A DNA stretch of 63,319 bases, filler included, from assembly GCA_964501035.1 (NCBI GenBank). It is 3 parts of 3 records of this genome, joined end to end, with 100 filler letters (N's around TTAATTAATTAA, not from the genome) between each part and the next. Parts side by side here need not be neighbours in the genome. Positions count along the whole stretch, not along the records: positions 43,726 to 63,319 come from CAZCRK010000026.1; 2 more parts are not named here. One strand, 5' to 3'. The position numbers and the translations under genes are program-made. Of the stretch, positions 1 to 63,319 are shown in pieces. Under the pieces are notes generated by a model. It was given only the letters and a program-made list of their open reading frames with translations, made no database searches and was not told where the DNA came from. The first letter of the stretch is position 1. Every line of letters starts with the position of its first letter.

Positions 1-1161
1 AACTGTTCAGTTAGAGGAAGCAGACGGTGCTCCAGAAATTGGTTTCGAAAATTATGCATTTTTCTTATCTGATGACCGAACTAAAGGCTCAATGTGGGAT
101 TATTGGTTTTATGGAAATGCAGGATATGAATTCTTAAATCCAAATAATAATTCTGTAATTTTCAACTCATATTCACATCCAAATTCAAATACTGCTGAAG
201 GAATATCAAGTAATATTAAAATTGAAATCTTATCATCAATCCAAGATACTATGCGAGTTAAAATTTCAAGAGAAGAGTTAACTTCAATATTCTATCTAAC
301 TGAAAACAGTAAAGTAATTGGATCTGCTGAAAGTACAGTATATTATACCGTTGGGGATAGCATATATGTTTCAACTCCAAACTCAGTCGATACATTAACA
401 AGTTTAGAGTATGATCCAACCAAAATAATTTTAACATTTGCAGGCTTAGTCTATTACACAACTCAAGATTCAATTATTGCCGAATTTGACTCTACCCTTG
501 TGTCAAACGACGATGTATTTCCAATGGGGTATATTGATTCTGTTGAAAATTTTTCTTCAAATACTTATGCTCAAGCATTGGGAGATATTGATGGGGATGG
601 ATTAGATGAAATTATTACTGTTGATAATGGGGTGTTATCTATAGAAAATGCAAATGGAACAAGTGTAAATGGATTTCCAATATCTGAAGAATTTTATGGA
701 ATTCCATTAATTGCAAATATCAAGACGATTAATGAAAGTATCCCTGAAATTATTTGCCGAAATGGTGATCATATTTCGATAATGAGTAATAAAGGGGAAG
801 TTTTGCAGGAAATACCCTCAATTGACTATGATGCAGATTTATTGTTAATACCACATTGGGGAGCAGATTCTACAGTGTTAGTTGATGGAAATCGATTGAT
901 ACAATTTCCATTTGCTGCATCTCATTCATATTGGTTGGGTCCTTTTAGCCGACCGTCACACTACCCCTTAGTGACTGGAATCCATGGTGAAAATAATAAT
1001 TTAGATGAAACATCTTTCAGTAAAGCGTACAATTACCCCAATCCAATTACTGAAGGACAAACAACATTTAGATTTTTTACAACAAATGCTCAAACTGTAG
1101 TAATAAACATTTATGATGTTGCAGGTGTTAAAGTGGATGAACTTAGTAAAAATTCTCTGAC
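1..1161 (+). CDS. Partial secreted protein, probably the C-terminal part of an M6-family metalloprotease, with FG-GAP-like repeat and T9SS/FlgD-like C-terminal domain
   Basis: Frame is open from position 2 (TVQLEEADGAPEIG..., resembling the EADG motif of M6 proteases); GDIDGDGLDEI repeat; YNYPNP...TTFRF...INIYDVAG sorting-domain-like tail; truncated by window start and N gap. Catalytic motif is not in the window. Confidence 0.6.
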
Positions 1162-1261
1162 NNNNNNNNNNNNNNNNNNNNNNNNNNNNNNNNNNNNNNN
1201 NNNNNNNNNNNNNNNNNNNNNNNNNNNNNNNNNNNNNNNNNNNNNNNNNNNNNNNNNNNNN
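1162..1261. other. Assembly gap (100 N)
   Basis: Run of N. Confidence 1.
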
Positions 1262-1263
1262 TT

Positions 1264-4182
1264 CAAATTGCAAAAAGTTCATTTAATCATCCAGAACTAC
1301 AGTGGTACACTTTTGAAACTACTCATTTTATTTTTCATTATCATGATGAAACCGAACGAAGCGCACGAGAAGCTGCAACCGTCGCTGAAGCTGTGTATCA
1401 TCCCATTACAGATTTATATGATTTCGAACCGGATTCTAAAACCCATATAATTATTAAAGATACAGATGATTACTCCAATGGTGCTGCGTATTATTATGAT
1501 AACAAAATTGAAATTTGGGCTTTACCATTGGATTTTGATTTACGCGGAGCCCATCGATGGATTCAAGATGTAATTACCCATGAATTTACGCATATTATTC
1601 AGATTGGTGCATCCATGAAATATTCACGACGATTTCCTGGTGCATACATTCAAATGATGGGATATGAAGATGAAAAAAGAGATGATGTTCTGTATGGATA
1701 TCCGAATACAATTATTTCATATCCAATTCCAGGAACTGCTGTTCCACCTTGGCTAGCGGAAGGGACGGCTCAATTTATGTATCCTGGAGCAAATTTTGAT
1801 TATTTAGATTCCCATCGTGAAATGATTATTCGAGATAGAGTATTTCATAATAATTTACTTTCGTTTGACGAGATGAATACTTTTGGTAAAACAGGCATTG
1901 GAAATGAATCTACATATAATCAAGGATTTTCAATGGTAAACTATCTCGCTCAACAATATGGGGTGGATGTCCTAAAACAAATTTCAAATCATTTATCAAA
2001 TCCTTTTTCATATTCAATCAATAAAGCAATGAAAAATGCAACAGGCAAAACTGGGTATGAAAATTATTTAGATTGGGAACATTTTCTTCGCGATAAATAT
2101 GCAGAGTATTTTCTGTCAATAAAATCAAATGAAGTTAAGGGACATATTTTAGAAACGGAAGGCACTACAAATATTCATCCAGTGTGGGCACCCGATGGAG
2201 GACGTTTTGCATTTTTATCAAATAAGGGAAATGATTATTTTGGTCAAACCAATGTGTATATTTATTCAATATCAGATTCAACAAGTGAAATGGTGGCATC
2301 TGGAGTAAAAACTGCAGTAACTTGGATTGATGATTCCACAATTGTGTATTCGAAACGAAGCGAACCGAATACACGTGGGTCAAAGTATTTTGATTTATAT
2401 TCCTATAATTTATCATCAGAAGAAGAAGAGCGATTAACGTATGACTCTCGTTTGATTTCACCAACTTATAATCCTAAAACAAATAAGATTGCAGCAATTA
2501 CATCTTACGATGGGACATCCAATATTTGGATAAGTTCAATGGATTCTATACATTTTAAACCCATTACTCATGAGAAAGATGGAATTCAAATGTTTTCCTT
2601 ATCGTGGATAGAAAACGATTTATTTGTTGATGCTACAATTCATCATGAACGGCAATTGTATCAAGTCGATTTAGAATTTGGAAATTTGCATCTTGTTTCT
2701 AATAGCAGTTGGGATTCACGAGATTCTGAATATTTTCCTCAAGGTAAAATTTATGCATCAGATAAATCTGGTGTATATAATTTATATATTGAATCAGACC
2801 ATCTAAATGGATATGTTACCCATGTACAAGGTGGTGCATTTATGCCATCTGTTTCTATACATGGAGATATTGTTTATAGTGTGTATGATAATGCAAGTTT
2901 TAACATAGCTCTTATAAAACATAATGAAATATCAACGATTTCATCTGTTGGTTATGAAGATAATTTTTATATCAATAAACCCGACTCTGATTTAATTAAT
3001 ACTCAAAATACTTCAAAATCATATGCCTATGAAGATGAGATGTCAAAATTATTCTTCTTACCACGTTTGATGGTAGATTATAATACAATTAAGCCAGGAT
3101 TCTATACATTTGCTAATGATATTCTTGACAGACTAATGCTATTTGGAGGTGCATCAACTAATAAAGATAAAGATTTAGATTTATTTCTCATTTTAGAGTA
3201 TAAAAAATTCTTTTTAACATTATATTCAAATTTATTTTGGATTACTCGCCATACGTCAAGTGATTATTTTTACACAAATATCAATGGAGTTGAAGTTCCA
3301 AACATTCCAATTCATGCAGATGTTACTTTTCAGTTGTTTTCGAGTGAAATTGGAACTCGCTTTCAGTTTAAAGGGCATAAATTTAATGTGAATTATAATT
3401 ATTCAAACTATAGAGAACATGTAAATCAAGTTATAAAACAAACAATTGACTATAATAATGAGTTAACTCATAACACATTCATTGGAGATATTGCATTTGA
3501 TTATTTTAGAGGACATTCTTTTTCAATTCAATATAAATTAGATAAACGTAAAGCGCAGTATATGAAAAATATGTTGCCATCTAATGGGTATTCCATTGAT
3601 GCAAAATATTCCTATGAATTAAATAATTTTATGGACGGTTTTGCAATTAGTGAGGAATATAGTACTTTCGGGGCTAATTTTGTTCCAAATAATACTCAAA
3701 GATTGGAGGTTGATGTATCCAAGCATTTTACTTTGAATCCAAAAAAGAGAATAACTGCAACATTATCTTCCCATTTGGGTGTAATTTCAAATACTGAAAT
3801 TGATGATTTTTTCTATTTTTTTGGCGGTGGGAGACCAGGGATTAAAGGATATTCATTTTATGAAGAATCTTTAACAGGTCCAGGATTAATTTTGGGGTCT
3901 GGGTATGTTCGATATCCGTTACTACTCGAAGGAAATATCCCATTTGCTCAATTTAGTCTGCAAAATATTTCTCTTGGTGGTATTTTTCAAACAGGTGGTG
4001 TTTTTACAGATAATATTGACGATGTTCTAGATAATAGAAAAGCTTCTGTTGGGCTAGAAGTTCGGTTTAGTGGATATTCATTTTTTGCATATCCAACAGC
4101 ACTATCATATGAAATTCACCAGGCAATTAATGATAGTGTTGAACCCACGAAACAATATTTTAGTATTTTATTCGATTTTTAA
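1264..4182 (+). CDS. Outer-membrane protein: zincin (peptidase MA-like) domain + TolB/PD40-like beta-propeller + C-terminal beta-barrel-like region; 5' end lost in gap
   Basis: Frame is open back to the gap (QIAKSSFNHPELQWYTFETTHF...); HEFTH and PWLAEG motifs; PVWAPDGGRFAF propeller repeat; C-terminal YFSILFDF beta-signal. Confidence 0.75.
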   Translation, partial: QIAKSSFNHPELQWYTFETTHFIFHYHDETERSAREAATVAEAVYHPITDLYDFEPDSKTHIIIKDTDDYSNGAAYYYDNKIEIWALPLDFDLRGAHRWIQDVITHEFTHIIQIGASMKYSRRFPGAYIQMMGYEDEKRDDVLYGYPNTIISYPIPGTAVPPWLAEGTAQFMYPGANFDYLDSHREMIIRDRVFHNNLLSFDEMNTFGKTGIGNESTYNQGFSMVNYLAQQYGVDVLKQISNHLSNPFSYSINKAMKNATGKTGYENYLDWEHFLRDKYAEYFLSIKSNEVKGHILETEGTTNIHPVWAPDGGRFAFLSNKGNDYFGQTNVYIYSISDSTSEMVASGVKTAVTWIDDSTIVYSKRSEPNTRGSKYFDLYSYNLSSEEEERLTYDSRLISPTYNPKTNKIAAITSYDGTSNIWISSMDSIHFKPITHEKDGIQMFSLSWIENDLFVDATIHHERQLYQVDLEFGNLHLVSNSSWDSRDSEYFPQGKIYASDKSGVYNLYIESDHLNGYVTHVQGGAFMPSVSIHGDIVYSVYDNASFNIALIKHNEISTISSVGYEDNFYINKPDSDLINTQNTSKSYAYEDEMSKLFFLPRLMVDYNTIKPGFYTFANDILDRLMLFGGASTNKDKDLDLFLILEYKKFFLTLYSNLFWITRHTSSDYFYTNINGVEVPNIPIHADVTFQLFSSEIGTRFQFKGHKFNVNYNYSNYREHVNQVIKQTIDYNNELTHNTFIGDIAFDYFRGHSFSIQYKLDKRKAQYMKNMLPSNGYSIDAKYSYELNNFMDGFAISEEYSTFGANFVPNNTQRLEVDVSKHFTLNPKKRITATLSSHLGVISNTEIDDFFYFFGGGRPGIKGYSFYEESLTGPGLILGSGYVRYPLLLEGNIPFAQFSLQNISLGGIFQTGGVFTDNIDDVLDNRKASVGLEVRFSGYSFFAYPTALSYEIHQAINDSVEPTKQYFSILFDF

Positions 4183-5120
4183 TGATGAAGAATTACATAA
4201 TATTAATTAGTATTGTTTTTGCTTTTGGCTATGGCCAATATTCCTCTATTGAGTTGAAATTTGCGGAAATGCTTGAAGATACATACAGTGTAAGTTTAGA
4301 TGATAATTATATTGGGAATAAAAAATCACCCTTGTTAGCAATGGCTTGCTCGGGTATTCTCCCTGGTGCTGGTGAAGTGTATATGGAAAAATGGCCACGA
4401 GCAATTGTATTTGGTTTAATTGAAGTGTTTGCGTGGACAAAATACTTTGAAAAACAAAAATTGGGAGATAGGTATACATTAGATTATCAATTATATGCAC
4501 AAGACCATTGGAGTTTTGCCCAATGGACATCAAGTTATTATAACTGGAACAATGTTGATAATGAATATTACGAAGTGTTTTCTAATCATGAAACAGGTAA
4601 CTATTTTGAAATTTGGGAAGATAGCCATCATTTAAATTTTAGATGGGGTGATCAACAAACTATTGTAAGTTCAAGTAGTGATACTTTTGAAGGAATTTAT
4701 ACTCAAAATGGGTTAGGGAATATTGATTCGGCTATTGCATTTGTTGAATCAAACAATGTTAAGGTAGAATTTGATCATCACTTTTATGAGAATATTGGGA
4801 AATATGATCATTTTTATGCAGGGTGGGATGATAGTGATTCCATTTATGTTGAAACAAAAACTAATGGTGTTCAAAATGCATTTTCACCTCATAAAAAATA
4901 TTATCAACAAACATTACGAACACGTGCAAATGATACGTACGAGTTAGCGGAAATTGCATTAAAAGGTATATTAGCGAATCATGTTGTAAGTATGTTAGAT
5001 GCTCTTATTTTAGCCAAACTTTGGAATAATAAAAGGGGTCATACAATCTCTGCAAATACATATTACGATTATAAAAATCCATGGGGAGTGGGTGGTGTTA
5101 CAGTATCAATTAGGTGGTAA
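4182..5120 (+). CDS. Conserved exported hypothetical protein (DUF5683-like)
   Basis: Signal peptide; KKSPLLAMACSGILPGAGEVY motif; C-terminal VTVSIRW. Confidence 0.6.
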   Translation: MMKNYIILISIVFAFGYGQYSSIELKFAEMLEDTYSVSLDDNYIGNKKSPLLAMACSGILPGAGEVYMEKWPRAIVFGLIEVFAWTKYFEKQKLGDRYTLDYQLYAQDHWSFAQWTSSYYNWNNVDNEYYEVFSNHETGNYFEIWEDSHHLNFRWGDQQTIVSSSSDTFEGIYTQNGLGNIDSAIAFVESNNVKVEFDHHFYENIGKYDHFYAGWDDSDSIYVETKTNGVQNAFSPHKKYYQQTLRTRANDTYELAEIALKGILANHVVSMLDALILAKLWNNKRGHTISANTYYDYKNPWGVGGVTVSIRW

Positions 5121-5121
5121 A

Positions 5122-5895
5122 ATGAAAAAAACATTAATTATTTGGATAGTGTTAATTTTAACTGGATGTGGATCCAAACAGGTTTCATTTGAGGATGATC
5201 TCAATATTCGGTTTGCTAAAGCGATTGCATATTTTGAAAAAGGTAAATATACACGAGCAAATGAAGAATTTCAATTTATAGTTATGAATAATCCTGGTTC
5301 ATCAAGAGCTATTGAATCACATTTTTATCTTGGCGAATCATATTTTAAACTTAAATCTTACTCTGAAGCAATGGTTGAGTTTGACAGGTTTGCTAGAGAT
5401 TCACAAGATATTCAAAAAGTTGAAGATGCACGATTCAAAATTTGTGAATGTGCTGTTAATTTAAGCCATGGATTTGAAAAAGATCAAACATCTACGCATG
5501 CTGCTCTTGATAAGTTACAATACTTTATTGAAGATTATCCAAATCACGACAATACTAAGAAGGCTGAAGCATTGATTGATGAACTTCGAGATAGGTTGGC
5601 TCAAAAGAGTTATGAATCGGCTCGACTTTATTTAAAATTAGAGGAGTATGATTCTGCTCATTTGTATTTTAATGAGGTACTTGAACATTACTATGATACA
5701 AAATTTGCAGATGAAGCTCGTGTGGCCATAATATTTACCTATATTTTAGAAGGGAATAGAGATATGGCAGAGAAATACTTACAATACAACAAAACTAGTT
5801 TTGAATCAGCTGATAAATTTCAAGAAGCAAGTCTGCTTTTTGAAAAAACAGAAAATGGTTTATCAATGTCTGATTACATTCGTTTGTATAAGTGA
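5122..5895 (+). CDS. bamD: Outer membrane protein assembly lipoprotein BamD
   Basis: ATG 5122, lipobox LTGC, TPR repeats, DQTST..A...F...YP and RLAQKSYESARLY motifs. Confidence 0.9.
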   Translation: MKKTLIIWIVLILTGCGSKQVSFEDDLNIRFAKAIAYFEKGKYTRANEEFQFIVMNNPGSSRAIESHFYLGESYFKLKSYSEAMVEFDRFARDSQDIQKVEDARFKICECAVNLSHGFEKDQTSTHAALDKLQYFIEDYPNHDNTKKAEALIDELRDRLAQKSYESARLYLKLEEYDSAHLYFNEVLEHYYDTKFADEARVAIIFTYILEGNRDMAEKYLQYNKTSFESADKFQEASLLFEKTENGLSMSDYIRLYK

Positions 5896-6452
5896 AAATA
5901 TTTTTTTTTGGAGGCACATTTGACCCACCCCATTTGGGTCATCAAAAAATTGCTGAATATTGTTGCAAGATAGCTGATAAATTTATTTTTATACCCGTAA
6001 AACAATCTCCACATAAACATAACAAACCAATTGCAACTGACCAACAACGAATTGAAATGTTAAAAAAAACTGTCAATTCGCCTAAAATTGAAATTGATAA
6101 ATTTGAGTTAAATTCACTTAATCCAAACTATACTATACATACCATTCATTATCTAAAACAAAAATGGAACGAAGCTGAATTAACTATGGTAGTAGGTGAA
6201 GATCAATACAATTCGTTAGAAAAATGGTTTAAAATAGAAGAAATTCGAAAATATGTACAAATTATTTGTTTTCATAGAGATGGCCATAAACCATTGCAAT
6301 TGTTAGATAAAAAGGATGAATTTATAAGTGATTTTAAGGTTAATATTTCTTCAACTGAATTAAGAAAATCTTTGATTGATAACAAAAATATAGAGTTAAT
6401 GATAAATCAAGATGTACTTTCTTACATAAGGGAAAATAAGCTGTATTTATGA
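5892..6452 (+). CDS. nadD: Nicotinate-nucleotide adenylyltransferase
   Basis: GGTFDPPHLGH and ISSTELR motifs. Confidence 0.93.
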   Translation: MKIFFFGGTFDPPHLGHQKIAEYCCKIADKFIFIPVKQSPHKHNKPIATDQQRIEMLKKTVNSPKIEIDKFELNSLNPNYTIHTIHYLKQKWNEAELTMVVGEDQYNSLEKWFKIEEIRKYVQIICFHRDGHKPLQLLDKKDEFISDFKVNISSTELRKSLIDNKNIELMINQDVLSYIRENKLYL

Positions 6453-7375
6453 GTGAGTTTTTATACATTTTACAATTCATTGGTGGTTCAATATTTCTAT
6501 ATTTCGGTGCAGAATATTTAATTGAAAACAGTAAAAAACTAGCAAGTCATTTTAAAATATCTCCAATAGTTGTTGGAATAACTATAGTTGCATTTGGAAC
6601 TTCCTTGCCGGAATTAGTTGTAAGTATATTGGCTAATTTTAAAAATGAACCAGGTATTGTACTTGGAAATATCATTGGATCAAATATTGCTAACATTGGT
6701 TTGGTTTTGTCAATCACAGCTATCATTTATCCAATTGTTTTTACATTTTCAAAAATAAAAGTAGATTTATTATTTCTCTTAACAATTACGACCATGCCAT
6801 TAATATTTATTGTAAATGGGCATCTAACAGCTTTTCAAGGGATTCAGTTGTTTATAGTGCTAGGTTTTTATGTGTATTACTTAGTTAAACGAGATTCAGA
6901 TATTGATTTAGATGAGCCAAAGAAGGCATTTTCATTGTCAGTACCTTTTTTTATAATTTTTAGTATAACAGGTTTAGCATTTGGCTCTCATTTTTTTGTA
7001 GAAGGAGCCATAGGTATTACTAAAATATTAGGGGTATCATCAATTACTGTTGGAATGACGATAGTTGCTATAGGTACTTCCCTTCCTGAATTAGCAACAT
7101 CTGCGATCGCTGCCAAGCAAGGAAACTCTGCATTTGCAATAGGTAATATAATTGGTTCAAATATTATGAATATTGTTGCAGTATTAGGTTTGACGATTAT
7201 AATTAAACCTATTGAAGTAACTTTTGCAGATGTATGGATTCAGTTAAGCATGATGTTGGGGCTCACCATGTTGCTTTTGATTATTTTACGTGTTAAAAAT
7301 GGAATTAGCAAGAATGTTGGTTGGTGTTTATTGGTTGCTTATTCTATATTTTTCTATTTGAATTTTCTACAATGA
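6449..7375 (+). CDS. Calcium/sodium antiporter (YrbG family)
   Basis: Two GTSLPEL...GNIIGSNI alpha repeats, multiple TM helices. Confidence 0.93.
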   Translation: MSEFLYILQFIGGSIFLYFGAEYLIENSKKLASHFKISPIVVGITIVAFGTSLPELVVSILANFKNEPGIVLGNIIGSNIANIGLVLSITAIIYPIVFTFSKIKVDLLFLLTITTMPLIFIVNGHLTAFQGIQLFIVLGFYVYYLVKRDSDIDLDEPKKAFSLSVPFFIIFSITGLAFGSHFFVEGAIGITKILGVSSITVGMTIVAIGTSLPELATSAIAAKQGNSAFAIGNIIGSNIMNIVAVLGLTIIIKPIEVTFADVWIQLSMMLGLTMLLLIILRVKNGISKNVGWCLLVAYSIFFYLNFLQ

Positions 7376-7402
7376 TACTATTAAAAACGTGTAATTTAAA
7401 AG

Positions 7403-8056
7403 ATGATTAAGTTTGACAATGTAACCGCAACCTACAAAGAAAATGTGGGAATTTTTGATTTATCATTTGAACTCGAAGGTGGAGAATTTGTTTTTATCAT
7501 GGGTCCAACTGGTGCAGGCAAATCTACTGCATTAAAAGCGGTGTATAAAGATATTCCAGTTCAGCAGGGTAAACTTTTAATTGACGGTAAGGATGTTACC
7601 AAAATCAAAAAACGGAATATTCCATTTTTTAGGCGAAACATTGGAATGATTTTTCAAGATTTTAAATTATTAACCGACCGTTCTGTTTTTGACAATATTG
7701 CTTTACCTCTTAGAATCATTGGAACTCCCACAAAACAAATCAAGTTGAAGGTTCCTGAAATTTTAGAAAAAGTAGATTTAAAAGGGATTGAAAATACATT
7801 TCCATTAGAATTAAGTGGTGGTGAACAACAACGAGTATGTATTGCACGAGCATTAGTGAAAGAACCTAAAATTATTTTAGCGGATGAACCAACAGGAAAT
7901 TTAGACCCCAATGTTTCGGATGATATTATTGATTTATTGGAAATTGCAACAGATTCAGGTGCTGCTGTTTTAATGTCAACGCACAATTTTCCATTAGTGA
8001 GACCCAGACTAAAACGATTTATTGAGTTAAATAAAGGCAGAATGGTTGTTTCATGA
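7403..8056 (+). CDS. ftsE: Cell division ABC ATPase FtsE
   Basis: GPTGAGKST, LSGGEQQR, IGMIFQDFKLL, ADEPTGNLD; adjacent to ftsX. Confidence 0.92.
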   Translation: MIKFDNVTATYKENVGIFDLSFELEGGEFVFIMGPTGAGKSTALKAVYKDIPVQQGKLLIDGKDVTKIKKRNIPFFRRNIGMIFQDFKLLTDRSVFDNIALPLRIIGTPTKQIKLKVPEILEKVDLKGIENTFPLELSGGEQQRVCIARALVKEPKIILADEPTGNLDPNVSDDIIDLLEIATDSGAAVLMSTHNFPLVRPRLKRFIELNKGRMVVS

Positions 8057-8919
8057 ATAGATTGTTGTATTTGATAAATGATAGCGTAAAAGCTTTGTTT
8101 CGAGCAAAAGTACCTGCACTTATATCATCATTTACAATTTCAATCACGCTTATTGTTTTTAGTCTAGCATATTTTACATATATAAACCTTGTTGATTTTT
8201 CTTATCGTTTTAAAGAACAATATCAAATAGAAGTTTTTTTCTTCAGTGATATTTCACATAATGAAGCAATTGATACATTTAATGATATTTTATTGATTGA
8301 TGGTGTAGAACAGGGCGAGTTTATTGATAAAGACAAGGCATCAAGTATTTTTAAAAACTATTTTAAGGAAGATATCGTTCAAATTATTGGCACAAACCCA
8401 CTCCCTATGGGTGGAAGTTTTGAAATTGACAAGCAATTTAGAAATCAAGATAGAATGTTTAAGATTACAAAGAAAATTCGTCAGTTTGAAAACGTTGAAA
8501 CTGCTTCATTTAAACAAGGTATGATTACTAGAATAGATAAAATTGTTAAAAACGTTTTGGCAATTAGTTTATTAGTTGGGTTTTCGATATTTATTGTAGC
8601 AATTATATTAGTTTCTAACACAATTCGTTTAATTATTCATGCAAAACAAACTCATGTTGAAACACTGCACTTGTTAGGAGCAACGAATAGTTTTATACGG
8701 TTTCCATTTATTTTTGAGGGTGTTTTACAAGGGTTGATTGGAGCTTTACTATCAATTTTTATTTTGTATATGTTCAATACACTTCAATTGTATATATCAG
8801 AAACATTTAACTATGAGTCAATATTCCGCCAAGATTATATAATAATTCTAAATGTCATTTTAGGGATGCTACTTGGATTTATCGGTAGTTACCGTGGAAT
8901 TTCTAAATATCTTAGATAG
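8053..8919 (+). CDS. ftsX: Cell division permease FtsX
   Basis: NPLP, VSNTIRL, LLGATNSFIRFPFIFEG; four TM segments. Confidence 0.92.
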   Translation: MNRLLYLINDSVKALFRAKVPALISSFTISITLIVFSLAYFTYINLVDFSYRFKEQYQIEVFFFSDISHNEAIDTFNDILLIDGVEQGEFIDKDKASSIFKNYFKEDIVQIIGTNPLPMGGSFEIDKQFRNQDRMFKITKKIRQFENVETASFKQGMITRIDKIVKNVLAISLLVGFSIFIVAIILVSNTIRLIIHAKQTHVETLHLLGATNSFIRFPFIFEGVLQGLIGALLSIFILYMFNTLQLYISETFNYESIFRQDYIIILNVILGMLLGFIGSYRGISKYLR

Positions 8920-8948
8920 TTACTTTTAATTTAATAATTAATATCATA

Positions 8949-8981
8949 TTCTTGTAATGATTTTACAAGAAATCGTAAATT
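8949..8981 (+). promoter_or_regulatory. Candidate grpE-dnaJ promoter (TTGTAA-N18-TAAATT) overlapped by a 9-bp inverted repeat
   Basis: TTCTTGTAA-tgatt-TTACAAGAA at 8949-8971; TAAATT at 8976-8981. Confidence 0.45.
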
Positions 8982-9016
8982 CAAAGTCTATTTTCAGTAA
9001 TAAATATTTAGGTTAG

Positions 9017-9574
9017 ATGACAAAGAAATCAAAAACATCAGATAAAGTGACTCCAAAAGTCAAAAAACAAGCTAAACCAAAAACCAAAAAACAAACTGAG
9101 TTAGATAAATTAAAGACTCAGGTTAAATCACTTGATGCACAGATAAAAGAAGTATCAACTGCACTTGAACATTCTAAGGATAAAAATGTTAGGTTGTTAG
9201 CTGAGTTTGATAATTACAAGCGCCGCACCCAAGATGAAAAACATAACTTGTTTAGATATTCAGGTGAAAAAATAATTAAAGATATACTCCCTGTACTTGA
9301 TGACTTGCATCGAACCGTTGAAGTTGAATCATCTGAAAAAAATTCTGTTATAGATGGTATAAGATTAATAATCAATAAACTCGATAAAGTTTTAGAAGAA
9401 AATGCAATAACTCCATTTCATTCAATTAATGAAATTTTTGACCCAGAAATACATGAAGCATTAATGAGTGAAGATTCTGATAAAGATGAAGGTGTCATAT
9501 TAAAAGAATTTGAAAAAGGGTATAAATATCACGAAAAAATTATTAGACATGCTAAAGTTGTGGTGAGTAAATAG
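9017..9574 (+). CDS. grpE: Nucleotide exchange factor GrpE
   Basis: [23 protein letters not shown]...IIRHAKVVV. Confidence 0.95.
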
Positions 9575-10680
9575 TGAGAGATTATTATGATATATTAGGC
9601 GTGTCTAAAGGCTCTTCTGAGAGTGAAATAAAACGTGCTTATCGAAAAGTTGCTATGAAATATCATCCAGATAAAAACCCTGGAGATAATAACGCTGAAG
9701 CAAAATTTAAGGAAGCAGCAGAAGCATATTCTGTACTTAGTGATAGCAACAAAAAAGCGAGATATGATCAGTTTGGTCATGCCGGTGTAAATCAAGCTGA
9801 AGGTGGTCAATATTCGCATATGGATATCAATGATATCTTTAGCTCATTTGGTGATATTTTTGGTGGAGGTGGCGGATTTAGTGATTTCTTTGGTGGAGGT
9901 CAACAGCGCCAGAGAGGTGGACCTCAACGAGGGAGCGATCTTAAAATTTCTATTTCTTTAACCTATGAAGAAATTTTTTCTGGTGCATCTAAAACTATCA
10001 AAATAAAACGGATGGAACGATGTGGTGATTGTTCAGGTTCTGGTGCTAAAAAAGGATCACAACCTGTAAACTGTCCATCGTGTGATGGATCTGGAGAAAT
10101 TAGAAGGGTGCAGCGATCTTTTTTAGGACAAGTAGTAAATGTTCAACCTTGTCATCATTGCAGTGGACGAGGTCAAGTTGTATCTAATCCTTGTAGAAGT
10201 TGTAGGGGTAATGGGAGTACTAAAAATACTGCAACTGTGGAAATAGAAATCCCTGCTGGTGTAACAAAAGGAAATTACATGACTCAACCAGGAAAGGGAA
10301 ATATTGGAGGATATGGAGGACCAGCAGGCGATTTAATCATTTATTTTGATGAAAAAGAACATCAACTTCTAGTCAGAGATGCTGATGATGTATTAATTGA
10401 TTGTTGGATTCAATACCCTGATGCAGTCTTAGGTACATCCATTGAAGTACCTACCCTATCTGGAAAGGTTCAATTAAAGATTCCTGCTGGAATTAAAAGT
10501 GGACAAGTGTTACGTTTACGTGGAAAGGGATTTCCAATTTTGAACAGGAATCGCAACGGTGATCAACTTGTAAAAGTTAATATCATTACTCCTGTTAAAT
10601 TTTCAAAAAATACCAAAAAGGTTATCCAAGAGCTTTCATCTGAGCTAGGTAAAGAGCCAGAATTTAAGAAATTCTCATGA
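9574..10680 (+). CDS. dnaJ: Chaperone DnaJ
   Basis: J domain with HPD, G/F-rich region, four CxxCxGxG zinc motifs. Confidence 0.97.
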
Positions 10681-11069
10681 AAATATTTACCAAAGTAGAA
10701 CGTAATATTGTTGTATTTTTATCGGGCATATTTCTACTTGGTTTATTGATTTCAGCAATAAAAGGTAAATTTTTCAACAATAAAAATGATGGATTAACTT
10801 TGGTTGCTAAAGATGAAGAGGTTGCAAAAATCATTTCATCAAATAACAGCAATACTGATGAAATCTACCATAAGATTGATATTAATTCTGCTGATATTGA
10901 TTTACTAGTTACATTAAAGGGTGTAGGTCCTAAAACAGCAGAAAAAATTATTGAAAAAAGAGAAAAGTTAGGTGGATTCAATAAAATTGAAGATATCTTA
11001 CAAGTATCAGGAATTGGTCAGAAAACATTTGATAAATTTTCAGATTATATTATTGTTAATAAACAATAG
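10677..11069 (+). CDS. comEA: ComEA-family helix-hairpin-helix DNA-binding protein
   Basis: N-terminal [30 protein letters not shown]. Confidence 0.88.
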
Positions 11070-11078
11070 GAGGTTAGT

Positions 11079-11864
11079 TTGAGTTCAGAAGAAAAATATT
11101 CGAAACAAATTACTATTTTAGATTGGGTCATTGTACTCTCAACGTTTGTTTTGTTAATAATGGTGTATATCCCTCAGGTAATTTGGGAAGAAGAAGATGA
11201 ATACCGAACTGAAAGTAGAAGAAGAATGTCTATTATATCAGATGCAGAAGAATTTTATTATGAGTTAACTGGATCCTATACCTTAGATGGGATAGAATTA
11301 TTTACACTCGTTGAATCTGCAATGGATTCACTCCAGGCAGATAGTTTGTTTACAGGAGATCAGGTTATACATTTACCAAAGAAATCATATAATGTTAATG
11401 TTGAAACAGGGTTTGATATTCGAGTTGATACAACATTTAGTGTAGCAGAAAACTTAAAACGAGTATCTCTTGATACCATTTATACTGTAGGAATGAAAAA
11501 TCCAGAGAGTGGTGGTATTGATACTCTTTTTGTAAATGCAATGAATATGAATATGTTCAAACAAGATTCTCTGTTTTATGATATATTTGCTTCGGATACA
11601 GCAAGTCGATCAGAAATTTATACAGATTATCTGAGACAAAAGTTTCACCTAACACAAGAACTTTTAACATGCCCTGTTTCAAGTAAAATTATGGGTGAAC
11701 CATATATCTTTAGTATAGATGACAGTGACCCTGAGGCTCCAATTTTTACTGTTTCATCTCCAGTTTCTGAGGACTATAGCGAGCCTAGATTTGGAATTTT
11801 TAAATTTTATTCTGGGAAACATGGACAAATTGTAGGTGGAGAACAAAGCTGGGCAGGTGAATAG
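11079..11864 (+). CDS. Hypothetical membrane-anchored protein with pilin-like N-terminal helix
   Basis: QITILDWVIVL...YIPQ...SRRRMSIISDAEEFYYELTGSY; AGGAGG RBS before a TTG start. Confidence 0.6.
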   Translation: MSSEEKYSKQITILDWVIVLSTFVLLIMVYIPQVIWEEEDEYRTESRRRMSIISDAEEFYYELTGSYTLDGIELFTLVESAMDSLQADSLFTGDQVIHLPKKSYNVNVETGFDIRVDTTFSVAENLKRVSLDTIYTVGMKNPESGGIDTLFVNAMNMNMFKQDSLFYDIFASDTASRSEIYTDYLRQKFHLTQELLTCPVSSKIMGEPYIFSIDDSDPEAPIFTVSSPVSEDYSEPRFGIFKFYSGKHGQIVGGEQSWAGE

Positions 11865-11875
11865 AGGTATTTTGT

Positions 11876-12772
11876 TTGTTTGGAATTTCACAATGTGGGG
11901 AAAATATTCACTATGTAAAATGGGTCCCATCTGAAAGTGGCCCCTTAGTAACCTATTTTAATTCAATACATGTGAATGGTGGAATTAATTTTAAGGATAC
12001 AAATAGTGTAAATCAAATCTTCGAACCATTAAAAGAAATTACTAAAAGCACACCAACCCCAGTTTCTATTTCCATTGATATAACACATGTAAACCTTTTT
12101 CAAATCCGTAGCGATGATTCATCTCAAGAATCGTTAATTAACTGGCATTTTGCACAAACTTCTGAAGAAAACCTAAGTGAAAAGTTTGAATCATTTCAAT
12201 TTCCAATGCATACGGATTCAAAATCTGTTTTAGGTCTTACATTACCTTCAAATTTCAAAAAAAATATATTAGAAATAGCGTCAAAAAATAATTGCAAGCT
12301 AAATGGACTAAGTTGTGGAATATTTTCTGCTGAACAAGGTGCAAGACAATGGTATCATACAAATCAGTTAAGTAGCTATGTAATTTGGAAAATTGGAAAA
12401 CGAAATATTGATCATTTATTGTATATAAAAGATGGAAAACTCTTAACATTTCTTTCAATTAGAAAAATCGATAAAAAGATCAAACCAATTCAAGTAATTG
12501 GGTGCCATAATGGAGCAAACCTACTTGTTGATCAGTTGAATGATATTATTAAATCTAACAAGTCAAAGTTTACATGTGCAGAGAAAGTTTTTGTGTATCA
12601 ATGTGATAAGCGACAAAAAGAAACTCGTGAATTAATGAACTTAGTAATTGAAAACTTAATACTATTGAATCCATTTTCTGTTCTTGAAATGGAAGTAGAT
12701 AAAAAAATAAATGAGTTTAGTTCATTATCATTTGCTGAAACAGGAGTTGCATTTAGGGGCATAGATGTTTGA
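11876..12772 (+). CDS. Hypothetical cytoplasmic protein, possibly divergent PilM-like
   Basis: C-terminal LNPF...FAETGVAFRG resembles the PilM C-terminus; gene context. Confidence 0.5.
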   Translation: MFGISQCGENIHYVKWVPSESGPLVTYFNSIHVNGGINFKDTNSVNQIFEPLKEITKSTPTPVSISIDITHVNLFQIRSDDSSQESLINWHFAQTSEENLSEKFESFQFPMHTDSKSVLGLTLPSNFKKNILEIASKNNCKLNGLSCGIFSAEQGARQWYHTNQLSSYVIWKIGKRNIDHLLYIKDGKLLTFLSIRKIDKKIKPIQVIGCHNGANLLVDQLNDIIKSNKSKFTCAEKVFVYQCDKRQKETRELMNLVIENLILLNPFSVLEMEVDKKINEFSSLSFAETGVAFRGIDV

Positions 12773-13427
12773 TTTAAATCTTTTACAAACACCGGGTTTT
12801 CAAACAGAAAAAGCTAATGTGGTTCAAGAAATCAAGGATAGCACAATCGAACCTAAAGTGGTTCATAAAAACCATGCTCCAACTAATGAAGTTAACACTA
12901 AAAAAAAGAAATCCAAGTTGAACCAGTATTTACTCATTGGACTAGTTGTGCTAATGGGCTTAAGTCTATATGGCATCTATTCAAATAATTCATCTAGTTC
13001 TAATCAAATGGATAATAAAATAGCAGTTTCAGATGTGATACAAATTCTTTTATCTGAAACGCAATATATTGATTCAATTGAGTTCACACAATCAAAACTA
13101 CTTATATCTTTACATAACTTATCAAATAATGAAATACTTAGAATAAAAGAAAATATTGAATCTACTAATACAAAAGTAAAACTTATAAATAAAAATGGAA
13201 AAAGTTCAGTGTTGATTAGTTTTCCTTGGGTTTCAGCAAAAGATGAAGCATGGAAAAAGAAACGTCCATCATCATTAAACTTAACCGATAACAGGTTGGA
13301 AGGAAATAGCTCAGAAATTGTATCTATTTTATTACAACTGTTAGACTCCAAAATCATTAGTAGTAGTCTAATTGATATAAAAAAACAACATGATAACGTG
13401 TTCATCATAAATATTTCACCATTATGA
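12765..13427 (+). CDS. Hypothetical bitopic membrane protein, possibly PilN-like
   Basis: N-terminal DLNLL motif, single TM after a Lys-rich stretch. Confidence 0.5.
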   Translation: MFDLNLLQTPGFQTEKANVVQEIKDSTIEPKVVHKNHAPTNEVNTKKKKSKLNQYLLIGLVVLMGLSLYGIYSNNSSSSNQMDNKIAVSDVIQILLSETQYIDSIEFTQSKLLISLHNLSNNEILRIKENIESTNTKVKLINKNGKSSVLISFPWVSAKDEAWKKKRPSSLNLTDNRLEGNSSEIVSILLQLLDSKIISSSLIDIKKQHDNVFIINISPL

Positions 13428-13948
13428 TAAAAATTATTTCCGGAAAATATAAAGGAAGAAATTTACATGATGTACCTGACAAGTATGTCAGGCCAACTCA
13501 AGCAAAAGTACGAAAATCAATGTTGCAAATATTAGAGCCATTTCATGGATTAAAGGTATTGGATTTGTTTGCTGGGGTAGGTACATTAGGAATAGAAGCA
13601 TTAAGTAGAGGGGCAATTCATTTAACAAGTGTTGAAAAAAACACTTTAGTTTTTCAAAATTTATTAAAAAATATAGAAACAATTTGTTCTACTGATGACG
13701 TTGTTTTAAAACAATATGATGTAAACCGGTTTTTATCAACGTCATTAGAGATGTTTGATGTAATTATTGCTGACCCACCTTATGGGAAATTTTCTTTTGA
13801 AGAATTGTTAGAACTCGTTAAACCACATTTGGTAAAAGATGGTGTGTTTTGTATGGAAACAAAAAGGTGTACAATTGATGAAACTATTAATGTTAGAATA
13901 AAAAAATATGGGAACACTCATGTTTTATTTTGGAGGAATGTCGCATGA
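13424..13948 (+). CDS. rsmD: 16S rRNA m2G966 methyltransferase
   Basis: IISGKYKGR, VRPT, LDLFAGVG.LGIEALSRGA, DPPY. Confidence 0.93.
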   Translation: MIKIISGKYKGRNLHDVPDKYVRPTQAKVRKSMLQILEPFHGLKVLDLFAGVGTLGIEALSRGAIHLTSVEKNTLVFQNLLKNIETICSTDDVVLKQYDVNRFLSTSLEMFDVIIADPPYGKFSFEELLELVKPHLVKDGVFCMETKRCTIDETINVRIKKYGNTHVLFWRNVA

Positions 13949-14427
13949 AAATAGCAATTTATCCAGGTTCATTCGATCCAATAACAAATGGTCACTTAGA
14001 TATTATTGAGAGAGTTTCTAAAATTTTTGATAAGGTCATTGTAACGATAGCTCACAACAGTGAAAAATCAAATGCCCTATTTACTGAGGTTGATAGGAAA
14101 AAATTAATTTTAGATTCTGTAGCTAATCTTACTAATGTTGAAGTAGATAGTTTTGAAGGTCTTCTTATGAACTATGCTGTAGAAAATAATGCAATTGCAG
14201 TTATTCGTGGTTTAAGAGCTCTGTCAGATTTTGAGTTTGAATTTAAAATGGCATTGATGAATAGAAGTTTGAATAATGATGTGAGTACATTATTTATGAT
14301 GCCCCATGCTAAATATACTCATATTAGCTCATCTTTAATTCGTGAAGTTGCATCACTTAAAGGGGATGTTAGTCAATACGTACCAAAGCTTGTCGTTGAA
14401 GCATTATCCAAAAAGTTTAATGAATAG
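13945..14427 (+). CDS. coaD: Phosphopantetheine adenylyltransferase
   Basis: YPGSFDPITNGHLD, RGLR, ISSS; ATG 13945 after GGAGG. Confidence 0.97.
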   Translation: MKIAIYPGSFDPITNGHLDIIERVSKIFDKVIVTIAHNSEKSNALFTEVDRKKLILDSVANLTNVEVDSFEGLLMNYAVENNAIAVIRGLRALSDFEFEFKMALMNRSLNNDVSTLFMMPHAKYTHISSSLIREVASLKGDVSQYVPKLVVEALSKKFNE

Positions 14428-15346
14428 ATACGAACAAAGAATTATAGAAATAGGGTTGCAAAATAATGCAAAGTTAGCATTACCAGAATCTTCGGATATT
14501 CGCATTCAGAATGCCAAGAAAAAATTAACAGATTTAGGCTTTAATGTTATTAAAATTGATGATTATAAATCCAATTTTGATACCTATACAAGTTTATTAT
14601 CCAAAAAGCCTTTTTCAAAAAATTGGCGGAAACAAGATTTAGAAACATATTTAGAAAATCCATTGCACCTTGCTATGGCTCTTCTTGAAAATGGAGAGAT
14701 TGATGGTGTGATAGCTGGTGCAGATACTGCAACCAGTGATGTGCTTCGATCTGCCATAAGAACAGTTGGAGTATCCAAAACATCTAAATGGGTTTCTAGT
14801 ATATTTTTTATGATTTCTCCAGATGGTGAAACAGCATTAACATTTGCAGACTGTGGTGTTATTCCAGAACCTGATAGTAATCAATTAGCTATGATAGCAC
14901 ATGATTCAGCTAAGTTTCACCATTTGCTAACTGGAGAAGAACCTAAAATTGCTTTTTTATCTTTTTCTACTAAAGGAAGTGCAGAACATTATAGAGTGGA
15001 AAAAGTGCGAAAAGCTGTAAATGTTTTTGCAAAAAAATATCCAAATTATACGCATGATGGGGAGTTACAATTTGACACTGCATTCATTCCAAATGTATCT
15101 AATGTAAAGGCACCCAACTCACCGTTGAAAGGTAAAGCTAATGTGTTTATATTTCCTAATTTAGATGCGGGTAACATTGCGTACAAAATAGCTCAACGAT
15201 TAGCAAATTATTCTGCACTAGGTCCGTTACTACAAGGGCTTGATAAACCAGTGCATGATTTATCTCGAGGTTGTTCAGTTGAGGATATTGTGCGTGTTGC
15301 TTCAATTACAGCAATGCAAAAAAAGAGTGAATATGCCAACATATAA
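14420..15346 (+). CDS. pta: Phosphate acetyl/acyltransferase (PTA_PTB family, short form)
   Basis: LALPE, FADCG, FLSFSTKGS, DGELQFD, FPNLDAGNIAYK, DLSRGC. Confidence 0.88.
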   Translation: MNRYEQRIIEIGLQNNAKLALPESSDIRIQNAKKKLTDLGFNVIKIDDYKSNFDTYTSLLSKKPFSKNWRKQDLETYLENPLHLAMALLENGEIDGVIAGADTATSDVLRSAIRTVGVSKTSKWVSSIFFMISPDGETALTFADCGVIPEPDSNQLAMIAHDSAKFHHLLTGEEPKIAFLSFSTKGSAEHYRVEKVRKAVNVFAKKYPNYTHDGELQFDTAFIPNVSNVKAPNSPLKGKANVFIFPNLDAGNIAYKIAQRLANYSALGPLLQGLDKPVHDLSRGCSVEDIVRVASITAMQKKSEYANI

Positions 15347-15605
15347 TTATCAATGTGAAGTTTGTAGCAATGAATTTTCTGCGTTTCAATCAATGAATGC
15401 GAAACCGCTCAATTCATGCAACGATTGTGGAGGACAGGTTCAGCGTAAAATTTCAGGTGGAACTGGTTTGATATTTAAAGGAACCGGATTTTATTTAACA
15501 GACTATTCAAAGAAAAATACAGACAAAAATAACAGTTCAGAATCTATAAAGAAATTAACTAAAGAGAGTAAAACAACTAAAAAGAAGGAAGTAAAACATG
15601 AGTAA
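15333..15605 (+). CDS. FmdB-family zinc-ribbon protein
   Basis: MPTYNYQC..C...[16 protein letters not shown]. Confidence 0.9.
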
Positions 15606-16896
15606 AGTAATTATTCCATCAAATGGACAAAAAATAACCATGGAAGGAACTAAGTTAAACGTTCCTGCCAGTCCAATTATACCATTTATTGAAGGAGATG
15701 GGATTGGTCCTGATATTTGGGCAGCATCCGTACGAGTTTTTGATAAAGCTGTTGAAATAGCATATGATGGTCGAAGAAAAATTGAATGGATGGAAGTATA
15801 CGCTGGTGATAAAGCCAATGATGTATATGGTCCAAATACATGGCTTCCGCAAGAAACGTTGGATATGATAGACGAATACTTAATAGCTATTAAAGGACCA
15901 TTAACAACACCCGTGGGCGGAGGAATACGCTCAATTAATGTAGCTCTTCGTCAAAAACTAGATTTATATGTTTGTCAACGACCTGTTAAATGGTTTCAAG
16001 GTGTACCCTCTCCAGTTAAAAATCCTTCCAAAATTGATATGGTTATTTTCCGAGAAAATACCGAAGATATTTATGCAGGGATAGAGTTTGAAGAAGGAAC
16101 TGGTGATGTTGAAAAATTAATAAATCTCCTTAAAGAAAATTTTGGAGATAGATTTGACAAAATTCGTTTTCCTAAAACAACTGGATTGGGTATAAAACCA
16201 ATTTCTCAAGAAGGCACAGAACGTCTAGTTAGATCTGCAATTGAATATGCAATTGATAATAATCGTGAAAGTGTAACCTTGGTTCACAAAGGTAACATTA
16301 TGAAGTTTACCGAAGGCGCATTTAAAAATTGGGGTTATGAGTTAGCTGAAAAAGAATACGGCGATAAAGTGTTTACGTGGGCGCAATATGACAGAATTGT
16401 TGAAGAAAGCGGAAAAGATGATGCCAATAGAGCACAAGAACAAGCTGTTAAAGAGGGTAAAATAATTGTAAAAGACTCCATTGCGGATGCATTTTTACAA
16501 CAAATACTTACTCGACCTGACGAATATGATGTTATTGCAACCATGAATTTAAATGGCGATTATATCTCGGATGCTCTTGCAGCCCAAGTGGGTGGAATTG
16601 GTATTGCACCAGGTGCAAATATCAATTATGTAACAGGTAAATCAATTTTTGAAGCCACACATGGAACCGCTCCAAAATATGCTGGACAAGACAAAGTAAA
16701 TCCTGGATCAGTAATTTTATCGGGTGAAATGATGTTTAGATTTATGGGGTGGACAGAAGCTGCTGATTTAATTGTCAATGCAATCGATAAAACAATTGAA
16801 CAAAAACGAGTTACATACGATTTCCATAGATTGATGGATAATGCAACAAAACTTAAATGCTCTGAGTTTGGCGATGCATTAATAGGAAATATGTAA
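15598..16896 (+). CDS. icd: NADP-dependent isocitrate dehydrogenase
   Basis: [39 protein letters not shown]. Confidence 0.97.
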
Positions 16897-16903
16897 AAGC
16901 ATA

Positions 16904-16935
16904 TAGGGGCGAGTTAAAATTCGCCCCTAATTTTA
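16904..16935 (+). terminator. Probable intrinsic terminator after icd
   Basis: TAGGGGCGA...TCGCCCCTA stem followed by ATTTT. Confidence 0.7.
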
Positions 16936-16937
16936 TA

Positions 16938-17945
16938 ATGAAATTTATTGATCATGTAAAAATAAATGTTAAGGCAGGTGACGGAGGTCATGGATGTATT
17001 GCCTTTTTACGTGAAAAATTTCGTCCCAAGGGTGGTCCATGTGGCGGTGATGGTGGTAACGGAGGCAATGTTGTTTTACGGGTTAATCCACAATTATCAA
17101 CGCTACATGACATATCTTATAATCGACATTATAGAGCAGGCAAAGGACAACACGGACAAGGGAAACATTGCCATGGGAAAAATGGTGAAGATTTAATTAT
17201 TGATGTTCCTCCTGGAACCATTGTAAAAAATTCCGACACAAATCAAGTACTTGTTGATTTAACAGAAAATGAATCTTCGTTTATAATTGTCAATGGTGGA
17301 AATGGTGGATTTGGGAATGCTCGATTTAAAACAAAAACACAAACTGCCCCACGTATTGCAAATGATGGTCAACCCGGCGAACAATTATTAATTGATTTAG
17401 AGTTAAAGGTCTTAGCTGATGTTGGATTAGTCGGATTTCCTAATGCAGGGAAATCAACGTTTATTTCGAGGATATCCAATGCAAAACCACGCATAGCTGA
17501 CTATCCGTTTACGACCTTAGTTCCCAATTTAGGTATTGTAAAATATCACGATTATAATTCTTTTGTTATGGCTGATATTCCTGGATTGATTGAAGGTGCA
17601 GCTGATGGCAAGGGACTTGGATCCCGGTTTTTAAAACATATTGAACGAACCAAAATTTTAGTATTTATAGTTGATATCAATTCTGAAGATATTAATGCTG
17701 AATATTCAATATTAAGAAATGAGTTAGATAAATTTGGTGCAGGTTTAAATGCTCGTCCAAGTATATTGTTAGTTTCAAAGTATGATGTAGAAAATGAAGA
17801 ATTACTAAAAGAACTTAACCTTCCTAAAGATATTCCATATGTGATAATGTCTTCAGTGAGTGGTACTAATTTGACACAAACAAAAAATAAAATTATTGAA
17901 TTGATAGAGTCCCAGAAAAATGATACCCAAGCATCAACTGATTAG
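16938..17945 (+). CDS. obgE: GTPase ObgE/CgtA
   Basis: Gly-rich Obg fold, GFPNAGKST, YPFTT, DIPG. Confidence 0.96.
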   Translation: MKFIDHVKINVKAGDGGHGCIAFLREKFRPKGGPCGGDGGNGGNVVLRVNPQLSTLHDISYNRHYRAGKGQHGQGKHCHGKNGEDLIIDVPPGTIVKNSDTNQVLVDLTENESSFIIVNGGNGGFGNARFKTKTQTAPRIANDGQPGEQLLIDLELKVLADVGLVGFPNAGKSTFISRISNAKPRIADYPFTTLVPNLGIVKYHDYNSFVMADIPGLIEGAADGKGLGSRFLKHIERTKILVFIVDINSEDINAEYSILRNELDKFGAGLNARPSILLVSKYDVENEELLKELNLPKDIPYVIMSSVSGTNLTQTKNKIIELIESQKNDTQASTD

Positions 17946-18987
17946 TTTATCATCTGTAAAAGGAGTGGGTCCTGCTAGAATTCGCCATATCCTGAGAAAA
18001 TTTCCAGATATTTCTAATATCAATAACTTAAACCAAAGTGATTTATGTCAAGTAGAATCTATTTCAATTGATATTGCCAATAAGATAAATAAACATGATG
18101 AAAATATTGGACTTCAAGCATTAGAAGAAACAACAAAGGACCATGCAACATATATTCCATATTGGGATGATAAATATCCACAACTTCTTGCAACAATTTA
18201 TGATGCACCAGTTGGATTGTTTATAAAGGGTGAAATCCCAGAAAATCCATCCATTGCAGTTGTAGGTACACGAAATCCAAGTGATTATGGGAAAAAAGTA
18301 ACCAGAGATTTAGTGCATGATTTAGTTAAAGCAGGGTTAGTGGTTACTTCTGGTTTTGCAAGGGGGATTGATACAATTGCTCACCATGAAGTGCTTAAAC
18401 GTGGTGGAAATACAATTGCAGTTTTAGGAAATGGTTTGGACATTATATATCCATCTGAAAATAACAGATTAGTAGATTTGTTATTAGAAAACGGGGTCTT
18501 TATATCAGAATTCATCCCCGGTACAAAACCAGATGCTAAAAATTTTCCCAAACGAAACAGAATTATTAGTGGTCTTAGTGTAGGGGTTGTTGTCATTGAA
18601 GCTGGTAAAAAAAGTGGTTCTGTGATTACAGCATATAATGCTCTTGATCAAAACAGAGAAGTGTTTGCAGTTCCCGGAAATATCAATTCAACTCGTTCAT
18701 TTGGTACTAACAAATTAATTCAACTAGGTGCAAAATTAGTTTCTTCTATCGATGATATATTATCTGAGCTTCAAATAGAGAAAGGGGTTAAACAATGTGA
18801 ATTAATCCCAGAACTAAATAAACAAGAATCTGAAGTTTACAATATTTTAAAAAATGGACCAATCCATATAGATACACTATGTATCGAAATGAACAAAGAT
18901 AGTCCAGAAATACTTTCAATCTTATTATCTTTAGAATTACGAAATATTGTTTCCCAATTACCCGGGAAAATATTCACTCTTGAATAA
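17920..18987 (+). CDS. dprA: DNA processing protein DprA
   Basis: AVVGTR, SGFARGID, FPKRNRIISGLS, REVFAVPG; C-terminal winged helix. Confidence 0.95.
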   Translation: MIPKHQLISLSSVKGVGPARIRHILRKFPDISNINNLNQSDLCQVESISIDIANKINKHDENIGLQALEETTKDHATYIPYWDDKYPQLLATIYDAPVGLFIKGEIPENPSIAVVGTRNPSDYGKKVTRDLVHDLVKAGLVVTSGFARGIDTIAHHEVLKRGGNTIAVLGNGLDIIYPSENNRLVDLLLENGVFISEFIPGTKPDAKNFPKRNRIISGLSVGVVVIEAGKKSGSVITAYNALDQNREVFAVPGNINSTRSFGTNKLIQLGAKLVSSIDDILSELQIEKGVKQCELIPELNKQESEVYNILKNGPIHIDTLCIEMNKDSPEILSILLSLELRNIVSQLPGKIFTLE

Positions 18988-19025
18988 TTTGTGATGTACA
19001 TTACAAATGTTACATCTTGTTACAT
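18988..19025. promoter_or_regulatory. Candidate operator cluster: CRP/FNR-like palindrome plus TGTTACAT direct repeats
   Basis: TTTGTGATGTACATTACAAA (18988-19007), then TGTTACAT at 19008 and 19018. Confidence 0.45.
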
Positions 19026-19216
19026 GTAATATCAATCTTTCTTATCTAAATTAAATATGAAATTATGGCAAGTTTACTATAAAATAGAGTGAATAATCTT
19101 TATAAGGACATGAATATCATTTTTGATTACTTAAAATTGAACAAAAATAACTTGTCTAAAAACGTCCCAATTAATCGAAACAGTTTATTAATAACAACCA
19201 ATAGGAGGGTCACATT

Positions 19217-22200
19217 GTGCCTACACTTACACGCTATGCAATCTTAGTTATAACCGCTTTATCAATGAATTTTATTTTTGGTGAAGAAGTATATATTGAA
19301 ATTAGTCACTACAATGACGGTAATTTAGAGATATTTATGGAAAATTCTTCAGATGTAGGTGGATTCCAATTCAATGTAGAATCTAGTTTTGGAGATTTCA
19401 CGGTGCATGGTGCTTCAGGAGGTCGTGCTGGTGATGCAGGATTTATGATGTCATCTAGTCCAAGTGGAATGGTTTTGGGTTTTTCAATGACAGGAGCTGT
19501 AATTCCATCTGGTTCTGGTGCACTTTGTTTTGTGGATGTTGGATTTACGGGTAGTGAAGGAAATTTTTCTTTAAATTCACCAGTATTTTCTGATGCAAGT
19601 GGACAAGCAATGTCAGTTGAGTTAGGCACTGATTTTGAAATAGGTGGTCCAGAATTATGCGAGGATATTGATGCTTGTAATTATGGTGCTGAAGGTGATT
19701 GTGAATATATTGCTGAAGGTGCTTGTGATTGCGAAGGACACGTTGAAGATTGTGCAGGCGAATGTGGTGGAAATTTAGAATTAGATGAGTGTGGAGTTTG
19801 CGGTGGAGATGGTTCTGAGTGTGTCGAAACATATTTTGATGTAAATCTTCCAAATACGGGTGAATCTTCCCTTATTGTATTTGAATCTGCTATTGCAAAT
19901 TTAGATGAAGGCGATGAAATTGGATTGTTTGATGTAAATGGTATAACCGAAGCAAACGATGCATGTGATGGTAGCTTTAATGGTGAAGTTCTTGTAGGCT
20001 CGGGTGTATGGACAGGTGAACAGCTTGAAATAGTAACAATTGGTTCCGTTGATATGTGTCAATTTGGTGGTTCTCAACTTGCTGGATATATTGGTGGACA
20101 TGATATTGTTGCAAAAATATGGGATGCTTCAGAAGAAACTGAATATTCTGTTTCTCTTGAATATTCAATCGGAAATGGTACTTTTGGATCAATTTTAACA
20201 TCTGTTTCTGGAGTTACATTTGCTGAAGCACATTTTAATGTTGATTTACCAATAACTGGTGAATCATCTCTTATTGTATTTGAATCAACTATATCAACGC
20301 TTGAAGTAGGCGATGAAATTGGATTGTTTGATGCAAGTGGTATTACAGAAGCAAATGATGCTTGTGATGGAAGCTTTAATGGTGAAGTATTAGTTGGTGC
20401 TGGAACATGGACAGGCTCTCAACTTGAAATTGTTACTGTTGGTTCAGTTGATATGTGTGACTTTGGTGGTGGACAGTTAGCTGGTTATGTTTCTGGAAAC
20501 TCAATAATTGCCAAAGTTTGGGACGCATCTGAAGAGGTAGAAACAGAAGTTAACCTTTCATATTCAACTGGAAATGGTAATTATGGATCTATTTTAACTG
20601 CAGTTTCTGAAATTTCAGTGGGTGCATCATACGAAATTGTTATCAATGAATTTTTCTTTAGATCAGCATCAGGCACATCGGTTCCAGATTATGTTGAATT
20701 ATATAATGCAAGTAGTGATGAAGTAGATATATCCGGCTGGATGATAAATGATGAAGATGGGATAATTTCCAGTGGTACTATTCCAGCGTGGGGTTACTTT
20801 TTACTTAGTAAGGATGACCCATTTTTTAATGCCGATGCCGATGAATTATATGCTGGTGAAGATATTGAAAATAGTGCAATAGTAGATTTTAATTTATCCA
20901 CTAGTTCAGGTACAATTATTCTTTTAGATGCAAATAGTAATGAAGTTGATAATTTGCATTATTCTATTGGTGAAGGATGGCCTGTTGGAAGTGCTAACAG
21001 AGGTCATTCTGTAGAATTACTAGACTGGACATCAGATAATTCTGATCCTTCAAATTGGTATAGTTCAAATGGAATAAGTGATATTCTTTGGGGTGAAGAT
21101 GGTTCTGATGAAGAATTAGCAAATTTTGGAACACCAAATGCTGAAAATGAAGAGAGTGGTGGAACAGATGATGTTATTGGTTGTATGGATGAATCCTCAT
21201 GTAACTTTAATTCGGAAGCAAATGTAGATTGTGGTGACTGTTGTGAATACCCTGAAGAGAATTTTGATTGTGAAGGTAATTGCGTTGTTGATGTTGACTG
21301 TAATGGTGACTGCGGTGGTGAAGCTGTATTAGACGAATGTGGAATATGCAATGGTGAGGGTATCCCAGCAGGTGAATGTGATTGCGATGGAAATGTTGAA
21401 GATTGTTTAGGTGTTTGTGGTGGCGATGCTGTTGTTGATGAATGCGGTGTTTGTGATGGTGATGGTATTCCAGAAGGTGACTGTGACTGTTACGGAAGCG
21501 TTGAAGATTGTATGGGTGTATGTGGTGGAGACGCCATGCTTTACACCTTTTGTGAAGATACCGATGGTGATGGACTTGGTAATCCTGGTACAGAAGTAGA
21601 AGAATGTGTCGATGGTGGTAGAGAAATAACTGATGGATGTGATTTACCTGACCTTAATATTTCATTAAATGCAGATAGTTTTGTTGAATATAATTCTTCA
21701 CAAGATATTGGTGGTTTCCAATTTACGGTTGAAGGAGCAACTATTAATTCTGCCGAGGGTGGTGATGCAGCCGAATCAGGTTTTATGATAAGTGGTGGAG
21801 GTTCCACGGTTCTTGGATTTTCCATGCAGGGATTAACCATTCCAGCTGGTTGCGGAACACTCGTAGAACTTACATTAAACGGAGAAGCAACTGGTCTTGT
21901 AGATTTAGTGTTTTCTGATGCATCTGGTAATGCAATACCATTTAGCTATTATATTGATGAAGGAAATGATTTAGTAGAGGACTGTACAGATGAGTACCCT
22001 GATTGTGCAGAAAATTATGTTGATTGTACAGATGAATGTGGTGGCTCAGCTGAACTAGACGATTGTGATGTATGTAATGGTGGCAATGCTGACATGGATG
22101 AATGTGGTGTATGCTTCGGTTCAGGTTATGCTGATAATTGTGGAACATGTGATGATGATGCTTCAAATGACTGTGTACAAGATTGTGCTGGTGTTTGGGG

Positions 22201-22323
22201 TGGGACTTCTGCATTAGATGATTGTGGTGTTTGTGAAGGTGGCAATGCAGACATGGATGAATGTGGAATTTGTTTTGGATCTGGTTACGTTGATAATTGT
22301 GGTGTGTGTGATGATGATGCTTC
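19217..22323 (+). CDS. Large secreted acidic Cys-rich modular surface protein (cohesin-like domains, tandem 133-aa repeats, lamin-tail-like domain, DECGVC repeats); 3' truncated
   Basis: AGGAGG RBS, signal peptide, two GGFQF domains, IVINEF...DYVELYN...DISGW, many DECGVCxG repeats; ends at gap. Confidence 0.85.
19832..20620 (+). repeat. Intragenic tandem duplication, 399-nt (133-aa) period
   Basis: YFDVNLPNTGESSLIVFES at 19832 versus HFNVDLPITGESSLIVFES at 20231. Confidence 0.9.
22052..22323 (+). repeat. Intragenic Cys-rich tandem repeat, 159-nt (53-aa) period, running into the gap
   Basis: LDDC.VC.GGNADMDECG.CFGSGY.DNCG.CDDDA at 22052 and 22211. Confidence 0.9.
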
Positions 22324-22423
22324 NNNNNNNNNNNNNNNNNNNNNNNNNNNNNNNNNNNNNNNNNNNNTTAATTAATTAANNNNNNNNNNNNNNNNNNNNN
22401 NNNNNNNNNNNNNNNNNNNNNNN
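22324..22423. other. Gap with artificial contig linker TTAATTAATTAA
   Basis: 44 N + TTAATTAATTAA (22368-22379) + 44 N. Confidence 0.97.
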
Positions 22424-22424
22424 A

Positions 22425-22697
22425 AAATCACAAACAATTAGACATCATCAAACATGTACGCATGATGTTCAAAAATTGATAACTTACTATATCAATAATA
22501 CAATGGCATTAAAGCTAGAAGATATTTTTTTTAGAAGAACAAATTTTTATAGATATTCGGTTGACAATGGGTTGACTAAAGTAAATGAGGTTGCGACAAT
22601 AATGGCCAATTTGTTAAATTGGAGCAAAAAAGAAACTAAAGATCAAATAGAAAACTACAAAAATAAAGTTAAAAAAATGAAGCTTGAAATAGAATAA
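22425..22697 (+). CDS. C-terminal fragment, probably FAD-dependent glycerol-3-phosphate dehydrogenase/oxidase
   Basis: Frame is open from the gap; MALKLEDIFFRRT...MANLLNWS resembles the GlpD C-terminal domain. Confidence 0.65.
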   Translation, partial: KSQTIRHHQTCTHDVQKLITYYINNTMALKLEDIFFRRTNFYRYSVDNGLTKVNEVATIMANLLNWSKKETKDQIENYKNKVKKMKLEIE

Positions 22698-22777
22698 AAT
22701 ATTTTATGTAAAATTGTGATATTTGTAAAATAGATGTGTAAATTTCATATCTATTTTATTTGAGAAAGGATGCACTT

Positions 22778-23341
22778 GTGGCGACTACAGCGGATATTAA
22801 AAACGGATTAATTATTGAAAGAAAAGGTAAACTTGTTAAAATTGTAGAATTTCAACATGTAAAACCTGGTAAAGGTCCGGCATTTGTTCGGTCAAAGTTA
22901 AAAAACATTCAAACTGGGCAAGTTGTTGAGGAAACTTTTAGAGCTGGAGAAAAAATTGAGATAATTAGAATAGAAGCACGTGATTTTAATTATCTATATA
23001 ATGATGGAGATTTTTATTATTTTATGGATAATGAAACATACGATCAGATTTCACTTTCAAAAATTCATGTAACTGATGTTGTGGACTTCTTAATAGAAAA
23101 CACACCTACTACAATAGCATTTAATGGTGAAAATCCTATTGAAGTCCGAATTCCGCCACATATGAATTTAACAATTACAAATACTGACCCTGGTGAGAAA
23201 GGTAATACCGCTCAAGGAGGAACTAAACCTGCAACATTAGAAACTGGCGTTGTAATTCAAGTTCCATTATTTATCCAAGAAGGCGAAAAAGTTCGAGTTG
23301 ACACTCGAGATAAACGGTATATTGAAAGAGTTAAGGATTAA
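22778..23341 (+). CDS. efp: Elongation factor P
   Basis: [28 protein letters not shown] start after AAAGGA. Confidence 0.97.
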
Positions 23342-23343
23342 AT

Positions 23344-23853
23344 ATGTTGAAAGATAAAATTAAAACACTTATTGAGGTTATTGAAAACACTAGTATAAAT
23401 GAACTTGAAGTTTCTTCCTTTTGGGGTGCACAAAAAATAAGGTTGAAAAAAGCATTTGATAGGAATATAGAAACTCAAGTTATTGAAAAAACTGCTTCAA
23501 CAATTCAACCAACAGAAGTTAAACAAGAATTAACTCCAGAAGCAGCTAAACCTGTCAAGGAAAAACCCTCTACAAAGCCAGAACAGGAAAATGTTGAATC
23601 AAAAAAAGTTGAAGGTACAGAAATTATTGCTCCTTTAGTAGGCACGTTTTATGAATCACCAAAACCAGGATCGCCACCATTTGTAAAAGTAGGTGATAGA
23701 GTAGAAGTAGGTCAAGTAATTTGTATTATTGAAGCAATGAAAATATTCAATGAAATTGAAGCTGAAATTTCTGGTGAAATATTAGAGATTGGCATTTCGG
23801 ATGGATCACCTGTTGAATATGGACAACCTTTAATGATTATCAAAGAAAAGTAA
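23344..23853 (+). CDS. accB: Biotin carboxyl carrier protein
   Basis: [18 protein letters not shown]. Confidence 0.95.
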
Positions 23854-23855
23854 CA

Positions 23856-25211
23856 ATGTATAAGAAAATACTTATTGCAAATCGAGGTGAAATTGCACTT
23901 CGAATAATTAGAGCATGTAGGGAACTTGGAATAAAAACAGTTGCAGTATATTCAAGTGTAGATGAGTTATCTCTTCATATGAAATTTGCAGATGAGGCAA
24001 TCTGTATAGGTCCTCCCCAAAGTAATAAAAGCTATTTAAATATTCCTGCAATTATTGCAGCAGCTGAACTAACTAATGCTGATGCTATTCATCCCGGTTA
24101 TGGGTTTTTAGCTGAAAGTTCTGAGTTTTCGGCTATTTGTAATGAACACGATATTGGGTTTATAGGGCCTCCACCAGAAACAATAGAAGCAATGGGAAAC
24201 AAATCCCAAGCCAAAAAGACAATGCAATCAGTTGGTGTACCAGTAGTTCCTGGCTCAGATGGTTTATTAGAGTCAGTTGAGCATGCTTTAGAAATTGCTA
24301 AAGAAGCTGGTTACCCTGTCATGCTTAAAGCAACTGCTGGCGGTGGTGGTAAAGGAATGCGCTTGGTTGAGTCTGAAGACCAACTTAAAAGTGCATATGA
24401 GTCAGCTGAAACTGAAGCAAAAGCTTCATTTAACAATGGAGATTTATATTTAGAAAAATTTATACAACAACCACGTCATATTGAAGTACAAATTTTAGCT
24501 GATCAATTCGGAAATACTTTTGCTTTAGGTGAACGAGAATGTTCCATCCAACGACGACATCAAAAATTAATTGAAGAATCTCCTTCTCCAGTTGTTACAC
24601 CAGATTTACGTCAAAAAATAATGAATGCTGCAATCAAAGGAGCTTCAGCGGTTAATTATTTAGGTGCTGGAACAATTGAGTTTCTGTTAGATATACATGG
24701 TGACTTTTATTTTATGGAAATGAATACACGAATTCAAGTAGAACATCCTGTAACTGAAATGGTAGTTGGGGCTGATTTGATAAAGCATCAAATTTTAGCC
24801 CATGCAGGAATTCCTTTGCCAGAATGGATGAAAACTATGCAGCTTCGTGGACATTCAATTGAGTGCAGAATAAATGCAGAAGACCCAAATTATAAGTTTA
24901 GACCTTCACCAGGCAAAATTACTAGCTTTCACATGCCAGGTGGAATGGGGGTTAGGGTAGATACCCATGCCTATGCTGGTTATTCTGTTCCACCAAACTA
25001 TGATTCTATGATAGCAAAACTGATAGTTCATGCTCCAACAAGAAAAGAAGCTATTCAGAGAATGATTGGAGCACTTGATGAATGCGTATTAGAAGGAATT
25101 CACACGGTTATTCCTTTTCAAAAGCAAATATTAGAAAATGAAGAGTTCCAAAAAGGTAATTTTAATACAAGTTTTTTAGAAACATTTAATTATGTAAAAG
25201 AAGAGAGATAA
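23856..25211 (+). CDS. accC: Biotin carboxylase
   Basis: [32 protein letters not shown]. Confidence 0.97.
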
Positions 25212-25214
25212 TTT

Positions 25215-25592
25215 ATGAAAATTCCAGATAATTTTAAATATTCAAAAGATCATGAGTGGGTAAAAATTGAAGATGGAGTTGCTACAATTGGCATCACAGA
25301 CTATGCTCAAAGCGAATTGGGTGATATCGTATTTGTTGAATTTCCAGAAATTGATAATACTATTGAGGTAAATGAGGTGTTTGGAACAGTTGAAGCAGTT
25401 AAAACTGTTGCAGATTTGTTTTCACCATCATCAGGCACAGTTATAGAAATAAATGAAGAATTAGAAGATGCACCAGAACTTATAAATTCTTCACCGTATG
25501 ATGAAGGATGGTTAATAAAGGTGAATATTACTAATGTATCCGAATTAACTGACTTAATGAATGCTAAAGAATATGAGGAACATATCTCATAG
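25215..25592 (+). CDS. gcvH: Glycine cleavage system H protein
   Basis: HEWV, GITDYAQSELGD, VEAVK lipoyl motif. Confidence 0.97.
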   Translation: MKIPDNFKYSKDHEWVKIEDGVATIGITDYAQSELGDIVFVEFPEIDNTIEVNEVFGTVEAVKTVADLFSPSSGTVIEINEELEDAPELINSSPYDEGWLIKVNITNVSELTDLMNAKEYEEHIS

Positions 25593-26920
25593 TGCAATAT
25601 ATACCATCAACTTCGAATCAAGAAAATGAACTTTTAAAACAAATAGGGATTTCTGATTTTGCTCAACTTATTAAAATTATACCTGAGAATATCAGACTTA
25701 AACATGATTTAAATTTAGAAAGTGCATTATCAGAATTTGAAGTACAAGAAAAATTAAATAGTTTAGCTTCTAAAAATAACTCCAATCAAGACTCAATTTC
25801 TTTTCTTGGAGGTGGTGTATACGACCACTATATACCTACTGTTATTGACTTTTTATCGAGTAGATCCGAGTTTTATACAGCATACACACCTTATCAGGCT
25901 GAAGTAAGTCAAGGAACATTGCAATATTTATATGAATTTCAATCAATGATCTGCGAACTTTCTGGAATGGATGTTGCTAATGCGTCCTTATATGATGGTG
26001 CGTCTGCAGTTGCAGAAGCTTGTTCTTTAGCAGTTTCAGCTTCAAGAAAGAAAATGGTTGCAATTTCTGAAACTCTAAATCCAAATTACAAAAGAGTTGT
26101 TACATCATATTTACAATGCCGAAACGTACAAATTATTGAAATTGATTCTGTTAACGGTGAAACTAATTGTGAATTAATTAACCAATATGTAAGTGAGATG
26201 GCATGTGTTGTAATTCAATCACCAAACTATTATGGACTCATCGAAAATTGGTCCAAAACAAAAGAAATCATTCAAGATAGTAAAGCATTATTAATTGCAG
26301 TTAGTGATCCAACTACATTACCAATATTAGAATCACCGAGAAATTGTGGAGCTGACATTTATGTAGGTGAAGGGCAAACGCTTGGTAATCCAGTTTCATA
26401 TGGAGGACCCTACTTAGGTTTGATGGCTGTCACTAAAAAATTGATGCGGAAAATGCCTGGTAGAATTATTGGAAAGACAAATGATAAAAATGGTAAATCT
26501 GGATTTGTGCTTACTTTGCAAACAAGAGAACAACATATTCGACGAGAAAATGCAACTTCAAATATATGTACAAACCAAGGTCTTATGGCCCTACGTGCTA
26601 CTATTTATTTAAGTATAATGGGGAAAACCGGTTTGCCAACATTAGCTCAAATTTGCTATGAAAAAGCGCACTATTTAGCTGATGGTTTGTTAAAGTTAAA
26701 AGGCTATTCATTACCCTATGGAAGAAATTTTCTAAAAGAGTTTGTTATTAAAACACCAATTTCCGCTAAGAAAATTAAAAATGAAGCATTAAAAAATGGG
26801 TTATTGTTAAACACACCTGAACATGATTTAACTGACTCTCTTTTATTAATTGCTGTAACAGAAAAAAGAACTAAAAATGAATTAGATAATTTGATAACCG
26901 AACTTAAAAAATATTCATGA
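25592..26920 (+). CDS. gcvPA: Glycine dehydrogenase subunit 1
   Basis: TAYTPYQAEVSQG, NASLYDG, TREQHIRRENATSNICTNQ. Confidence 0.95.
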   Translation: MQYIPSTSNQENELLKQIGISDFAQLIKIIPENIRLKHDLNLESALSEFEVQEKLNSLASKNNSNQDSISFLGGGVYDHYIPTVIDFLSSRSEFYTAYTPYQAEVSQGTLQYLYEFQSMICELSGMDVANASLYDGASAVAEACSLAVSASRKKMVAISETLNPNYKRVVTSYLQCRNVQIIEIDSVNGETNCELINQYVSEMACVVIQSPNYYGLIENWSKTKEIIQDSKALLIAVSDPTTLPILESPRNCGADIYVGEGQTLGNPVSYGGPYLGLMAVTKKLMRKMPGRIIGKTNDKNGKSGFVLTLQTREQHIRRENATSNICTNQGLMALRATIYLSIMGKTGLPTLAQICYEKAHYLADGLLKLKGYSLPYGRNFLKEFVIKTPISAKKIKNEALKNGLLLNTPEHDLTDSLLLIAVTEKRTKNELDNLITELKKYS

Positions 26921-27660
26921 GCATATTCGATACTTTAGAAAAAATTCGTTTAAAAAGGGGTGCAGTATGCTTAGCACTGTTAGACCCTGATACTAAAAAT
27001 GATGATATTTTTCTACAAAATATTAATACAATCAATAAATCTGATTTTGATGCAATACTTGTTGGTGGTAGCTTAATTATGGATAATGAGTTTAATCAAC
27101 GGGTTAAATTGGTTAAATCCCAAACAAATTTACCAGTAATTATTTTTCCAGGTTCATCCAAACAAATATCGACCCATGCTGATGCTATTTTATATTTATC
27201 ATTAATTAGCGGCAGAAATCCACAATATTTGATTGGAGAACATATAGAATCCGCGCCTGTAATTTATAATATTGGATTGGAAACTATACCAACTGGCTAT
27301 ATTTTACTAGATGGTGGAAAACGTTCATCCGTCGAGATAATTAGCAATACAACTCCACTTCCAATGGAAAAAAAGGACATTATATTAGCAACTGCTTTAG
27401 CTGGTCAATATTTAGGTAATAAATTAATTTTTTTGGAATCGGGGAGTGGTGCAGAAAATCATGCTCAAATTTCGTTGATTCAACATCTTTCTCAGATTAT
27501 TTCTATTCCAATTATGGTTGGTGGAGGAATTCAAAATTCAACTTCAGCTAAAGCAGTTAAAGATGCTGGAGCTGGTTATGTGGTTGTAGGTACAATGATA
27601 GAAAATGGTGCTAGCTCACAGGAATTGATAAACTTAACAAAAGTTGTACATTCACAATGA
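26917..27660 (+). CDS. Geranylgeranylglyceryl-phosphate synthase family protein (group II-like)
   Basis: LLDPD, ILVGGS, IFPG, SLISGRNPQYLIG, GYILLDGG, FLESGSG, VGGGI, VVVGT. Confidence 0.88.
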   Translation: MSIFDTLEKIRLKRGAVCLALLDPDTKNDDIFLQNINTINKSDFDAILVGGSLIMDNEFNQRVKLVKSQTNLPVIIFPGSSKQISTHADAILYLSLISGRNPQYLIGEHIESAPVIYNIGLETIPTGYILLDGGKRSSVEIISNTTPLPMEKKDIILATALAGQYLGNKLIFLESGSGAENHAQISLIQHLSQIISIPIMVGGGIQNSTSAKAVKDAGAGYVVVGTMIENGASSQELINLTKVVHSQ

Positions 27661-28622
27661 GTTCCAAATCAATTAAACAGAATTTAGAAAAAGAATTTAA
27701 TCCCTTACATGCTGAAGTTAAGAAATATTTAATATATTTACAATTTGACAAACAGTTATCTTCGAATACTATTTCAGCATATTGGAACGATTTAGAACAT
27801 TACACCAATTATTTGTTTTTTAATTTGCAAGTGAAAAAATATAATGTTATTTCTTTACAACAACTTAGAAATTATATTAAAACTTTAAAATATATTCCTA
27901 AAGGTGAAAAAAATAATGTTCAAATGAAATCCACATCAATCAATCGTATATTTTCGTCTATTAGAGGATTTCATCATTATTTAATTGATGAAGGTCTATC
28001 AACTAAAGATCCCACAATTTTGTTAAAGGCACCAAAACTACCTAAAAAAATTCCAGAAATATTAGAAGTAGAAGAAATTGTATCTCTTATAAATACAATA
28101 GATACTTCTCTAAAACTCGGATTTCGAGACAAAGCGATCCTTTCTACTCTATACTCAACTGGATTAAGAGTTTCTGAATTAGTAAATTTATCCTTAGTTA
28201 ACATACTCTTTAATGAAGATATTATTCGTGTTATTGGAAAAGGTAATAAAGAGAGAATTGTACCACTTGGTAAAATCGCATTGAATGATATTAAAAATTA
28301 TGTATACAATTTAAGACCCAAGCTAGCGAAAAAAGGAAACTCGAAGGGTTTTGTATTTTTAAATGCAAGAGGTGGTCAACTAACAAGAATGTCGATTTGG
28401 AATATTATTCAGAAAGCAAAATTAAATTCTGGACTACATAAACAAGTTACTCCTCACACATTCAGACATAGTTTTGCTACGCATTTGTTACATGGTGGAG
28501 CAGATTTAAGAGTTGTTCAAGAACTACTAGGTCATTCAGATATTACCACAACTCAAATTTATTCACATTTAGATAAAACATATTTAAAAGAAGTTCATAA
28601 AGAACATCACCCAAGGGGTTAA
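27657..28622 (+). CDS. xerD: Tyrosine recombinase XerD
   Basis: LYSTGLRVSEL, GKGNKER, PHTFRHSFATHLL, LLGH, TTQIY, HHPRG. Confidence 0.9.
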   Translation: MSSKSIKQNLEKEFNPLHAEVKKYLIYLQFDKQLSSNTISAYWNDLEHYTNYLFFNLQVKKYNVISLQQLRNYIKTLKYIPKGEKNNVQMKSTSINRIFSSIRGFHHYLIDEGLSTKDPTILLKAPKLPKKIPEILEVEEIVSLINTIDTSLKLGFRDKAILSTLYSTGLRVSELVNLSLVNILFNEDIIRVIGKGNKERIVPLGKIALNDIKNYVYNLRPKLAKKGNSKGFVFLNARGGQLTRMSIWNIIQKAKLNSGLHKQVTPHTFRHSFATHLLHGGADLRVVQELLGHSDITTTQIYSHLDKTYLKEVHKEHHPRG

Positions 28623-28624
28623 GA

Positions 28625-29260
28625 ATGTTATTTAGACTACCCGCAGAAGTATTAGTTATTTTAATTCCAATCTTATTATTTTCATTATGTTTTCACGAGT
28701 TTTCACATGCGTACATGGCATATAAATTGGGCGACCATACAGCAAAATATCAAGGAAGATTAACACTCAATCCTATAGCTCACTTAGACCCAGTTGGTGC
28801 TTTGATGATATTGTTTGTAGGATTTGGATGGGCTAAGCCTGTACCTGTTTCTCCAGTTAATTTTAAAAATCCACGTTTAGATATGATGAAAGTAGCTTTT
28901 GCTGGTCCTGCTTCCAATTTAGTTTTAGCATTTGTGGCTGGGCTTGGAATTAGATTTTTAAATACATTACATCTACCAATTAGTGAGTCCTTTTCGTTAA
29001 TCATTTATTTTGTTGCATATATAAATATAGCTTTAGCAATGTTTAATTTGATACCAGTTGCTCCATTAGATGGCTCACAAATATTTGGTGGATTTATTTC
29101 AAAAAACAACCCAGAACTTGCATGGAAAATGCAAATGTATGGCCCTAAAGTTTTATTGGGAATAATCTTAATTGGTTATTTAACTCCGTTTTCATTAATT
29201 GGTACAGTATTACATCCACTAATTTCAATATTTATGTACATATTTGCAGGAATACAATGA
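28625..29260 (+). CDS. Site-2 protease (M50 family)
   Basis: HEFSH, GRLTLNP, AGP, FNLIPVAPLDG. Confidence 0.93.
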   Translation: MLFRLPAEVLVILIPILLFSLCFHEFSHAYMAYKLGDHTAKYQGRLTLNPIAHLDPVGALMILFVGFGWAKPVPVSPVNFKNPRLDMMKVAFAGPASNLVLAFVAGLGIRFLNTLHLPISESFSLIIYFVAYINIALAMFNLIPVAPLDGSQIFGGFISKNNPELAWKMQMYGPKVLLGIILIGYLTPFSLIGTVLHPLISIFMYIFAGIQ

Positions 29261-29391
29261 AAATTAGTAAAAGACCATTTGAATCATTACGTCATCAAAG
29301 TTGGAGGAAAACTCTAACTGTTAAAAATTTATTTAAAAATCTAGTTTTACTTGTCCTTATCGTATATTTAATAGTCAGATTTTATAATTAG
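29257..29391 (+). CDS. Putative 44-aa small membrane protein (not in ORF track)
   Basis: MKISKRPFESLRHQSWRKTLTVKNLFKNLVLLVLIVYLIVRFYN; ATGA overlap with upstream gene; ends 8 nt before the next start. Confidence 0.6.
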   Translation: MKISKRPFESLRHQSWRKTLTVKNLFKNLVLLVLIVYLIVRFYN

Positions 29392-29399
29392 AGGTTTAT

Positions 29400-31076
29400 A
29401 TGAAACTTGTTGAATGTGTACCAAACTTTAGTGAAGGTAAAAATATAGAAATTATCAAAGAAATAACTACTGCAATAGAATCAGTTTCTGGGATTCATTT
29501 GTTAGATGTTGATCCAGGGGGAGATACCAATCGAACAGTGGTTACCTTTGTAGGTGAACCAAACAATGTAGTGAAAGCTGCTTTTCTAGGTATACAAAAA
29601 GCAGCAGAATTGATAAATATGCAAGAACATACTGGTGCACATGCACGAATGGGTGCAACTGATGTATGTCCATTTGTACCAGTATCTAATATTACAATGG
29701 AAGAATGTGCTCAGTTATCACATGAATTAGCAAAACAAGTAGGTGATGAATTGGGGATTTCTGTGTATATGTATGAAAACTCTGCAACAAATCCAAATCG
29801 TGTAAACTTAGCAAATATTAGAGCAGGTGAATACGAAGGAATGGAAACTAAGTTGCAAAATATTGAATGGAATCCAGATTATGGGCCAACTAGATTGAAT
29901 AAATCTGCTGGTGTAACTGCTATTGGTGCACGAGAATTTTTGGTTGCTTATAATATAAACTTAAATACTAAGCATAAAAAAATTGCAACTGATATTGCAC
30001 TTGATATTAGAGAAGCTGGAAGAGCTAAAAGGGATGCAAATAAAAAAATTATCAGAGATAAAGAGGGTGCTATCGTTAAGGTTCCTGGTAGTTTGAAATC
30101 AACAAAAGCTGTAGGTTGGTTTATTGATGAGTATAATGTGGCTCAAGTATCCATGAATTTAACTAATTTCAATATTACTGCTCCCCATGAAGCCTTTGAG
30201 GAAGTTCGTCAACAAGCACGGAAAAGAGGTGTTCGTGTGACGGGGAGTGAATTAGTGGGGCTTATACCATTGCAAGCAATGTTAAATGCTGGAAAATTTT
30301 ATTTATTGAAACAAAATAGGTCAACAGGTATACCTGAGAGTGAAATCATTCACATTGCTATAAAATCCATGGGGTTAGATGAAATTGCAGAATTTGACCC
30401 TGCAGAGAAAATTGTAGAATATCGAGTCGCTAAAAAGTATGGAGAGCTTGCTCATTTAAAGTTAACTGAGTTTAACGATGAACTATCTTCTGAAAGTCCA
30501 GCACCTGGTGGAGGAAGTGTAAGCGCATTAGCAGGGGCTTTAGGTGCAAGTCTTTCTGCAATGGTAGGGAATCTAACTATTGGAAAAAAAGGATTTGAGA
30601 CTGAGTTTTCTGCAATGAATGAATTAGCTGTAAAAGGTCAAAAGTTAAAAGAATCTTTATTACAGTTAATTGATAAAGATACAGACTCCTTTAATAATAT
30701 TTTACAAGCAATGCGACATCCGAAAAAAACAGAATCGCAAAAAATTGAAAGAAATGGCCTTATTCAAGAAGCAACAAAAGAAGCAACTTTAGTACCATTT
30801 GAAGTAGTTCAAAAATGTGTTGAAGTAATAGATATTGCTATTATTGCTGCCTCAAAAGGCAATCCAAACTCTATTTCTGACGCTGGGGTCGCAGGTGAAA
30901 TTGCTTCTGCAGGTACTAGAGGTGCTGGATTGAATGTTAAAATAAACACCTCAGACATTACTGATGATGCATTTGTGAAAAAAATACTTAATGAAACAGA
31001 TGATTATATTCAAAAAGCTGAACAAAAATTATTAACATTGCGTAACATTGTCGAAACAAAATTGAACAATGGCTAA
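29400..31076 (+). CDS. ftcD: Bifunctional glutamate formimidoyltransferase/cyclodeaminase
   Basis: VECVPNFSEG, HARMGATDVCPF, QVSMNL, PAPGGGS. Confidence 0.93.
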   Translation: MKLVECVPNFSEGKNIEIIKEITTAIESVSGIHLLDVDPGGDTNRTVVTFVGEPNNVVKAAFLGIQKAAELINMQEHTGAHARMGATDVCPFVPVSNITMEECAQLSHELAKQVGDELGISVYMYENSATNPNRVNLANIRAGEYEGMETKLQNIEWNPDYGPTRLNKSAGVTAIGAREFLVAYNINLNTKHKKIATDIALDIREAGRAKRDANKKIIRDKEGAIVKVPGSLKSTKAVGWFIDEYNVAQVSMNLTNFNITAPHEAFEEVRQQARKRGVRVTGSELVGLIPLQAMLNAGKFYLLKQNRSTGIPESEIIHIAIKSMGLDEIAEFDPAEKIVEYRVAKKYGELAHLKLTEFNDELSSESPAPGGGSVSALAGALGASLSAMVGNLTIGKKGFETEFSAMNELAVKGQKLKESLLQLIDKDTDSFNNILQAMRHPKKTESQKIERNGLIQEATKEATLVPFEVVQKCVEVIDIAIIAASKGNPNSISDAGVAGEIASAGTRGAGLNVKINTSDITDDAFVKKILNETDDYIQKAEQKLLTLRNIVETKLNNG

Positions 31077-32850
31077 TATTCAAAAATTATCAACTAAACT
31101 AATAAATCAAATTGCAGCAGGTGAGGTAATTGAACGTCCAGCCTCCATTGTTAAAGAATTGATTGAAAACTCAATTGATGCTAATGCGTCTAAAATTATT
31201 ATCGATGTAGAAGATGGTGGCCAAAAATCTATTCGTATCGAAGATAATGGTGATGGAATGGATGCTGCTGATTTAGTCCTAGCGTTTAAAAGACATGCTA
31301 CCAGTAAAATTAATATTCAAGAAGATCTAGAACATATATCATCTTTAGGGTTTAGGGGGGAAGCTCTACCAAGTATTGCTTCTGTTTCACAAGTAATTGT
31401 TAAATCTACTTCTGAAAATAATACAGGAACAGAACTAATTATACATGGAGGAGTGCAAAAAAGTTTAAAACCAATAGCTCAGAACATAGGCACCTTTATT
31501 CATGTAAAAAACCTATTTTATAATATACCTGCACGTCGAAAATTTCTAAAAAAACCTGAAACAGAGTTTAAAATTATTACAGAAACAATAAGAAAATTTA
31601 TGATTGCTTATCCTGAGATTTCCTTCAAGTTTACGAATAATTCAAAACAGGTCTTTAATACTGTTGAAGATTCTTTAGAAAGCAGATTAAAAAGTATTTT
31701 TGGAAATTCTTTTTCTAAAATGTTGTTACCAGTATTTTATGAAAAAAAACCATACAAAGTAACAGGATATGTTGGAAATTTATCCACTGTTCGTAAGAGA
31801 CCCGGATCTCAATATCTAGTAATTAATGGAAGGCATGTAAAAGATAGATTATTAAATTCTGCTGTTTTTAGTTCATATCGTTCTTTACTTGGTAGGGGTG
31901 AATATCCATTTTTTGCTCTTTTTATTGATATGCCAACAGAATTATTGGATGTAAATGTTCATCCTGCTAAACTTGAAGTGCGATTTCAAAATGAGTGGCA
32001 AGTATATCACGTTATTAAATCAGCAACAATAACTGCATTAAAAGAAATATTAGACGTAATTCCTAATTTTAATCAATATACAAATTTTAATGATAATCAA
32101 ACAGTTACTACTTCAAATTTACCATTTAAGAATGAAGTTAGAAATTTACCAATCGAACAAGCACCAAGATCCTTCCCCAACAATGATATTAAATCAGAAT
32201 TACATACTGATTTTAATTTACAACGTGCACATGACAGAGTAGAAACCTTAGTTCAAACACAACACAGTGAAGCGGTTAATATTTCTTCCAATGCAATTTG
32301 GCAAGTTCACAACACATACTTGATTACAGAAATTAAATCAGGTTTAATCATTATTGACCAACATGTAGCGCATGAAAGAATTCTATTTGAATCCGCCAAA
32401 AAAGCTTTTAATGGCCAAAAACTACCTTCACAAACCTTGTTATTTCCACAAACAATTACCTTTCAACCTGACGAATATTCATCGCTTTTAGATGTAATTC
32501 CATATTTGCATAAAATTGGGTTCAAGCTAAGAGAGTTTGGTGCAAATTCGATTATTATTGAAGGTACACCATCAGATATTCATTGGGGAAGTGAAAAAGA
32601 AGTAATTATTGAAATATTAGATAAGTTTAAAGTTTCAAGAGAATTGAATGCTTCTTTTCTTGATCATATTGCATCAACCTATGCGTGTAAAGGCGCTGTA
32701 AAAGCAGGTGACTCCTTGACTACAGAAGAACAAAGAAATTTAGTAGATAGACTTTTTGCAACTGAGCACCCATATTACTGTCCACACGGAAGACCTATCA
32801 TAATTAATTTATCTTTAGAAGAATTAGGTAAAAGGTTTGAAAGACATTAA
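31069..32850 (+). CDS. mutL: DNA mismatch repair endonuclease MutL
   Basis: IAAGEVIERP, GFRGEAL, DQHVAHERILFE, CPHGRP. Confidence 0.96.
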   Translation: MANIQKLSTKLINQIAAGEVIERPASIVKELIENSIDANASKIIIDVEDGGQKSIRIEDNGDGMDAADLVLAFKRHATSKINIQEDLEHISSLGFRGEALPSIASVSQVIVKSTSENNTGTELIIHGGVQKSLKPIAQNIGTFIHVKNLFYNIPARRKFLKKPETEFKIITETIRKFMIAYPEISFKFTNNSKQVFNTVEDSLESRLKSIFGNSFSKMLLPVFYEKKPYKVTGYVGNLSTVRKRPGSQYLVINGRHVKDRLLNSAVFSSYRSLLGRGEYPFFALFIDMPTELLDVNVHPAKLEVRFQNEWQVYHVIKSATITALKEILDVIPNFNQYTNFNDNQTVTTSNLPFKNEVRNLPIEQAPRSFPNNDIKSELHTDFNLQRAHDRVETLVQTQHSEAVNISSNAIWQVHNTYLITEIKSGLIIIDQHVAHERILFESAKKAFNGQKLPSQTLLFPQTITFQPDEYSSLLDVIPYLHKIGFKLREFGANSIIIEGTPSDIHWGSEKEVIIEILDKFKVSRELNASFLDHIASTYACKGAVKAGDSLTTEEQRNLVDRLFATEHPYYCPHGRPIIINLSLEELGKRFERH

Positions 32851-32873
32851 ATATTGTTTTCTAAAGGAGATAT

Positions 32874-33479
32874 ATGAAACATAAAAAATCAATGAAACAT
32901 CTATTAGGTACAGGTTTACTTTCAATAGTTCCTATTGCAGTTACATATTGGATTATTGAAAAATTATTCAATTTTTTCGCAAAGCCTGGAGCATCAATAG
33001 TTAATGTATTTTTTGGAGATAAAACCTACCCATACATTCCAGAATTTGTAGGATTTATATTGACCTTAATTTTTATTATTTTTGTTGGGTTGATCATTTC
33101 AAATGTAATTGGCAAACAACTCTACAATTGGATGGAAAATGTTCTCTCACGCATTCCAATTGTCAATTCTGTCTATAAAACTATTAAAGGAATCACAGTT
33201 TCAATTTCGGACAATAATAAACAAGCATTTAAAAAAGTTGTTTTTATTGAATATCCTAGAAAAGGTTTGTGGTCTTTAGCGATGGTTACGGGAGAATCAA
33301 AGAATACCAAAGGTGAAGAATATTATCATGTTGTCGTTGTAACAACACCTAATCCGACTTCAGGATATTTATTATATATTTTAAAAAGTGATACTATTGA
33401 AACTAAGATGTCTGTTGAAGAAGGATTGAAAATTATTATTTCAGGTGGGTTGTTAGCCCCGGACTCAAATGAAATCTAA
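32874..33479 (+). CDS. DUF502 family membrane protein
   Basis: RIPIVNSVY, EYPRKG, TTPNPTSG. Confidence 0.9.
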   Translation: MKHKKSMKHLLGTGLLSIVPIAVTYWIIEKLFNFFAKPGASIVNVFFGDKTYPYIPEFVGFILTLIFIIFVGLIISNVIGKQLYNWMENVLSRIPIVNSVYKTIKGITVSISDNNKQAFKKVVFIEYPRKGLWSLAMVTGESKNTKGEEYYHVVVVTTPNPTSGYLLYILKSDTIETKMSVEEGLKIIISGGLLAPDSNEI

Positions 33480-33635
33480 AAGATAATTAGTTTGTGTTTT
33501 CCAGTAAAATTTACAAATAATATTTTTAGAACGTCACATTTACATACTACCCACTAATAATATTAAATTGCTAAGTTATCTGCTTATTATTCTTTTGAGA
33601 ATAGCAATTATAAATTTGTAAAATTGTTTTTAGTA

Positions 33636-34085
33636 GTGCAATCAATAGCAACAAATAGAAAAGCTAGACATGAATACCACATTCTTGATACGTTTGAGGC
33701 AGGAATTGTTTTGCAAGGTTCGGAAGTAAAAGCATTACGTGAAGGGAAAGCCAATATAAAAGAATCATATATTAGGTTTGTAACACAAGAACTTTATTTG
33801 ATTGGTATGCATATTGGGGAGTATTCTCATGCTGGATATTCAACTCATTCCGCTGTACATGATAGAAAGTTATTGATGCATCGACGCGAATTAAGCAAGA
33901 TTCAAAAATTAGTTGAAGAAAAGGGTAAAACCTTAATTCCATTATCACTTTATTTTAAGCAAGGAAAAGTGAAGGTAAATTTTGGTTTAGCTCAAGGTAA
34001 AAAAATATGGGACAAACGTAAAACTAAGGCAGACAGGGATATTAGACGACAAATGGACAGAGCATTAAAGGGACAAAGACAATAA
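33636..34085 (+). CDS. smpB: SsrA-binding protein SmpB (start uncertain: 33624 or 33636)
   Basis: NRKARHEY, EAGIVLQGSEVK, RKLLMH, GKKIWDKR. Confidence 0.95.
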   Translation: MQSIATNRKARHEYHILDTFEAGIVLQGSEVKALREGKANIKESYIRFVTQELYLIGMHIGEYSHAGYSTHSAVHDRKLLMHRRELSKIQKLVEEKGKTLIPLSLYFKQGKVKVNFGLAQGKKIWDKRKTKADRDIRRQMDRALKGQRQ

Positions 34086-35296
34086 TGGCATATTTTCCAC
34101 CAATTAATGAACAGATGGATTTATATAAAAGAGGAATTGATGAAATTATTCCTGAAGAAACATTAGTTAAAAAGCTTGAAAAGTCTGAAAAAGAAAAAAT
34201 ACCATTAAAAATAAAATTTGGTTGCGATCCTAGCAGACCTGATTTACATATTGGGCATGCAGTGGTTCTGCGTAAACTTAGACACTTCCAAGAAATGGGA
34301 CATCAGGCTATTCTACTTATTGGTGATTTTACAGCAATGATTGGAGATCCAACTGGCCGAAACAAAACTAGACCACAACTCACAATTGAAGAAACTAAAA
34401 CTAATGCACAATCATATATCGACCAAGCAGGTGTTGTATTAGATAATGAAACACTAAAAATAGTTTATAATTCAGATTGGTTAGGTAACATGAACTTTTC
34501 AGATGTTATAAGCTTATCTTCGAAATATACAGTTGCACGCATGCTGGAACGAGATGATTTTACAAAAAGATATAAAAGTGGAGTTCCGATTTCTGTGCAT
34601 GAATTCTTGTATCCCCTTGCTCAAGGATATGATAGTGTTTATTTAAACGCTGATGTAGAATTAGGTGGCACTGATCAAAAATTTAATTTACTTGTTGGTC
34701 GTGATTTGCAAAAAGAAAGCGGTCAACATCCACAGGTAATTATTACTACCCCCTTACTTGAAGGTACAGATGGTGTGGAAAAAATGTCAAAATCATATGA
34801 CAATTATATTGGTATAACAGATTCACCAAATGATATTTATGGACGGACTTTATCTATTCCTGATTCGCTTATTGCTCGCTATTTTGAGTTTGGAACTGAA
34901 ATTACATCTCATGATTTGAACACAATTAAAAACGATTTAGATTGTGGAGAATCAAACCCTAGAGATTTAAAACGACAATTAGCTCGAAACCTTGTAACAA
35001 TGTATCATAACGCAGAATTAGCTCAGAAAGCTGAATCAGATTTTGATGCATTATTTATCAAAAAGGATATCCCTGATGAAATGCCTAAGACACAATTAGG
35101 TGAAACTACTAAACTAATTCATGTAATGAAATCAAATAACATGGTCTCTAGTAATGGTGAAGCCCGCAGGTTAATTCAACAGGGTGGTGTGCAAATTGAT
35201 GGAGAAAAGATATTTGATATCCATCATGAAATACCACATAAACTTGATTGTGTACTAAAAGTAGGTAAACGTAAATTTTTAAGGATTTGTCAATAA
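34085..35296 (+). CDS. tyrS: Tyrosyl-tRNA synthetase
   Basis: DLHIGH, GGTDQKFN, KMSKS, C-terminal S4 domain. Confidence 0.96.
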   Translation: MAYFPPINEQMDLYKRGIDEIIPEETLVKKLEKSEKEKIPLKIKFGCDPSRPDLHIGHAVVLRKLRHFQEMGHQAILLIGDFTAMIGDPTGRNKTRPQLTIEETKTNAQSYIDQAGVVLDNETLKIVYNSDWLGNMNFSDVISLSSKYTVARMLERDDFTKRYKSGVPISVHEFLYPLAQGYDSVYLNADVELGGTDQKFNLLVGRDLQKESGQHPQVIITTPLLEGTDGVEKMSKSYDNYIGITDSPNDIYGRTLSIPDSLIARYFEFGTEITSHDLNTIKNDLDCGESNPRDLKRQLARNLVTMYHNAELAQKAESDFDALFIKKDIPDEMPKTQLGETTKLIHVMKSNNMVSSNGEARRLIQQGGVQIDGEKIFDIHHEIPHKLDCVLKVGKRKFLRICQ

Positions 35297-36423
35297 TGCA
35301 TAAATTGTATTTCACATTTAAAATCATAATAATTTTACTTCTAACTCAAGCTTGTAACTACACTTTAAGAGGTGTTGTTGTTCAAGAAAGTAAATCAAAT
35401 ACACTTTCTGGCATAATTCCGAAACATAAAGCTGTTGAACTAGATAGCATACAATATCCTACTTCAATTATATTTATTATAGCAGATGGAACTGGTATAG
35501 GACAGTATACACTTTCGTATTATCATGATGAAAATTTTGCGATGCATAGGTTTGAACATGTTGGGTTAATTACCACACATCCGAAAGATGGCTTGAAAAA
35601 AGTTACGGATTCTGCTGCTAGTGGTACTACACTTGCAACTGGAAATAAAACGTATAATGGTGCAATTGGAGTTGATCACGAACAAAATAACTATACAACT
35701 GTACTTGATTGGGCAAAAAAGAATAAAAAATCAACAGGGTTAATTGCAACTTCCACAATATCACATGCAACACCAGCAGCTTTTGCGACTCATGTTGAAT
35801 CGAGACGTATGCAAGCTGAAATAGCTCAACAATTAGCTAATTCAGATGTTGATTTATTGTTCGGTGGTGGGAAGAAATATTGGACACCTAAAATCTTAAA
35901 TAAACTCCAACAGAATAATGTACAAATTATTGAAGATTTTAATCAATCCATAGATTTTGAAAACCGTGTCATTGGATTGTTTTCAGATGATGCTCTTCCT
36001 CAACACAATTCAGCAAGGTTACCAACAACAACTAAAATGACTCAAGAAGCACTTGTTTATTTGGACCAAAATGAACAAGGTTTTTTCTTAATGGTTGAAG
36101 AGTCTCAAGTTGATTGGGGCGGACATGCTAACAGTGCTGAATATATTGCTGGAGAAATGAAATCACTAAATGAATTAGTGCATTACTGTTTAGACTATCA
36201 AATATTACACCCAGAAGTATTAGTTGTGTTAACATCTGATCATGAATGTGGGGGAGTTGCTGTTCATGACGGACCAAATGGCTCATTGGATGTAAAGTTT
36301 ACGTCAGATTATCATTCTGCAAATATGGTACCTGTTTTTGCTTCTGGTCCAGGTGCTCAAAATTTTGACGCATTACTAGATAATACAGATATTGGAAAAA
36401 TTCTAATTGAGTTTATGAAATAA
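35296..36423 (+). CDS. Alkaline phosphatase (PhoA family), probable lipoprotein
   Basis: IIADGTG, TDSAASGT, HATPAAF, DWGGH, SDHECG; LTQAC lipobox-like. Confidence 0.88.
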   Translation: MHKLYFTFKIIIILLLTQACNYTLRGVVVQESKSNTLSGIIPKHKAVELDSIQYPTSIIFIIADGTGIGQYTLSYYHDENFAMHRFEHVGLITTHPKDGLKKVTDSAASGTTLATGNKTYNGAIGVDHEQNNYTTVLDWAKKNKKSTGLIATSTISHATPAAFATHVESRRMQAEIAQQLANSDVDLLFGGGKKYWTPKILNKLQQNNVQIIEDFNQSIDFENRVIGLFSDDALPQHNSARLPTTTKMTQEALVYLDQNEQGFFLMVEESQVDWGGHANSAEYIAGEMKSLNELVHYCLDYQILHPEVLVVLTSDHECGGVAVHDGPNGSLDVKFTSDYHSANMVPVFASGPGAQNFDALLDNTDIGKILIEFMK

Positions 36424-37196
36424 TGTTTGTTCAAACTCCAGTTGCAAATATGTATAGAGAACCATCATTTTCATCAGAAATGATTACTCAATCTTTAATG
36501 GGTGAATATTTAAAAGTATTAAAAAAACAAGACAATTGGGTATATGTAGAGCAATGGGATGGTTATGTAAGCTGGGTCAATAAATTTTATTTATCAGATT
36601 ATGAAAATGAGAAATTATCTACCAAGGTTACAATATTAAATGATTTTGAAAAATTATATAATCCATCTAACATGAAGCAATCATTTGGGAATGTTTCGTT
36701 TGGCACTGAGTTAACTATTGTTGAAGAAAAAGATGAAAAAATAATTGTCAAGTTGCCAAATCAAAAAAAAGCTTGTATTTCTAAGCAACACAAAGTTCCT
36801 TTTACTGAGAAACGTTGTCAAATAATTCATTTTGCAAAATTACTTTTGGGTGTTCCATATATATGGGGTGGCAAAAGTACGTTTGGATTTGACTGTTCTG
36901 GATTTGTACAGTCAGTTTTTAAAGTTGTGGGTATTGATTTTAAACGAGATAGTAGTCAGCAAGCGATTGATAAAAGTTTAAATGATCTTTCTTTAAATGA
37001 AATTGAAAAGGGAGATTTACTCTTTTTTGCAGAAAATCAAAATATTACTCATGTTGCAATATCTCTTGGAAAGCTAGATTTTATTCACTGTTCAGGTATG
37101 GTAAGAATAAATTCATTTGATGATAAAAGTAAATTGTATAATGCAAATCTTAAAAATTGGCACGTTAAAACCCTTTCAATTAAAAATCTTATATGA
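36423..37196 (+). CDS. SH3 + NlpC/P60 peptidase (YkfC-like)
   Basis: PYIWGG, GFDCSG, RDS.QQ, GDLLFF, HVAI, FIH. Confidence 0.9.
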   Translation: MFVQTPVANMYREPSFSSEMITQSLMGEYLKVLKKQDNWVYVEQWDGYVSWVNKFYLSDYENEKLSTKVTILNDFEKLYNPSNMKQSFGNVSFGTELTIVEEKDEKIIVKLPNQKKACISKQHKVPFTEKRCQIIHFAKLLLGVPYIWGGKSTFGFDCSGFVQSVFKVVGIDFKRDSSQQAIDKSLNDLSLNEIEKGDLLFFAENQNITHVAISLGKLDFIHCSGMVRINSFDDKSKLYNANLKNWHVKTLSIKNLI

Positions 37197-37711
37197 GCTA
37201 TCTCTTAAATAGAAAAGTATTATTATTAAACCAATCATATGAACCATTAATGATAATCGGTGCAAAAAGGGCTGTAATTATGATGTTAATGCAAAAAGTT
37301 GAAATTGTTGAAAAATATACTGAACAGATACATTCTACTTTTTTAACATTACCTTTACCAAGTGTAATTCGATTAAAATGGTATGCTAGTTTTAAAAAGA
37401 AAGAGATCGTTCTATCGAGGCGAAATATTTTACGGAGAGATAATCATCGATGTCAGTACTGTGGAACTGGCTCTGTACCAATGACAATTGATCATGTTAT
37501 CCCTCGCAATAAAGGGGGGCGAGATACATGGGAAAATTTAGTTGCAGCTTGTGTTAAATGTAATACTTCAAAAGGCGATTCAAATTTACATGATATTGCG
37601 ATGAATCTTAGAACAAAACCCAAAAAACCAAACCATATATTTCACATGCAAAAATATGTTAAACGTCATCAAGATACATGGAGACCTTACTTGTTTATGG
37701 AAAAAACTTAG
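37193..37711 (+). CDS. HNH endonuclease (McrA-like)
   Basis: VLLLNQSYEPL, RDNHRCQYCG, TIDHVIP, WENLVAACVKCN. Confidence 0.92.
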   Translation: MSYLLNRKVLLLNQSYEPLMIIGAKRAVIMMLMQKVEIVEKYTEQIHSTFLTLPLPSVIRLKWYASFKKKEIVLSRRNILRRDNHRCQYCGTGSVPMTIDHVIPRNKGGRDTWENLVAACVKCNTSKGDSNLHDIAMNLRTKPKKPNHIFHMQKYVKRHQDTWRPYLFMEKT

Positions 37712-37719
37712 GATAAAGT

Positions 37720-38721
37720 ATGACAGGGAATAAAAAAATAATGCTATCAGGTATTCAGCCATCAGGAAATTTATGTATTGGTAATTATATTGGTGCTTTG
37801 AAGAATTGGGTACACTTACAAGAAGATTACAATAGTATTTTTCTTGTTGTAGATATGCATGCATTAACTGTGCGTCAAATACCAGCAGAACTTAGGAAAA
37901 GATGTTTATCATTTGTTGCTCAATATATTGCTTGCGGGATAGACCCTAAAAAAAATACAATTGTTATTCAATCACATGTTCCTCAACATGCAGAATTAAT
38001 GTGGGTATTATCAAGTTTAACCTATATGGGTGAGTTAAATAGAATGACTCAATTTAAAGATAAATCAAAAAAGCATAATACCAATATTAATGTTGGGCTC
38101 TATTCATATCCTGTATTGATGGCATCAGATATATTATTGTATCAAGCAGATTTAGTACCAGTTGGAGCTGATCAAAAACAACATTTGGAATTAGCACGTG
38201 ATTTAGCAAAGAGATTTAATCATAATTATTCAGATACATTTACAATTCCTGAACCCTATATTTCAAAAATGGGAGCGCGAATTATGAGTTTGCAAAACCC
38301 TCAAAGTAAAATGTCAAAATCTGATGAAAATTTAAACAATATTATTGCTTTACTCGATAAACCAGACATTGTTATAAAAAAAATTAAAAGGGCTGTAACT
38401 GATTCCGGAAAAGAAATTAAATTTGACGAAAACAAACCAGGTTTGGCAAACTTAATGAATATGTATTCTGCAATGTCTGGAGATTCAATCAACACAATTG
38501 AATCTGAGTTTGAAGGAAAAATGTATTCTGATTTCAAACATACATTAGGCGAACTAACTGTTGAAACATTAAAACCAGTTCAGGCAAAATATGATGAAAT
38601 AATCTCTGATAAATCTTTTTTAGAAAATGTTTTAAAAAATGGTGCTGAAAATGCTTTCTTTTTAGCAAGGAAAACATTATCTAAAGTTTATAGAAAAGTG
38701 GGTTTTGTACAACCTAAATAA
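37720..38721 (+). CDS. trpS: Tryptophanyl-tRNA synthetase
   Basis: SGIQPSG, GNYIGA, VPVGADQKQH, KMSKS. Confidence 0.96.
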   Translation: MTGNKKIMLSGIQPSGNLCIGNYIGALKNWVHLQEDYNSIFLVVDMHALTVRQIPAELRKRCLSFVAQYIACGIDPKKNTIVIQSHVPQHAELMWVLSSLTYMGELNRMTQFKDKSKKHNTNINVGLYSYPVLMASDILLYQADLVPVGADQKQHLELARDLAKRFNHNYSDTFTIPEPYISKMGARIMSLQNPQSKMSKSDENLNNIIALLDKPDIVIKKIKRAVTDSGKEIKFDENKPGLANLMNMYSAMSGDSINTIESEFEGKMYSDFKHTLGELTVETLKPVQAKYDEIISDKSFLENVLKNGAENAFFLARKTLSKVYRKVGFVQPK

Positions 38722-39437
38722 TGAGTTATAAAATCAAATTAGATACATTTGAAGGTCCGCTTGATTTACTATTGTTTTTCATTCATCGGGACCGAATAAA
38801 TGTTTATGATATTCCAATTTCTCACATTACTGAAGAATTTTTGACTTATATTCAAATGATGAAAACATTGAATATTGAAGTAGGAGGTGAATTTGTTTTA
38901 ATGGCTTCAATGTTAATGCGAATAAAAACAAAAATGTTACTCCCTGTAGAACAAAATTCAGAAGTTGATGAAATTATTGATCCACGGACTGATTTAGTAC
39001 AGAAAATACTAGAGTACAAGCAATATAAAGAAGCCTCAGAAGATATTCAATATCTTCACGATATCCACTATCAAAAATTTAATAAGGGTATTGAAATTCC
39101 AATTTCAAGTTTCAATCATGACACGGACCGAGGTATTGCACATATTTCACTATTTGACTTACTTTCCATTTATAAGCAAATGATTGAAAAATTACCAGAA
39201 ACCAATCCCCTGGAACTTAATCTTGAAGAAATCCATTTAGATTATCAAATTCAATATCTTTCACATATTTTATCAAAAGATAAAAAAATGTTTTTTTCTG
39301 AAATATTCAAAAACTTTCAAAGTCGAAACCAATTTGTTATCACTTTTTTAGCACTTTTAGAGATGCTACGGCTAAACACAATTAAATTAGAGCAAAAACA
39401 ACCATTTTGTGATATTATGATTGGTATCAATACGTGA
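38721..39437 (+). CDS. scpA: Segregation/condensation protein A
   Basis: FEGPLDLLL, FLALLEM. Confidence 0.93.
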   Translation: MSYKIKLDTFEGPLDLLLFFIHRDRINVYDIPISHITEEFLTYIQMMKTLNIEVGGEFVLMASMLMRIKTKMLLPVEQNSEVDEIIDPRTDLVQKILEYKQYKEASEDIQYLHDIHYQKFNKGIEIPISSFNHDTDRGIAHISLFDLLSIYKQMIEKLPETNPLELNLEEIHLDYQIQYLSHILSKDKKMFFSEIFKNFQSRNQFVITFLALLEMLRLNTIKLEQKQPFCDIMIGINT

Positions 39438-39964
39438 GAAATGAAGACTTAAAATTAATTGAAGTATTGTTGTTTGCAACTCCAGAACCACTAACGCAAC
39501 AGAAGTTAAACTTAGCTTTGAATGGTGAATTTGAAATTCATTTAAAATCAGCTGTAGATGCATTAAACTTACAATATCAAAAAGATGAAAAAGGACTCTA
39601 TATTGATGAAATCGCTGGAGGATTTCAAATTCTAACATATGAAAAATATTATGAGTATATCCAACGTCTTTATAAAGTAATAAAAAAAATTAAACTGAGT
39701 AGGCCTGCATTAGAAGCACTTTCAATAATTGCCTATCGACAACCAATTTCAAAAGCTGACGTTGAAGGGATTCGCGGTGTTGAGTGTGGAAGTGTTCTGA
39801 AAACTCTAATCGAACGTGAGTTGATTACCATAAAGGGTCGCGGTGAAGGCTTAGGTAGACCGTTATTGTATGGAACAACCCAATTATTTTTAGAATCATA
39901 TGGCTTAAACTCAGTAAAAGATTTACCAAAACTAAAAGAGTTAAACCAATTAATTCAAACCTAA
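39434..39964 (+). CDS. scpB: Segregation/condensation protein B
   Basis: ALEALSIIAYRQP, IRGV, GRPLLYGTT. Confidence 0.94.
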   Translation: MRNEDLKLIEVLLFATPEPLTQQKLNLALNGEFEIHLKSAVDALNLQYQKDEKGLYIDEIAGGFQILTYEKYYEYIQRLYKVIKKIKLSRPALEALSIIAYRQPISKADVEGIRGVECGSVLKTLIERELITIKGRGEGLGRPLLYGTTQLFLESYGLNSVKDLPKLKELNQLIQT

Positions 39965-39980
39965 GAAAGTTTAGTACGTA

Positions 39981-40679
39981 ATGAGACTTAATAAATTTTT
40001 AGCACATGCAGGAGTTGCATCTCGGAGAGCTTGTGATGAACTCATCCGTAATAAAAAAGTAAGAGTAAATAATAAAATTATTGAAGATTTTTCTTTTCAA
40101 GTAAAAGAAGAAGATTATGTGGTGTGTAATGGCAAAACCATACAATTAACACATGAACGACATGTGTATTTGGTTCATAAGCCTGCTGGGTATATTTCAA
40201 CCTCAAATGATACACATGGTAGAAAAAAAGTGATTGATTTAATTTTCTCTAAAAATAGACTATATACGATAGGACGTTTGGACAGAGATACAACAGGTAT
40301 CATTTTAGTTACTAATGATGGTGATTTAGCAAATAGATTAATGCATCCAAAATTTAAAAAGGAGAAAAAGTATATTGTTGAAACAAAAATTGATATTCCT
40401 TTTGAAAAATACTCTCAACTTTCTAGCGGACTTACACTAGAAGATGGCACTATTGCAAAAGGTCAGATTACACGTGTTGGAAAAAAACAGCTACGTTATG
40501 TTTGGGAGATTGTTTTAACTGAAGGTAAGAACAGAGAGGTAAAACGAATTTTTGAAGCACTAGAATCTAAAGTAGTAAAACTACATCGTTTTTCATTTGC
40601 AGGATTAGAATTAGGTTCGCTTAAATTAGGTCGTTATAGAAAACTCTCAAAAGTTGAGTTGAAGAAACTTTATAGTTAA
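39981..40679 (+). CDS. rRNA pseudouridine synthase (RluB/RsuA family)
   Basis: S4 domain RLNKFLA..GVASRR, GRLDRDT, EGKNREVKR. Confidence 0.92.
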   Translation: MRLNKFLAHAGVASRRACDELIRNKKVRVNNKIIEDFSFQVKEEDYVVCNGKTIQLTHERHVYLVHKPAGYISTSNDTHGRKKVIDLIFSKNRLYTIGRLDRDTTGIILVTNDGDLANRLMHPKFKKEKKYIVETKIDIPFEKYSQLSSGLTLEDGTIAKGQITRVGKKQLRYVWEIVLTEGKNREVKRIFEALESKVVKLHRFSFAGLELGSLKLGRYRKLSKVELKKLYS

Positions 40680-40680
40680 T

Positions 40681-42231
40681 CTATTTGTAACTTACAAACT
40701 TTCCGGCTTTATATCTTTCCCAGTAGTCATTTAATCTGGATTTAACTTCAGGCAATAAGAACATCGCTCCAATTATATTTGGGAATGCTGCTGATAAAAT
40801 CATCATATCTGAAAAATCTAGTACATTGCCTAGTTTTGTAATTGAACCAAAAAATACACAAAACAAAAATAATCCTTGGTAAATTGGTACTGTTTTTTTG
40901 CCAAATAAATATATCCAACCTTTATCTCCATAATAATACCAAGAAATCATTGTACTGTATGAAAAAAGAAAAACAACAATTGATAAAATTAAAGGAAACC
41001 AACTGATTACCGAACTGAACGCTACAGAAGTAAACTCAGCACCTCGATTCGCTTTAGATAACTCATTGTTTGCAAAATCCAATTTTGATTGAGCTGAAAT
41101 AATATCCGCTTCAGAAACCGCAATCTCTAACGATTGCTCAGCATTATACACACTTAGTTTTGCTTGATTATAGTTTTGAAGCAAATGGTTGTTTTCCGTT
41201 GTAATTAACAATACGGATGCAGTCATAAAACAAATTACAATTGTATCAATAAATGGTCCAATCATAGCAACTAAACCTTCACGAATAGGTTCATCAGTTT
41301 TAGCGGCTGAGTGAGCAATTGCTGCAGAACCAACACCCCCCTCATTAGAGAAAACTGCGCGTTTTATTCCAATTACTAAAACACCCAATACACCACCGTA
41401 AAACGCTTGTGGATTAAATGCTTGTGTAAAGATTGAATTTATAACACCAGGTAATTTATCTAAGTTAGAAAAGATAATAAAGAGGGATGCCCCAACATAT
41501 AAAATCACCATTCCAGGTACTATTTTTTCAGTCGCCTTACCAATTCTAACTATTCCACCCAATATAACCAAAGCTACTAATCCCGATAGAATGAGGCCAT
41601 ACAACCAACTGTTTTGTGCAAGCAAGGGTACTTGTGTGGCAACAAGTTCATAAGATTGATTTGCTTGAAACATATTTCCACCACCAAATGCACCTCCAAT
41701 AATGAATAAAGCGTATAATGCGCCTAAGAATTTCCCTAATTTTTTAACAAATCCACCTTTTGAATCAAGTCCCATGCTAATATAATACATGGGTCCACCG
41801 TTTACTGAACCGTTTGAATCAATTTGTCTATACATTTGGGCTAATGAAGCGGAAACAAACTTAGCCGACATACTAAACACTGCAATTGCCATCATCCAAA
41901 AGACAGCACCTGCACCACCTTGTGCAACAGCTATTGCTACACCAGCAATATTACCTAAACCTACTGTAGCAGAAAGTGCTGAAGTAAGTGCTTGAAAATG
42001 ACTGATTTGTCCATCGTCATTTGGATTATCATATTTACCACGAATAATATCCACAGAGTGTTTTATTGCTCTGATATTGATAAATCTAAAATATAGTGTG
42101 AATGTTACAGCTCCAATAATTAAGACTATAACTATAAGAGGAAAACCAAATAAATCTGCAAATAATATTTTAGCTAAATATTTCACTAAAACACCAAATA
42201 GTGCATCAATGTTTGTCAAAAACGAATTCAT
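40681..42231 (-). CDS. Alanine/glycine:cation symporter (AGCS family)
   Basis: ATVGLGNIAGVA, GGPMYY, RAVFSNEGGVGSA, PFIDT. Confidence 0.94.
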   Translation of the reverse strand: MNSFLTNIDALFGVLVKYLAKILFADLFGFPLIVIVLIIGAVTFTLYFRFINIRAIKHSVDIIRGKYDNPNDDGQISHFQALTSALSATVGLGNIAGVAIAVAQGGAGAVFWMMAIAVFSMSAKFVSASLAQMYRQIDSNGSVNGGPMYYISMGLDSKGGFVKKLGKFLGALYALFIIGGAFGGGNMFQANQSYELVATQVPLLAQNSWLYGLILSGLVALVILGGIVRIGKATEKIVPGMVILYVGASLFIIFSNLDKLPGVINSIFTQAFNPQAFYGGVLGVLVIGIKRAVFSNEGGVGSAAIAHSAAKTDEPIREGLVAMIGPFIDTIVICFMTASVLLITTENNHLLQNYNQAKLSVYNAEQSLEIAVSEADIISAQSKLDFANNELSKANRGAEFTSVAFSSVISWFPLILSIVVFLFSYSTMISWYYYGDKGWIYLFGKKTVPIYQGLFLFCVFFGSITKLGNVLDFSDMMILSAAFPNIIGAMFLLPEVKSRLNDYWERYKAGKFVSYK

Positions 42232-42327
42232 AAAACTCCTTAATATTTAAAAGTGGTAAATCAAATGAATAGAATATTTAAAATTAATAGCTAAAATAAT
42301 AAGACCAAACACCATCATGAATCAACG

Positions 42328-42357
42328 GAAACAACAACGGGGCCATATGACCCCGTT
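42328..42357 (-). terminator. Probable terminator hairpin after mdh
   Basis: Minus strand AACGGGGTC-ATAT-GGCCCCGTT followed by GTTGTTT. Confidence 0.6.
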
Positions 42358-42383
42358 AACTTAAAACTGGTTTATCTTATTAG

Positions 42384-43319
42384 TTAAAGTCCAGTCTCAC
42401 TGACTGTTTTCTTTACTGCATTAAGTGTATTGCCTAGTTCTTCTTTTTCAGATTCAAGGAGGTCAAATTCTAATATTTTCTCTACACCACCAGACCCTAT
42501 TACAGATGGTACACCAATAAAGTATCCATCAATACCAAATTCGCCCTCACATAAAGACGCGCATGGAATTACACGTTTTTTATCAAGCAAATATGCTTCT
42601 GCCATTTCAATAGCTGAAGCTGCAGGGGCATAAAAAGCAGAACCATTGCCAAACAACTTTACTATTTCACCACCCGCAACACGTGTACGTTGTTCAATTG
42701 CTGCTAATCTTTCGCTTGGGATTAAACTTGTAACAGGCACACCACCAACAGTTGCAAGACGTGTAATAGGAACCATTGTATCACCATGTCCACCCAACAC
42801 CATACAGGTTACATCTTGTACTGAATATCCAGTTTCCATTGCAATAAATGTTCTAAAACGACTACTATCAAGTGCTCCTGCCATACCAACTACTTTATTT
42901 TTACTAAAACCTGACACTTTATGAAACGCATACACAATTGCATCTAAGGGATTGGATACTACAATAACAAACGCATTTGGAGCATACTTTTTAACGTTAT
43001 TTGCAACATCTGTTATAATCTTAATATTAATTCCTAACAAATCATCACGACTCATTCCAGGCTTCCTTGGCACACCTGCAGTGATAATTACAACATCAGA
43101 ATCTGATAAACATGAAGGATCACTGGAACCAGTTAATTCGACATCATATCCATCATGTGGACGCAATTGCATTAAATCCAACGCCTTCCCCTTAATCATG
43201 CCCTCAGCGTTTGGAATATCGTAAATTACAACATCACCAAGTTCTTTTTGTGCTATAAGTAATGCTAGATTACCACCAATTTGACCACCGCCAATTAAAG
43301 CAATTTTATTTCGTTTCAT
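42384..43319 (-). CDS. mdh: Malate dehydrogenase (LDH-like)
   Basis: [30 protein letters not shown]. Confidence 0.95.
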
Positions 43320-43509
43320 TATTTTTCCTTACTATTTATATTTAAAAATATATCGATGTCTTAATTTACATGTTTTCCATATATCAATTAAATATTAAAC
43401 TTCAGTTAACTGTTGTATTTAAGTGAGTATGTTAATAAATTTTAAACTCATATTATTTGAGTTATTTACAAATAAACTTATTTTTCTAATGGAGTATTAT
43501 ACAAAATTT

Positions 43510-43625
43510 ATGAAATATTTATTAGGCTTACTGATTTCTTTACATTTTATATCAGCACAAACTGATCCAAATTGGTCAATTAATCCACCAGATTTTGAAT
43601 TTACAGGTTCTATCACAGCACATGT
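43510..43625 (+). CDS. N-terminus of a secreted protein, truncated by the gap
   Basis: MKYLLGLLISLHFISA signal peptide then QTDPNWSINPPDFEFTGSITA. Confidence 0.6.
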
Positions 43626-43725
43626 NNNNNNNNNNNNNNNNNNNNNNNNNNNNNNNNNNNNNNNNNNNNTTAATTAATTAANNNNNNNNNNNNNNNNNNN
43701 NNNNNNNNNNNNNNNNNNNNNNNNN
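43626..43725. other. Gap with artificial contig linker TTAATTAATTAA
   Basis: 44 N + linker (43670-43681) + 44 N. Confidence 0.97.
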
Positions 43726-44356
43726 CTTGTATTTCTTTATTCTTTCCTTTTAAAAATTCAAGAATTCGTTCAATCATTTTGTTATACTCTTTTTGTGAAA
43801 CTAAGCCCTCGCATGGACCCTCACATCGTTTTATATGATAGTCTAAGCAAACTTGACCTTTTCTTGAAAATATGTAATCATCATTTATAAAGGAAGTGCA
43901 CGTTCTTAATGGAAATATTTTGTGAATAACACGCATTACTTGACGCAATCGTTTACCATCTGTAAATGGGCCAAAGTAAGCATGTCCATCTTTGGTTAAA
44001 TTTTTCAATCGAATAACTTCTATTCGAGGATAAGGTTCATTGGTGATTTGCAAGTAGGGAAATGTTTTATCATCCTTCATTAATACATTATATCTAGGAC
44101 GATGTTCTTTAATCATATTCACTTCAGTAAGTAAAGCTTCTACTTCATCTCGAACAACCATCCATTCAACATCAGCAATATGTCTTACCATAACGAGTGT
44201 TTTGGGGTCTTTACCGCCATCACCTGAAAAATATGATCGGACTCTGTTTTTTAAGATTTTTGCTTTTCCAATGTAAATAATTTTGTCATTTTTGTTTTTA
44301 AAAAAATAAACGCCTGGCGATTTAGGAAGTCTGGATAATTTATCTTTAATGGACAT
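43726..44356 (-). CDS. uvrC: Excinuclease ABC subunit C, N-terminal part (truncated by gap)
   Basis: PGVY...IIYIGKA..LKNRVRSYF, DDKTFPY, YFGPF, CLDYHIKRC.GPC. Confidence 0.95.
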
Positions 44357-44424
44357 GAATTAAATATGTTTAAAAATGATTATGTATTGAAAGCAAATTA
44401 ATGATTCTACTTTCAAATGAAAAT

Positions 44425-45204
44425 TTAGGAATTTTCTTTTCCTTTTGCTTTTTCCCAAATAATATCCATTTGTTCTAAAGTTGCATCTTCTAAGGGAATA
44501 TTTTGTTTCTTTAATTCTTTTTCGATGATTCTAAATCTATTTTCAAATTTTGATATTGTCATTCTCAAAGAGTCTTCAGCGCTAATATTTACAAATCGAC
44601 CTAAATTAACAAGTGCAAACAAAGCATCCCCAAGTTCATCTTTTATTTTTTCTGGGTCATTTGTTGAAAATGCATCTTTCAACTCATCAATTTCTTCAAA
44701 AACTTTATCCCATACAGGTTCAATCTCTTTCCAGTCAAACCCAACATGTGATGCTTTTTCTTGAATACGTCTTGCACGTGTTAAAGCAGGTAATTTTTTT
44801 GGCACACCATCTAAAAAGTTTTTTCGTTTTTTTTCTTTTTGTTTTGCTTGTTCCCAGCTGATATCTTCTTGAGTATCTTCGGCTAATTTAAAAACGTGTG
44901 GATGTCGCTTAACTAATTTTTCACTAATAAAATTAAGAGAGTCTGAAAGTGTAAATTTGCCAGATTCCTCAGCGAGTTCAGTTTGAAAAAGAATATGTAA
45001 CATTAAATCACCTAACTCTTCTTTTAATAACTGGGAATTTTTGTCCTCAATTGCCTCTATGACTTCATATGTTTCCTCAAGAAGATAAGGAATAAGAGTT
45101 TCAGATGTTTGCTCTCTATCCCACTCACACCCACCCGGCGCACGCAAAGTTTTGATTATATCAATGAGCTTGACAAAACTGTCTTGTGCCTGATTACTAC
45201 TCAT
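44425..45204 (-). CDS. mazG: Nucleoside triphosphate pyrophosphohydrolase MazG
   Basis: LR..GGCEWDREQT, EELGDL, RHPHVF, GFDW. Confidence 0.94.
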   Translation of the reverse strand: MSSNQAQDSFVKLIDIIKTLRAPGGCEWDREQTSETLIPYLLEETYEVIEAIEDKNSQLLKEELGDLMLHILFQTELAEESGKFTLSDSLNFISEKLVKRHPHVFKLAEDTQEDISWEQAKQKEKKRKNFLDGVPKKLPALTRARRIQEKASHVGFDWKEIEPVWDKVFEEIDELKDAFSTNDPEKIKDELGDALFALVNLGRFVNISAEDSLRMTISKFENRFRIIEKELKKQNIPLEDATLEQMDIIWEKAKGKENS

Positions 45205-46462
45205 CAGATACATCTTTCGGAACATCAAAGACTGGTGGACTAACTAAAATTTTACCTATACGATTTCCCTCTAAATTCTTTACAGTAAACTTTCGATTTA
45301 GGTAGGATATTTCAATATTTGGTTTCGGGATATCACCTAGGTAATCAAACACAAATCCACCCAAAGTATCATATTCCCGTTCCTCGGGAAATTCAATTTC
45401 AGTTTCTTCTTCAAAATCATAAATCGATATGGAAGCATCTACTAAATAACTACCATCACTTTGTTGTTTAATAAAAAATTCATCTTTATCATAGGGGTCT
45501 CGTATTTCTCCAAGAACCTCCTCAACAACATCTTCTAAAGTAACCAATCCTGATGTACCTCCCCACTCGTCAACTACAATAGCAATATTGGTTTTTCGGG
45601 ATTTAAACTCATTTAAAAGCTCATCAATACGTTTGTTTTCGGGGACAAAAAATGGTTGTCTAGCAATTGTGGTTAAATTCACATTTGGTCTAGACCCCAT
45701 TAAATATGGTACTAAATCTTTAGCGTATAAAATTCCTTTAATATTATCAACACTATCTTTGTACACTGGAATTTTTGAAAATTGTTTGTCATTGATTATA
45801 TCCATGGCTTCATCAATAGAAGTTGAAGATTGCAAGGCAACCATATCCACTCTTGGGGTTATTATTTCACGCACCATTTTATCTTTAAACTCAAAAATGG
45901 ACTGAATCATATCTGATTCTTCTTCTTGAAGTGTTCCTTCTTCTTCACCAAGTTCAGTAAGTATAATTAATTCTTCTTCAGAATCAAATATCTTCTCTTT
46001 TTGTTTGGGCATCAATTTCATTACTACTGACGTAATTGAATAAAACACAAATGCAATAGGATATAATATTTTGATTAAAATTCGAAGGAATAAATTTACA
46101 GTTTTTGCAAAATTTTCTGATTGACGAATGGCAATTAGTTTGGGAATTATTTCACCGAATACTAACACAATTGCTGATACTAAAATAACCTCAAACATAA
46201 CAATTAAGGATTCAGATTTCTGATACTTTTGTGCAATTTTAGTTGCAATGATAGCAGACATAAATGCTAAAGCTACATTCACTAAGGTATTACCAGTTAA
46301 CAACGATACTAGTAATTTTCGAGGATCTTTAAGTAGATTTGAAACAGATTCTGGAATATCTTTTTTATGTTCTTTTACATTAAAATATGCAGTTTCAGAC
46401 CCCGAAAAAAATGCAGATAAAAACAACAAAGTTATAAATGTCAACACAACTGTAATTATCAT
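45197..46462 (-). CDS. CNNM/hemolysin-family protein (DUF21-CBS-CorC)
   Basis: SAFFSGSETA, GEIIPK, TPRVDM, VVDEWGGTSGLVTLED, YDTLGG. Confidence 0.92.
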   Translation of the reverse strand: MIITVVLTFITLLFLSAFFSGSETAYFNVKEHKKDIPESVSNLLKDPRKLLVSLLTGNTLVNVALAFMSAIIATKIAQKYQKSESLIVMFEVILVSAIVLVFGEIIPKLIAIRQSENFAKTVNLFLRILIKILYPIAFVFYSITSVVMKLMPKQKEKIFDSEEELIILTELGEEEGTLQEEESDMIQSIFEFKDKMVREIITPRVDMVALQSSTSIDEAMDIINDKQFSKIPVYKDSVDNIKGILYAKDLVPYLMGSRPNVNLTTIARQPFFVPENKRIDELLNEFKSRKTNIAIVVDEWGGTSGLVTLEDVVEEVLGEIRDPYDKDEFFIKQQSDGSYLVDASISIYDFEEETEIEFPEEREYDTLGGFVFDYLGDIPKPNIEISYLNRKFTVKNLEGNRIGKILVSPPVFDVPKDVSDE

Positions 46463-46899
46463 ATATTTATAATACTTATATTATTTACTTCAAGGTATTT
46501 ATTTTCTAATTCTTGCATTTTCTTTTTATCATTTGGTGTCTGATCATCGTACCCGCATAAATGGAGTATTCCATGGATTATGATTCGTTTTAATTCATTG
46601 TTGTTACTTACTTTAAAGGTAGAAGCATTTTCAATAACTCGGTCCCAACTGATATAAATTTCCCCTTCTAGATGTTCACCTTCATCTTCTAAATTAAACG
46701 AAATTACATCAGTAAATACATCAATATCAAAGAATTGTTTTTTTAGTTGCCGAACCCTTTCATCATTTGTCAAAATGATATTAACATTTCCATCTGTAAT
46801 TCCTTCCGATTCAAGTACAGATGTTACCACCTGTTTTGCTGAATCGGAGTGCATCGGTAAAGGGTCGTCAGTTTCGATATGGTATTGGATTTGAATCAT
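46459..46899 (-). CDS. ybeY: rRNA maturation endoribonuclease YbeY
   Basis: TDVISF, GEIYIS, HGILHLCGYDD. Confidence 0.93.
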   Translation of the reverse strand: MIQIQYHIETDDPLPMHSDSAKQVVTSVLESEGITDGNVNIILTNDERVRQLKKQFFDIDVFTDVISFNLEDEGEHLEGEIYISWDRVIENASTFKVSNNNELKRIIIHGILHLCGYDDQTPNDKKKMQELENKYLEVNNISIINI

Positions 46900-48050
46900 A
46901 CAGAGGCAACTGCCTTTAGTACCTCTCGAGATATTATAATTCGTTGAACTTCACTAGTACCTTCGCCTATTTCTAAAATTTTAGCATCCCTAAAAAACCG
47001 TTCTACTTCGTATTCTTTAATATAGCCGTAACCACCTAAAATTTGAATAGCATCCGTAGTTACATCCATTGCAGTTTCACTAGACATCAATTTACCCATT
47101 GCTGCTTCCTTGGTTACTGATTGATTATGGTCTTTTAACCATGCAGCATGATAGACCAAATGTTTGGATGCTTCAATTTGTGTAGCCATATCAGCTAATT
47201 TAAATCCAATCCCTTGAAACTTATTTATTGATGAGCCAAATGCTTCTCTTTCTTGTGAATATTTCAAGGCAATTTCATACGCACCCTGAGCTGTACCTAA
47301 TCCCAACGCACCAATTGTTATACGACCACCCGTAAGAGTTTTTAGAAATTGTTTAAATCCAGTAGATGTACTCCCTAAAATGTTTCCAACTGGAATTCTC
47401 ATATTTTCGAAATAAATTGATCGTGTATCAGAACCTCTCCAACCCATTTTCTTTTCAGGTGGGCTCAATGTCATTCCGTCTGTATTTGCATCGGCAAATA
47501 GTGCGCCAATTCCTTTACTTTCACCGTCTTCTTCAATGACAGCTGTAAAAACAATTACACCTGCTTCACCTGCATTTGTACAAAATACTTTTTGACCATT
47601 AACAACATATTCATCACCGTCTCTCACTGCTTTAGTTTGTGTATTCCCTGCATCACTTCCTGCATTGGGTTCAGTGAGTCCAAATGCACCTAACATTTCA
47701 CCAGATGCTAATTTTGTTAAATACTTTTGTTTTTGCTCTTCCGTACCAAACAACGCAAAAGGAGCACTACCTAAGCTAGTATGTGCCATCATTGTGGCTG
47801 CCGTAGATGGACAAACCTTACCGAGTTCTTCAATTGCAATAACCAACGCACGAGTATCCATTCCAGTGCCATTGTATGCTTCATCCCAAGGGATACCCAT
47901 TAATCCAAGTTCTGCCATTTTAGCGACAGATTCATGTGGAAATTTCCCAGATTCATCAACATCAATTGCAATAGGTTTTAACTCGTTTTGAGCAAAATCT
48001 CGTGCCATTTCTCGTAACATGTCATGTTCTTCATTAAAATATATATTCAT
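46896..48050 (-). CDS. Acyl-CoA dehydrogenase
   Basis: FGLTEPNAGSD, NGQKVF, GGYGY, EIGEGTSEVQR. Confidence 0.95.
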   Translation of the reverse strand: MNIYFNEEHDMLREMARDFAQNELKPIAIDVDESGKFPHESVAKMAELGLMGIPWDEAYNGTGMDTRALVIAIEELGKVCPSTAATMMAHTSLGSAPFALFGTEEQKQKYLTKLASGEMLGAFGLTEPNAGSDAGNTQTKAVRDGDEYVVNGQKVFCTNAGEAGVIVFTAVIEEDGESKGIGALFADANTDGMTLSPPEKKMGWRGSDTRSIYFENMRIPVGNILGSTSTGFKQFLKTLTGGRITIGALGLGTAQGAYEIALKYSQEREAFGSSINKFQGIGFKLADMATQIEASKHLVYHAAWLKDHNQSVTKEAAMGKLMSSETAMDVTTDAIQILGGYGYIKEYEVERFFRDAKILEIGEGTSEVQRIIISREVLKAVASV

Positions 48051-48071
48051 AATCAATCCTTAATAGTTAAA

Positions 48072-49064
48072 TTACCATTTCACAATTGCAGAAGCCCATG
48101 TAAATCCTGAGCCAAACGCTGCAAATACAACCAAATCTCCCTTTTTGATGCGATTTTCAACCATTGCCTCAGACAATGCAATAGGGATTGATGCGGCTGT
48201 TGTATTTCCATATTTTTGAATGTTCATAAATAATTGGTCATCACGCAATTGTAATCGTTTCTGTATCATTTGAGCAATACGAACATTCGCTTGATGTGGA
48301 ACCAATAAATCGATATCGCTTGGGGTTAATCCATTTTTTTCTAACCCTTCTAAGATAACTTCAGGAAACCGAGTCACTGCGTGGCGAAACACCTCACGAC
48401 CATTCATTTTTAAATACTGTTTACCCGCATCTAAAACTTCTGAAGTTAACCGTGGTGATTCAGCGCTAGCTGGTGCTTCTAACCACAATTCTTTGGCGTG
48501 TTTGCCCTCTGAATGTAAATGTGTTGACAGAATTCCTCTATCCTCTTCCGTCGCACTGATAACAGCTGCACCTGCACCATCACCGAAAATAACAGCAGTA
48601 TCTCTACCTCTATTTGTCAAATCCATTGCAGTGGATTGAATTTCAGCTCCAATAAGTAAAATATGTTTACACTCGCCAGTTTTTATATATTGCTGGGCAA
48701 TAGACATTCCATACACAAATCCTGAACATTGCACACGAATATCTAGTGCACCAATCGTATCAAATCCCATTTTTTCTTGGATAAAACACCCAGAACCCGG
48801 TGCAAAGTAATCAGGAGTTGATGTAGCAAAAATAATTAAATCAATATCTTTAACCGTTAAATTTGAATTTTTCAATGCCATTTCTACTGCAGGAATTGCT
48901 AAGTCGGATGTGCTTGTACCCGGTTTGATATACCGTCGTTCTTTGATACCTGTTCGTTCTTGAATCCATTCATCAGTGGTATCCATAAATTGAGATAAAT
49001 ATTCATTTGTAATCACTTGTTCAGGAAGACTAAATCCTGTACCAGATATATATGCATTAGGCAT
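48072..49064 (-). CDS. fabH: Beta-ketoacyl-ACP synthase III
   Basis: QCSGF, FGDGAGA, PHQAN, GNTTAAS. Confidence 0.94.
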   Translation of the reverse strand: MPNAYISGTGFSLPEQVITNEYLSQFMDTTDEWIQERTGIKERRYIKPGTSTSDLAIPAVEMALKNSNLTVKDIDLIIFATSTPDYFAPGSGCFIQEKMGFDTIGALDIRVQCSGFVYGMSIAQQYIKTGECKHILLIGAEIQSTAMDLTNRGRDTAVIFGDGAGAAVISATEEDRGILSTHLHSEGKHAKELWLEAPASAESPRLTSEVLDAGKQYLKMNGREVFRHAVTRFPEVILEGLEKNGLTPSDIDLLVPHQANVRIAQMIQKRLQLRDDQLFMNIQKYGNTTAASIPIALSEAMVENRIKKGDLVVFAAFGSGFTWASAIVKW

Positions 49065-50775
49065 CTGCTCCTCCAATTTTAATATCTTTTAATTCTAACT
49101 GAATATATCGCCGACCATTCCAATCATTTTCACCAATGACATAGGCAATGTCTATCGGTTTGTTTTGGATGAGTTTCTCATATTGTTCAGCCATGCTAAA
49201 TCCAATTACTTCTAATAATGTTTGCTCTTTTTTAACTTGAAATTTTAAAACGTCTTGATTTTTCCCTATTAATTTTGGTATTCCATCAACTTGCAATCCA
49301 CGTGAAACAAAAACAGGTCTCATGTTTTGTGGACCATAGGGCTCTAGAGCATGTAAAAATTTAAGAAATCTTTGGTTTATTTCTGATATATTCATTTCAG
49401 CATTCACAGAAATTTTTGGAATTAAGTCTTCGGTTGAAATTTGATCATCTGCAATGGATGAAAATTGAGCTTTAAATGCCTCTAGTTTTGAAACATCAAT
49501 GGAAAGTCCAGCAGCTATTGGATGACCACCAAAATTAGTTAACAACTCTCGACAATCTCGTAAAGCACTAACCATGTCGAATTTTGGGATACTTCTGCAA
49601 GATCCCTTTCCCACTCCATTTTCAATTGCAATTATTATCACAGGTACATTGAAAATTTCTTTTATTCGTGAGGCTACAATCCCAATAACACCGTGATGCC
49701 AATCTTCTTTCGCTAAAATTATCACTTTTTCATTTGAAATATCACATTCATTTTGGACTAAATGTTCAGCTTCAATGGTAATTGATTGGGTAATGCTTTG
49801 TCGTTTTACATTTTCTTGTTCTAATTCTTCTGCAATTTTCATTGAAAACATTGGGTTATGACTAATCAACAATTTAACTGCTCTTCCTGCATCACCCAAT
49901 CGCCCTGCAGCATTTATTTTGGGAGCAAACCAGAACACTAATCGCCCAGCTGTTACGGGTTTATCACGCAAACCAGATGTTCGCATCAATGCATCTATAC
50001 CTGCTTTTCCGCCTGCTTCAATCAGTTCTATGCCATGTTGAACAATAATCCTATTCTCATCAACAATGGGTACTAAATCAGCTGCAATACCAATTGAGGC
50101 TAGGTCACAATGCTTCCATGCAAGGTCTAAATCGTATTCACCTTTTTCACAAACAGCCATAGCTAATTTTAATGCTACTGAAGCACCACATAACCCTTTA
50201 AATGGGTATTCACATTCATGTTGATGCGGATCTAGAATTGCAACTGCATCAGGTAAAACTTCATCTTGTTTATGGTGATCTGTGATTATTACATCAATAT
50301 TCTTCTCTGTTGCATATGCTACTTGCTTTACAGCCGTAATTCCACAATCACACGTAATTACCAAGTCTGCCCCAATCATTTCTGCATAATCAATGCCTAA
50401 TAAAGAAACACCATATCCTTCATTTTCTCGACTTGGAATATAAAATTGAGCATCTATATCAATGGATCGGAAGAATAATACTAAAATCGATGTTGCTGTG
50501 GTTCCATCAACATCATAGTCTCCCATTATTAAAATCTTACCCTTTTTCTTGACTTGTTGAAGGATTCGGTCAACTGCTTTCTCCATATCTTTCATGAGAA
50601 ATGGATTATGGAGGTTTTCTATTGTGGGTTTGAAAAATGAGCGTGTGATATCTCGTGAAACTAAATTCCGTTGGACCATGATTTTTGCAATTGATTCGGG
50701 CACAGAATATTCTTCTGATACCTGTTTAACCAGACTCTCATCAACCGTTTTAATTTTCCAAACTGGTTCTAGCAT
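49057..50775 (-). CDS. recJ: Single-stranded DNA exonuclease RecJ
   Basis: GDYDVDG, TDHH, PKINAAGRL, GGHPIAAG. Confidence 0.96.
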   Translation of the reverse strand: MLEPVWKIKTVDESLVKQVSEEYSVPESIAKIMVQRNLVSRDITRSFFKPTIENLHNPFLMKDMEKAVDRILQQVKKKGKILIMGDYDVDGTTATSILVLFFRSIDIDAQFYIPSRENEGYGVSLLGIDYAEMIGADLVITCDCGITAVKQVAYATEKNIDVIITDHHKQDEVLPDAVAILDPHQHECEYPFKGLCGASVALKLAMAVCEKGEYDLDLAWKHCDLASIGIAADLVPIVDENRIIVQHGIELIEAGGKAGIDALMRTSGLRDKPVTAGRLVFWFAPKINAAGRLGDAGRAVKLLISHNPMFSMKIAEELEQENVKRQSITQSITIEAEHLVQNECDISNEKVIILAKEDWHHGVIGIVASRIKEIFNVPVIIIAIENGVGKGSCRSIPKFDMVSALRDCRELLTNFGGHPIAAGLSIDVSKLEAFKAQFSSIADDQISTEDLIPKISVNAEMNISEINQRFLKFLHALEPYGPQNMRPVFVSRGLQVDGIPKLIGKNQDVLKFQVKKEQTLLEVIGFSMAEQYEKLIQNKPIDIAYVIGENDWNGRRYIQLELKDIKIGGADA

Positions 50776-50803
50776 TTTTATTTGAAGGACTTCATTGAAA
50801 TTT

Positions 50804-51145
50804 ATTGAGATTAATCTATAAGCCGAATTCTGTACTTAGCAAAGCTAAGCGATAGCCATTCATCTAGACTTATTTTCACAAATAAGTTCTTGCAATCCAC
50901 CCACCGTAAGTGCGGATAACACCGGTTACTTGATTTTGCTCCGAGTGGGGTTTACCTGGCATTCTATATTGCTATAAAATCCGGTGGTCTCTTACACCAC
51001 CATTTCACCTTTATCTATAAATAGATGTTTACTTTCTGTTGCACTTGCCATATCCTAAAAAGGATTCCTCTCGTTAAGAGGCACTCTATCCTGCGGAGTT
51101 CGGACTTTCCTCTCCATATGGAGCGACTATCCGATTAATCTCAAT
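50804..51145 (-). ncRNA. rnpB: RNase P RNA (bacterial type A)
   Basis: Minus strand GAGGAAAGTCCG, AGTGCAACAGAAAG, GTAAACCCC, ACAGAATTCGGCTTA; terminal P1 helix 50804-50816 with 51133-51145. Confidence 0.95.
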
Positions 51146-51153
51146 GTCAAAAA

Positions 51154-51867
51154 TTAATCTTCTGCACCATCCCAAAATAATAAAATTCCACACGATGGGC
51201 ATGAATGTAAATTATCATTTGCTCTAACTTCAATCACAGTCTGTGGTGGTAGTGTACTAAAACAACTTCCACAAGCATTTCTATTTATTGAAATCAATCC
51301 TTTACCATCCCAAGCCTCACGTGTAATATCATATTTACGCAAATAATTTGGGTTTATATCTTTGCAAATCTTTTTACGTTCTTTTTCCAGTTTGGCTTGT
51401 TCTGCTTCAGTTTCTTTTAAAGCTGTATTCAACTCTTTCTGATTTTTATCCAATAACTCAGAAATGGATTTAATTTGTCCGTCACTAATCTTAATTGCAC
51501 TTTCTAAAGATAATTTTTCTTCTTCAAACCCTAATAATTTATCTTCTGAAGATTCTACTTCATGTTTCATATGATCTATTTCTTTATTCAAAGCATCATA
51601 TTCTTTATTTGAAGTAACTAAATATAACTGGTCTTTATATTTTTTAAGTTTTGCAGTATAATCTTCAGTCTCGCCAGTGATTTTACGAACTTCAGAATCA
51701 ATTTCTTGAACACGGGTTGTATCATTTTCCACTTTTGTATTTAGATTAGAAATTTCAGCAGCTTGTTTTTTCACTAAAAAAGGAAGATCTCCCTTTAACT
51801 CTTCAATTTCTAACAACCGTGTATCTACTTCTTGTAATTTAATCAATTGATTCAAAGTTTCTTTCAT
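51154..51867 (-). CDS. Coiled-coil C4 zinc-ribbon protein (DUF164/CT398-like)
   Basis: LIKLQEVD, NKEYDAL.KEI, ACGSCF...CPSCGILL; upstream of rnpB. Confidence 0.9.
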   Translation of the reverse strand: MKETLNQLIKLQEVDTRLLEIEELKGDLPFLVKKQAAEISNLNTKVENDTTRVQEIDSEVRKITGETEDYTAKLKKYKDQLYLVTSNKEYDALNKEIDHMKHEVESSEDKLLGFEEEKLSLESAIKISDGQIKSISELLDKNQKELNTALKETEAEQAKLEKERKKICKDINPNYLRKYDITREAWDGKGLISINRNACGSCFSTLPPQTVIEVRANDNLHSCPSCGILLFWDGAED

Positions 51868-52113
51868 CTAATTCTCTCTTTATATGAGAAATGCACCTAA
51901 AAAGGTGCATTTCAAGTTATTTACAACTATTTTAAATATGCTTCCGATAAAATCGTCTTTATTCGATGCTTCATAAGGTCGATAATTTAAGGGGGTTGTT
52001 AATCAGCAAACAAGAATTGAAAATGAAAATTTCTAAAATATATTTAAAATCTCATCTATGGAAAAATACGAAATATTCTGTAAATTGTTAATTGCAATTT
52101 TATTGGAGAATAT

Positions 52114-52551
52114 GTGCTAGAACAATTACAAGACAAAATGAAGTCTGCAATGAAAGCAGGCGATAAACCTAGATTAATGGGCCTGCGTAATTTGATTGGC
52201 AAGTTAAAAGCAAAGCAAATTGACAAAGGTGAAGCATTAACCGAAGAAGAATCGTTGAAAATTTTACAATCAGCAGCCAAGCAACTACGTGATTCTGTTG
52301 AACAATATAAGCAAGGAGGTCGTGATGATTTAGCTGAAAAAGAATCGTTTGAACTATCTATTGCTGAGGAATTTTTACCAACATTATTGTCTGAAGCAGA
52401 AGTGACTGAAATTGTAAAACAAATTGTTTCTGATGTCGGTGCACAATCAATGAAAGATATGGGTAAAGTTATGGGAGTTTCCATGAAAACTTTAGCAGGT
52501 AAAGCGGATGGAAAAATTGTTCAAATAGTTGTAAGGAATCTGTTATCATGA
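52114..52551 (+). CDS. GatB/YqeY domain protein
   Basis: MKSAMKAGDK, GGRDDLAEKE, MKDMGKVMG. Confidence 0.93.
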   Translation: MLEQLQDKMKSAMKAGDKPRLMGLRNLIGKLKAKQIDKGEALTEEESLKILQSAAKQLRDSVEQYKQGGRDDLAEKESFELSIAEEFLPTLLSEAEVTEIVKQIVSDVGAQSMKDMGKVMGVSMKTLAGKADGKIVQIVVRNLLS

Positions 52552-53126
52552 GTTTTACCCCTCCAGATATTATAATAGCTCTTATTTTAGCTTTTTTTGC
52601 ATTTAATGGATTACGTCACGGGTTTATTCATGAAATTGCTCGAATCATCAGTCTAATTGGTGGGTTTATTTGTGCATCCAAATTTAACGGTGAAATACAA
52701 CCTTATCTAGCACCCTATATTTCCAATGAATCTCTATTAGTGACTGCATCCTATATGATTGTATTTACAATTGTAGTTATTATAATATCGCTTATCGCCC
52801 AGATTATTCAGAAGTTCTTTGAGCTTATTCTTCTTGGTTGGTTGAATAGATTACTGGGATTTTTATTAGGCATTATAAAAGGATTTCTTATTGTTAGTTT
52901 AATGATTTTTATCATCCAGGCTATCCCCGTTGAAATGGGTGATGAAAATAGTATGAAAAATCGACTTGAAAATGAATCCATTATGTACCAAATATGCAAT
53001 AATGTAAAAGAAACTGTAATTTCTGGTTTGGCATTGTCAAATCAAGTTAACTCGTTACAAAAAACACTAAACACAATTGGTGATGAATCTAATATTCAAG
53101 AAATATTAGGACAAGATACACCCTAA
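52548..53126 (+). CDS. CvpA family membrane protein
   Basis: GLRHGFIHE, LNRLLGFLLGIIKG; precedes mutS2. Confidence 0.88.
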   Translation: MSFTPPDIIIALILAFFAFNGLRHGFIHEIARIISLIGGFICASKFNGEIQPYLAPYISNESLLVTASYMIVFTIVVIIISLIAQIIQKFFELILLGWLNRLLGFLLGIIKGFLIVSLMIFIIQAIPVEMGDENSMKNRLENESIMYQICNNVKETVISGLALSNQVNSLQKTLNTIGDESNIQEILGQDTP

Positions 53127-53134
53127 GTTAATAC

Positions 53135-55480
53135 ATGAACATTGATTCTAAATTAATTTCTGACCTTGGATTCGATGTTATTCAAAATTGGTTAACTGAG
53201 CACTGTCATTGTATTGAAAATAAGGACTATTTTTCCAATCTTTCTCCTATTTTAAATCAACAGAATCTCAAACAAAGCCAAGACCAAACTGAAGAATTAT
53301 TATCATCTTTTATTCGCAAAGACAGTCCACCTTCGCAAATAATACCCAATATAAATACATGGATTGAATCTTTATCAATATCTGGTTCACAATTAAATGA
53401 AAACCAATTTAATGAATTGTATCAAGTACTAGAATTTGGTAATACATTAAAAGCGTTTTGCAAACAATCTGATTTTCCTTTGTGGTCAGAAATAGTAAAG
53501 CAAATACAAGTAATTCCTGAAGGTAAATCGAAAATAAAAGACATTTTTGATGACTCATTTACTTTGCGTGATGATGCAAGTTCTCAGTTAAAACAATTGC
53601 ATAAATCGTTACAAAAAGCTCAATCTAGAATTCATTCACGGATGAATGAAATTTTTTCCAAAGCAAAAGATAGTGGATGGTTGCAGGGTGATAAAATTGC
53701 ATTTCAAAATGGAAGAAGTGTAATTCCTGTTCAATCAACTCATAAACGAAAAATAAATGGAATTATCCAAGGTCAATCTGCTACGGGACAAACAGCATTT
53801 ATTGAACCTTTGGAAATAATTGAACTCAATAATGAAATTTCTGAAACCCAATTTGCAATCATTGAAGAACAAAAACGAATTTTACGAGAATTAACAGCAT
53901 TTTTTAAACCATATTCAAGTGATATTCAAAGCAATTATTTTGTAATTTTAAACTTTGATATTCATCGAACTATTGCGTTACAAGCAAATATTTTAAAAGC
54001 AAGTAAACCAAATTTAACAAATCAAAATATCGTTCACATTGAACAGGGAAAAAATCCATTATTCACTTTAGCTGAGAAAAAGGTAATTCCACTAAACTTA
54101 AATTTATCTAAAGATACTGTTCTGTTAATTTCTGGACCCAATGCAGGCGGGAAAACAGTTGTTTTAAAAACTATTGGACTTTTTGTATTAATGGCTCAAT
54201 GTGGTTTGTTTGTCCCTGCTAAAAAAGTAAGCTTACCCATTTTTAATGCTATAGTAGCTGATATTGGTGACCGTCAATCAATTGAAGATGACCTCTCTAC
54301 CTTTTCTGCACATATTTATAACTTGGCAAATATTCTGAAAGATGCAAACTCTAAAACACTTGTGTTACTCGATGAACTTGGTACAGGTACGGAGCCAGAT
54401 GCAGGTGCTGCTATTTCTCAAGCAATTTTAGAGACACTCCTTATTAAAAAATCTTTTGTTTTTGCAACCACTCATTTAGGTGCTTTAAAAATTTGGGCAC
54501 ATGATCAAAAAGGTGTTGTAAATGGAGGAATGGTGTTTAATTCTAAAAAGTTGGCTCCTTCTTATGAGTTGAATATGGGTACCCCGGGTTCAAGTTATGC
54601 AATTGAAATTTCACAACGAATGGGTTTGGATGGAAATATTATTGACCGAGCAAAAGAATTAATTGGTGATAATTCTGTAAAACTTGAAACTATATTGAAT
54701 CAATTAGAGACTGAACGAAATGAAGTAATATTGCTAAAAGGTCAAATTAAAGATCGTGAAACATCAATCAATTTAAAAGAAGATCATATAAACAGATTAC
54801 AAGTACAAGTGAAAAAAGAGCATAAACATGCTAAAATTGATGCAGCAAAAGAAGCACAAAAATTAGTACACGAAGCACGGAAACAAATTGAAACACTTGT
54901 TTCCAATATTAAATCAAAAAATGCAGATACTGAAAGCATCCGTAACGCACATTCTACTATTGAGAAAACTTTAAAAAATCTGGAAATTGAATCTAAACCA
55001 GTGCAAACAAATACATTTGCTCCATTAAACATTCAAGAAGCCAATCATGGGGTTAAAGTTTTTATTCCACACTTAGATTCTGAAGGAGTAATTATTTATC
55101 CTCCCGATAAGAAACAAAAAGTTACCGTTGAAATTAATGGTGTGAAGTTTAAGTTAAAATTAAACGAACTCACAATTGCTGATAAATCAACAAAAGAAGA
55201 AAGTAAATTCACAGGAGAACTGGTATATTCTCGTCCAGAAAGTATGCAAATTGATTTACGTGGGTTCCGTGTTGATAATGCATTAATTGAAGTTGAACAA
55301 TTTTTAGATAAGGCTTTAATGTCTGGTATGCAAATGGTGCAAATTTTACATGGTAAAGGCACAGGTGCACTCATGGAAGCAATTCAAACATATTTAAAAT
55401 CCCAATCTTTCGTAAATAAATACTATTTTGCAAAACCGGAACATGGTGGAGCTGGAATAACAGTTGTAGAACTTTCATGA
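53135..55480 (+). CDS. mutS2: Endonuclease/ATPase MutS2
   Basis: SGPNAGGKT, DIGDRQSI..LSTFS, LDELGTGT, C-terminal Smr HGKGTG. Confidence 0.94.
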   Translation: MNIDSKLISDLGFDVIQNWLTEHCHCIENKDYFSNLSPILNQQNLKQSQDQTEELLSSFIRKDSPPSQIIPNINTWIESLSISGSQLNENQFNELYQVLEFGNTLKAFCKQSDFPLWSEIVKQIQVIPEGKSKIKDIFDDSFTLRDDASSQLKQLHKSLQKAQSRIHSRMNEIFSKAKDSGWLQGDKIAFQNGRSVIPVQSTHKRKINGIIQGQSATGQTAFIEPLEIIELNNEISETQFAIIEEQKRILRELTAFFKPYSSDIQSNYFVILNFDIHRTIALQANILKASKPNLTNQNIVHIEQGKNPLFTLAEKKVIPLNLNLSKDTVLLISGPNAGGKTVVLKTIGLFVLMAQCGLFVPAKKVSLPIFNAIVADIGDRQSIEDDLSTFSAHIYNLANILKDANSKTLVLLDELGTGTEPDAGAAISQAILETLLIKKSFVFATTHLGALKIWAHDQKGVVNGGMVFNSKKLAPSYELNMGTPGSSYAIEISQRMGLDGNIIDRAKELIGDNSVKLETILNQLETERNEVILLKGQIKDRETSINLKEDHINRLQVQVKKEHKHAKIDAAKEAQKLVHEARKQIETLVSNIKSKNADTESIRNAHSTIEKTLKNLEIESKPVQTNTFAPLNIQEANHGVKVFIPHLDSEGVIIYPPDKKQKVTVEINGVKFKLKLNELTIADKSTKEESKFTGELVYSRPESMQIDLRGFRVDNALIEVEQFLDKALMSGMQMVQILHGKGTGALMEAIQTYLKSQSFVNKYYFAKPEHGGAGITVVELS

Positions 55481-55537
55481 CATATTTTATTATCATATTT
55501 AATTATTCAATGAAAGTCGTATTTTATTCACCTAATC

Positions 55538-57346
55538 ATGGCTAGAATTTCCGAACAAACTATTGAACATATTAGAAGCGCAGCAGATATTGTTGATGTT
55601 GTAGGTTCATTTATTGAACTAAAAAAGAAAGGTAAAGATTATAAAGGAATCTGTCCGTTTCATGATGACACAAAGCCTTCACTTTCTGTAAGTCCTGCAA
55701 GACAAATTTATAAATGTTTTGTATGTGATCATGGAGGCAATGCATTTAATTTTGTCATGGAATATGAACAGTTAGAATTTGTTGATGCAGTAAAATTTTT
55801 AGCTGATAAATATAATATCGAACTAAACTTAAACGAAAGCTCTGGAGTTTCACGTGATCTAAAAACTCAGTTACTAGAAATACATAAAATTACCGCACAA
55901 CATTATGCTAAGAATTTAGATACGACTAAAGGTGATCCAATTTTACATCATCTTCAAGAACGAGGATTGACTAAGGAAACAATTCAAGCATTTCAAATTG
56001 GTTATAGTTTAGATTCTTATGATAAAGTTCTAAATGGAATTCGTAAACATAACTTTTCGTCAGAAGCCATGAAAAATTCGGGTTTGTTTTATGAATCAGA
56101 AAAAGGATTTATGGATAGATTCCGCGGACGAATCATGTTTAGCATTACGAACGCTCAAGGTAAAGTGATTGCTTTTGCTGGACGAGTTTTCAAAAAGGAT
56201 GACCCAGCAAAATATGTAAACTCACCCGAAACACCAATCTACAATAAAAGTCAAATACTGTATGGATTATTTAATACACGAAAAGCAATACAAGAGTCCA
56301 AGCATGCAATAATTGTTGAAGGTTATTTAGATTTTTTACAACTTTATCAAGCAGGGATTCAAAATATTGTTGCAGTATCTGGAACGTCTTTTACTGAACA
56401 ACATGCTACTATACTGAAAAGATATTGTGATGAGGTTGTCATTGCCTATGATGGGGATTCCGCGGGTGTTTCTGCAGCAATCCGTGCAGGATATGTTATG
56501 CTTTTAAAAGGACTATCACCTAAAATAGTTACCATTCCTGAACATTTAGATCCAGATGATTGGGTGAAAAATGAAGGACCTGTTCCATTTCAAACTGCAG
56601 TTAAGAAAGCTACACCCCTTATAAAATTTCATTATAATAATTTTAATGGTGACGTAAACTCTACAGCTGGTTTAAATCAGTTTTTAAATGATTCACTTGA
56701 TGGAATTTCCCAAATTAATGATCCAATTACCAGAGAGTTATATGCTAGAGAGTTAGCTCAAATATCAAATGTTAGCGAAGAGAGTATTTTTCAATCACTA
56801 AGGGTGATTTTGGATAAAAGAAATTATCAAAAAAATATGAGAGCTCAGAGTAAAACAAAAGAACAATCTCAACAAAAACCACCAAAAGTAAATTCTCAAA
56901 TAAAATCTACTTCACAAACTAGATTAGAGGATGATTTAATACGTTTATGCTTTAGCAAAAATCAAAAACTTCGATTGTTAATTTTTGATAACATGAATAC
57001 TGATTGGATTCAATCACATACACATAAAACGTTATTTTCAAAAATTTACATACATTTAAATAGTGAGTCATGCCCACAGGAAAGTATTATCTTGAATGAA
57101 TTAAATGAAGAAAATGACAGAAGAAAATTAATACACCTAACATTTGATTTAAATAAAATGGATCCCACAATATCTATGGTTAAAGAATGTCTAATTCGAT
57201 TAGAATCTTCATGGATTCAAAACAATATGAATCACATAAGAGAGCAACTTAAAAAAACAACTAATGTAGATATGAAAATTGTTTCTGAGTTAAATAATCT
57301 CCAAAATCAAAAACTTGCCCTTAAGAGGAAGTATAGTGATTCATAA
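55538..57346 (+). CDS. dnaG: DNA primase
   Basis: CPFH..PS...KCFVC, DRFRGR, KYVNSPET, EGYLD, YDGD. Confidence 0.96.
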   Translation: MARISEQTIEHIRSAADIVDVVGSFIELKKKGKDYKGICPFHDDTKPSLSVSPARQIYKCFVCDHGGNAFNFVMEYEQLEFVDAVKFLADKYNIELNLNESSGVSRDLKTQLLEIHKITAQHYAKNLDTTKGDPILHHLQERGLTKETIQAFQIGYSLDSYDKVLNGIRKHNFSSEAMKNSGLFYESEKGFMDRFRGRIMFSITNAQGKVIAFAGRVFKKDDPAKYVNSPETPIYNKSQILYGLFNTRKAIQESKHAIIVEGYLDFLQLYQAGIQNIVAVSGTSFTEQHATILKRYCDEVVIAYDGDSAGVSAAIRAGYVMLLKGLSPKIVTIPEHLDPDDWVKNEGPVPFQTAVKKATPLIKFHYNNFNGDVNSTAGLNQFLNDSLDGISQINDPITRELYARELAQISNVSEESIFQSLRVILDKRNYQKNMRAQSKTKEQSQQKPPKVNSQIKSTSQTRLEDDLIRLCFSKNQKLRLLIFDNMNTDWIQSHTHKTLFSKIYIHLNSESCPQESIILNELNEENDRRKLIHLTFDLNKMDPTISMVKECLIRLESSWIQNNMNHIREQLKKTTNVDMKIVSELNNLQNQKLALKRKYSDS

Positions 57347-58304
57347 ATGGTTTTCCATATTTCTTGCTCTGTTCTGCATTAGTTGCTCTGATAGTGATTT
57401 GCTAATTACTAATGACCAAAATGATATCCAAAGCAGCATCGTAGGATTCACAAGTAATAACTCTGGAATAGTTTTAACTTCTGTTGATTTACTTTGGAAT
57501 TCTTTTGAAAATACATCAATTACACTTTCAATAACAGATTCAATAATTGATGTAGGTTCTATTAATCAATATTCTTTTGAGGGATTGAGTCCAGGATGGT
57601 TTGACAAAGTTGTATTAACTATTGAATTAGATTCTGAAACTTTAACAGATAGTATTACAGTATTTACAAGGCCTTTGGAACCTGCAAAAAATTTCAATGT
57701 GTCACCATTTTTTACTTCAAATGGTTACAAACAATATGAACTGAGTTGGGATAATAGCGAAGATGTAAACAAAAATATCCTCTATAAAGTTTCAATTTTT
57801 GAAGAGGATGACCCAGACATAAGTTTTGAAAATGGTGAATTGAATTCTCAATGGGACTCATTGACTGTATTTGATAAACTTTACACATCTTTTATTGACA
57901 CTTCTTTACATTTTTCTGATTCAGCATATTATTACATTATTAAAACGGTTGAAAAATATGGTGCTTTTAGATATAGTAAAATTCCAAATATTGAATCTCC
58001 AATTCAAAACTCTACTTTTAGTTTTACAAATTTAACCGATGACTTGTATCACAGAATTGAATTAGAATGGGACCCTTATTTGGATGAAGATTTTTATGAA
58101 ATGGAGTTATGGAGAAGTTCTAACTATAGTTCCCCAGTAGAAAATGGAAAACAACTTGGAGTTTTCTCAGATCCATCTATTGATTTTTATTACGATGTTA
58201 ATAATTTAGTTGGTGGGGTTGATTATTATTATCAAATGAAAATTACCAATATTTTTGGATATTCTACCATTAGTGAAATAGTAAGTGGACGCTCTCACCC
58301 ATGA
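57336..58304 (+). CDS. Hypothetical lipoprotein with FN3-like beta domains
   Basis: GTG start, FCISC lipobox-like; ELSW/ELEW and YYY motifs. Confidence 0.6.
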   Translation: MIHKWFSIFLALFCISCSDSDLLITNDQNDIQSSIVGFTSNNSGIVLTSVDLLWNSFENTSITLSITDSIIDVGSINQYSFEGLSPGWFDKVVLTIELDSETLTDSITVFTRPLEPAKNFNVSPFFTSNGYKQYELSWDNSEDVNKNILYKVSIFEEDDPDISFENGELNSQWDSLTVFDKLYTSFIDTSLHFSDSAYYYIIKTVEKYGAFRYSKIPNIESPIQNSTFSFTNLTDDLYHRIELEWDPYLDEDFYEMELWRSSNYSSPVENGKQLGVFSDPSIDFYYDVNNLVGGVDYYYQMKITNIFGYSTISEIVSGRSHP

Positions 58305-59038
58305 TGAAATATTTTATATATCCCTTATCGTTTCTACTGTTTTCTTGTACTGATTTATTGTTACATGATTCAACATATCATTCTCTGTCATTTAATGGCG
58401 GTGCATGGATAGAATTTGAGGGGTTAGATTTACAAAATAATTTCACAATAGAATTTTGGACCACTGGAGGTCAAGTAAATTCATCTGAATCCCCAGCACT
58501 TATTTCTATTGGAAATCAAGATTCAATTCAATTTGCATTGTATCGCCATCCAAATATTAAATCACAAGTAATGATTGAGTTAAACAATAATCTAACAAAT
58601 ACAACTATTAATAGTTTAGATACTGTAAATACAGAAACATTTAATTTTATTGCAATTTCTAAATATGATACTTTTATGAACATCCATATTAATGGGCTTG
58701 ATTTTCAAACAGAAATTGACTTTTGGGACGTAGGTTCAACCCTGTATATTGGAGCAGTTCCCTACTTAACCATGTCAAATTTTTGGATTGGGATAATCGA
58801 TGAAATTCGTTTTTGGGATACTAACTTAGATAGTGAGATATTGGAATTTCATGCTGAAAATCCGAACAAACTATTTCAAAATGAAAACAATGATATAGAA
58901 GACAATATAATTGCACATTGGAGGTTAGAATATACAGAACCAAGTTCTATTGTTTCTGATTCAAAAAATAATTTCGATGGGGTGATTAAAACACTTCCAG
59001 GATATTCTGTAGAATTATCATCAAAATTTGCACAATGA
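58301..59038 (+). CDS. LamG/concanavalin A-like lipoprotein
   Basis: LLFSC lipobox; SLSFNGG, FTIEFW, GIIDEIRFW, IAHW. Confidence 0.75.
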   Translation: MMKYFIYPLSFLLFSCTDLLLHDSTYHSLSFNGGAWIEFEGLDLQNNFTIEFWTTGGQVNSSESPALISIGNQDSIQFALYRHPNIKSQVMIELNNNLTNTTINSLDTVNTETFNFIAISKYDTFMNIHINGLDFQTEIDFWDVGSTLYIGAVPYLTMSNFWIGIIDEIRFWDTNLDSEILEFHAENPNKLFQNENNDIEDNIIAHWRLEYTEPSSIVSDSKNNFDGVIKTLPGYSVELSSKFAQ

Positions 59039-59082
59039 TTTTGGTTTGAATAGGTTCAATCCTGTAAATTTTTGCCCTGTTT

Positions 59083-59156
59083 GGGCTCTTAGCTCAGTTG
59101 GTTAGAGCAGTGGACTCATAATCCATTGGTCCGGGGTTCAAGTCCCTGAGGGCCCA
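59083..59156 (+). tRNA. tRNA with CAT anticodon, most likely tRNA-Ile2 (lysidine); CCA not encoded
   Basis: GGGCTCTTAGCTCAGTTGGTTAGAGCAGTGGACTCATAATCCATTGGTCCGGGGTTCAAGTCCCTGAGGGCCCA; cloverleaf, ileX-like. Confidence 0.93.
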
Positions 59157-59165
59157 CAAAAAAAA

Positions 59166-59204
59166 GGAAGCGACCTGTTGAAGTAAAATTCAGCAGGTCA
59201 TTCC
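59166..59204 (+). terminator. Hairpin immediately downstream of the tRNA (terminator/processing-like)
   Basis: GACCTGTTGAA-gtaaaa-TTCAGCAGGTC flanked by GGAA/TTCC. Confidence 0.5.
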
Positions 59205-59216
59205 ATAACTAATCAA

Positions 59217-59465
59217 ATGTCCTATTTCGTCTATATACTAAAATCTAAAGTAGCAGATTGGCATTATGTGGGGATGTCATCTAATCCACAATCCAGATTA
59301 AAATCGCACAATTCAGGTCAAGTCAAATCTACTAAATCCAGAAGACCATTTAAGATTATACTCATTGAGAAATTCCCAAATAGAAGTTAAGCCAGATTAC
59401 GAGAAAAATATTATAAAACTGGCTTTGGCAAAAAAGTTTGGATGAAGAAACTTAACTCAAAATAG
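59217..59465 (+). pseudogene. Small stand-alone GIY-YIG nuclease with one in-frame stop (not in ORF track)
   Basis: MSYFVYILKS...HYVGMS...RLKSHNSG..STKSRRP...E...RS*ARLREKYYKTGFG; TAA at 59388-59390. Confidence 0.88.
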
Positions 59466-59475
59466 CTAGGGGTTC

Positions 59476-59510
59476 CCAGCCCGCTCCCGACCAGCGGGAG
59501 GGCTGGCGGG
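59476..59510. repeat. 35-nt GC-rich nested palindrome inserted in the duplicated T-loop
   Basis: CCAGCC-cg-CTCCCG-accag-CGGGAG-GGCTGG-cggg. Confidence 0.8.
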
Positions 59511-59530
59511 AAGTCCCTGAGGGCCCACAT

Positions 59531-59559
59531 TAAAACCCTTCGTTTATCGAAGGGTTTTA
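59531..59559. terminator. Bidirectional intrinsic terminator
   Basis: TAAAACCCTTCG-tttat-CGAAGGGTTTTA between the convergent tRNA locus and hypF. Confidence 0.85.
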
Positions 59560-59570
59560 TTTAAAGAATT

Positions 59571-61796
59571 CTATTGTTGATGTTTTAGAGATGCTAGATA
59601 TGCTTGTCCCAAAGAAATCCCTCCATCATTTGGAGTTGATATTCTGTTAAATATTACATTAAATCCTGCAGATTTTAAGGCTGAAACAGAACGCTCAAAC
59701 AACAATCTATTTTGAAATACTCCCCCACTCAATGCAACGTGATTCAAATCAGATTTGTTTGCAATTTCAACGATTGATTTCACCAATCCATTATGAAATT
59801 TTGCTGAAACGATTTGATTGCTAATATTATTTTTTTTATCCTGAATAATTTGCATAATCAAATCATCTGTTTCTAAAACATTATTTTTCCAATTTAACAT
59901 ATAAAATCCTGTTTCACTTTGATCCACAATATATTGTAACTGCATTGCTGATTGACCTTCAAAAGTATTTATCTGACTAAGGCCAATCAATGATGCAATG
60001 CCGTCGAATAACCGCCCCATACTTGATGTTATTGGACTATTAATTTGGTGTTTCACCATATTTTGAATAAGATCAATCTCTTGAGAGGACCAATCCGAAT
60101 CAAATTGAAAATCTAGTTTCATGTTGGAAAGCAAACCAATTGCACTTCTTCTAGGTTCTTTAGAAGCAAAGTCTCCTCCAGGTAATGGAAATTGTTGCAA
60201 ATGACCCCATCTTTCAAATGTATCATTTTCGCAAATTAAAAATTCACCTCCCCAAATAGTATTATCTGAGCCAATTCCTGTACCATCCCAGGAAATACCG
60301 AGAGTAGGTTCAGTTATTTTATGCTCAGCCATAACTGACCCAATATGCGCATGATGATGCTGAACTTTTACTATTGGTAAATCCAAAGACATTGCAAATT
60401 TAGTTGATAAATAATCTGGGTGAAGGTCACAAGCAACAATTTCAGGATGTATATCATATAATTTTGGCAAATCTTCTACTATCTTTAAAAATGCTTGATA
60501 CGCCTCTGAATTAGATAAATCCCCGATATGTTGACTCATAACTATTTTGTCTGAAATTGAAATTGAAATTGTATTTTTCAGATGTGCACCAACACTAAGA
60601 ATAGCAGGTGATTTATGGTTTTTTTGAATTGAATAAGGTGCATAACCACGCGCAATTCTCAGAAATTGATTCCCATATTTTGTACTCTGAACTACAGAAT
60701 CATCAACCTGACGTGAAATAGAACGATTATGGTGCAGAAAAGCGTCTGCAATTTGATTTAATTTATGATTAGCATTTTTATTCGTAATGGAAATGGGCTC
60801 ATCATGATAATTCCCGGAAGTACATATCAATATTTGTAAAGGTTTGTTTACATACATTGGAGAAAATAATAAATGATGCAAAGGAGTATAAGGAAGCATA
60901 ACTCCAATATGAGTATTATTTTGGGCTATTAGCTTTGATAGATTTATGGTTGATTTATCTCGTTTTTTCAATAAAACAATGGGTGCCGAATACGAAGTGA
61001 GTGTTTCTATTTCCTGTTCTGATATTTCACAAATTTTCCTAACGGCTTCAATAGAATCAACCATGATCGCAAAGGGTTTTTCTTCTCTATGTTTTCTTTC
61101 ACGTAAAGTTTGAACAACTTTGTCAGAAGTCGCATCACACAATAACTGATACCCACCTACTCCTTTTAATGCAATTATTTTTCCGGATAACAAATCTTTT
61201 TGTACTTCTTTTATTGAAGAACCTTCGATTTTGGGTCCACATTTTGAGCACGCATTGGGTTGAGCGTGAAAACGCCTATCTGAGGGATCATCATACTCAG
61301 ATTGACACTTATTACACATGTTAAAAACATGCATTTCTGTATTTTTTCTATCATATGGTATCTCGTTTATAATTGAAAAACGAGGACCACAATTTGTGCA
61401 ATTTGTAAAAGGATATGCAAACCGTCTATCGTTTGGATTCAATATATCATTAAGGCAATCAGGACATGTTGCTAAATCCGGAAGAACTGTTACGGTTTTA
61501 CTCCCTTTCCCAACACTTTTTACAATTGTAAACCCCTTTTCATTTTGGTTTAAAGATATTTGTTTTTTAGAAATATTATCAATTCTAGAAACAATTGGAG
61601 CATCAATTTGTATTTTCTTAAGAAATTGTTCTAGAACAACTTTAGTTTGCTGCGCTTCAATAAATACACCCTGTGATGTATTACTTACATTTCCTGTAAT
61701 CCCAAGAGAGTTTGATAAATTATAAATGAAAGGTCTAAAACCAACTCCTTGTACAGCACCAGTAATATGAATATGAATACGAAGTTTATCAGACAT
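59571..61796 (-). CDS. hypF: Carbamoyltransferase HypF
   Basis: GAVQGVGFRPF acylphosphatase domain, CxxC zinc fingers, RRFHAQP, QHHHAH, DGTG, SSMGRLFD, NDGGISLGQ. Confidence 0.96.
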   Translation of the reverse strand: MSDKLRIHIHITGAVQGVGFRPFIYNLSNSLGITGNVSNTSQGVFIEAQQTKVVLEQFLKKIQIDAPIVSRIDNISKKQISLNQNEKGFTIVKSVGKGSKTVTVLPDLATCPDCLNDILNPNDRRFAYPFTNCTNCGPRFSIINEIPYDRKNTEMHVFNMCNKCQSEYDDPSDRRFHAQPNACSKCGPKIEGSSIKEVQKDLLSGKIIALKGVGGYQLLCDATSDKVVQTLRERKHREEKPFAIMVDSIEAVRKICEISEQEIETLTSYSAPIVLLKKRDKSTINLSKLIAQNNTHIGVMLPYTPLHHLLFSPMYVNKPLQILICTSGNYHDEPISITNKNANHKLNQIADAFLHHNRSISRQVDDSVVQSTKYGNQFLRIARGYAPYSIQKNHKSPAILSVGAHLKNTISISISDKIVMSQHIGDLSNSEAYQAFLKIVEDLPKLYDIHPEIVACDLHPDYLSTKFAMSLDLPIVKVQHHHAHIGSVMAEHKITEPTLGISWDGTGIGSDNTIWGGEFLICENDTFERWGHLQQFPLPGGDFASKEPRRSAIGLLSNMKLDFQFDSDWSSQEIDLIQNMVKHQINSPITSSMGRLFDGIASLIGLSQINTFEGQSAMQLQYIVDQSETGFYMLNWKNNVLETDDLIMQIIQDKKNNISNQIVSAKFHNGLVKSIVEIANKSDLNHVALSGGVFQNRLLFERSVSALKSAGFNVIFNRISTPNDGGISLGQAYLASLKHQQ

Positions 61797-61838
61797 ACTA
61801 TAATTTACGACGTTTAGGTCGCATTAAATCAGTACTCT

Positions 61839-62507
61839 TTACTTTTGACGGATTGGAATAAGAAAGAAATAACCAAAGCCAATTGCAATAAACTCACACG
61901 TTATTATGTACCATGGCCAAGGACCCATTATATCAAACAGTGAATTTATTGGAGGTTTTCCCATCATCCACATATAATTAGAATCTAAAAAAACATTAAT
62001 TGGAAGTAAACTTACAAACACTACATTTAACCAAAATAAAGATACAAAAATAGACTTTGGGGTTAATCTGAAGTTATAAACTACTGCAGCATATATAACG
62101 GCTAAAACAAGTCCTGAATGCTCAATAAAATATCCAAAATATTCATACTGTGGAAAATCAATTGTTAAGTCTGGTGTAATGATTCCTTGTAGAGTTCCAA
62201 TGAGTACCCAAAAGTATGTTATCTCAAAGATTTTCTTTGATTTCGTCCATAACATATATGATACAAAAGGTACTGATATTGGACATAAATGTAATGGTAA
62301 ATGCCGAGTTACATCAAAAATTCCTATCCAATAAAAGTTTAATCGACGAATAATCTCTGAAACTATAAGAATAACTGCAATAGTTTTGCCGATTAGTAGA
62401 GCTTTCTCTGGGTATTTTTTTCCAAGTCTAGGAACAATGAGTACAAGAGCAATGCTTACTAAGGAAACAATAATATGTGATATTCCATTTATGGAAAATA
62501 CAGGCAT
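61839..62507 (-). CDS. YwaF/TIGR02206 family membrane protein
   Basis: LPLHLC, TPDL, NYMW..KP, GPWPWY. Confidence 0.85.
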   Translation of the reverse strand: MPVFSINGISHIIVSLVSIALVLIVPRLGKKYPEKALLIGKTIAVILIVSEIIRRLNFYWIGIFDVTRHLPLHLCPISVPFVSYMLWTKSKKIFEITYFWVLIGTLQGIITPDLTIDFPQYEYFGYFIEHSGLVLAVIYAAVVYNFRLTPKSIFVSLFWLNVVFVSLLPINVFLDSNYMWMMGKPPINSLFDIMGPWPWYIITCEFIAIGFGYFFLIPIRQK

Positions 62508-62531
62508 TATAGATTACTCGACTTTAACAAT

Positions 62532-63251
62532 TTATGCATTTGTTAACTGGACAACAGTTTGTTTTCTTTTATATTCTATTCCTACAGGGATATAAATAAA
62601 AATATAATGAAGAATTGCTGCAAATTCTAAACCTAGAATATACCATGGCCACTCGCGAGTAAAAATAAAGGGATTGTTTGCAATTGGTGCTTCTGAAAGA
62701 TACATATAGTTTGCATCAAGTAAGTAGTTTACACTTCCAATGGTAGGTAATACTAATTGAGTAAACAGGAAAATTTTAAACCATGACCATTTTCTAGGCC
62801 TCATCCCAGCAATAATAGTTAAATAAAGGGCAGAAAACATAATTCCGCCATGAGACAAGTAATAATCAAAGAATAAATATCCATTTATCCCAGTTGTAAA
62901 CTCAGGCGATAAAAAGGAATGGAAAGCACCTGTAATACCCCAATAAAACAAAATTTCATAAGCAAATTGATTTCGCCAAATTAATACAATACCTGCTAGA
63001 ATAGATGTTATACCACACATTTGTAGTGGTAAGCTCGATTCTAACGTCCATACTCCAGTTATCATCATATACGAATGATACACTAAAACTCGAGTTAACA
63101 ATACTATTCCAATAATTTTGCTAAACTTTAAATTATCTGTTTCTGATAATCGTTTTCCAGTCATTATCAACAAAACAATCGCAAGTATAGTAAATATATT
63201 ACTTTGCCACCATAATTGGCTAAATATTGGTATTATTTCATGTGGAATCAC
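62532..63251 (-). CDS. YwaF/TIGR02206 family membrane protein (paralog)
   Basis: LPLQMC, SPEF, ANYMYL, WPWYIL. Confidence 0.85.
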   Translation of the reverse strand: MIPHEIIPIFSQLWWQSNIFTILAIVLLIMTGKRLSETDNLKFSKIIGIVLLTRVLVYHSYMMITGVWTLESSLPLQMCGITSILAGIVLIWRNQFAYEILFYWGITGAFHSFLSPEFTTGINGYLFFDYYLSHGGIMFSALYLTIIAGMRPRKWSWFKIFLFTQLVLPTIGSVNYLLDANYMYLSEAPIANNPFIFTREWPWYILGLEFAAILHYIFIYIPVGIEYKRKQTVVQLTNA

Positions 63252-63319
63252 GGTGCAGAATATACTGTAGAAGCAATATACAGTAAAATGTTAAAATAAC
63301 TGAATAAATACCAAGATAT

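Follow-up and report, generated by a model that had tools for sequence, protein, structure and literature searches.

What kind of DNA sits between a bacterial tRNA gene and its own terminator, carries the gene of a small nuclease and is bounded by two copies of the tRNA 3' end? The locus that raises this question lies in a window of 63,319 nt (the whole stretch of DNA that was analysed, made of joined contigs), on contig CAZCRK010000026.1 of assembly GCA_964501035.1. This assembly (1.87 Mb, 167 contigs, 33.8% G+C) is metagenome-derived and represents a marine bacterium; the closest homologues of its GIY-YIG protein are from Marinimicrobia/Neomarinimicrobiota. A first-pass annotation had described a tRNA gene, a hairpin, an 82-codon GIY-YIG gene, a 7+19-nt copy of the T-arm and a terminator, all of which are present, with small refinements of the coordinates. 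Our preferred reading, to which we assign a probability of about 70%, is that the insert represents one copy of a predicted minimal selfish, homing-type cassette that lives on tRNA and tmRNA genes. The features of the locus, in window positions, are as follows.

59083-59157, + strand: intact tRNA gene with anticodon CAT (CAU), probably tRNA-Ile2 (ARAGORN; Rfam tRNA, 70.8 bits)
59140-59158, + strand: first copy of repeat B, 19 nt, comprising the 3' half of the T-loop, the T-stem and the acceptor 3' strand plus 2 nt (repeat search)
59166-59206, + strand: hairpin Ha, in the interval from tRNA to gene, lacking a T-run behind it (inverted repeat and fold)
59217-59465, + strand: stand-alone GIY-YIG nuclease gene, 82 codons, with stop codon TAG at 59463-59465 (reading frame and Pfam PF01541)
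59469-59475, + strand: A', GGGGTTC, a copy of the 5' strand of the T-stem and the first T-loop bases (sequence reading)
59476-59510, + strand: hairpin Hb, GC-rich, 35 nt, splitting the spare T-loop right after GGTTC (sequence and conservation)
59511-59529, + strand: second copy of repeat B, contiguous with the terminator as at empty sites (repeat search)
59531-59559, + strand: native tRNA terminator, now the end of the cassette (perfect 12-bp inverted repeat, 59531-59542/59548-59559)

The tRNA(CAU) gene at 59083-59157 is the host gene of the cassette and likely the source of its transcription and of its left homology. Its best matches in Escherichia coli are annotated tRNA-Ile genes (82.7% identity over 75 nt). 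Because G1 and C72 can pair, as read from the sequence, it is no initiator tRNA, and the earlier label of tRNA-Ile2 is a reasonable one. The exact 19-nt repeat AAGTCCCTGAGGGCCCACA occurs at 59140-59158 and 59511-59529, with a spacing of 371, and the heptamer GGGGTTC, which within the tRNA occupies 59133-59139, recurs as A' 3 nt past the TAG of the nuclease gene. The 7+19 nt of the second T-arm copy are thus identical to the tRNA, as previously noted, but it had been overlooked that the 35 nt interrupting its T-loop form a conserved hairpin, Hb. Hb has a G+C content of 29/35, against 33.8% for the genome. The arms of Ha (59172-59182/59189-59199) are 11 nt long and 91% complementary, the hairpin is preceded by seven A's, and when folded as DNA it has a free energy of -10.7 kcal/mol (z -5.9). 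As assessed by a search of the whole genome, Ha and Hb are each present in a single copy.

Apart from the GIY-YIG gene, the list of open reading frames for 59158-59530 contains no frame of at least 30 aa except a 39-aa antisense frame, which agrees with the earlier statement that no integrase lies between the repeats. Rfam, run over the locus at a permissive threshold, matched the tRNA only. Neither sequence reading nor the terminator scan identified a terminator between the tRNA and the GIY-YIG gene; since the native terminator lies behind the gene, it is probably read from the tRNA promoter. The hairpin at 59531-59559 is absent from the output of the consensus terminator scan, and we call it a terminator on the basis of its perfect inverted repeat and of its conservation behind the tRNA in relatives.

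The limits of the insert were defined by comparison with sites that lack it. In same-family genomes the terminator stands directly behind tRNA(CAU), with no cassette. Positions 59511-59558 of the window, which comprise the second repeat and the terminator, align with the contiguous tRNA end and terminator of two genomes (G003 and G018) at 94% over 49 nt, and with those of five further genomes at 82-87%. A genome of the same genus (G001) aligns with 57927-59160 of the window at 72%, beyond which the two diverge and G001 has a terminator of its own, without insert. The empty sites that the first-pass annotation had suggested seeking in relatives thus exist, and they are evidently viable. When the window is compared with its two closest cassette-bearing relatives (L002 and L003), homology starts at the tRNA and ends at the second repeat. 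As delimited by these alignments, the cassette unit is 371 bp long and is inserted between the tRNA and its own terminator, and we read the second copy of repeat B (59511-59529) as the displaced native 3' end of the tRNA. The intergenic stretch upstream of tRNA(CAU) is kept in G001, and this comparison places it outside the element. It contains a T-loop-like 21-mer, which we considered as an older cassette piece and rejected, as it is kept in that cassette-free genome.

Twenty public sequencing runs match all or part of the stretch, and contigs of four of them were aligned to the locus, including three DNA runs (X1, X2 and X3) and an RNA library (X13). A 2,075-nt contig from X1 and X2, which may be one data set filed twice, spans 59129-59750 with 2 differences, and a 372-nt contig from X3 spans 59129-59501. 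Contigs of other metagenome runs therefore bridge both repeats and the whole insert, which makes the duplication real in independent data. That it is an artefact of assembly, as might be feared from a metagenome assembly in 167 contigs and a stretch made of joined contigs, has next to no probability, given this bridging and the recurrence of the layout in many assemblies. No joint of 59158 to 59530, the signature of an empty allele, occurs in the aligned metagenome contigs, which drop rare variants and so cannot show absence. One contig from X3 has a joint from 59132 to 59469, with a side of 21 nt, and probably derives from a copy in another organism, in which A' is longer. X13 yielded one 208-nt contig, about 97% identical over 59140-59336 and preceded by letters resembling the 3' arm of a hairpin. 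We rejected it as evidence of expression, because it derives from a relative and may be DNA carry-over.

The same contigs bear on the integrity of the nuclease gene. In GCA_964501035.1, codon 58 (59388-59390) is an in-frame TAA, and since the catalytic Glu (E63) lies past it, the assembled copy would be dead. The frame noted earlier is confirmed, but the stop is not shared by the population, a point overlooked before: position 59388 is A, and codon 58 hence AAA (Lys), in 3/3 DNA runs aligned (X1, X2 and X3). The TAA is therefore particular to this assembly or strain, and the gene is, to judge from these contigs, intact in the population. In relatives, codon 58 encodes Thr or Ser.

The encoded protein matches Pfam PF01541 with 60.4 bits (cut-off 22.6; E 2.1e-16). 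This is the sole Pfam match above cut-off and it spans residues 3-72, making this a single-domain protein of less than 150 aa. Among 11 relatives there is no variation at Y6, G19, R27, H31 or E63 and almost none at Y17, and all six residues are present in the window's frame. NCBIfam and PHROGs contain no specific family for the protein, the PHROG matches being weak (E 1e-4), and a search of a phage collection gave just weak matches, of at most 42% identity. Copies from other families share 73-76% identity with the window's protein. For HypF, identity is 64% to a same-genus genome without the cassette and 57% to a genome with it (G026). Some copies of the nuclease gene have internal stops, and decayed remnants also occur.

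Next to which genes do the homologues lie? In the window's own order, a homologue is present in 10/41 genomes, at 22 places, and a tRNA or tmRNA gene is found directly upstream on the same strand at 19 of these, while the other three are at contig ends. In a cross-phylum set of 80 loci, obtained with a single-protein query and scored for a tRNA or tmRNA gene within 400 nt, such a gene is present at 47 loci and on the same strand at 46 of them. It lies upstream at 25, downstream at 19, overlaps at two and is upstream on the opposite strand at one. We also surveyed 251 genomes of the window's phylum that are at least 80% complete, with a homologue threshold of E ≤ 1e-15. A homologue is present in 64 of these genomes, belonging to 37 of 99 genera, and a same-strand tRNA lies within 400 nt at 25 of 27 further loci, the remaining two being 69 and 24 nt from a contig end. 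These homologue sets overlap, because they were drawn from one collection of species representatives. As a background, 1.3% of the window's own genome lies within 400 nt of its 27 tRNA/tmRNA genes; the predicted enrichment of homologues beside such genes is thus borne out in all three sets. In the cross-phylum set, for instance, a relative in Marinifilum breve lies beside tRNA-Met. Among the targets are Met/Ile2(CAT), Leu, Asn, Asp, Ser, Val, Pro, Gly, Lys, Cys, Ala, Gln, Glu and tmRNA. At the threshold of E ≤ 1e-15, the other same-family genomes contain no homologue (0/12), and by these counts the distribution of the cassette is patchy.

A tree of 79 of the proteins has two branches, one of 51 proteins, 43 of which are tRNA-adjacent, and one of 28, of which 25 are without tRNA. 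The latter account for 25 of the 33 cross-phylum loci (33/80) that lack a tRNA. The 28-protein branch contains a clade of 26, mostly from Campylobacterota, with a UPF0213-like motif; in six members of this clade that were inspected, we found neither hairpins nor a tRNA. Of the eight proteins without tRNA in the 51-protein branch, four are encoded at most about 300 nt from a contig end. The proteins in the tree cluster by tRNA species or target and by layout.

Direct repeats of a tRNA 3' end that begin in the T-loop are typical integrase att sites, and the cassette resembles tyrosine-integrase islands in being foreign DNA bracketed by such a repeat. It could accordingly be the deletion remnant of a larger island at tRNA(CAU), and an integrase gene does occur beside a copy of this tRNA in one of 27 same-family loci (L026). 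That integrase sits 5' of the tRNA, though, and at the window locus no integrase fragment is left between the repeats, the gene abuts both of them, and distant genomes have the same compact layout. In none of the relatives did we see the same GIY-YIG gene as part of a longer island with these repeats at its ends. With no integrase, a length of 371 bp and a downstream repeat split by a hairpin, the cassette differs from these islands, and we regard a remnant as very improbable. It also differs from IS200/IS605 and REP/RAYT elements, which are defined by an HUH (Y1) transposase and many hairpin copies, whereas the cassette has just its GIY-YIG protein and single-copy Ha and Hb.

We then return to the preferred reading, that of a tRNA-borne homing-type cassette, for which the parts surrounding the gene are informative. 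At 34 of 46 same-strand loci, at least 8 nt of the adjacent tRNA are repeated beyond the gene, and both the tandem copies and the other tRNA targets that had been anticipated were found. In the window's clade (the window, L002, L003, L056, L057 and L135), the T-arm copy is always split by Hb right after GGTTC. A sister clade has a mirror layout, in which a related hairpin splits a 5' tRNA piece after the D-loop GGTTA; the gene comes next, then a repeated leader and finally the intact tRNA. The hairpin always stands behind GGTT(C/A), in the T-loop or D-loop of the spare tRNA piece. This recurrence in relatives indicates that the split T-arm copy is more than chance. Ha is conserved in L002 and L003, and A' is 10-12 nt long in relatives. 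As to the origin of A', either carried along by the element or copied from the tRNA at the site, L056 and L057 point opposite ways. Tandem full units are present at tmRNA and tRNA-Leu (L006 and L011), and gene-less units composed of spacer, GGTTC, Hb and 3' end are found behind tRNA genes, singly and in tandem (L058 and L062).

An alignment of eight Hb hairpins revealed two alternative outer helices, each with compensatory changes (A-T to T-A at one pair, C-G to T-A and G-C to A-T at others, with C-G to T-A also in L135). The two helices are mutually exclusive and both have such changes among just eight sequences, so that either may represent the fold of Hb. The 3' repeat next to the conserved Hb is decayed, with 3/18 mismatches in L002, 2/18 in L056 and more in L057. 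Since Hb is kept where the adjoining repeat has decayed, Hb rather than the repeat is under constraint. With its conservation, its compensatory changes and its fixed place behind GGTT(C/A), this functional-looking hairpin is part of the element.

Could the second T-arm and hairpin act mainly as RNA, a tRNA-like 3' structure serving to direct processing or to stabilise a nuclease mRNA excised from the tRNA transcript, with the duplication as a by-product? The tRNA, the gene and the spare T-arm are on one strand in 46 of 47 tRNA-adjacent loci, the interval from tRNA to gene has no terminator, and in the predicted fold Hb extends the spare T-stem. We nevertheless find an RNA role improbable. The acceptor 5' strand is missing, so that a tRNA-like minihelix cannot form; in older copies it is the repeat beside the hairpin, and not the hairpin, that has decayed; Rfam finds the tRNA alone; and in the mirror layout hairpins of the same type are upstream of the gene. 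SsnA, a small GIY-YIG nuclease discussed below, is reported to bind no RNA (PMC11893778).

The cassette thus contains a GIY-YIG gene for a catalytic domain only, two hairpins and a partial second T-arm, and leaves the host tRNA intact. Genes for many tRNA species and for tmRNA bear this design across many phyla, with tandem and gene-less copies among them. In our best reading, its closest published kin are SegB of phages, the mORFs of fungi and the nuclease-hairpin pairs of the Ssn family. The phage protein SegB, at about 220 aa, includes a DNA-binding part and cuts double-stranded DNA, and Seg-type free-standing homing endonucleases generally combine a GIY-YIG domain with a DNA-binding domain in about 200 aa or more. 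The recognition site of SegB contains the T-psi-C motif (PMC2330249); within tRNA genes it cuts RAWTSGAAC, which is the T-loop on the other strand, and it drives recombination-dependent tandem amplification of a segB-plus-tRNA unit, an association with tRNA genes shown for phage genomes (PMC13096335). The SegB of phages T4 and T6 resembles the cassette in being a free-standing GIY-YIG gene beside tRNA genes with a target that includes a conserved T-loop motif. Tandem nuclease-plus-tRNA units also have a counterpart, as relatives of the cassette occur in tandem with a breakpoint in the T-loop right after GGTTC, and gene-less alleles at the cassette's site exist in same-family genomes. Unlike segB, the cassette gene has 82 codons for a catalytic domain only, is chromosomal and bears weak likeness to phage proteins; it is also accompanied by a hairpin and a disabled spare tRNA piece, neither of which is mentioned for SegB in the passages cited here (PMC2330249 and PMC13096335).

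In fungal mitochondria, mORFs come with a substitute for the end of the host gene, whose native end they displace (Allomyces atp6; Glomus atp6, atp9, cox2 and nad3; PMC3630166). As in the cassette, an endonuclease gene at the end of a host gene comes with a replacement end, so that the host gene stays whole and its native end is displaced downstream. The mORFs differ in that their hosts are organelle protein genes, they are mostly LAGLIDADG (one is GIY-YIG), they are not known to have hairpins, and they are much larger. The Ssn nucleases (cd10448) are GIY-YIG proteins of about 90 aa that bind a hairpin in ssDNA and cut a few nt upstream, the 5' flank being critical (Chenal et al. 2025, PMC11893778). 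They share with the cassette a small stand-alone GIY-YIG protein flanked by hairpins of 20-50 nt in a fixed orientation, and the mutated SsnA residues Y6, Y17 and E64 correspond to the conserved Y6, Y17 and E63 of the cassette protein. The short 5' flank beside the hairpin, which matters for cutting by Ssn, has its place taken in the cassette by GGTT(C/A). One difference lies in copy number, the cassette hairpin being single-copy whereas SRM copies number in the hundreds. The published degenerate SRM pattern has no match in the whole genome, Hb included, and matches at one of 80 homologue loci, on the opposite strand; Hb is therefore no SRM as defined.

These parallels also allow for a host-serving module, i.e. 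a domesticated single-strand nuclease of the Ssn type which the cell retains, together with its hairpin, at tRNA genes, for example for trimming incoming DNA or for amplifying or repairing tRNA genes. SsnA and its hairpins modulate transformation in Neisseria, where the authors themselves raise domestication (PMC11893778), phage T6 gains from SegB-driven tRNA amplification (PMC13096335), and the catalytic residues of the cassette protein are conserved across relatives. We consider this unlikely, albeit the most serious of the alternatives, in view of the patchy spread (64/251 phylum genomes and none of 12 others in the family), of a hairpin present once in the genome with no network of repeats, of the copies with internal stops and the decayed remnants, and of the viable empty sites. 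The minimal selfish tRNA-targeting element that the first-pass annotation had put forward as a candidate is supported by the empty sites, the tRNA association and the patchy spread.

How might such a cassette move? In brief, the GIY-YIG gene would be transcribed, probably from the tRNA promoter, and the nuclease would break DNA at or beside the conserved tRNA loop motif GGTT(C/A). The break would be repaired by homologous recombination from a cassette-bearing copy, with the conserved tRNA body providing the left arm and the displaced 3' end of the tRNA, a mere 19 nt, the right one. The cassette would thereby be copied in while a working tRNA is rebuilt, by the logic of the fungal mORFs and with a parallel in SegB. 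Hb may serve as a docking site for the nuclease on ssDNA, as in Ssn, or as a plug interrupting the spare copy's target; we lean slightly towards a putative docking site, because GGTT(C/A) holds the place of the Ssn 5' flank beside the hairpin. As the intact tRNA keeps the presumed T-loop target, either self-cutting is tolerated or the real target differs. Further points against homing are the right homology arm of just 19 nt, the stop before the catalytic Glu in the assembled copy, the misfit of Hb to the SRM pattern and the 33/80 cross-phylum loci without a tRNA.

A bolder version, which we offer as a tentative proposal, is that these cassettes of about 0.4 kb may be the smallest autonomous homing elements of bacteria. 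A nuclease of 80 residues without DNA-binding domain would find its site by docking on its cognate hairpin, which the displaced strand of a tRNA gene under heavy transcription would extrude, with GGTT(C/A), universally conserved in tRNA loops, as the cleavage flank. Promoter, terminator, target and homology arms would all come from the tRNA gene, so that one design could colonise any tRNA or tmRNA gene across phyla. A full-text literature search, with most subscription journals outside its reach, retrieved the Ssn report but nothing that describes small GIY-YIG cassettes at tRNA genes of bacteria. If our reading is correct, a class of very small self-sufficient mobile DNA resides at tRNA and tmRNA genes in many phyla and is overlooked by standard annotation, which lists the gene as a hypothetical GIY-YIG protein and passes over both the hairpin and the tRNA piece; here even the open reading frame was missed. 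It would also join the hairpin-guided single-strand nucleases of the Ssn type and SegB-driven tRNA amplification to one natural role, account for partial tRNA duplications and hairpin-split pseudo-tRNAs in genomes, and offer compact sequence- and structure-specific nucleases together with a natural knock-in design.

The word tRNA does not occur in the main text of PMC11893778, and in 12 of its supplementary files it occurs just within gene descriptions. Proteins are assigned to the Ssn family by a top CDD hit to cd10448 or by a blastp match to N. meningitidis SsnA at E < 1e-10 with 75% cover. In Supplementary Data 4 of that report, a Marinifilum breve assembly is flagged as having a cd10448 homologue by psiblast, but not by tblastn to SsnA, and assemblies of other Lacibacter and Draconibacterium species are flagged by both tests; the gene is unspecified in each case. 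Three relatives of the cassette (L094, L090 and L091) belong to these genera, and of the three just L094 is from a flagged species.

Two tRNA-associated layouts occur in relatives of the window organism: the 3' cassette, in which the gene lies between an intact tRNA and a spare T-arm copy split by the GC-rich hairpin Hb, and a mirror layout, in which a 5' tRNA piece is split after GGTTA of the D-loop by a related, H2-type hairpin. At one homologue locus, L003, a gene-less 5' tRNA piece (L003:1276-1328), cut after GGTTA by an H2-type hairpin, lies 5' of the intact tRNA, and the 3' cassette is present alongside it; one tRNA can therefore be flanked by both layouts. Loci L058 and L062 likewise carry both around a single tRNA. 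The loop of Hb at L003:1760-1828 contains a nested extra insert (33 nt by alignment) and that at L056:1444-1512 a similar one, indicating that hairpin-in-hairpin insertions occur.

In the seawater runs that contain the window organism, loose contig ends at window positions 59469-59529 mark other Hb-bearing junctions, which comprise a gene-less unit resembling L058 and the end of another GIY-YIG gene. Contig depth at these junctions is ∼250, versus ∼7.6 for the window organism; relatives that are more abundant than it therefore commonly carry cassettes of this kind. Within the GIY-YIG ORF itself, two positions differ between the window and contigs from three other metagenome runs. At 59388, T in the window is A in these contigs, which changes a stop to Lys; at 59370, A is G, which changes Lys52 to Glu, the residue also found in L002.

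Across phyla, 47 of the 80 homologue loci have a tRNA or tmRNA within 400 nt, and this count is a lower bound because ARAGORN, which reported no tRNA at L098:1000-1200, missed a tRNA-Asp 3' portion located there 5' of the GIY-YIG gene, with a spare copy 3' of the ORF. At L010, in the same-family genome G003, the site behind the counterpart of the window's tRNA(CAU) is otherwise empty, but past its terminator, ∼190-270 nt after the tRNA, part of the 3' end of a GIY-YIG gene persists in decayed form (27 aa, 59% identity, E 4e-5). This remnant may be the trace of an earlier cassette, since lost, in the family of the window organism.

Besides the cassette gene, the window organism's own genome (G000) contains two more GIY-YIG domain matches:

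G000:C26:362-592, GIY-YIG domain match in a frame of 211 aa
G000:C5:28506-28706, GIY-YIG domain match in a frame of 107 aa

G051 has two copies of the window's tRNA, and a phage-integrase family frame (L026:1587-2624; PF00589, E 1.2e-19) lies on the opposite strand 8 nt from the 5' end of one of them.

A T-loop-like 21-mer, TAGGTTCAAYCCTGTAWATT, is found just 5' of the window's tRNA (59051-59071), with a second copy at 58733-58753 within the upstream Laminin_G_3 gene. The tRNA-proximal copy is also kept in the cassette-free, same-genus genome G001, and it may belong to a promoter of the TTTG / TAnnTTTG type.
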